A stretch of 32,050 bases of DNA, taken from the sequence record SRR20825010_3850; one strand, written 5' to 3'. Position numbers and translations under genes: made by a program. Below the pieces are notes generated by a model that was not told the origin of the DNA, made no database searches, and saw only the letters and a program-made list of their open reading frames with translations. Below are positions 1 to 32,050 of the stretch, piece after piece; positions within the stretch are counted from its first letter, which is position 1; each line of letters begins with the position of its first letter.

Positions 1-400
1 TCGCCCGCAAACTCGCAGTCACAATGCATGCCATGCTCACGACCGGCACAGTGTTCAACCGCACCATCGACACAAAAGCCGCGCTGTAATTTATCATTTG
101 CGCTTGCAACTCTGAGCGCGCCGAGACGTCCCTGCCTGCTTGGGTCAGGCCATTCCGATTGATGGCATGCACAGCTGGATCAGCACAGTGCGGTATCCAC
201 CTTGGAAACCTTCCCGCGAAAACCCATCATGCGGTGACTAAATGTCAACCGCGAAGACGACCATGCACCGGGCATACGAGTGCTCAAGGCGCATCACCCC
301 AGATTGCCAAGCTCAAAAAGGTGTTACCACGCCGGAACCGTCGGCATTCCGGACAGTAAAACTTTGCAAAAAAGCTTGCAAAACCGATCGCGATGAGACA
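1..400 (+). mobile_element. Right part of an IS110/IS1111-type element with ~310 bp non-coding right end
   Basis: Transposase stop at 89 is followed by a hairpin-containing non-coding tract (GCGGTGAC/GTCAACCGC 231-252; CCGGAA/TTCCGG 332-352) that ends near 400, where IS6 homology approaches. The boundary is approximate. Confidence 0.6.
3..89 (+). CDS. IS110-family transposase, C-terminal end (5' part outside window)
   Basis: Frame from nt 3 reads ARKLAVTMHAMLTTGTVFNRTIDTKAAL*, the typical 'ARKLAVxxHAML..G..F' C-terminus of IS110 (DEDD) transposases; too short for the ORF track. Confidence 0.8.
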   Translation, partial: ARKLAVTMHAMLTTGTVFNRTIDTKAAL

Positions 401-412
401 ACACCATCATCG

Positions 413-780
413 TCGCGCAACAAGCGCAGAGCAGCCTTCTTGCTGCGTCGGGACTGGACTAGAACATCCAGCACGAACCCGTCCTGATCTACAGCCCGCC
501 ATAGCTAATGCTTGCTTCCTTTGATTGAGACGACAACTTCGTCCAAATGCCATTTGTCGCCGAGCTTGCCAACGGATCGCCGACGGATCCTTCTCGAAAA
601 TTCTTGCCCGAACTTATCTGCCCAAGCGCGCACCGTCTGATGCAACACGATGATGCCGCGTTCTGCCAGAAGATCCTCCACCATCTGCAGGCTCAGCGGA
701 AAGTGGAAATACAGCCAGACCGCATAGGCGATAACATCAGGCGGGGAACGGTGGCGGCTATAAAGGCGAGCGTCAGTCAT
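413..780 (-). pseudogene. IS6-family transposase pseudogene (nonsense mutation, 3' truncated)
   Basis: MTDARLYSRHRSPPDVIAYAVWLYFHFPLSL...WHLDEVVVSIKGSKH* continues in frame after TAG (505-507, W expected) as LWRAVDQDGFVLDVLVQSRRSKKAALRLLR; homology is then lost near 413. Confidence 0.9.
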
Positions 781-814
781 GTCTCCATGTCCCACATCCC
801 GCAGCGGCGGGCCA

Positions 815-829
815 TAACTTTACAATGCC
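815..829 (-). repeat. IS6-family terminal inverted repeat (left end)
   Basis: Minus strand GGCATTGTAAAGTTA, 35 bp upstream of the IS6 start; resembles GGCAxTGT IS6-family ends. Confidence 0.75.
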
Positions 830-908
830 GCCCGCTGGAGCTGAGGCGCGCGTCGCCACGCCTGTGGTGTCGCTTGGATGAATCTCAATCATGTTCTAGT
901 TTCAGACC

Positions 909-2366
909 ATGATGAGGAGAATCGGGGCCGACCGCGTGATTGCCTTCTCGCTGGCGAGAATTCTGGTCCTCGTTGGTGCATTTCTTGCTTTGACAGATCA
1001 AACGACAGCGCAAGACCTGGGCTTCAAAAGCTCTGACGTGATAGCGCCTCAGACTGTCACCAGCGAAGATGTCCGCTCGGCCCTTGAGGAGCTGCTCTCC
1101 TCCTCGGAACCAGTTGCGGAGCCGACAACGGCCGATGATTCCATGGTGGCACTTCGAGAACTTGATATCCTTCTTGCCCCACGCACTCTGGACGAACTCG
1201 ATGAAGAAATGTCGGCGTGGCTGAGTTTGCTTCGCTCTGCCGTGACGGATCTCTCGACCGCCGAGCTCAAACTCTTCGAGCTCAATGCTGCTCAGAACGC
1301 ACAAACCGCAAGCAGTGCCATAAGCGACGCCCGAGGCACACAGGACACGGTGGCCGCACCCCAACTTACGCCCGAGCAGGAAGATTTGATCGGGCAAATT
1401 TCGGCGCTGCGGGAAAGGAGAACGGGTATTTCCGATCGCTTCCGAAAGGTTATCGAAGCATTCGAAGCCAAGGGGGGCGACCCGGACCAGACGACCGAGT
1501 ATCGCGCCTATATCAGCCAGGTCGGCGGCGTAAACGTCGACACTAGTGACCTTGGAACAGCCTGGGTTACTTTGAAGTCATGGGTTACCGCCGAGGATGG
1601 CGGGTTACGCGTGCTTCGACGGACCGGTATCGTGCTGTCCGCAACCCTGGTTGGTGCGGTGATCGGCTGGGTAGCCAGCCTTGCGGCCAATGTCGCGCTT
1701 CAACGAACGAGACTTAGTTCGCGCTTGATGAGAAATTTCCTGCGCCGCTGGATCGCACGATTGTGTGGTCTTGTCGGCCTACTTGTCGGGTTGTCCTGGA
1801 TCGGGACCACCATGACGCCCATTCTGGCGGGGCTCGGCGCCATCGGGTTCATTCTTGCTTTTGCCCTGCAAAATACGATCAGCAACTTCGCCAGCGGTTT
1901 GATGATCCTGTTCCTCCGTCCATTTGACGCCGGCGACGAGATCGAGGCAGCCGGCATTTCGGGGGAGGTCGAGCATGTCTCGCTCTTTTCGACACATCTC
2001 AGCACCTCCGAAAATCGCAAGGTGATCGTGCCGAACAACAATATCTGGGAAGATGTGATCGTGAATTCGACAGAAGCCGACACGCGGCGGCTGTCACTCG
2101 AAGTTGAAGTCAGCGCCGCAAATCACAGTATGCAGGAGTCCGAAGAAATTCTTCGACGGGTAATGTCGGAACACCCCGGCGTCCTTAAAAGCCCGGCGCC
2201 GGACGTAACGCTGAGTTCCGTAGCTGTCGACGGCTATACGTTCACCTGCTGGCCATGGGTTCGTACAATCGAACGAGACAAGATCAGGTGGGGTCTGATT
2301 TCGCGCATCGGTCATGAGCTTGACCTCGTCAAAGGAACGACCAAGGCAGCGAGCGCGATCCGTTAA
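909..2366 (+). CDS. mscS: Small-conductance mechanosensitive channel (MscS family) with N-terminal periplasmic helical extension
   Basis: 485 aa; N-terminal signal/TM segment, helical region, TM segments and the MscS signature GFILAFALQNTISNFASGLMILFLRPFDAGDEI...G.VEHVSLFST...VIVPNN. Confidence 0.9.
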   Translation: MMRRIGADRVIAFSLARILVLVGAFLALTDQTTAQDLGFKSSDVIAPQTVTSEDVRSALEELLSSSEPVAEPTTADDSMVALRELDILLAPRTLDELDEEMSAWLSLLRSAVTDLSTAELKLFELNAAQNAQTASSAISDARGTQDTVAAPQLTPEQEDLIGQISALRERRTGISDRFRKVIEAFEAKGGDPDQTTEYRAYISQVGGVNVDTSDLGTAWVTLKSWVTAEDGGLRVLRRTGIVLSATLVGAVIGWVASLAANVALQRTRLSSRLMRNFLRRWIARLCGLVGLLVGLSWIGTTMTPILAGLGAIGFILAFALQNTISNFASGLMILFLRPFDAGDEIEAAGISGEVEHVSLFSTHLSTSENRKVIVPNNNIWEDVIVNSTEADTRRLSLEVEVSAANHSMQESEEILRRVMSEHPGVLKSPAPDVTLSSVAVDGYTFTCWPWVRTIERDKIRWGLISRIGHELDLVKGTTKAASAIR

Positions 2367-2485
2367 TTTCACGAAGCCCAATCCCTGCCTATAAGTCCGG
2401 TTCGTATTCATAATTCGTAGGTGTTCCATGAGACAATCACCTGCGTGCTTTTGGGTTCGAAGCGTGTCAATCGGCATTGAAGTTT

Positions 2486-4157
2486 GGCTCTGACTCAATT
2501 TTGGTGCAGTTTCGATGCCCATCCTTGTCAGGACGCTTCAACGAGCCGGGCTCTGAGCAGATCGATGTTCGCCCGGCCATACATCTGGCGCTTGAGGGTC
2601 TTGAGGCGGTTTATCTGTCCTTCGGTCTGCCCGTTCGACCATGGTTCCCTCAGGGCTGCGGCGACCGCAGCCTGATCCCGCCGCAGTCCGCGGGCGAAGG
2701 CACCGAGCAGGCTCTCTTCGGCTTCATCCAACCATGTATCCAATGCGTTTTCGCGAGCATTGCGCACCATGTCTGTGAACCGCTCCGTCAGCCCGCGGGC
2801 TGTGGCAAGGGCAGGTAACGCGGTCTCGATCCTTGCAACCTGGATGGCATCGGCCTTGCTCAGGTGATTCCGGCCCACGGTCAGGAGGCGGGCAATCCTG
2901 CGCGCGGGCGGTGGTTTTCCTGTTCCCGAAGGCACGGTCTGCTCGGCACGGCGCTGGCGTGTCGCCCATTCTCCGACGACACGAAGGCTGCCCTGGAAAC
3001 CGTCGGCTCGCAACCGGCGCCAGAGTTCAGCGCCGTTCCGGCAGCCGCCCGCCCACTCTTGTTCCAGCCTCAGCAACCAAGGGGTCAGGCTGCTCTCGCG
3101 AATACGGAAAACGTCTTCGCGTTCGCCGCGGATGATTTGGCGGACCAGGCCGCGGCTCAGCCCGGTCAAGCGGACAATTCTCCGGATCGGAATACCGCCA
3201 TTGGCCATCTGGCGAACCATTTGATTGGTCTGCTGGCGGCGCTGGAAGCCCTCGTATTGCAGCCTTTCCGCCGCCGTCAGCAGCTTTGGATCAAGTGTCT
3301 TCGCGCCGGTCGCCTTACGGATGGCAGGCATGTTCCGCTGAACCGCAGCCAGGAACGCCGCGCTCGCGTTCTCCAAAAGGTGCCAACGATCTGCAACTTG
3401 AACCGCCCGAGGCAAGGCGCGAGAGACGGCGCCGCCATACCCTCCGTTGCGGTCGCGGGCGACGATCTCGATCTCAGGGCGGGCCCGCAGCCAGGCCTCG
3501 ACCGTGGCAGGTTCCCGATCCGGCAGCAAGTCGATGACCCGACGCCGCTCCAGGTCGCAGATCAAAGTGCCGTATCGCTGCCCTTTGCGCCACGCCCAGT
3601 CGTCGATGCCGACGACGCGGAGCTCGCTGGTCGCGGCCTCGGTCGTGTCTCGAACGCTCCGCAGGAACGTGTCCTTGCTGGCCGGCAGAAGGAGCCGTCC
3701 GGCAAGCGCTTGGGCGGGGCGTCCGCCGAGAGCAAGGCCCAAATGGCGGACCAGCCCTTGCAGGCGAGACGTGCGCCGCGCATGAGGCCGGGTTACGGCA
3801 GGCGAAAACCGTTCCGCGAAAATTTTGGCGGGGCAATGCGTGGCTCGGCATCGAAATCGCCGGACCAACAAGATCAGCTCCACCTTCCGGCCGTGCGCGG
3901 GAAGATCGGCCGGGCGGCGGCGATATCTGCTGTGGACGTGGCGCGAAATCGTGCCACACTGCGGACAGGCCACCGCGGTTTTGGTGGAACGGGAGTGGAC
4001 CCGGATTGTGTTCCCAACCAGTTCGACCTGTTCGGCCTTGAGACCCGCGGGCAGAAAATCCCGTCGAGAAAACCATGACGTCATCGACAATCTCCTCCTA
4101 AGATTGTCAAAATATAGCGTCGGCATGCCGGAACTGCACCAAATCTGCGTCAGAGCC
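2486..4157 (-). mobile_element. ISL3-family insertion sequence (1672 bp)
   Basis: Terminal IRs GGCTCTGACTCAATTTTGGTGCAGTT (from 2486) and GGCTCTGACGCAGATTTGGTGCAGTT (minus strand, from 4157) enclose one transposase. Flanks TGAAGTTT and AATCTTGC are not a direct repeat. Confidence 0.9.
2528..4084 (-). CDS. ISL3-family transposase
   Basis: Zinc finger CPQCG...RRFRC...C, VVGIDDWAWRKGQRYGTLICDLE, ARDR, VADRWHL, SNGQTEGQINRLKTLKRQMYGR. ATG 4084 lies inside the IR and has an AGGAG RBS. Confidence 0.93.
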   Translation of the reverse strand: MTSWFSRRDFLPAGLKAEQVELVGNTIRVHSRSTKTAVACPQCGTISRHVHSRYRRRPADLPAHGRKVELILLVRRFRCRATHCPAKIFAERFSPAVTRPHARRTSRLQGLVRHLGLALGGRPAQALAGRLLLPASKDTFLRSVRDTTEAATSELRVVGIDDWAWRKGQRYGTLICDLERRRVIDLLPDREPATVEAWLRARPEIEIVARDRNGGYGGAVSRALPRAVQVADRWHLLENASAAFLAAVQRNMPAIRKATGAKTLDPKLLTAAERLQYEGFQRRQQTNQMVRQMANGGIPIRRIVRLTGLSRGLVRQIIRGEREDVFRIRESSLTPWLLRLEQEWAGGCRNGAELWRRLRADGFQGSLRVVGEWATRQRRAEQTVPSGTGKPPPARRIARLLTVGRNHLSKADAIQVARIETALPALATARGLTERFTDMVRNARENALDTWLDEAEESLLGAFARGLRRDQAAVAAALREPWSNGQTEGQINRLKTLKRQMYGRANIDLLRARLVEAS

Positions 4158-4290
4158 AATCTTGCATGCCGGTTCACAGACTGGACGCAAGCAGGTCGCG
4201 AAAGAAATTGAGATCTGGTCAAGGGCGAGGATCTGAGCCTCCCCCTTTGAAGTGGTCCGGCCCTATGATTAGGAAACCGGAGGACCAGAG

Positions 4291-4569
4291 ATGGCGATTA
4301 AGAGACCCAAGCCCGAAGAGATTGTAGTGAAGTTGCGGCAGGTTGAAGTTCTGTTGGGGCAAGGCATGGCCCGGATTGATGCGATCAGACAGATCGGGGT
4401 GACTGAACAAACCTATTACCGTTGGAAGAAGAAATACGGTGGAATGGGCACGGAACAACTCAAGGAACTGAAGCGGCTACAGAAAGAGAACGAGCGTCTT
4501 CGGCGGGCTGTTTCCGAGCTGACGTTGGATAAGCTGATCTTGAAGGAAGCGGCTTCGGGAAACTTCTGA
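4291..4569 (+). CDS. IS3-family transposase OrfA (HTH)
   Basis: 92 aa, [19 protein letters not shown]...[17 protein letters not shown]...[10 protein letters not shown] (HTH plus leucine zipper); GGAGG RBS. Confidence 0.92.
4557..4563 (+). other. Programmed -1 ribosomal frameshift heptamer G-GGA-AAC
   Basis: X-XXY-YYZ motif phased to OrfA codons (TCG GGA AAC TTC TGA); a -1 slip joins OrfB. Confidence 0.8.
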
Positions 4570-5417
4570 GCCCCTCTCGCCGCCGTGCTTGTATCGATCA
4601 CTTGCGCAGTCAGATGAAGCTTTCGGAGCGCCGTGTGTGCCGCGTTCTGGGACAGCATCGCTCCACTCAGCGACGGCTGCCGAAGGGGCGTGCTGATGAG
4701 GAACGTCTGGTTGCCGACATGATCGAGCTGACACACCAGTATGGCCGATACGGCTATCGCCGGGTTGCAGCCCTGCTGAGGGAAGCAGGCTGGCAGGTGA
4801 ACGACAAGCGTGTCGAACGGCTGTGGCGTCGGGAGGGGCTGAAAGTGCCAATGAAACAACCTAAGAAGGGGCGGCTTTGGCTGAACGATGGATCATGCGT
4901 CCGGCTGCGGCCTGAGCATCGCAATCACGTCTGGTCATATGACTTCGTGCATCATCGAACGGACGATGGCAGAGCGTTCAGGACACTAAACATACTGGAT
5001 GAATACAGCCGGGAATGTCTGGCGATCCGGGTCAAGCGGAAACTGAACTCGACCGAGGTCATCGATGCGCTGACGGACCTGTTCATCCTGCGTGGCGTGC
5101 CAGCCTATATCAGGTCGGATAATGGCCCGGAGTTCATCGCCGAAGCCGTGCGAAACTGGATCAAAGCCGTCGGTGCCAAGACGGCCTACATTGAGCCAGG
5201 GTCCCCTTGGGAAAACGGATATTGCGAGAGCTTCAACGGGCGAATGCGCGACGAGTTGCTGAATGGAGAAATCTTCTACTCACTCCGCGAGGCGCAAATC
5301 ATCATCGAAGAATGGAGGAAGCACTACAACACCAAGCGGCCACACAGTGCTCTGGGGTACCGCCCACCAGCACCAGAAGCCATCGTCCCGATGGACCAAA
5401 GGCCGACCATGCACTAA
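4560..5417 (+). CDS. IS3-family transposase OrfB (DDE integrase core), expressed through a -1 frameshift
   Basis: [45 protein letters not shown]. The -1 frame is open from the slippery site at 4557-4563. Confidence 0.92.
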
Positions 5418-6139
5418 CTTTCAAACTGGACCACTCAAATGGGGCTGCTCAGATCTCATCCGAGGATCAGCTGGCTTTCTCCAGCATTGTCGAGGACGAG
5501 CTCATCGGACTTCATGCGGGAAACTTCGCGAGGTATCAGCTGCGCCCGTCGGAATTCACCGCATGGCAAGACGCGTGGAACTCGCAATAAAAAGGGGATA
5601 TCCAAGATAACTGGTGAAACCCGGGCGTGCCCGCAAAATCCGAACATCAAAAAATCTGGTTGAAAAGACCTGAGGCCTCAAGCCTTCTCGGCAATAATAT
5701 CCTCGGCAGCGGTCCTTCGCTGCGCGTCGTACCATTTCACACAAACCTGCCGTCGGCCAAGTAGACCGACCTGAATAAGGCTGTCAGGCGGCGAGTTTGT
5801 TGACCTGATCTGTTCGACCGAGCGCGATTTCCGCGTCAGCGATTGAGTAGATTCGACAGATCAGCCGGATTAAATGGCGCAAGACAGCCCTCAGGTGCCT
5901 GAGGATCATACGAATGTTTTGCCCGCATTATCTTCGGGCCTAATTAGGTCGGACTACAAAAAGCTTGAATAACAGTTTTGTTCGGGCGACGGTCCGGACG
6001 TGCTCAACGTCGGCTGGGAAGTTCGGCTGTCGAGAGGCTTTGGGCCTATCACCGCAGGTGATAGTTGACGGCCCAACGGCGCGCCTCTCGCGCTGGTCAT
6101 GATCCCCGCGCTCCGATAAGCAAGCAAAGGAACATTCCC

Positions 6140-6394
6140 ATGGGAACCCAAATTGTCGCTCTACTGATCATGTTGCCCATTGCCTCGGTCTTTATTTATG
6201 CGGGAATCCACGAATACCGGCGCTATAAATCAGACGGCCGATCGAACTACGGGCTTGTTTACGACGAAGAAACCGGGACGACCCACGTGACCGGAATTTC
6301 TGATCAAAAAGACAGCTACAACCCTGATGATTTCGATCCCAATGACTACAGCGAACCGGAAATCAGGAGAGAGACCGTCAATGACAAAGAGTAG
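6140..6394 (+). CDS. Small single-TM hypothetical protein with acidic tail (84 aa)
   Basis: AAGGA RBS before ATG 6140; hydrophobic N-terminus IVALLIMLPIASVFIYAGI, then a basic patch and a D/E-rich tail. Confidence 0.7.
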   Translation: MGTQIVALLIMLPIASVFIYAGIHEYRRYKSDGRSNYGLVYDEETGTTHVTGISDQKDSYNPDDFDPNDYSEPEIRRETVNDKE

Positions 6395-6471
6395 AGCTTG
6401 GTAATGTCAACAAGGCGACTGTGTTGCAGAGATCAACGACAGCTCGGAACGCGCCCGACCCAAGACGGATT

Positions 6472-7047
6472 TCAGGCGGTGCGTTCGAAATTGGGGCGGC
6501 CAAGTCGTGTCATTCGGTTGAGTATGCCGACGCCAATCTTGGCCTCTGTTTTCTGATTTTCGAAGCCGCGCGCCTTTAGCTTTGGTCCGATGACCGTCTT
6601 CCAGCGCCCCATGAGAGTCTCAACCCGGCTGCGTTGATTGTAGCCAGTGGCCTTCTGCCATGCCATCCGTCCACGGGCTGTGATGTCGGCAATATGGCAG
6701 TCACGTGCCGTCGGATCTTTGGCCTCATTGGTGCTCAGGATCGCGTTTTTAGGAGGTGGAATTGTAACTTCGATCGTCGACCCGAACCGAGCGGCAAGCA
6801 GGTCAGATGTTGGGTCTCCGTCGTAAGCTCCATCCCCTAGAAATTGAGAGACCGGGCCGTCGACCTGGTCCAGCAGGTCCGGCAGCGCTGTCGGGTCGCC
6901 GATGTCGTCTTTGGTAATATCCGAGCAAACGATCTCCCCGCTGGCAAGATCAAGACCGAGGTGCAGTTTCCGCCAAGAGTGCCGTTTTCGCTTGGTTTTA
7001 TGCTTTTTCTCCAGCCATTCACCCTCGCCGAAGATCTTCAGGCCGGT
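6472..7047 (-). pseudogene. IS5-family (IS903-like) transposase, N-terminally truncated
   Basis: TGLKIFGEGEWLEKKH...WRKLHLGLD...GDGAYD...IPPPKNA...GYNQRSRVET; the expected upstream VDS and N-terminal third are missing. An IR-like ACTGTGTTGCAGAGATC lies at about 6418-6434. Confidence 0.88.
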
Positions 7048-7107
7048 GCGACAGTGCAAAAAAGTTTGCGACACAACCTATGGAACTGCTCGCCGACCGC
7101 ATCATTA

Positions 7108-7695
7108 TCAAATGCTGAGACAACGGTCTTTCCCTTTCAAGGTGGTGATGCCGACGGGCAGGGTGGCGGATTGGAGCCCCCCAGCAAAGCGGCGCCAGCG
7201 GAGACGATAAAGTTCCGCAGCTTTTTCCAAATCAGCCACACCATCTGCATCGATCTTACGAACCGCGTGGCCAGGGCTTCCAACGACCAGGGTGTTGTCG
7301 GGGACCTCTTTGCCTTCGGTGACCAGCGCGCCTGCGCCAATTAGGCAGCTTTTGCCAATCTTGGCGCCATTGAGGATGGTCGCGCCCATGCCTATCAACG
7401 TGCCGTCACCGATGGTGCAGCCGTGGATCATCGCGCGATGCCCGATGGTGCAGTTGACACCAATATGGATGGGGAAGCCGGGATCGACATGCAGCACGCA
7501 GTTGTCCTGAACATTCGACCCTGTGCCCAAATAGATAGTGGCATCGTCGGCGCGCAGGACGGCACCAAACCAGATGCTAACGTCGGCCTCGATCTGCACA
7601 TCGCCGATTAGCACAGCTGTGGGCGCGACGAAGGCTTCGCCCGTGGTGGGGCCACGCGGGCCGATGTTGTCCAAAGTGAATAAATGTGTGGTCAT
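7108..7695 (-). CDS. Gamma carbonic anhydrase family / hexapeptide-repeat protein (YrdA/CaiE/PaaY-like)
   Basis: IWFGAVLRADD, SNVQDNCVLHVD, IGHRAMIHGC (three His ligands), hexapeptide repeats; ATG 7695 with AGGAGA RBS. Confidence 0.9.
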   Translation of the reverse strand: MTTHLFTLDNIGPRGPTTGEAFVAPTAVLIGDVQIEADVSIWFGAVLRADDATIYLGTGSNVQDNCVLHVDPGFPIHIGVNCTIGHRAMIHGCTIGDGTLIGMGATILNGAKIGKSCLIGAGALVTEGKEVPDNTLVVGSPGHAVRKIDADGVADLEKAAELYRLRWRRFAGGLQSATLPVGITTLKGKDRCLSI

Positions 7696-7733
7696 TGTTG
7701 CATCTCCTACGCTGTACCGGATCGCCCATGGAC

Positions 7734-9272
7734 TCAAACTGAGTTTTTCTGATGACGTTTTCGCTTTGATGACACCCAGGGGCGCATAACCATGAAGTAG
7801 AAGAACACCGCAATCAGCCCGAGAAAGAACAGGCTATCCGGACTGGTGAAGAAAATGGACGGACTTCCGTCAGTGATGGCTAGACTTCGTCTCATATAAA
7901 CCTCAAGGTCTGGCCCAAGAATGAAACCTAGCAGGAAGGAGACCATGGGATATCCGCTGCGTTGCATGAAATAGGCGCAGATTCCTACGACAAGCGCCGC
8001 CCCCATTTGAAACACGGAAAAAGTCGATACATATGCACCGACCATTGCAATAACCGCGATGCCCGAGAACAGTACTGCCTTATTGATCGAAACCAATCGC
8101 ATATACCACGGGCCAAGAAACAAAAGCGTGATCGGTATCAGCAACGCCGCAACCAGCAAGGCCGCCATCATCGGGGTCACGACGGCGAATTGCTCGGTCA
8201 TCATTTGTGGCCCCGGTTGCAGACCGTTGATGATCAGCACCCCCAAGATCACGGCCGAAGTTGTATCGCCTGGAATCCCGAAGGTCAGCATCGGAACCAA
8301 CGACCCACCGCACATCGCATTGTTTGCACCTTCCGCGGCAGCGATGCCTTCAATTGAGCCGTCATTGTATTCTTCCGGTCGCGAAGAACTGCGCTTTGCC
8401 TCGGCGTAAGAAACAAACGCCGCACTGCTGCCGCCTGCACCCGGCAGCACGCCGACAAAGTAACCGATCATGGCAAACTTGATATATCGGTAGGTGCCGA
8501 TCAACCCATAGTCGGCCCCGCGTGGCATGAAATCGCGCCAGCTCCATCTGACCTTTTCCGGCAGGCTTTCTAGCGTATCGTGTTTTTTCCCTGAGTTGGC
8601 TGTGACCTGAACGAACAATTCGCTGATCGCAAAGGCGCCGATGATGACTGCCATCAGGTCGATACCTTCAACTAATGCGGGAAATCCAAAGATTTGACGT
8701 GCTTTGGAGCTTGCCACATCAATACCGATGGTCGCGACCATGAGGCCCAGCAATGTGGCCACGATCCCTTTGGAGATGGATTGATCGTTCGAGATAATAA
8801 TCACGAAAAAGGCGAACAGGATCAGTGAAAACTTTCCTGGCGTTTGCACGTAAAGTGCTGCCTGCGCCATGACGGGTGCCAACCCCATCAGCAAAATAGC
8901 ACCGACCACGCCGCCCATCATCGAGGCTAACGCCGCACTGCGCAGCGCGCGTGCGCCGTCGCCACGCCGCATTAGGATATTTCCTTCATAGGCGGTCATG
9001 ACGGCGCAGGGTGCACCGGGGATGTTCACCGTAATCGCAGTGATGCTGCCGCCATATTGTCCACCCATGAAAATCGCGGAACACATAACAAGGGATGAGG
9101 TCACATCCATCGAATAGGTGATCGGTAGGATCAGCGCGATCGCTAGCGTGCCGGTCAGGCCGGGGATCGCGGCAAAAATCGTTCCGATCAGAAACCCGGC
9201 CACCAGATAACCGAACACCGCAGGTTCTGCGATCGTCTGAAATCCGCCGACAACGTGCAGAAATTGCTCCAT
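7734..9272 (-). CDS. tctA: Tripartite tricarboxylate transporter large permease
   Basis: 512 aa polytopic; IPGL...GGQYGGSITAI.VNIPGAP, GVLPGAGG, AAAEGANNA, PMLTFGIPG, GLQPGP. Confidence 0.93.
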   Translation of the reverse strand: MEQFLHVVGGFQTIAEPAVFGYLVAGFLIGTIFAAIPGLTGTLAIALILPITYSMDVTSSLVMCSAIFMGGQYGGSITAITVNIPGAPCAVMTAYEGNILMRRGDGARALRSAALASMMGGVVGAILLMGLAPVMAQAALYVQTPGKFSLILFAFFVIIISNDQSISKGIVATLLGLMVATIGIDVASSKARQIFGFPALVEGIDLMAVIIGAFAISELFVQVTANSGKKHDTLESLPEKVRWSWRDFMPRGADYGLIGTYRYIKFAMIGYFVGVLPGAGGSSAAFVSYAEAKRSSSRPEEYNDGSIEGIAAAEGANNAMCGGSLVPMLTFGIPGDTTSAVILGVLIINGLQPGPQMMTEQFAVVTPMMAALLVAALLIPITLLFLGPWYMRLVSINKAVLFSGIAVIAMVGAYVSTFSVFQMGAALVVGICAYFMQRSGYPMVSFLLGFILGPDLEVYMRRSLAITDGSPSIFFTSPDSLFFLGLIAVFFYFMVMRPWVSSKRKRHQKNSV

Positions 9273-9820
9273 TAGTTCAGTAATCCCATTCTTGGAAGTT
9301 GGATGCCGAAGAGTACGGCAAAGAACAGATAGGTAAGCAGACTGATGCCCGCGGCGACGACAAGGTTAAGCACGACGCCACGAATGCCCTTCGACCAGCC
9401 GAACTGGAACGCCGCCAGCAACCCCAGGGAAAACAGGAACGTGGAGACTGCAAAACCGAGCTGGCGAAAAAACAGAACATAGAGGAATGAAATCGCGACC
9501 ACAGCAACCATGGCAATATGTGCACTGGCGCCTGATGGCGGAGCGGGAGCTTCAAAATCGGGCAACTCCTCCGCAGCCGAGGACGGAGATGTTTTCTTAG
9601 CGGTCGTCTTCTGACGGTTCAGTTGTCCAAAGACAACCGCCAGAAGAGCAAGATACATGGCAACACTCAGGACGATCGGCATGAAGCCTGCGCTTGGTAA
9701 CCCATAGCGGAAAATCGCCCCGTTTCGCAGCGCATCGGAAAGATAAATCGTCGTGGCAATGAAGATGATCAGCGGCAAGATCAATTCGCCAAATTTGAAA
9801 CGCCGGGAATTCTCAGGCAT
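9272..9820 (-). CDS. tctB: Tripartite tricarboxylate transporter small permease
   Basis: 182 aa with 4-5 TM segments, LGFAVST and C-terminal F..LFGIQLP; between tctC and tctA, overlapping the tctA start by 1 nt. Confidence 0.85.
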   Translation of the reverse strand: MPENSRRFKFGELILPLIIFIATTIYLSDALRNGAIFRYGLPSAGFMPIVLSVAMYLALLAVVFGQLNRQKTTAKKTSPSSAAEELPDFEAPAPPSGASAHIAMVAVVAISFLYVLFFRQLGFAVSTFLFSLGLLAAFQFGWSKGIRGVVLNLVVAAGISLLTYLFFAVLFGIQLPRMGLLN

Positions 9821-10029
9821 TACAATTCTCCTATACAGCGTTTCGTGTTCGAACTTGGGGTGCGAGGTATCCCCAACGCGCTGAAATCCATGATTTCAAA
9901 CAGTGTTATGCCATTCAGGTTTAACACGAAGTGCGTTGAGCCGGGCTCTGGCGCGTTGGGCGACCACGTATTGGCCGCCCATTTTGCCATTGCCCAAGGT
10001 TGGGATGGTTTGCGGATTTTGGCCAATCT

Positions 10030-11016
10030 CTATTCGAGAATGCCCTGATCAGTGAGCTCTTCGAGAGTTTTGAAAATCTCGGTTTGGAAATCCATAGCAA
10101 ATTCAGTGACCGTATCACTACCCATCCAGGTTGCCGTTACCCCGACTTTCTTGGCCCAGTCCTGGAACTCATCACTATCCCAGGCCGTTTTTATCGCTTG
10201 CTCCAAAACCTGCTTGGCCTCATCTGGGGTGCCGGCTGGCGTAGCAAACAACAGGAAACTGCCGGTCTGAAGATCCAATCCGACCTCCTCGCTCGTAGGC
10301 ACTTCCGGAAAACCGGGATTTTTGGAAGCGCTGAATTCGACCAGGCCGCGCGCATCACCGGAGGTTAACAGCGGTGCGAAATCGCCAAGGCTGGTGACAG
10401 CAGCATCGACTTCGCCCGACAGAATGCCTTCCTTCTGCCCCGGACTGCCATCGGGATATGCAACGATCCGAAAACGCGTACCGGTCGTTTCCTGAAGCTG
10501 GAGAAGTGTCAGGTGTGTCATTGAGCCAAGGCCCATAATGCCAACGTTGATATTTCCTTCGGCCGCTTTCGCGGCAGAAACAAGATCGTCGAACGTGGAA
10601 TAATCGGTATCACCGCCGACGATCATCGCGTTGGGTTCTGTCGTGACCAGGGAAATCATATCCAGTTTGTCCAGGCTGTAGCCCGGCAAGATCCCTTCCC
10701 ACGGTACGGTCACGACGCTATCATAGGTCAATGCGCCGATGGTATAGCCATCAGCCGGTGAATTCATCAACCGGTTTATGCCTATGGATGTAACACCACC
10801 GTCCAAGTTTTCGACAAAGATCGACACTGGTAATTCGCGTTCTGCAATGCTCATGATCTTGCGAACAATACCATCTGCACCGCCGCCAGCACCCCAAGGC
10901 ACAATGGCCTGAATCGCGCGGTCCGGATATTCGGCCAGTGCCGTCGTTGCGGTTGACAGAGCAAGGACGCTCGCTAAGAGCGTTGTGCCCACAGTCAGTT
11001 CAAATTTTAACCTCAT
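10030..11016 (-). CDS. tctC: Tripartite tricarboxylate transporter substrate-binding protein (Bug/TctC)
   Basis: Signal peptide, then YPDRAIQAIVPWGAGGGAD...VEN..GG...PADGYTI; ATG 11016 after GGAGG. Confidence 0.92.
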   Translation of the reverse strand: MRLKFELTVGTTLLASVLALSTATTALAEYPDRAIQAIVPWGAGGGADGIVRKIMSIAERELPVSIFVENLDGGVTSIGINRLMNSPADGYTIGALTYDSVVTVPWEGILPGYSLDKLDMISLVTTEPNAMIVGGDTDYSTFDDLVSAAKAAEGNINVGIMGLGSMTHLTLLQLQETTGTRFRIVAYPDGSPGQKEGILSGEVDAAVTSLGDFAPLLTSGDARGLVEFSASKNPGFPEVPTSEEVGLDLQTGSFLLFATPAGTPDEAKQVLEQAIKTAWDSDEFQDWAKKVGVTATWMGSDTVTEFAMDFQTEIFKTLEELTDQGILE

Positions 11017-11280
11017 CAACTTTCCTCCCATTTGGTCCAGCGTCAGGCTGGATTTATCTTAGAACGCGTCAACGATTTCATCTAAAAGGGCTTTGGAGAC
11101 AGTTGTGAACTTGTTTTTTTCAACTGCGCACGAGTAATCCCTGCAGATGCAACCAAATTTTGCTGCGTTGATCGTTGTCAATCGGAATCGAGTTTTGCGA
11201 TCTTGCATCACCAAACCCAACAATTAAAGCGATCGATCAAAGTATCCCAAAGCGTCCGGGAAGAGGTACAGCAGCGCCAC

Positions 11281-12498
11281 TCATATAGTGCCTTTCTCAC
11301 GCAGATCTGTAATTTTTTTGGGGTCATAGTTAAGCATTTTGGACAGGATTTCGTCCGTATGCTCGCCCAGCATTGGCGGCGGCAGGCGAACACCAAACTC
11401 ATGGCCTTCCATGCGGATCGGTGTGCGCATTACCTTTGCTTTCACATTTGGCGCAGCGCTGTGGTTAATCTCTTGAACTATACCCCGCGCCTGGATGTGG
11501 GGGTCGTCGAACACTTCGGGGATGGTGTTGATCGGTCCGCAAGGTATCCCGGCCGCCTGCAAATCTGTAAGCCATTGGGCTGAAGGTTTTTTGGCCAATT
11601 CTGCACGAATCTCGATCAAAGCGGCGTCACGATTGGTTAGCCGAAGGGTGTTGGTGACAAAGCGCGGATCATCGGCCAGATTGGGCCGTCCGATGGCCTG
11701 ACAAAGGCGTCGGTACTGACCATCGTTACCCACGGCTAGATTTATGTGGCCGTCAGCGGTGGCGAAGGTCTCATACGGAACGACGTTTGGATGGGCATTG
11801 CCCAAACGCCCCGGATGAACACCACCGACAAGGTAGTTGGACGCCTGATTGTATAACCACGCAGCCTGACAATCGAGCAACGAAATGTCAATGTGCCGCC
11901 CGACACCGGTTTGGTCGCGTTCACGGAGCGCGGCCAAGATAGATACTGCCGCATACATCCCTGACATGATGTCCGAGATCGGCACCCCTACCTTCATAGG
12001 CTGTCCCGCGGCCTCTCCGGTAATGCTCATCAGGCCACCCATGCCCTGAACGACGAAATCGTAGCCGGGCCGCTCGGCATAGGGGCCAGTCTGTCCAAAA
12101 CCCGTGATCGAGCAATAAACAAGACGTGGGTTGCGTGCGTGGACCGACCCCCAATCCAGTCCACGACGCTTGAGATCACCAACCTTGAAATTCTCGACCA
12201 GAACATCGCTTTTATCGATAAGATCATGGATGATTTCAAGGCCATCGTCTGATCCTATATCAACTGTCAAAGACCGCTTGTTACGGTTTGTGGACATGAA
12301 ATAAGCACTTTCGCGGGTGTCGTTTCCATCCCGATCCTTCAGGAAGGGTGGGCCCCATCCGCGAATGTCATCACCGATGCCTGGCCTTTCAATTTTGACG
12401 ACATCCGCCCCCAAATCGCCCAAGGTCTGCGTGCAACTTGGCCCTGCAAGAATGCGCGAGAGATCAAGAACCCGCAGGCCGTCAAGCGGCAAAGTCAT
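11281..12498 (-). CDS. Class III CoA-transferase (CaiB/BaiF family)
   Basis: PLDGLRVLDLSRILAGP, LGDLGADVVKIE, NRNKRS, VENFK, SITGFGQTGPY..RPGYD, catalytic-region ISD, PPMLGEHT. Confidence 0.93.
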   Translation of the reverse strand: MTLPLDGLRVLDLSRILAGPSCTQTLGDLGADVVKIERPGIGDDIRGWGPPFLKDRDGNDTRESAYFMSTNRNKRSLTVDIGSDDGLEIIHDLIDKSDVLVENFKVGDLKRRGLDWGSVHARNPRLVYCSITGFGQTGPYAERPGYDFVVQGMGGLMSITGEAAGQPMKVGVPISDIMSGMYAAVSILAALRERDQTGVGRHIDISLLDCQAAWLYNQASNYLVGGVHPGRLGNAHPNVVPYETFATADGHINLAVGNDGQYRRLCQAIGRPNLADDPRFVTNTLRLTNRDAALIEIRAELAKKPSAQWLTDLQAAGIPCGPINTIPEVFDDPHIQARGIVQEINHSAAPNVKAKVMRTPIRMEGHEFGVRLPPPMLGEHTDEILSKMLNYDPKKITDLREKGTI

Positions 12499-14102
12499 GG
12501 GTTTCCCCTCTGTTCAGAGATGATCACCCCGGGGTTCATAATTGACTTGGGATCAAGTGATTTCTTTGCCGCAGTGAATGCAGCGCCGATTGGCGCCGGG
12601 CGCTGTTTTTCATACCAAGGCATGTGCAGTCTGCCAACGGCATGGTGGTGGGTGATCGTGCCCCCTGCCTTCATCACAGCATCATAGGCGGCGATTTTAA
12701 TTTCCATACACTGCTCGCCCATTCGCTCACGGTCTGGAAGGCAATGGAACGTGAAGTACGGCGCGGGGCCATTGGGATAGACGTGGGTAAAGCGACAAGT
12801 GACGGTGCCCGCCCGACCGGTCACCCGCTTGATCGCTGCATTCACTGTCTCGATGACCGAGCTGTGCAGTTCTTTGAAATTGTTCCAGCACACAGCCGTT
12901 TCAAAGGTCTCACGACATATTCCGCGCGAAGTCATATGCTCACGATAATATGGGCCGCGAATGAAGGCATTGCGCCATTGACCAGCCACGCTGTTGCGTC
13001 CCTGTTCTGTCTCATCCACTGGAGTTCCCCCAAATTCTCGGCACAGATCAACAGTTAAGTCCATCAGCTGATCCACCGGGTAATGTGAGCTTTCATATCC
13101 CAAGACTAGGATGGGACGGCTACCATCGAAAGCTCCGGTCAATTTAGCTTCAAGCGCATCGATGAGGCGGCAGTTCGCTGGGTAAAGTCCAGATTGTGAG
13201 ATCGCACGGACAGCTTCGACGCCCTGATCGTATTCAGCGAAGGTAACTGTCTTGCTTGCCTTGTGCTTGATACGGGACAAGACTCTGATCCAAGCTTCGG
13301 TGATGATTCCAACGGATCCTTCTGTGCCCATCACATAACGGTCGGGTGACGGACCAGCGCCAGAGGCGGGCAAACGGCGGCTTTCGCTGATGCCGCTTGG
13401 CGAAACCATGCGGATATTTTCGACATAATCGTCGATGTAGGTGCCGTGTGTCGCATAGTGACCGGCAGCCCTGGTTGCGATCCAGCCGCCCAGAGTCGAA
13501 AGCTCAAAGCTTTGGGGATAGTGACGCAAAGTGACGTTATGGGTTTTTAGCTGTGTTTCTAGGTCGGGTCCATACACCCCCGCCTGCACACGCGCAGAAC
13601 GCGACACTGGGTCGAATTCCAAAATCTTGTTCAAGTACCACATGTCGATGGTCACCACACCGGCATAGGTTCCGTTGATTTCAGGATTCACACCGCCGAC
13701 GACACTCGATCCGCCGCCAAAAGGAATAACCGCCGCACCAATGTCACCCGCCCAATCGATAAGCGCGCGTACATCCTCTTCATTACGCGGATAAGCAACC
13801 ACATCTGGGGCATTGCGGAAATCACCGCGAAACATCTTGGCGCTGTCAAGAAATGACCGACCGTAGCTATGCAACGCACGCTCATACCGATCTGTGCGGC
13901 AAATATCTTTGATTGCCTCTGGAAAATTGGCAATTCTGCTCTCTGGCATATCGATGGTATCAAGCGTTGGTGCGGCCTTTACGTCGAATGCATCAACCGC
14001 GAAGGTACGGTGCCAAGTATCCAGAACCGGCTTCATCTCTTCGGGTGTGGCGCTTTGATCCTCAAAGCCCCAAGCATAGAATTTTCTACGTCTCTCGGTC
14101 AT
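12495..14102 (-). CDS. FAD-linked oxidoreductase, VAO/PCMH family, alkyl-DHAP-synthase (AgpS)-like
   Basis: PDVVAYP, IPFGGGSSVVGG, RHYPQSFELSTLGGWIATRAAG, GAGPSPD..GTEG, ETFETA, CRFTHVYPNG, ITHHHAVG, LDPKSIMNPG. Confidence 0.88.
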   Translation of the reverse strand: MTERRRKFYAWGFEDQSATPEEMKPVLDTWHRTFAVDAFDVKAAPTLDTIDMPESRIANFPEAIKDICRTDRYERALHSYGRSFLDSAKMFRGDFRNAPDVVAYPRNEEDVRALIDWAGDIGAAVIPFGGGSSVVGGVNPEINGTYAGVVTIDMWYLNKILEFDPVSRSARVQAGVYGPDLETQLKTHNVTLRHYPQSFELSTLGGWIATRAAGHYATHGTYIDDYVENIRMVSPSGISESRRLPASGAGPSPDRYVMGTEGSVGIITEAWIRVLSRIKHKASKTVTFAEYDQGVEAVRAISQSGLYPANCRLIDALEAKLTGAFDGSRPILVLGYESSHYPVDQLMDLTVDLCREFGGTPVDETEQGRNSVAGQWRNAFIRGPYYREHMTSRGICRETFETAVCWNNFKELHSSVIETVNAAIKRVTGRAGTVTCRFTHVYPNGPAPYFTFHCLPDRERMGEQCMEIKIAAYDAVMKAGGTITHHHAVGRLHMPWYEKQRPAPIGAAFTAAKKSLDPKSIMNPGVIISEQRGNP

Positions 14103-14189
14103 AGCTGTCCCCTTAAGGATTTTTTGACATATAATTCGTCAATTAATGCTGTACTGAATTTACTATTTAACTTAATTTATTGACTTACA

Positions 14190-14206
14190 ACTAAGTTATT
14201 CTTAGT
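14190..14206. promoter_or_regulatory. Putative LysR recognition box in the AT-rich divergent promoter
   Basis: ACTAAG-N5-CTTAGT perfect inverted repeat containing T-N11-A (14192/14204), between the divergent oxidoreductase and LysR genes. Confidence 0.55.
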
Positions 14207-14241
14207 CTTTGGCTGAGTTTTTGTTACCTTAGGTTGCGTCG

Positions 14242-15120
14242 ATGGATCCTAAATTACCACCACTAAATGCACTGCGTACTTTCGTCATGGCAGCGCAAAC
14301 AGGAAGTTTTGTCAGCGCTGCTAATGAGCTGAGTGTGACGCCCGCAGCGGTGAGTCGTTCGATTAAATCGCTTGAGGATTATTTGGGGTGCAGCCTTTTT
14401 CGCCGGATGCACCGACAGATATCCTTAACCCGCGAAGGACGGATTTACGCTGATAGTCTAGCCGACGTCTTTGATAAAATTAGTTTGGCCACACATAATC
14501 TTGTCGGAAAAAATGCCGATCGACCCCTTGTTATATGCGCCTACCCCAGCTTCATCGTTAGCTGGCTAGTCCCCCGCTGGTCACGGTATTTGCAATCTCA
14601 TCCAGACGCGCAACTTCGGATTGTCACCACTCTTAGTCATGAGATTCATTTCGAACAGAAGGGCATCGACCTTGCAATACTTTCAGATAGTTTAGAGGAT
14701 CAAAGATATATTTCGTCGCGGTTGTTTGAGACGAATTTGGTTCCGGTATGTCGGCCGGATTATCTCCCGCCTAATACGTTGATCAGCGATGTTGCCGATT
14801 GGCAAAATGCACTTTTACATTGCGAAACCCGGCCCAAAGATTGGGAAAGATGGTCAAATGCAAATGGCATTCATGTTGATACAAAGCGTGGTCAATGGTT
14901 TGAAAACGCGTCGATGATGTACGAAGCAGCCATGAGCGGGCTTGGAATAGCTATCGGAATCGAAGCCCTTCTGGACCGTGAATTCTCGTCAAACCGCCTT
15001 GCCCATGCATTCAGTGATAACAAAGCAATCGTTTGCCCCTTTTCGGTAATCCGACCGAAAGCGACTGAAACCCATCCGTTATTCCCTACCTTCATGTCTT
15101 GGCTACAACAGGAGATTTAG
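14242..15120 (+). CDS. LysR-family transcriptional regulator (GcvA-like)
   Basis: LPPLNALRTF...GSFVSAANELSVTPAAVSRSIKSLEDYLGCSLFRR; WLVPR; AAMSGLGIA; 292 aa. Confidence 0.93.
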   Translation: MDPKLPPLNALRTFVMAAQTGSFVSAANELSVTPAAVSRSIKSLEDYLGCSLFRRMHRQISLTREGRIYADSLADVFDKISLATHNLVGKNADRPLVICAYPSFIVSWLVPRWSRYLQSHPDAQLRIVTTLSHEIHFEQKGIDLAILSDSLEDQRYISSRLFETNLVPVCRPDYLPPNTLISDVADWQNALLHCETRPKDWERWSNANGIHVDTKRGQWFENASMMYEAAMSGLGIAIGIEALLDREFSSNRLAHAFSDNKAIVCPFSVIRPKATETHPLFPTFMSWLQQEI

Positions 15121-15165
15121 AGTGCCCTACCTGTTGTAGGCGGTCAAAATCCGGGGAGCTTCCTG

Positions 15166-16782
15166 TTAACTACTGGCCTGAATTGTCTCGCCAGCAATCA
15201 AACCAATAGCCATGCAGCTCAGATTGGTATTTCCGCTCAGGATTGTTGGCATGATCGACGCATCCACGACACGCAGGTTTTCTACGCCGCGTACCCGCAG
15301 GGCGCTATCAACCACAGAGCTATCATCGTTACCCATGCGACATGTGCCAACGGGGTGATAGACGGTTTCCGCGGTTTTTCTGATCCAGCGACGCACCACC
15401 TCGGGATCGGTGCTTAATGCATCTTTATCAATCGCCTTATCTAGATATGTCCGCATGGCTCCACTTTCGACGACATCCACCATACGGGTAACGCCATCAG
15501 CCAGCATATCAAGATCCTTCGAATGGGACAAAAACCGCGGATCGATAAACGGAGCATCATTCGGATCGGCGGAGGCTAGCCTGATTTCGCCAACACTTTG
15601 TGGGTTGAGCTGGCAAACACGCAAAGCAAAACCGTTCTTTGGATGTTGTTCTCCTTTCGGCGGCCACTTTAACGCCAAGACAAGATGAGTTTGAAATTCA
15701 GCTTGGTCAGGACGATCGGTCCCCCAAAAGGCACCCGCCTCAATCCCTTGTGTCGCAGCACTTCCCGTACCTTTGAGAAGATATTGCGCGCCGGCTAGGG
15801 CGCTGTGGCAAAGGCCCTCGTAGGGTCGAAAATATTTGGTATAAGTGTCAACGCCCTGCGTCGCCCAACGTATTGAACAATCCAGATGGTCACGCAGGTT
15901 CTGACCAACCTCAGGAGCATCAATGATGGGGGTTATCCCCGTTTCGCGCAAATGCGTCGAAGGCCCAATTCCGGACAACATCAAAAGCTGCGGTGTGCCA
16001 ATTGACCCCGCGCTTAAGATTACTTCGCTATCGGCACGGAGCAGTACTTCATCAGAGCCTTTTTTAACTACAACACCACAAGCTGCACCATTCTCTAGGT
16101 GGACCCGCCGTACTGGCAATCCGGACAGAACGGTCAAGTTGCTCCGACCACTCGCTTTCTTAAGGAACATTGACGCGCCATGGCGTTTGCCATACGCGAT
16201 GTTCACATCAAAGTAACCAGCACCCGCCTGATTTTCGCCGTTGAACCCTTCATCGTTTTGCCCAATGCCCGCTTGCTCACAAGCCTCAATATAGGCCTCG
16301 GACAAGGTATGGCCGGTCAATCGCCGCGATAGCTTTATTGGCCCATCCTGTCCGCGCCCGTTACGGCTCACTAGGGGTAGAGCGCTACAATCTTCGATTT
16401 CACGCAAAACCCGATACATGTTTTCGGGCCCCCACTCAGGAGAGGAGACAGCCGCCCATTTTTCGTAATCGCTACGGGCACCCTTGATAGCAATCATAGA
16501 ATTGATGGAAGACGATCCTCCGATCACCTTGCCACGCGGTATATAAATTTTGCGTGCCTCAAGCTCAGGCTGGGCCGTGGTCGAGAATTTCCAGTTATAG
16601 GCCGCGCCATTATAGAGCAGTCGTACCCCGGCAGGCATCCTGATGAGCAAGGATTTATCACTCTTTCCCGCTTCGATCAGCGCCACACGTGCTGTCTCAT
16701 CTCGACTTAGGCGTTCCGCCAAAGCGCATCCGGAAGAGCCCGCGCCGACGATTATATAATCGTAAATTGCACTTTCTTTCAT
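15166..16782 (-). CDS. GMC-family (choline/alcohol dehydrogenase-like) FAD oxidoreductase
   Basis: YDYIIVGAGSSG, RGKVIGGSSSIN, LSAGSIGTPQLLMLSGIG, VGQNLRDH, YHPVGTCRMG, LRVVDASIMP..SGNTN; ATG 16782 with AGGAGA RBS. Confidence 0.93.
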   Translation of the reverse strand: MKESAIYDYIIVGAGSSGCALAERLSRDETARVALIEAGKSDKSLLIRMPAGVRLLYNGAAYNWKFSTTAQPELEARKIYIPRGKVIGGSSSINSMIAIKGARSDYEKWAAVSSPEWGPENMYRVLREIEDCSALPLVSRNGRGQDGPIKLSRRLTGHTLSEAYIEACEQAGIGQNDEGFNGENQAGAGYFDVNIAYGKRHGASMFLKKASGRSNLTVLSGLPVRRVHLENGAACGVVVKKGSDEVLLRADSEVILSAGSIGTPQLLMLSGIGPSTHLRETGITPIIDAPEVGQNLRDHLDCSIRWATQGVDTYTKYFRPYEGLCHSALAGAQYLLKGTGSAATQGIEAGAFWGTDRPDQAEFQTHLVLALKWPPKGEQHPKNGFALRVCQLNPQSVGEIRLASADPNDAPFIDPRFLSHSKDLDMLADGVTRMVDVVESGAMRTYLDKAIDKDALSTDPEVVRRWIRKTAETVYHPVGTCRMGNDDSSVVDSALRVRGVENLRVVDASIMPTILSGNTNLSCMAIGLIAGETIQASS

Positions 16783-16792
16783 TCGTTGTCTC

Positions 16793-18100
16793 CTAGTAAA
16801 TGATCCAAAGAACAATTCCAGGCATCGTAAAACACGCCGCGACGGTCACCAGTTGAATCAAAACGAAAGCCGGTGCTGCGGCGTAAATTGTTCGCAAACT
16901 AATGGACGGCGGTGCCACTGACTTCAGGAAAAATATGTTATATCCGAATGGTGGCGTCAGATACGCAGTTTCCAAAACCAGAATGACGAGGGCACCGATC
17001 CAAACCAGATTAACATCAAGCGCAGTCAGTACGGGCAAAAACACCGGCATGACCAAAAACAGAATACCGATAGGGTCGACGAAAAATCCCAATACAAAGA
17101 TTGTGGCAAGCATAACCCCAATCACGACCCCCGGAGAAACTCCCAAGCTATCTATCAAGGCACGCACGACTTCATCACCACCAATACCTGAATAAACAGA
17201 GACCAGAAGCAATGAATTGAGGGCAATCCACAACACCATTGTCGTTTGCTTGGCGGCCTCGACCGCCGCTTCAAAAATACGCTTCAGATCGATGGTGCCC
17301 AAAATCAATGCGATGATCAAACTTGCTGCGGCCCCCATCGCAGCCGCTTCTGTCGGTGTGGCAATGCCTGCGAACAAGGATCCCAAAACTGCAAAAACGA
17401 CCAAAACGGATGGCGCAGTCCGCAAATAGATACGCACACGTTCTTTTGGTTCGATATGTCCCATCATACTGTCATCAGCCGCAGGGCACAGATTTTTATC
17501 CAACCAGCAGCGAACAACTATATAGGCAACGAGAAAGAATACCATCACGGCACCGGTTGATAAGCCTACCGCAAACATTTTACCCACTGAAACGCCTGAT
17601 AACCCGCTAAAGACGATTGCAAGAATGCTTGGAGGAAAAAGCTGGCCAAGTGCCCCACCAGCCATAATGACACCCAACGCGATTTTCTCATCATAGTTCC
17701 GGCTTAACATCGCAGGCAAAGCTATCTTGGTTGAAGTAATCACACCAACCGCGCTGACGCCTGACATGCAGCCGATTCCAGCGCAGACGAAAATTGTCCC
17801 GATAGCCAACCCGCCTCGAACTTTGCCGATTATCAAATACATTGCGCTATAAAGGTCGTCGGCAATACCACTTCGAACAAGTATCGATGCCATGAACATA
17901 AAGAACGGCAATGATACCAAAGAGGTATTCTGCATCCCGGAGTAAACTTGACTGCCCAGAATAAAGATCGAAGCAGGACCCCAGACAAAATAGCCGAAAG
18001 CCAGTGAGACAATGCCAACTCCAAAGGCAATTGGCACGCTGACAAACAACACGATGATCACCGATAGGAAAAGCAGAACAGTAAGGAGCGTAGGGTCCAT
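16793..18100 (-). CDS. dctM: TRAP transporter large permease
   Basis: 435 aa polytopic; LPFFMFM, RGGLA, GQLFPPS, GIATPTEAAAMGA, YLTPPFG. Confidence 0.92.
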   Translation of the reverse strand: MDPTLLTVLLFLSVIIVLFVSVPIAFGVGIVSLAFGYFVWGPASIFILGSQVYSGMQNTSLVSLPFFMFMASILVRSGIADDLYSAMYLIIGKVRGGLAIGTIFVCAGIGCMSGVSAVGVITSTKIALPAMLSRNYDEKIALGVIMAGGALGQLFPPSILAIVFSGLSGVSVGKMFAVGLSTGAVMVFFLVAYIVVRCWLDKNLCPAADDSMMGHIEPKERVRIYLRTAPSVLVVFAVLGSLFAGIATPTEAAAMGAAASLIIALILGTIDLKRIFEAAVEAAKQTTMVLWIALNSLLLVSVYSGIGGDEVVRALIDSLGVSPGVVIGVMLATIFVLGFFVDPIGILFLVMPVFLPVLTALDVNLVWIGALVILVLETAYLTPPFGYNIFFLKSVAPPSISLRTIYAAAPAFVLIQLVTVAACFTMPGIVLWIIY

Positions 18101-18129
18101 AATTGGTTTCTCTTTTTAGTCAATAAGAG

Positions 18130-18633
18130 TTATTTTTGTGGTAGAGAGGGATCGTTACCCTGTGTGGTTCGGATAAACGACGCTAACGCCTGCAAGAACA
18201 TCGTTCCGACCGCCACGATCAAGAGAAACGACAAAGGCCATACAGGTGGATCCCAGGGCGTGTTCGAAGTCTCCAACATCAAAACGGAGTCAGTGGCCCG
18301 CTTCCAAATAACTTTAAGAAAGATAGCCGAGTATATGCAGATAACCAGACTAACAGTTCCGGCAAGGATTAAATTCATCCGGCGCGATAAAAGGCTGTTG
18401 ATAAAGTCGATGGCAACATGTCCACCCGTACGCAGGTTGTCAGCCGCACATAGTAGAAAAATGGAGCCGAACAAGATCTGTACAAGTTCTCCCGTCCATA
18501 TCGTAGGTTGGGACATTACATAACGCGCAAAAACTTCGTAACATGCGGCTATCATCCCCGCGATCAGCGCAAGTGCCGCCAAATACGACAGGTATTTTGA
18601 TGTTCCATCCACTAATGAAAGTAATTTCTGCAC
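18130..18633 (-). CDS. dctQ: TRAP transporter small permease
   Basis: 167 aa, 4 TM; EVFARY...PTIWTGEL, GGHVAID; GTG start with RBS. Confidence 0.9.
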   Translation of the reverse strand: MQKLLSLVDGTSKYLSYLAALALIAGMIAACYEVFARYVMSQPTIWTGELVQILFGSIFLLCAADNLRTGGHVAIDFINSLLSRRMNLILAGTVSLVICIYSAIFLKVIWKRATDSVLMLETSNTPWDPPVWPLSFLLIVAVGTMFLQALASFIRTTQGNDPSLPQK

Positions 18634-18658
18634 GCTCCCGCCTCCCTTTTTTATTGTT

Positions 18659-18684
18659 GGGAACGGGCATTACTGCCCGAGCCC
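18659..18684 (-). terminator. Intercistronic hairpin after dctP (stabiliser or attenuator)
   Basis: Minus strand GGG-CT-CGGGCA-GTAA-TGCCCG-TT-CCC with a GNRA loop; no U-tract on the coding strand. Confidence 0.5.
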
Positions 18685-18715
18685 TTTTCTTAGTTCAGAC
18701 AATAATATTCAGGCT

Positions 18716-19750
18716 TCAGGGCGCTTCGACAGCGTAGCCAAGCTTGGTCAAAAAATCCATGCGCGACTGCTGGATCACACGAAACTCCTCTGAGTTGGGC
18801 GAATACTTTTCGCGAACGACTTCATAGCGGGCTTTCTCGAATTTTTCGATATCGCCCTCTGGCCACGTAAGAAACTCAACTCCCGCTTCCTCAAGCTTCT
18901 TCACAATCTCGCCCTCTTCAAGACGTGACTGCACAAAGAAATCATCGCTTGCGGCCCGCAAAGAGTTGTCCACAATCTCTTTCAGGTCGTCAGGCAATGC
19001 GTTCCATGAATCCAGATTCACAATCCAATCCGAAGCCCCGCCCATCGTAAATTTTGGGTTAATGACATATTTGGTAACTTCATGCCAACCAAAGCCGTAA
19101 TGAACTGGTGTGGATACAAATTCGAACGCATCAATCGTTCCGCGTTGCATGCCGGTATAGATGTCTTCAGATGCCATGCTAACCGGAGAAGCGCCAAATT
19201 TGGAAAGGGATTCAGCGGTCAGACCTGCAGTGCGAATTTTGAGACCTTTAAAATCTTCAAGAGACTCAATCTTCTTGTTGGACCAGATGTTTTCGCCAAG
19301 CAGTGTCGTAACGCCTAGGTAGTAAAAGTTGTTCCGCTCACCAACTGGCCGAAGCAATTCTTTACCGCCGCCGGAATAGAACCATTCTAAGGCTTGCCGA
19401 TCATTGAGACCTGCGGGCCATTCGTCAATCCCCTGCAAGGCAGGTTCCTTACCAGCGTAATAGAGTAAGAAAGTGTTGCCGAGATCTAGCGCACCAGCGC
19501 GCACAGCCTCTGTTACTTCTGGCGAAGCAACCACTTGCCCTGCTGGAAAGACCTGGATTTTCATACGCCCAGCAGAGGCTTTCTCGACCCGATTGGCGAA
19601 GTTTACGACGAGCGAGTTGTATTCTGACATCCCCGTGCTCGCGTAAGTTTGCATGCGCCATTCAACATCGGCTGCTGACGCCTGTAAGGGGCCAAAAGTC
19701 AACGCAGCTGCAAAGGCTGACAGCGCTAATGATTTCAACTTGGTTTTCAT
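18716..19750 (-). CDS. dctP: TRAP transporter substrate-binding protein
   Basis: Signal peptide, WRMQT, ASAGRMKIQVFPAGQV, DFKGLKIRT (conserved Arg), IYTGMQRGTIDA; ATG 19750 with GGAGA RBS. Confidence 0.92.
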   Translation of the reverse strand: MKTKLKSLALSAFAAALTFGPLQASAADVEWRMQTYASTGMSEYNSLVVNFANRVEKASAGRMKIQVFPAGQVVASPEVTEAVRAGALDLGNTFLLYYAGKEPALQGIDEWPAGLNDRQALEWFYSGGGKELLRPVGERNNFYYLGVTTLLGENIWSNKKIESLEDFKGLKIRTAGLTAESLSKFGASPVSMASEDIYTGMQRGTIDAFEFVSTPVHYGFGWHEVTKYVINPKFTMGGASDWIVNLDSWNALPDDLKEIVDNSLRAASDDFFVQSRLEEGEIVKKLEEAGVEFLTWPEGDIEKFEKARYEVVREKYSPNSEEFRVIQQSRMDFLTKLGYAVEAP

Positions 19751-19808
19751 TTTTCTCTCCCTGTTTGATTTTAGTCTTATTTTGATATGACGCACAACGC
19801 GTCAGATC

Positions 19809-21251
19809 CTATCCTCCGATTGCTTGTTGAGTGATGAATTTTGTTGCCAAAAACTGGGCGACGGCCTCCGCTCCGCCTTCTGTACCCACTCCGGAATCTC
19901 CGATCCCACCAAAGGGAACCTCGGGCAAAGCCAATCCTAGATGATTGATGCTCACCATACCGGCCGCAATCCCCTTGCCCAGCTTTGCAACTGTCGCGGC
20001 ACTTCCGGCGAAAGCATACGATGCTAGCCCGAATTCAAGACGGTTTGCTTCCTCCAGCGCTTCATCCAGAGTGTTGAATGGATTGATCAAAGCAACTGGA
20101 CCAAACGGTTCTTCATTCATAATACGCGCAGCAATCGGGACATTTGTGAGAACTGTTGGTGCATAGAAGAACCCTTTGTTGGCGATACGATTTCCACCTG
20201 TGCAAAGCTTGGCGCCTAGTGACACTGCCTCATCCACCAACTCGGAAACTGAATCGACCCGCTTGCGATTGATAAGCGGCCCCATTTCTGTTGCGGGATC
20301 AAGCCCATCGCCAACGACCAACTCTGCGCATTGTTTGACAAACTTTTCAACAAAACGATCGAAGACCTTCTGTTGAACCAGGAAGCGCGTAGGCGACGTG
20401 CAGACCTGTCCGCCGTTCCGGAACTTTTGAAGCACCATAAATTTCACAGCAGCCTCGATATCGGCATCTTCAGCAACAATAACGGGTGCGTGGCCTCCGA
20501 GCTCCAGCGTCATGCGTTTCATATGGCTTGCAGCCATAGCCCCAATTTGCCGCCCGACCTGTGTCGATCCTGTAAAGCTGATTTTACGGATCACACGATG
20601 CGGTATCAGATGGCCAGAAATCATTGGTGGATCGCCATAAACCAAATTGATTGTATTCCCCGGCACGCCTGCGTCAACAAAGGCACGCACAAGTTCAGCA
20701 GGTGAGCCGGGCGTATCTTCCGGCCCCTTCAGCACAAAGGAACAACCCGCCGCCAAACCCGCTGCCAGCTTGCGCACACATTGATTGATGGGAAAATTCC
20801 ACGGCGCAAATGCCGCTACTGGCCCGACTGGCTCGCGTAACGTGAGCTGAAGCACTTCGGCATTGCGCGCAGGAATAACTAACCCGTATGTCCGGCGCGC
20901 CTCTTCAGCGCTCCATTCTATGAATTCGGCACCGGCTAGAACTTCGGCCTTGGCCTGCGCCAATGGTTTCCCTTGCTCTAGCGTTAATATCCCGGCGATC
21001 ATGTCAGCGCGTTCACGCAGAATAATCGCGGCATTTCGCAATATATTCGAGCGGGTATAAGCTGACATAGCCCCCCACTCCTCAAACCCAAGCTGCGCGG
21101 ATTCCAGAGCGGCATCCAAATCACTTTTAGTTGCGACAGCTACTTTACCTATCATTTGTTCGGTAGCGGGATTCAAAACATCCATGGCCAAACCTTCGCC
21201 GCCCGGACCCCACTTGCCGCCAATAAAAAGCTGAACGTCTGAATAGCTCAT
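19809..21251 (-). CDS. NAD(P)-dependent aldehyde dehydrogenase (succinate-/2-ketoglutarate-semialdehyde dehydrogenase-like)
   Basis: PWNFP, SFTGST, LELGGHAP, NGGQVC (catalytic Cys), EEPFGPV, PFGGIGDSG. Confidence 0.93.
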   Translation of the reverse strand: MSYSDVQLFIGGKWGPGGEGLAMDVLNPATEQMIGKVAVATKSDLDAALESAQLGFEEWGAMSAYTRSNILRNAAIILRERADMIAGILTLEQGKPLAQAKAEVLAGAEFIEWSAEEARRTYGLVIPARNAEVLQLTLREPVGPVAAFAPWNFPINQCVRKLAAGLAAGCSFVLKGPEDTPGSPAELVRAFVDAGVPGNTINLVYGDPPMISGHLIPHRVIRKISFTGSTQVGRQIGAMAASHMKRMTLELGGHAPVIVAEDADIEAAVKFMVLQKFRNGGQVCTSPTRFLVQQKVFDRFVEKFVKQCAELVVGDGLDPATEMGPLINRKRVDSVSELVDEAVSLGAKLCTGGNRIANKGFFYAPTVLTNVPIAARIMNEEPFGPVALINPFNTLDEALEEANRLEFGLASYAFAGSAATVAKLGKGIAAGMVSINHLGLALPEVPFGGIGDSGVGTEGGAEAVAQFLATKFITQQAIGG

Positions 21252-21820
21252 ATTTTACAAATTTCCAATTGAGGTTGCTTCAACAACAGTTTGTTTTTCT
21301 CAAGCATATTTTGCACTCCAACTTAGACCATCTGATCGAATGGTAGGTCTATAGGACTGGTCTAAAAGGTGTTCTCCCATACAACTTCCAATCAGCTCGG
21401 CGATTACAGCATCAGTCTCAAATGGCCCTCGTCCGATCTTCGCCACTCATAAATTTTAAATGGTTATCTGGTGGTTTTAAAAATGTCGGACTCAGACTAA
21501 CTGATGACTTCATATCACAGCGAAAAGCTGACTAAGTTTGCAAGCTCTCACTACTTCTTGCAGCTGACAAACGAGTAAATATTAGCCCTTGAGCAACTTT
21601 ATGTTACCTATGCTGATAGGAGTTACTCAACTAGTTTTAAATCAGGCTCTTAGAGAGAGGTAACCCGTATCGAATTTGGTCAGGCGGTAACCAATCCGCG
21701 GATGAGAGCATGACAATCATCGGTTCGGCCACCGTCTCCAGCGCCTGCACAGGCTATATCTTTGACGAACCCGTGTCAGCCGGGTAGTTTAATAGTGTCA
21801 GGAAACCTGAAAACGCTCAT

Positions 21821-21858
21821 GAGAGTGTACGATTCCGCCCCCACCCGGAACAGACCCC
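21821..21858 (-). repeat. Orphan Tn3-family 38-bp terminal inverted repeat (Tn5393-like, decayed inner end)
   Basis: Minus strand GGGGTCTGTTCCGGGTGGGGGCGGAATCGTACACTCTC: GGGG start and GGCGGAATC.TAC.CT core, lacking the terminal TAAG. Confidence 0.7.
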
Positions 21859-21938
21859 AAACTTGCGGAACATGTGATCAGGTGCAGTTGTGTTTTTAGC
21901 CATTGATGCCGTTTGGGGGCGTCCACCGCATCAATTAA

Positions 21939-23294
21939 TCATCGCAGAATCGGCACCCGTGATGTTGGTTCACCACTCGCTTCTAGAGCAGGAGGCCTTG
22001 GTCCTCCCGTAGCCCAATCGAGCAGTTCTACGGTATGTACAATAGGTGTCGAGGTCGCACTGCCTATTTGCATCATGCAGCCAATGTTGCCAGCGGCGAT
22101 GATATCGGGGCTGAGCGCCTCAAGGGTTTTAACTTTTCGGGACTTCAGTTGTTTGGAAATCTCCGGCTGCATCAGGTTATAAGTACCGGCCGATCCGCAG
22201 CAGAGATGGCTGTCGGTGGGTTCCAGAACAGCAAAACCTGCACGTTTCAACAAGTCTTGAGGATAAGTCTTGATTTGCTGGCCGTGTTGCAGCGAACAGG
22301 CCGAGTGATAGGCGACTTTTATTTGTGCGGCGGGGGCTTCGAAGATCGCGATCGTTGGATCAATCTGTGGTGCATCCGCTGGTAACAAGTCGATCAGCAC
22401 TTCGCTGACATCCTTGGCGATGGCTGACACGCGTGCAGCATCCGCGGCAAGGGCCGGGTTACTACGGAACATATGGCCGTAATCCTTGACAGTAGTCCCA
22501 CAGCCCGACGTGTTGATGACGATTGCATCTAGGCCCTTGTCCATCTCGTCCACCCAGGCCTTGATGTTCTTGGCGGCAGAGGCATGGCTTTCGCTTGCCT
22601 TACCCATGTGATGGGTCAGTGCGCCGCAGCACCCAGCACCTTCGGCCACCACGACCTCGGCACCCAGCCGGGTTAGAAGGCGGATGGTCGCGTCATTGAT
22701 ATCGGTATTCAGCGCTCTTTGCGCACATCCCGTCATCAAAGCAACACGCATTTTTTTCCGCACAGCGAGAAAAGTTTGCGGGTCATCATTGCGACTGACG
22801 GGAGGAATTTGCTTAGGAGCCATTTCCAACATGGCCCGTATACGGGCATCTGGTATGAAGCGGCCAAAAGGCCTGCCGATCCTGGCCGCCAGTAGTGCCG
22901 CGCGGAACCTCATAGGATAGGGCAGGATACGCGCCAAGACCCAACGCAACGCGCGATCTGATAACGGCCTTTTATAATTATCTTCGATATAGGCGCGAGC
23001 GTGGTCAACCAGATGCATGTAATGAACACCCGATGGACACGTCGTCATACAAGCCAGACATGACAGACAGCGGTCTATATGTGCAACGGTCTTATCATCC
23101 GGCACCCGCTCGTTCTCCAGCATGTCCTTGATCAGGTAAATCCGGCCTCGGGGACTATCTAATTCGTCACCAAGTAGGAGGTAGGTGGGGCAAGTGGCTG
23201 TGCAAAACCCGCAATGCACACAGGCCCGCAGAATTTCGTTTGAGCGCTGGATAGCAGGGTCTTTGAGCTGTTTTGGCGTAAATGTCGTTTGCAT
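21939..23294 (-). CDS. glcF: Glycolate oxidase iron-sulfur subunit
   Basis: MQTTFT...CVHCGFCTATCPTY...ELDSPRGRIYLIK, CLSCLACMTTCPSGV, CCG domains, CCGSAGTYN. Confidence 0.95.
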   Translation of the reverse strand: MQTTFTPKQLKDPAIQRSNEILRACVHCGFCTATCPTYLLLGDELDSPRGRIYLIKDMLENERVPDDKTVAHIDRCLSCLACMTTCPSGVHYMHLVDHARAYIEDNYKRPLSDRALRWVLARILPYPMRFRAALLAARIGRPFGRFIPDARIRAMLEMAPKQIPPVSRNDDPQTFLAVRKKMRVALMTGCAQRALNTDINDATIRLLTRLGAEVVVAEGAGCCGALTHHMGKASESHASAAKNIKAWVDEMDKGLDAIVINTSGCGTTVKDYGHMFRSNPALAADAARVSAIAKDVSEVLIDLLPADAPQIDPTIAIFEAPAAQIKVAYHSACSLQHGQQIKTYPQDLLKRAGFAVLEPTDSHLCCGSAGTYNLMQPEISKQLKSRKVKTLEALSPDIIAAGNIGCMMQIGSATSTPIVHTVELLDWATGGPRPPALEASGEPTSRVPILR

Positions 23295-24442
23295 CAGGTC
23301 ATCATCCCTGGATTGAGTATCCCACGTGGGTCGAACTTTGCGCGTAATCCCGCAGTTATGGCTGCGATGCTTGGATGTTCGGGCTGGAATGCAGGCAAGG
23401 TTGTGCGTAATGCGTCCGACCCCTTGATCAAGGTGCAGTGCCCCTTCATCAAGCTGGCGTTGTGCTGCAACTCCGTATGAAGGGCTTCAAGGTCGCCGGT
23501 GCCAGTTTTCGCGGCGGCCCAGACAAGCCCGCCACCCCAGTCAAGGGCATAATCAAAGCTATGCATCTGTTGCATCATTTGAATAAAGGCAGCGGCATGG
23601 CTAGGCCGCAGGGATACGCGCCAAAGTGCATCATGTTCCGCAAATTCGGTCATATCGCGAATGTTGAGCCAGATTTTTGCATGGGTCTGTGCGTCTGTTA
23701 TCAGGTCAGCCGAGCCAAAGAGCTTAAGTCTGCTTTGCAGCATATCAGCTCTGTAAGCGACTGACCCTGTAAAACCTTCTATGCGCAACAACGTATCTGT
23801 ACCGCAGCGCGCCGCGCCCGTTACCTCAAATGGTGAGCCGAGCGCGTTCGACATCAATGTAATTGACTCTGGCATGTCTAAATCTACAAACCGTAAGGTT
23901 GCCGCTGCTTCAACGTTGGGTAGCACTTTCAGGGACACCTCGGTCAGCGCGCCTAAGGTTCCGTATGATCCACACATCAGTTTTACAAGATCATAGCCGG
24001 TGACGTTTTTCATCACACGCCCACCGTTTTTGATGATCTGGCCGCTGCCATCGACAAAACGCACACCCAGCAGGAAATCGCGGCAAGCTCCCACAGCAAT
24101 ACGACGCGGGCCGGAGACGTTTCCAGCAACGATGCCGCCGATAGTCGGCGTCCCGGTGGTTCCAAGCACAGCCCGAAAGTCCTGCGGCTCAAAGGCAAGC
24201 CGCTGGTTTGCTACGGTCAAAGCGTCCTCGATCTCGGCCAGTGGAGTGCCCGCCTTGGCGACGAGCGTTAATGCACCGGGCTCATACAGCGTGATTCCCG
24301 ATAATCCCGCAACAGAAAGCGCCTCAGCCGTTACGGGCCGCCCGACAGGCCGGGTGCCGCCGCCCAAAATACGCAAGGGGCCGCTCGCATCTTTGATGGC
24401 TGCCGCAATGGCGTCTTCTGTTTGCAACCTGTTCATCTTCAT
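23294..24442 (-). CDS. glcE: Glycolate oxidase FAD-binding subunit
   Basis: GITLYEPGALT, GPRRI, GGRVMKNVTGYDLVKLMCGSYGTLG, FDPRGILNPG. Confidence 0.94.
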   Translation of the reverse strand: MKMNRLQTEDAIAAAIKDASGPLRILGGGTRPVGRPVTAEALSVAGLSGITLYEPGALTLVAKAGTPLAEIEDALTVANQRLAFEPQDFRAVLGTTGTPTIGGIVAGNVSGPRRIAVGACRDFLLGVRFVDGSGQIIKNGGRVMKNVTGYDLVKLMCGSYGTLGALTEVSLKVLPNVEAAATLRFVDLDMPESITLMSNALGSPFEVTGAARCGTDTLLRIEGFTGSVAYRADMLQSRLKLFGSADLITDAQTHAKIWLNIRDMTEFAEHDALWRVSLRPSHAAAFIQMMQQMHSFDYALDWGGGLVWAAAKTGTGDLEALHTELQHNASLMKGHCTLIKGSDALRTTLPAFQPEHPSIAAITAGLRAKFDPRGILNPGMMT

Positions 24443-24499
24443 TCAGCCTATAAGCTCTGGTGTAAATTCGACCATAAAGGTCAAGAGGAACAAAGCCCC

Positions 24500-25948
24500 C
24501 TATGCGGTGCGGCGTTTTTCACTGGACTTGAGAGGAAATACTTTTGCAGGGTTTAGTAGCCACGCAGGATCAAATACATCCTTCACGGCCATCTGAGCCT
24601 CAAGATCGGAAGGCGTATATTGCACTAGCATCAGGTCACGTTTTTCGACACCAACACCGTGTTCGCCCGTCAGACACCCGCCCACCTCAACGCAAAGCTT
24701 CAAGATCTCGGCGCCCAACGCCTCGCAAGTCTCCAACTGGCCGGGGATATTAGCGTTATACAAGATCAGCGGGTGCATATTGCCATCGCCTGCGTGGAAA
24801 ACGTTTCCCACATCAAGACCGTATTGCTTGGATAACTCTCCGATGCGGCGCAAAACATAAGGCAATTCAGACACAGGGATCGTGCCGTCCAGGCACATAT
24901 AATCATTGATCTGCCCCATCGCGCCAAAGGCCGATTTGCGCCCCAGCCAGATGCGAGCGGCTTCATCCGCTGACTTGGCTTCACGCAGCTCAACGGGATT
25001 ATGGGTGCGCGCAATTGCTTTGATCAGATCAAGCTGTTCGTCGATTTCAAGGTTGGAGCCTTCGACCTCGACGATTAACAGCGCCTCACACATCGGGTAT
25101 CCGGCTTTAGCGAAAGCCTCGCAAACTTCGATGCAAGGGCGGTCCATAAACTCTATGGCGACAGGCAGAACTCCAGCCTTAATGATGTCAGAGACGCAGG
25201 CACCCGCCACTTCGGAACTGTCAAAGCCCATCAGCACAGGTCGCGCCCCTTCGGGTTTGTGCAGAATGCGCAGAGTTGCTTCGGTCACAACGCCCAGTTG
25301 CCCCTCAGAGCCGCAGATCACGCCCAACAGGTCCAAACCGCCTGCGTCCAGATGGCCACCACCGATTTCGATAACACTGCCGTCCATCAACACAATAGTC
25401 ACGCCTAGCAGGTTATTCGTCGTCACACCGTATTTCAGACAATGAGCCCCTCCGGAATTCATCGCGATATTGCCCGCAATAGCACAGGCAAGCTGGCTAG
25501 AGGGATCTGGTGCGTAAAAGAACCCGTCGGCCTCCACCGCTCCTGTAATGCTTAGATTTGTACGCCCGGTTTGCACCCGAATAATTCGGTCTTCGTAACT
25601 TGTTTCCAGCACGTTATTCATCCGCGCCACGCCAAGGATAACCGCATCCGCCGTAGGCATTGCCCCCCCGGCAAGCGATGTTCCCGCGCCGCGAGGCACC
25701 ACAGGCACGCCCATTTCGTAACAGACTCTAAGGATCGCCGCGACTTCGGTGGTAGAAGTCGGGAGCACCACACATAATGGAGGGCAGCGATAAGCTGATA
25801 ACCCATCACACTCATAGGCGCGAGTTTCGCTTTCCGCATGGATCACTGCGCCACGGGTCAGAACCGCTTGCAAGCGATCGACGATCACGGCTTTCCGAGC
25901 GATAATTTTGGCGTCTGGTGGGGGCATTGCTATGCTGGACACAAACAT
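24500..25948 (-). CDS. glcD: Glycolate oxidase subunit (FAD-linked); start may be GTG 25942 or ATG 25927
   Basis: YECDGL, VPRGAGTSLAGG, YAPDPSSQLAC, GGAHCLKYGVT, HAGDGNMHP, GEHGVGVEK. Confidence 0.95.
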   Translation of the reverse strand: MFVSSIAMPPPDAKIIARKAVIVDRLQAVLTRGAVIHAESETRAYECDGLSAYRCPPLCVVLPTSTTEVAAILRVCYEMGVPVVPRGAGTSLAGGAMPTADAVILGVARMNNVLETSYEDRIIRVQTGRTNLSITGAVEADGFFYAPDPSSQLACAIAGNIAMNSGGAHCLKYGVTTNNLLGVTIVLMDGSVIEIGGGHLDAGGLDLLGVICGSEGQLGVVTEATLRILHKPEGARPVLMGFDSSEVAGACVSDIIKAGVLPVAIEFMDRPCIEVCEAFAKAGYPMCEALLIVEVEGSNLEIDEQLDLIKAIARTHNPVELREAKSADEAARIWLGRKSAFGAMGQINDYMCLDGTIPVSELPYVLRRIGELSKQYGLDVGNVFHAGDGNMHPLILYNANIPGQLETCEALGAEILKLCVEVGGCLTGEHGVGVEKRDLMLVQYTPSDLEAQMAVKDVFDPAWLLNPAKVFPLKSSEKRRTA

Positions 25949-25973
25949 TCCCTTCTTACGTGAGCAACTGATT

Positions 25974-26066
25974 ATTGGTAAGATGTTTTGACCGCTGATG
26001 TCAAACTTTTTTATTTATTGACCAATAGAGTTACATCTGATCTAATTTTTGTAGAAATCAACCAAT
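25974..26066. promoter_or_regulatory. glcD/glcC divergent promoter with FadR-type TTGGT/ACCAA half-sites
   Basis: AT-rich; contains ATTGGTAAGATGTTTTGACC, TTGACCAATA and AACCAATA. Confidence 0.45.
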
Positions 26067-26082
26067 ACTCAGGCGCCCAAAG

Positions 26083-26859
26083 ATGTCAGAATATCCGATA
26101 AAAGCTGAATCGGCGGCCGAGAGGGTAGCACGTCATATTGAAGCACTGATCATGGAAGGCTCTCTTCGCCCGGATGAGCCGCTGTTGGCTGAACGAGAGC
26201 TGGCTACACAATTGGATGTTTCACGGCCCACGCTGCGTGATGGGCTAATGATTTTAAAAGAACGTGGGTTGCTTGTTGGAGCCAGAGGGCGCGGAATGCG
26301 TGTCGCCACCTTAGGGGCGACAGCGTTCACGGATCCGCTGATCACGTTGTTCGCCAAACATCCAGAAATTGGAGACGACTATCTGGAATTCCGTGGTGTC
26401 GTTGAGAGTCACGCGGCTGCAATGGCAGCCAAGCGTGCCAATCACGTTGACCATGGTCGTATCAGAGACTGTCTGCGCCAGATTGACGCTGCGAACGAAC
26501 CAGCCCAAGAAGATGAGGCGGACATCGCCCTACATTTAGTTATCTACGAGGCCAGTCATAATAAGGTGCTGTTGCAAATTATGCGAGCGCTGTCGAGCAA
26601 CCTGAAAAGCGACGTAATCCAGAATCGCAGCCATATGTTTAATATTCCTGAGATGCGAGAAGTGCTGCGCAACCAACACCATGCGATTGGGGAGGCGATC
26701 TTGCGTAGAGATCCGGAGACTGCCCAGCATGCCGCGCATGAACATCTAGCTTATATCCGACAAGCCTCAAATAAAATCCAAGCCGCCCAGACAGAACTAA
26801 ACTTGTCCCTTCGCCGCCTCAACGGCGGCGGCATTAGTCTTCCTGCCCAGAAGCAATAA
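26083..26859 (+). CDS. glcC: GntR/FadR-family regulator (GlcC-like)
   Basis: GSLRP...AERELATQLDVSRPTLRD wHTH plus FCD domain (EASHN.VL); divergent from glcDEF. Confidence 0.88.
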   Translation: MSEYPIKAESAAERVARHIEALIMEGSLRPDEPLLAERELATQLDVSRPTLRDGLMILKERGLLVGARGRGMRVATLGATAFTDPLITLFAKHPEIGDDYLEFRGVVESHAAAMAAKRANHVDHGRIRDCLRQIDAANEPAQEDEADIALHLVIYEASHNKVLLQIMRALSSNLKSDVIQNRSHMFNIPEMREVLRNQHHAIGEAILRRDPETAQHAAHEHLAYIRQASNKIQAAQTELNLSLRRLNGGGISLPAQKQ

Positions 26860-26890
26860 CATCTGCAGGCTGCAGATACTGCTCAATCGC

Positions 26891-26934
26891 GCGGCGCTTG
26901 TCTCCATTAGATAACGCCCCAAGCGCCGCTTCTT
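26891..26934 (+). terminator. Possible terminator after glcC
   Basis: GCGGCGCTTG (26891-26900) and CAAGCGCCGC (26920-26929) form a perfect 10-bp stem followed by TTCTT; the loop is long (19 nt). Confidence 0.4.
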
Positions 26935-26946
26935 ACCGCCCTGCTC

Positions 26947-26977
26947 TATGTCCAATAACCTTGCGTTATCGGACGTA
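26947..26977. other. Putative tyrosine-recombinase core site (12-7-12 inverted repeat)
   Basis: TATGTCCAATAA-CCTTGCG-TTATCGGACGTA; arms match at 10/12, with an ATAA-N7-TTAT centre. Confidence 0.6.
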
Positions 26978-27016
26978 AAAATGATATGCTCAAAAACATG
27001 GGTTGTCGCTTTAGTT

Positions 27017-28084
27017 TCATGGCCGGACTCGCCCAAAATCAGCCCTCTCGTCCTCGAAGTTTCCATTCCATCGGGGGACTGGGCTCTTGCTCAATCGCTG
27101 GACTCGTCTTGTGACGATGTCGATCGGGTCCTCTCCCTTGCTGATTGCTGCCCTGCGCCCGTAGGGTGCCCGCGGGATCGGCGCGGCACGTCTGAACAAC
27201 CGCGCGGCCGCCTCAGGCATTGTCGCCATTGGAACCATCCGTTCTCCAAAGAGATCGCCAAGGATAACCAGCGTCAAGACACGCCATCGTACGGAAAGAT
27301 GCTGGAGCGGGGCCGGCGCGCCTACGGCGGCTCGGGCCTCGAAAGGACAGTTCCATCCCTCTTGATCGAACCAAAGCGCCAAGACAGGACGCGCAGCACC
27401 CGCCCGATCAAGCGGTGCCCATAGCGCGCGTATTGTCCGCTCCAAGAGAGCCAGGTGACCCTTATCACCATTGATGATCCGCTCGACCTGCCGCTGAAAC
27501 GTTAGAGTGCCCTCTGTAAATGCCGTGTCTGCACGATCCGCCCGCGCCCCTCCCCTGCCTGTGAGAAGACACTCGCATTTGGCGCAGAACACCCGAAGCA
27601 GACCCGTGCGCAACCTGAACGAAGTCCGCAGGTGGGCACCGCATTCAAGGCAGCGGTCCCGCAGCATCTCTTTGTGAACCGGGCAAACAACCCGTTCAAC
27701 CAACCTCCAATCAGCCCGAATATAGGCGTCCCGCCCCACCGCGACATCCGCATCAAAGCAGGCAAAACATACGGATACACCTCCCCCTCTCGCACTCGAA
27801 ATCCAATCGCGCGGCCGGTTGTGGTGCCTAAATTTCAATGAAAGGCGTTCGAGGCGCGCAGGATCGATCCTGCAGCCCCGCGCCCAAATCTTTAGTAGTT
27901 CCGGGTCAGGCGCTGTGTCATCAATCTGGCGTAGCAACGGTAGGGTATCCCTCTGCCCTGCCATATACGCCGTCATGTCAGGCACCTCCAAACCATAGCG
28001 AGAGGCGACCCGGACCATCCAAGAGGAGAGCAATTCATCCCGAAACGGGCGCGGCGCAACGGGAAGCCGGATCGCTGCTGTCAT
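27017..28084 (-). CDS. tniQ: TniQ-family target-selection protein
   Basis: LPVAPRPFRDELLSSWMVRVA; Cys clusters CFAC, CPVH, LRDRCLECG, CAKC; ATGA overlap with tniB. Confidence 0.9.
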   Translation of the reverse strand: MTAAIRLPVAPRPFRDELLSSWMVRVASRYGLEVPDMTAYMAGQRDTLPLLRQIDDTAPDPELLKIWARGCRIDPARLERLSLKFRHHNRPRDWISSARGGGVSVCFACFDADVAVGRDAYIRADWRLVERVVCPVHKEMLRDRCLECGAHLRTSFRLRTGLLRVFCAKCECLLTGRGGARADRADTAFTEGTLTFQRQVERIINGDKGHLALLERTIRALWAPLDRAGAARPVLALWFDQEGWNCPFEARAAVGAPAPLQHLSVRWRVLTLVILGDLFGERMVPMATMPEAAARLFRRAAPIPRAPYGRRAAISKGEDPIDIVTRRVQRLSKSPVPRWNGNFEDERADFGRVRP

Positions 28085-29016
28085 GCCGAAGCCTGGGGTT
28101 GCGGGGTTTGGCGCGGCCGACGGCGATTGCTCTGCGTCATCGACACCAGCGGCAGTACTAGATCATCTCCGAAACTCTTGGCGTCGAGTCTCTCCCGGCC
28201 AGAGTGAACGGCTGCTTCCGCCGCGGTCTCGATCAAACGGAATATGCGCGCCGTTACACCAGAGGTCAGCGCATGGACCCGTGCCCTGGTCGCGGTGCCC
28301 GTCAGATCGGACGGCTCGCGCAGCGGCAGGATGTGCCCGAGGCTTTTCAGAAGTCCGGCAAAGACGGCATCGTTCTTCCAGGGCTTGAGGTGAAACGCTT
28401 CGAACCGCTCCGCCAATTGCGCATCCGTCAGCAATGCCTGGCGGGCGAGGTCGGTCCCTGCGCAGACCAGGGGAATCCGCAGATCGTTGGCGAGGAATCT
28501 TATGGCATTGAGGAAAATCCGCTGCTGCCTATATGTCCCGGCCAGCATGCCGTTCACCTCGTCGAGAATGATCATCTTCGCCCCGACCGTTCGCAGCAGC
28601 GAGCGGCAGACATCTTTCTCGCGGGCCAATGTGCCCCCGGCCATTGCCGGCGCGCCCATACTGGACAGCAATTCGCGGTAAAGATCCCGCTCGATCGGCT
28701 CGGAGGGTACTTGTGCAACCACCACTGGGCGATGATCGACGCCGGTTACCTGACAGAACTTTGGCGGGTGATCACGTTCAAACTTGCGCACGATCTTGGT
28801 CTTACCCATGCCTGTGTCGCCATAGATCAGCAGACAGGGCATCCGGTCGCGCGGCGGATAGGTAAGCAAGTTTTCAAGGCGTCCAAGCGCCAATCCCGCC
28901 TGATCGAAGCCGATCCAGCGGTCAGCCCTGATCCAGGCAATACGCTCTTCGTCCGAAAGGGCAGCGAACCGTCGATAGTTCGGATCGAGATGTGCGAACT
29001 CCCCTGCCCCGCTCAC
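28081..29016 (-). CDS. tniB: TniB-family AAA+ ATPase (TnsC-like)
   Basis: DRWIG, PRDRMPCLLIYGDTGMGKT (Walker A), MIILDE (Walker B), LANDLRIPLVCAGT, DAQLAERF; GTGA overlap with tniA. Confidence 0.93.
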   Translation of the reverse strand: MSGAGEFAHLDPNYRRFAALSDEERIAWIRADRWIGFDQAGLALGRLENLLTYPPRDRMPCLLIYGDTGMGKTKIVRKFERDHPPKFCQVTGVDHRPVVVAQVPSEPIERDLYRELLSSMGAPAMAGGTLAREKDVCRSLLRTVGAKMIILDEVNGMLAGTYRQQRIFLNAIRFLANDLRIPLVCAGTDLARQALLTDAQLAERFEAFHLKPWKNDAVFAGLLKSLGHILPLREPSDLTGTATRARVHALTSGVTARIFRLIETAAEAAVHSGRERLDAKSFGDDLVLPLVSMTQSNRRRPRQTPQPQASA

Positions 29017-30656
29017 GACCATTCCTCCACTTCGAAACTGGGCACATTGAGGATGTCACCAGATTCTGCATGTTCAAGGTCGTTTTCTTCGATCGCGGCA
29101 GGCTCGACGTTAGCCAGTGCCCGATCTCGCCGTTCCGCAAATCGTCTGGCTTCCCGCGTTTTGCCTGATGCGGCATCAACCAAGGCCCGCTGCTCTTCGA
29201 TCACTGCGAAAATCAGCTCTTCGTCCTCTAGCGATCGACCCCGCTGGCGCAGAACTGTCTGCGCGCGGCGATGCTCTGCCAAAGTGATCGGAGGGTGCCG
29301 CAGATCGGCAAACCGCACAGGGTATCGCTGACCATCCGGGCCCCGCACGAACACGGTGGACAGGTCCCGTGGATCGTAGGACACACGCAACTGTCGCCCC
29401 TGCCTGCCAGCCCAAATACTCAGAACATCGTCCCAGTATCTTAGGCCGAACAGGTGGATACCATCGCGGCGCACCATACGTTCGACAGCAGGCAGAAAGT
29501 CGATCCGAAACCCTTCTGGATCATAGGGGTGTCGCAAGGCCGCATCGCGTCTCTGAACGGCCTCCTGCCAAGCCGCAATCGGTGGAATACCCAAGGATCG
29601 GTGCCGTTCAGCATGATAACGGGTGATTTCAAGAGCAAACCACCGCTCCAGCTCATCCCGCGTCATCGACGAATTTGCTACAGAGTCATAGTCACCACGG
29701 TCTTTGATGTTGCTAAATGTCGACCCGGGCAGCAAATGTGCCGCCCCCATCATCGTTCCGATCAGCCGCTCGATATGACCGCCGTAATGTGGCGATCCGA
29801 TCGGTCGGTACTGCAGCGAAATCCCATGTTCTTCAGCACCACGCCGCATTGCCTTTGAGCGGAACTCCTTGGCGTTATCGACATGAATGGTCTCAGGTAA
29901 CCCCGACGTCGGCCAGTTTGCATCAATGCCCAAACCGTCCAGCCAATCCAGTTTGGGCTGCACAAGATGTTGGACCGCCAAAGAAACCGACAAGGCTGAT
30001 GGCGGTTCCAGTGTCAGATAAAACCCAGCAACCATACGGCTGGCAATGTCGATGGCCAGCGTCACCCAAGGCCTTTGCAGGGGCTTGCGGTGGGAACGGT
30101 CTACAACGATGACATCCACCAAAGTGTGATCGATCTGGACAACCTCGAAAGCCCGCTCAATCCGATAGGTTCCGGCGACAGGATGATAACGACTACGGGC
30201 TGCCTTGGCCCCCTCGCGGGCCGCCACCAATTCGGCAGGGTCTATCGCGGCTACACGGTCGCGGACAGAGGTCCAGCACGGAGCGCGCAGGCCCTGTTGA
30301 CCGCAACGCCTGCGCACTTCCTTGTACAACGCATTGATGCTCGGCTTCTGACGGGACTTGAAGAAGTCCTCAATTGCCGCTGCAATCACGGCCTCGATCG
30401 CTGCCGGCAACCGCCTGCTGCCCGTTTGGGTCCCCGGCGCGCCTGTCAGGAGAGAACTGGTGATCGGCCGCGCCTTATAAGCTCTGATTAGATCGTAAAG
30501 ACGGGATCGTTTGAGACCAAGTTCCCGGCAGGCCGAGAGGAATTCGCGGCGATTAGGTTTGGCCATGCTCGCCAGCCTTCGTATCACTCCTTCACGCGCA
30601 ACCGCCTGTTCCCATGCCGCATCATCTACGGCGTTGATGTCTGAGCGATCCACCAT
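29013..30656 (-). CDS. tniA: TniA/TnsB-like DDE transposase with Mu C-terminal domain
   Basis: VQIDHTLVD, RPWVTLAIDIASR, IHVDNAKEF, RPIGSPHYGGHIER, PGSTFSN, YDPRDLS; ATG 30656. Confidence 0.93.
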   Translation of the reverse strand: MVDRSDINAVDDAAWEQAVAREGVIRRLASMAKPNRREFLSACRELGLKRSRLYDLIRAYKARPITSSLLTGAPGTQTGSRRLPAAIEAVIAAAIEDFFKSRQKPSINALYKEVRRRCGQQGLRAPCWTSVRDRVAAIDPAELVAAREGAKAARSRYHPVAGTYRIERAFEVVQIDHTLVDVIVVDRSHRKPLQRPWVTLAIDIASRMVAGFYLTLEPPSALSVSLAVQHLVQPKLDWLDGLGIDANWPTSGLPETIHVDNAKEFRSKAMRRGAEEHGISLQYRPIGSPHYGGHIERLIGTMMGAAHLLPGSTFSNIKDRGDYDSVANSSMTRDELERWFALEITRYHAERHRSLGIPPIAAWQEAVQRRDAALRHPYDPEGFRIDFLPAVERMVRRDGIHLFGLRYWDDVLSIWAGRQGRQLRVSYDPRDLSTVFVRGPDGQRYPVRFADLRHPPITLAEHRRAQTVLRQRGRSLEDEELIFAVIEEQRALVDAASGKTREARRFAERRDRALANVEPAAIEENDLEHAESGDILNVPSFEVEEWS

Positions 30657-30681
30657 GGCCAAAACCCACAAAAAGGTATCT

Positions 30682-30719
30682 TATGTCCGATAATGAAACT
30701 ATAATCCGGGAATGAAACA
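30682..30719. repeat. Tandem transposase-binding-like repeats overlapping a recombinase-type half-site, between tniA and the recombinase gene
   Basis: GTCCGATAATGAAACT (30685) and ATCCGGGAATGAAACA (30704) at 19-bp period; TATGTCCGATAA at 30682-30693. Confidence 0.6.
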
Positions 30720-30757
30720 GAAACATGAATATAATAATATCAATGGGTTAGATTCCA

Positions 30758-31915
30758 ATGATGAAACAAGAACGACAGGTTAGTCTCACAAATAACAGCA
30801 CCAAAATCGCGGGTTCTTACGGGTCTGAGTCTGAGATTTCGAGCTCAGCACCTAATACCGCGCCGAACAGTGACGAGCGCGACGAGAGAACCTCTCGGGA
30901 CGGAGCCTCAATCGCTCTGCCCGCTCATGTGGCCGGCTCCGGCTCGCTCGACCGGCTGATCGACACCGCCCGTGGCTACGCCGAGGCCTCGACAGCCGGG
31001 AACACGAACAAGGCCTATGCGGCCGACTGGAAACACTTCAGCCGCTGGTGCCGGTTGAAAGGCACGGAACCTCTACCCCCTGCGCCCGAGATGATTGGAC
31101 TTTATGTGGCTGATCTGGCTGCACCAACCGGGAAGGCCCCTGCCCTTTCGGTCTCCACGATCGAGCGCCGTCTCTCGGGGCTTGCCTGGAACTACAGGCA
31201 GCGCGGGTTCACTCTTGATCGCAAGGACCGGCACATCGCCACCGTTCTGGCCGGGATCAAACGCAAGCATGCGCGCCCGCCGGTCCAGAAGGAAGCGATC
31301 TTGCCTGAGGACATCCAGGCCATGGTGGCCACCCTTCCTTTCGATCTCCGCGGGCTTCGAGACCGGGCGATCTTGCTTCTGGGCTATGCAGGCGGCCTGC
31401 GCCGGTCGGAGGTAGTCAGCCTCGACATACACAAGGATGATACACCGGACACCGGCGGCTGGCTCGAGATCTTCGACAAAGGCGCGCTGCTGACGCTTAA
31501 CGCCAAGACCGGGTGGCGCGAGGTCGAGGTCGGGCGCGGCTCAAGCGACCAGACCTGTCCCGTCCACGCGCTTGAGCAATGGCTACACTTCGGAAGCATC
31601 GACTTTGGGCCGGTCTTCGTGCGCATCTCCCGGGATGGCAAAAGCGCCCTCGAGGCGCGCCTCTCCGATAAGCACGTCGCGCGACTGATCAAAGCGACCG
31701 TTCTAAAAAGCGGCGTCAGGTCCGATCTGCCGGAAGCCAAACGGCTGGCAATGTTCTCCGGCCATTCCTTACGCGCCGGGCTCGCCTCGTCGGCAGAGGT
31801 TGATGAGCGCTATGTTCAAAAGCAACTCGGCCATGCGTCGGCCGAGATGACCCGGCGCTATCAGCGCAGGCGCGAAAGGTTCAGGGTGAACCTGACCAAA
31901 GCCGCAGGGCTGTGA
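30758..31915 (+). CDS. Tyrosine recombinase/integrase (Cre-like, with SAM-like N-terminal domain)
   Basis: NTNKAYAADW.HF..WC; LRDRAILLLGYAGGLRRSE (R), AKT (K), GHSLRAG (HxxR), LGHAS..MT.RY (H, Y). Confidence 0.93.
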   Translation: MMKQERQVSLTNNSTKIAGSYGSESEISSSAPNTAPNSDERDERTSRDGASIALPAHVAGSGSLDRLIDTARGYAEASTAGNTNKAYAADWKHFSRWCRLKGTEPLPPAPEMIGLYVADLAAPTGKAPALSVSTIERRLSGLAWNYRQRGFTLDRKDRHIATVLAGIKRKHARPPVQKEAILPEDIQAMVATLPFDLRGLRDRAILLLGYAGGLRRSEVVSLDIHKDDTPDTGGWLEIFDKGALLTLNAKTGWREVEVGRGSSDQTCPVHALEQWLHFGSIDFGPVFVRISRDGKSALEARLSDKHVARLIKATVLKSGVRSDLPEAKRLAMFSGHSLRAGLASSAEVDERYVQKQLGHASAEMTRRYQRRRERFRVNLTKAAGL

Positions 31916-31939
31916 AGCTCAGGAATCTTGACGCGTTGG

Positions 31940-31970
31940 TGAAGCGCTAAGATGAAATTCCAGCGCTTCA
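31940..31970. terminator. Inverted repeat downstream of the recombinase
   Basis: TGAAGCGCT-N13-AGCGCTTCA followed by GTTT. Confidence 0.35.
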
Positions 31971-32050
31971 GTTTCAGCTTACTGCTTCAATTGAAATCGG
32001 GAGCTAAACGCGACACCACAGGTCGTCCTCAGACGTCTCTTCAAGCCCCT

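Follow-up and report, generated by a model that had tools for sequence, protein, structure and literature searches.

The window analysed here is the whole stretch of 32,050 nucleotides. Toward its right-hand end it holds three tni genes on the minus strand and, head-to-head with tniA, the gene of a Cre-like tyrosine recombinase. A palindrome designated pal lies on the opposite side, beyond tniQ. The coordinates of these features are collected in Table 1.

Table 1. Features at the transposon insertion in the window.
Feature	Position	Strand	Remarks
Target palindrome (pal)	26948..26976		ATGTCCAATAA-CCTTGCG-TTATCGGACGT (11-7-11); outside transposon
27-nt spacer, pal to transposon	26977..27003		last 5 nt (26999-27003, TGGGT) are the left duplication copy
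Transposon proper	27004..30777	-	3,774 bp; tniA-tniB-tniQ only; no resolvase, no cargo
tniQ-side (L) terminal repeat, TGTCGCTTTAGTTTCATGGCCGGA	27004..27027	+	contains tniQ stop codon
tniQ	27017-28084	-	355 aa; Pfam TniQ (E 1.8e-12, residues 8-141); conserved Cys/His positions present
tniB	28081..29022	-	313 aa; AAA+ regulator; Pfam TniB (E 6.6e-67)
tniA	29013..30671	-	DDE transposase with Mu-type C-terminal domain; Pfam rve, Mu-transpos_C, HTH_Tnp_Mu_2
Perfect pal half-site, ATGTCCGATAA	30683..30693	+	inside transposon; overlaps innermost end repeat, just upstream of tniA
tniA-side (R) end	30686..30777	+	three 19-nt repeats (30686, 30705, 30754)
Promoter-like site for tniA	30758->30731	-	within R end
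Cre-like tyrosine recombinase ORF	30758..31915	+	385 aa as now read; Phage_integrase; head-to-head with tniA
Right flank, GGTTA	30778..30782		degenerate TGGGT copy; one base lost, one changed
Imperfect palindrome	31940..31989		downstream of recombinase gene; possible terminator or accessory site

The Pfam matches agree with the coupled tniA/tniB/tniQ arrangement given in the preliminary description, which had named GTGA and ATGA overlaps. The tniB/tniQ overlap is indeed ATGA, and that of tniA/tniB (ATGGTCGTGA) is 10 nt long with an ATG start or 4 nt long (GTGA) with a GTG start. The start of tniA is likely the ATG at 30656 (547 aa), which matches the annotation in relatives, the length being taken from locus L010. 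A DDE transposase with a Mu-type C-terminal domain, translationally coupled to an AAA+ TniB and to TniQ, the presumed target selector, is characteristic of Tn5053/Tn402. Across 90% of its length, tniA is approximately 41% identical to its counterpart on a Salmonella plasmid, which stands in a mer-tniA-tniB-IS1326-sul1 context that we take to be Tn21/In2.

As had been claimed, tnsA, cas and tniR were not found, either in the unit, in a domain scan of the three tni ORFs, the recombinase and three left-flank ORFs, or among 16 of the 23 ORFs of at least 150 aa listed for positions 1-24000. The claim that there is no cargo also holds, with three tni ORFs filling the 3,774-bp unit and no Resolvase domain inside it, so that a TniR and internal res of its own are lacking. 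The nearest Resolvase domain lies outside the transposon, beyond the tyrosine recombinase. With no TnsA ORF in the unit and with flank patterns of the cointegrate type, the element does not have the features of a cut-and-paste transposon. The scanned ORFs contained no Tn3-type transposase domain, and neither the recombinase nor pal is part of the mobile unit, which separates the element from the Tn3 family.

The preliminary description had drawn a single transposon from 27004 to 32015, in which the tyrosine recombinase serves as an internal resolvase and TGTCGC and GCGACA form the boundaries. The left terminus at 27004 is real, and the tniQ stop codon does fall within the terminal repeat, inside the terminal 24-mer. 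The right terminus is misplaced. The mobile unit is 27004-30777, and the tyrosine recombinase gene lies outside it. The true right end reads ...TCCAATGATGAAACAAGAACGACA, its last base being 30777, and shares 17 of 24 positions with the left end. By comparison, GCGACA at 32010-32015 has no end repeats, resembles the left end over a gapped stretch of just 11 nt, and is equalled by 48 of 500 shuffles; it marks the point at which homology to many plasmids ends and not a transposon end.

A 5-kb transposon is now extremely improbable. Homology does end at 32015, a 6-nt inverted match is present there, and the recombinase is consistently linked to the tni genes, on which the earlier proposal had been made to depend: among 35 non-redundant tniA-side flanks, a count by script places it on the opposite strand less than 900 bp from the R end in 32, or in 33 if L013 is counted. 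Unoccupied sites, however, have the recombinase and pal but no tni genes, and in these 27003 runs straight into 30778. The matches of four plasmid records (H14-H17) to the window fall into two parts, one from about 26921-26948 onward and the other up to 32015-32022, and the record spans of approximately 1.3 kb are too short for a 3.77-kb unit; H14, the sole one with an exact junction read, shows ...CATGGGTAGTCTC.... The repeat-collapsed contigs L017, L028, L042 and L045 contain nothing but the 3.77-kb unit, and their edges coincide with its two termini or come within 22 nt of them, with L017 being exactly 3,774 bp from end to end. The transposons in L016 and L019 differ from that of the window by 2 and 3 of 3,774 bases, while the adjacent recombinases are only 78% and 75% identical. 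Perfect duplications flank the 3.77-kb unit only. Because of the empty sites, the unit-only contigs, the near-identical transposons beside divergent recombinases and the perfect duplications around tniABQ, the recombinase and pal are assigned to the backbone of the target plasmid rather than to the transposon.

The ends take the form TGTCG...CGACA with GTTTCAT-N4-GGA repeats. A weaker second copy of the L terminal repeat is found at 27083-27106, and the R terminal 24-mer occupies 30754-30777, finishing ...CGACA. Arrays of transposase sites at both ends, together with a TnsB/TnsC/TniQ-type core, make the element Tn7-like in the broad sense, and terminal inverted repeats with repeated subterminal sites and a 5-bp duplication, imperfect in the window itself, are those of Tn5053/Tn402. 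Of 36 copies, 35 have the pal half-site in the R end at the equivalent position, with one mismatch allowed and a distance of 84-85 nt to the terminus.

An alignment of homologous loci had been suggested as the means to fix the ends and to find target duplications, and it provided both, with ends at 27004 and 30777 and with the tniABQ unit immediately enclosed by a perfect 5-bp duplication in six of the 35 copies that have both flanks (L010, L012, L019, L024, L070, L082). The other 29 copies have no perfect duplication, which counts against the main reading given below, as do several odd junctions, among them those of L016 and L011, where the duplication is 7 bp long, and of L023, with its one-base shifts. 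At the corrected ends the transposon of the window is flanked by TGGGT and GGTTA, an imperfect duplication that likewise counts against that reading; the unoccupied site reads CATGGGTAGTCTC, and L012, in which the same site is occupied, has kept TGGGT on both sides.

The plasmid recombinase would appear to be a two-domain, active-looking enzyme of the Cre-like type. Among 29 homologues R216, K250, H336, R339 and Y368 are invariant and H359 nearly so, which bears out the full catalytic set (R-K-H-R-H/W-Y) and, with the Phage_integrase match, the head-to-head tyrosine recombinase described earlier. Its best solved relative is Cre, a weak match (28.7 bits, E 6e-6) with an alignment that covers residues 82-344, and its N-terminal tail of about 50 residues is variable. 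On alphaproteobacterial plasmids the gene is placed in the maintenance region, with a divergent DUF1403-scpB pair on one side and replication/partition genes on the other. As in Cre/loxP, a two-domain recombinase would be encoded beside a palindromic core site near replication/partition genes; unlike loxP (13-8-13), pal, the candidate site, is 11-7-11. The recombinase and pal may also be likened to plasmid multimer-resolution recombinases such as ResD/rfsF. The first 20 nt of the ORF as now read (ATGATGAAACAAGAACGACA) are transposon DNA, and the native gene begins at the insertion point (30778). The insertion separates the gene from its upstream region, and the frame in the window now opens at an ATG within the transposon end. 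The recombinase family was found on 723 plasmid records versus 45 for the TniQ family, and as far as the fetched loci show, unoccupied pal-recombinase modules stand at three more places in the nearest genome (G001 loci L003, L006 and L008).

As judged from the aligned loci, insertion is both site- and orientation-specific. The distance from pal, the presumed core site of the recombinase, to the L end is 27 nt in 27 of 34 non-redundant loci, 28 nt in three, 30 nt in one and 51 nt in one, with pal absent in two. Conservation is about 2 bits per position in pal as opposed to 0-0.9 bits in the spacer. The 27-nt distance is kept in Nitrobacter, Rhizobium and Shinella plasmids whose TniQ proteins are only 46-49% identical, and pal is found upstream of 61-67% identical recombinases in three unoccupied plasmids (Bosea, Bradyrhizobium and Methylocystis). 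The arms of pal co-vary in Nitrobacteraceae. Both observations associate pal with the recombinase. Together, the comparisons show the boundaries of the transposon, its specificity for site and orientation, and the fact that transposon and recombinase move independently. Three individual loci are atypical and count against the main reading: L053 is the one 51 nt from pal, L050 lacks pal at its L side, and the R side of L059 is free of a recombinase.

Tn5053 is described as targeting plasmid resolution sites, and its relatives as targeting the res sites of serine resolvases (PMC11406308). In this case the target is pal, beside a tyrosine recombinase. A classical res-site hunter drawn by a serine resolvase farther along the plasmid might be suggested by L001 of the nearest genome, where a Resolvase-domain ORF is located downstream of the recombinase gene, approximately 300-400 bp from its end; genes of this kind also come next in L009 and L011 and, after a toxin-antitoxin pair, in L070 and L071, and L067, a relative whose TniQ is 31% identical, directly adjoins a serine recombinase. 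We consider this explanation highly improbable given that the gene is absent from L012, L013, L014, L069, L072, L065 and L066, which have replication or toxin-antitoxin genes instead, that the serine recombinase is more than 1.3 kb from the insertion point, and that pal is the neighbour that does not vary, its distance being fixed at 27 nt.

The locus is probably a complete, cargo-less transposon of the Tn5053/Tn402 branch, inserted in fixed orientation 27 nt from a plasmid-owned pal, with TniQ targeting pal, transposition being replicative and the recombinase of the plasmid performing resolution. TniQ would steer insertion by means of pal, either as DNA or as pal bound and bent by the recombinase. 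Without TnsA, replicative transposition would leave the donor and target plasmids fused, and the cointegrate would need to be resolved, which the tyrosine recombinase could do. Since every copy lies beside pal in the same orientation, a cointegrate would contain two directly repeated pal sites. Should the plasmid recombinase resolve these, the transposon would be using a resolution site that lies 27 nt beyond its terminus. A second route would be homologous recombination between its two copies. We read the element as a Tn5053-like "site hunter" for the site of a tyrosine recombinase, in which an own resolvase is absent and cointegrate resolution has been outsourced; it seems to borrow the plasmid's Cre-like recombinase to complete its copy-and-paste movement. 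No publication describing such a transposon was found. In general form the idea is already published: according to Benler et al. (2021, PMC8649781), a tyrosine or serine resolvase is often present in TnsA-less Tn7-like elements.

Four same-strain pairs of identical or near-identical copies were examined (L010/L069, L070/L071, L012/L072 and L081/L082). The first three display a donor-spacer pattern; two of them have no transposon mismatches and the third a 1-nt length difference. Within each, one copy has a perfect duplication and its partner carries an identical pal-spacer-duplication stretch of about 56-60 nt, which extends from the left edge of pal up to the transposon; the second copies diverge on the left side of pal and, at the other end, right where the R end stops. 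These patterns fit replicative transposition followed by a crossover at pal. In Vannielia, L048 and L053 share one contig and orientation, and a CCCCA duplication is split between them, as would be seen in an unresolved cointegrate. The Shinella pair (L081/L082) is without the donor-spacer pattern, one copy having a perfect TGCCG duplication and the other its own spacer and mismatched flanks. The window, L016 and L019 come from different genera with near-identical transposons, yet each has its own spacer, so those events were not resolved at pal. In addition, the identical 29 bp of pal are the sole stretch near the junction long enough for RecA, and a crossover there is therefore no proof of site-specific recombination. 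The proposal of a tyrosine resolvase is supported in terms of function, by the linkage and by the crossovers at pal in three pairs, but the enzyme is not borne by the transposon.

Part of this evidence would suit plain attachment-site targeting, in which TniQ binds pal DNA as TnsD binds glmS, the recombinase has no role, and RecA resolves cointegrates. Here pal would be a mere conserved plasmid landmark, and chimeric flanks would reflect homologous exchange between plasmids that share pal and the transposon. Such an arrangement agrees with a nearly invariant pal beside recombinases that range from 65 to 100% identical, with perfect duplications in 6/35 copies, with the most recent inter-genus copies keeping their own spacers, and with the Shinella pair, which fits resolution within the transposon; most TniQ proteins, according to the review PMC11406308, have C-terminal DNA-binding domains. 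We nevertheless regard it as unlikely. The exchange point falls exactly at pal in three of the four pairs even though the DNA left of pal is also homologous, and pal, with its 29 bp, is barely long enough for RecA. The copy in Nitrobacter is 27 nt from a pal with arms that differ at two positions, which is easier to explain if a pal-bound protein is sensed, and the fixed orientation would place direct pal repeats in every cointegrate only to leave them unused.

With respect to known systems, the window element shares with Tn5053/Tn402 coupled TniA/TniB/TniQ, TGT...ACA ends with internal repeats, 5-bp duplications, no TnsA, and insertion in one orientation at plasmid resolution loci. Unlike these, the window element has neither tniR nor an internal res, is only 3.77 kb and cargo-less, hunts the site of a Cre-like tyrosine recombinase rather than of a serine resolvase, inserts with a constant spacing of 27 nt to an 11-7-11 palindrome, and appears to use an external site for resolution. 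Replicative transposition resolved by a tyrosine recombinase, as proposed here, is also found with TnpI/IRS and TnpS-TnpT/rst of the Tn3 family; in those elements (Tn4430 and Tn4651 types) recombinase and site are internal and the transposase is of the Tn3 type, neither of which is true of the window element. To our knowledge, type V-K CASTs have no dedicated route of cointegrate resolution and Tn5469, unlike the window element, has no evident site specificity. According to PMC11406308, V-K CASTs resemble the window element in having no TnsA and no resolvase of their own, and they form cointegrates; Tn5469 is likewise cargo-less, with a single TniQ. The targeting of V-K CASTs, by contrast, is by guide RNA. 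In Tn6022 and AbaR-type elements, TniQ is described as cooperating in target choice with TnsF, a DNA binder derived from a tyrosine recombinase (PMC10293859; PMC11014353), a cooperation demonstrated there that we infer for the window element. TnsF is element-borne, catalytically dead and targets comM, whereas the window recombinase is active-looking and encoded by the target plasmid; Tn6022 also has TnsA and moves by cut-and-paste, unlike the window element.

A further reading, which we advance tentatively and rate as somewhat short of probable, is that the transposon may be an obligate parasite of plasmid multimer-resolution systems. TniQ would sense pal only while the recombinase is bound there and bends it, an arrangement that would correspond, in trans, to TnsF and to res sites with resolvase on them. 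Any resolvase belonging to the element would have been lost because pal is directly repeated in every cointegrate and resolvable by the recombinase of the host plasmid. Each hop could drag along the pal half-site, the spacer and the old duplication. The exchange of the upstream region of the recombinase gene, often with its start codon, together with the pal half-site at the tniA promoter, may couple expression of recombinase and transposase.

The left end of the transposon, at 27004, reads TGTCGCTTTAGTTTCATGGCCGGA, and the right end (30754–30777; ...TCCAATGATGAAACAAGAACGACA) matches it at 17 of 24 positions. The same end-repeat word of 19 nt occurs twice more, at 30686 and 30705, and a promoter-like site at the tniA-side end faces tniA. 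Four lines of evidence show that the mobile unit spans 27004–30777 (3,774 bp) and comprises only tniQ, tniB and tniA. The plasmid records H14–H17 match the window in two pieces, from approximately 26921–26948 onward and up to 32015–32022, in record spans of about 1.3 kb that are too short for the 3.77-kb unit; the unoccupied site was read in H14 as ...AAAAACATGGGTAGTCTCAC.... A TniQ-profile scan with one genome per species yielded 50 of the comparison loci (L numbers), four of which are contigs (L017, L028, L042, L045) that start and stop at, or no more than 22 nt from, both termini. The L017 contig is exactly 3,774 bp, and the contigs of L041 and L055 start at the tniA-side terminus. A multicopy repeat assembles in this manner. 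Perfect 5-bp duplications lie directly around the unit in six of the 35 copies with both flanks (L010, L012, L019, L024, L070, L082). Relative to the window's transposon, the copy in L016 (titled Sulfitobacter sp. HI0040) has 2 differences in 3,774 bases and that in L019 (titled Pseudooceanicola batsensis) has 3, and their adjoining recombinases are only 78% and 75% identical, respectively, to that of the window. The converse is seen in strain SK025 (L011), where the recombinase is 91% identical and the TniA of the adjoining transposon is 80.5% identical. As judged from these degrees of relatedness, this discordance shows that the transposon and the recombinase move independently.

The preliminary description had extended the element to 32015, with the tyrosine recombinase as one of its genes. 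The unoccupied sites, the unit-only contigs and the duplications around the 3,774-bp unit show that the recombinase is not carried by the transposon. The right terminus proposed at 32015, GCGACA, amounts to an 11-nt gapped match to the left end, and 48 of 500 shuffles were as good. The same position was considered as a fossil transposon end and rejected, the local alignment being no better than shuffles. In the plasmid alignments, 32015 is a sharp edge of the putative recombinase module; it is not a transposon end. The window's homology to many plasmid records breaks off there or a few bases away (window 32010–32015 and beyond; L009 4290–4300), with the matches listed ending at query 6016–6031, just after ...AAACGCGACA. 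The nearest genome (G001), which together with public records served for the comparisons, has one extra A at this boundary.

Four open reading frames fill 27017–31915, and their positions are collected below with those of the other features discussed. The tni gene overlaps named in the preliminary description are present in the window sequence, as is the tniQ stop inside the terminal repeat. Elsewhere in the window there are genes for transporters, oxidoreductases and a GntR regulator, as well as for two IS transposases.

Positions of the transposon genes, the recombinase and associated features in the window and in comparison loci
Feature	Record	Position	Strand	Remark
tniQ	window	27017–28084	-	Pfam TniQ
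tniB	window	28081–29022	-	Pfam TniB
tniA	window	29013–30671	-	Pfam rve + Mu-transpos_C + HTH_Tnp_Mu_2; likely start ATG at 30656
Recombinase ORF, divergent	window	30758–31915	+	Pfam Phage_integrase
Palindrome half-site, perfect	window	30683–30693		In the innermost tniA-end repeat, 27 nt upstream of the tniA ATG
ISL3-family transposase ORF	window	2528–4222	-	66% G+C stretch; unrelated to the finding
IS3-family integrase-core ORF	window	4602–5417	+	Unrelated to the finding
Head-to-tail transposons at one palindrome	L052	801–8327
Head-to-tail transposons at one palindrome	L080	2429–11050
Head-to-tail transposons at one palindrome	L082	around 1770
Palindrome with matching arm substitutions	L065	6797–6825
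Palindrome with matching arm substitutions	L076	2343–2371
Serine recombinase	L001	338–1222		G001 contig, past the window's right edge
Serine recombinase	L009	4389–5216
Serine recombinase	L011	8123–9001
Serine recombinase	L070, L071
DUF1403 neighbour	L009, L010, L012, L013, L065, L066, L069–L072, L075, L076, L078

By gene content and ends, the transposon is classed as a member of the Tn5053/Tn402 branch. It lacks two of the features that define this family, as it has no TniR/res and does not hunt the res sites of serine resolvases. Its TniA is approximately 41% identical to a tniA product encoded beside a mer operon and IS1326. A search of NCBIfam found no family for TniQ or TniB and returned only sub-threshold IS481/IS3 matches for TniA. 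The Achromobacter plasmid record H79 was set aside as a stand-in for Tn402, having a lone tniA-like gene. An AlphaFold2 model of TniQ, calculated from 20 sequences, had a mean pLDDT of 41.5 and was too poor for a fold search.

Adjacent to the tniQ-side end is a 29-bp palindrome of 11-7-11 form (26948–26976), ATGTCCAATAA-CCTTGCG-TTATCGGACGT, hereafter pal. Among the 34 non-redundant loci with enough flank, pal lies 27 nt from the tniQ-side end in 27, 28 nt in three, 30 nt in one and 51 nt in one; it is absent from two, namely L050 and the outer copy of a tandem pair in L052. The information content is about 2 bits per position across pal and 0–0.9 bits across the 27-nt spacer and the insertion point. 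By a scripted count, 32 of the 35 non-redundant loci, or 33 when L013 with its match starting inside the transposon end is included, have an opposite-strand homologue of the recombinase that starts less than 900 bp from the tniA-side end. No such homologue is present at L059 or at the inner member of the tandem pair. One orientation is common to all copies examined. Both the 27-nt distance and the orientation are kept in plasmids of Nitrobacter hamburgensis, Rhizobium and Shinella, where TniQ is 46–49% identical. In the Nitrobacter and Rhizobium plasmids the distance is kept even though a vapBC pair separates the recombinase gene from the insertion, and the fixed reference is therefore pal and not the recombinase start codon. 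Across the aligned loci, these comparisons show an insertion site and orientation that are fixed relative to pal. A serine recombinase was also considered as the real target and was rejected as an inconsistent neighbour. In some plasmids its gene (Resolvase domain, E ~1e-40) lies after that of the tyrosine recombinase; in others, repC or toxin-antitoxin genes take this place.

The head-to-head recombinase had earlier been credited with a full catalytic set, and an alignment of 29 homologues bears this out, with R216, K250, H336, R339 and Y368 invariant and H359 nearly so. Among solved structures, those of Cre are the closest relatives (E 6e-6, residues 82–344). The core site of a tyrosine recombinase usually takes the form of an 11-7-11 inverted repeat adjoining the gene. 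From position and conservation, we infer that pal is a candidate site of the Cre-like recombinase and that the two together form a plasmid multimer-resolution or recombination module. Among alphaproteobacterial plasmid records, 723 have a member of the recombinase family (E <= 1e-40) and 45 have one of the TniQ family (E <= 1e-20). Four recombinase matches (61–67% identity) were sampled at even steps of the ranking. All four lie between divergent DUF1403(-scpB) gene(s), or the transposon in the case of Shinella, and repC further downstream; three of the sites are unoccupied and one (Shinella) is occupied. In the three unoccupied loci, pal is 20–127 nt before the annotated recombinase start. 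The Nitrobacteraceae pal has matching changes in both arms (ACGACC...GGTCGT), as expected of a site bound by a dimer, and would fit a dimeric binding protein co-varying with its site. The symmetry in L065 and L076 is kept by matching arm substitutions (ACGACCGATAA ... TTATCGGTCGT).

On the far side of pal, plasmids of the Roseobacter group and Rhizobiales carry a divergent DUF1403 gene. An scpB gene comes next in 11 of the 13 loci; the other two are L013, where the record breaks off, and L076, which has none annotated. The term DUF1403 was not found in the literature searched. In the window, a GntR/FCD regulator takes the place of DUF1403, from about 26930 leftwards.

The insertion also touches the start of the recombinase gene. 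Where the site is unoccupied, the gene is annotated to start at the ATG of CATGGGT, and in L012 this ATG is rebuilt from the terminal A of the transposon and the TGGGT duplication. The right-hand duplication copy in the window is GGTTA, with one base lost and one changed; as a result, an ATG at 30758 inside the transposon end is in frame and the ORF begins MMKQERQ. Among 30 distinct recombinase sequences from genome-contig loci, 10 likewise have a frame that continues out of the transposon end. Since about a third is expected by chance, no conclusion was drawn. Over its first ~50 residues the recombinase is variable, with poor conservation.

Two or three transposons of this family stand head to tail at one pal in L052, L080 and L082. 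The copies are 5 nt apart where this could be read (L052, L082), and the L080 array is known from annotation. Repeated insertion at one pal suggests that target immunity is weak or absent. With one mismatch allowed, the half-site at the tniA end is in the same place in 35 of 36 copies, and with its neighbouring bases it resembles the right half and part of the centre of pal at about 15–16 of 17 positions. This resemblance suggests either that TniA can read pal or that the recombinase can read the transposon end, in which case the half-site could let it regulate tniA.

The transposon's genes do not include TnsA, and so replicative transposition is expected; for TnsA-less relatives, passages of PMC11406308 present this mode as established. 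Four strains, each with two identical or nearly identical copies on different plasmids, were compared. A common pattern was found in three: Sulfitobacter SK012 (L010/L069), Pseudohalocynthiibacter (L070/L071) and Salipiger profundus (L012/L072). Two of these pairs have no mismatches, and the copies of the third differ by 1 nt in length. In each pair, one copy has a perfect duplication. The partner copy has an identical stretch from pal to the transposon (about 56–60 nt), the first copy's duplication included, diverges left of pal (in L012/L072 already at the second base of the left arm) and is unrelated from the first base past the tniA-side end. These limits of identity show exchange points at pal in all three pairs. 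The pattern of a shared pal, spacer and duplication with divergence outside is what would be left by a cointegrate resolved through a crossover between its two directly repeated pal sites. On the target plasmid, half of pal, the spacer and the old duplication would come from the donor, followed by the transposon and by the plasmid's own recombinase side. A related arrangement is found in Vannielia litorea (L048 and L053, on one 259-kb contig), where two copies in the same orientation, 133 kb apart and with 11 mismatches, split one CCCCA duplication between them as in an unresolved cointegrate. The L053 insertion is 51 nt, not 27 nt, from pal.

Being 29 identical bp, pal could also be used by RecA, and the crossover position alone is no proof of site-specific recombination. 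Shinella L081/L082, the fourth pair, departs from the donor-spacer pattern: the perfect duplication of one copy stands beside an older remnant, and the second copy keeps a spacer of its own. Travel of the pal-side spacer between genomes had been predicted and was not seen for the window, L016 and L019, each of which keeps its own; it was seen within strains only. Given the own spacers of the Shinella pair and of these three near-identical copies in different genera, resolution inside the transposon would also occur, presumably by RecA.

The evidence for the reading as a whole is comparative throughout. TniQ is proposed to select pal, and its signal may be the recombinase-bound, bent form of the site. 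The Nitrobacter copy, inserted beside a pal with altered arms, leans weakly towards sensing of the protein. There is precedent: passages of PMC11406308 describe the targeting of plasmid resolution sites by Tn5053, and parts of PMC10293859 and PMC11014353 describe binding of the Tn6022 TniQ to TnsF, a dead protein of the tyrosine-recombinase fold, together with the argument of Faure et al. that DNA bending by such proteins attracts TnsC. According to parts of Benler 2021 (PMC8649781), a tyrosine or serine resolvase is often found in Tn7-like elements that lack TnsA, so the headline of the preliminary description, a tyrosine resolvase in such an element, would not be new even with the right anatomy. 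In the literature searched, no report was found of tniABQ elements next to a tyrosine recombinase on plasmids of Roseobacter or Rhizobiales, a search that could miss passing mentions of TniQ. Nor did it yield a lineage with the three traits of the present reading: homing to a tyrosine-recombinase core site, the lack of a resolvase, and crossovers at an external site.

The question of how Tn5053-type 'res hunters' recognize a resolution site only with its recombinase on it reportedly goes back to 1999 (Minakhina et al.). With three genes, insertion in one orientation and a fixed 27-nt offset from a defined 29-bp site, this transposon family offers a natural and very small test system. If resolution is outsourced to the recombinase of the target, it would be a third solution to the cointegrate problem in TnsA-less Tn7-like elements, beside an own resolvase and RecA, and relevant to the engineering of type V-K CAST systems, where cointegrates are a drawback. 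It would also provide a mechanism by which the many plasmids that share a cell in the Roseobacter group and Rhizobiales could fuse and swap parts of their backbones.

The tniQ gene is damaged or shortened in several copies. It is split in two in L010 (4071–5139), where the copy is 1 nt longer, is frameshifted in L059, and has a stop four codons early in L021–L024.
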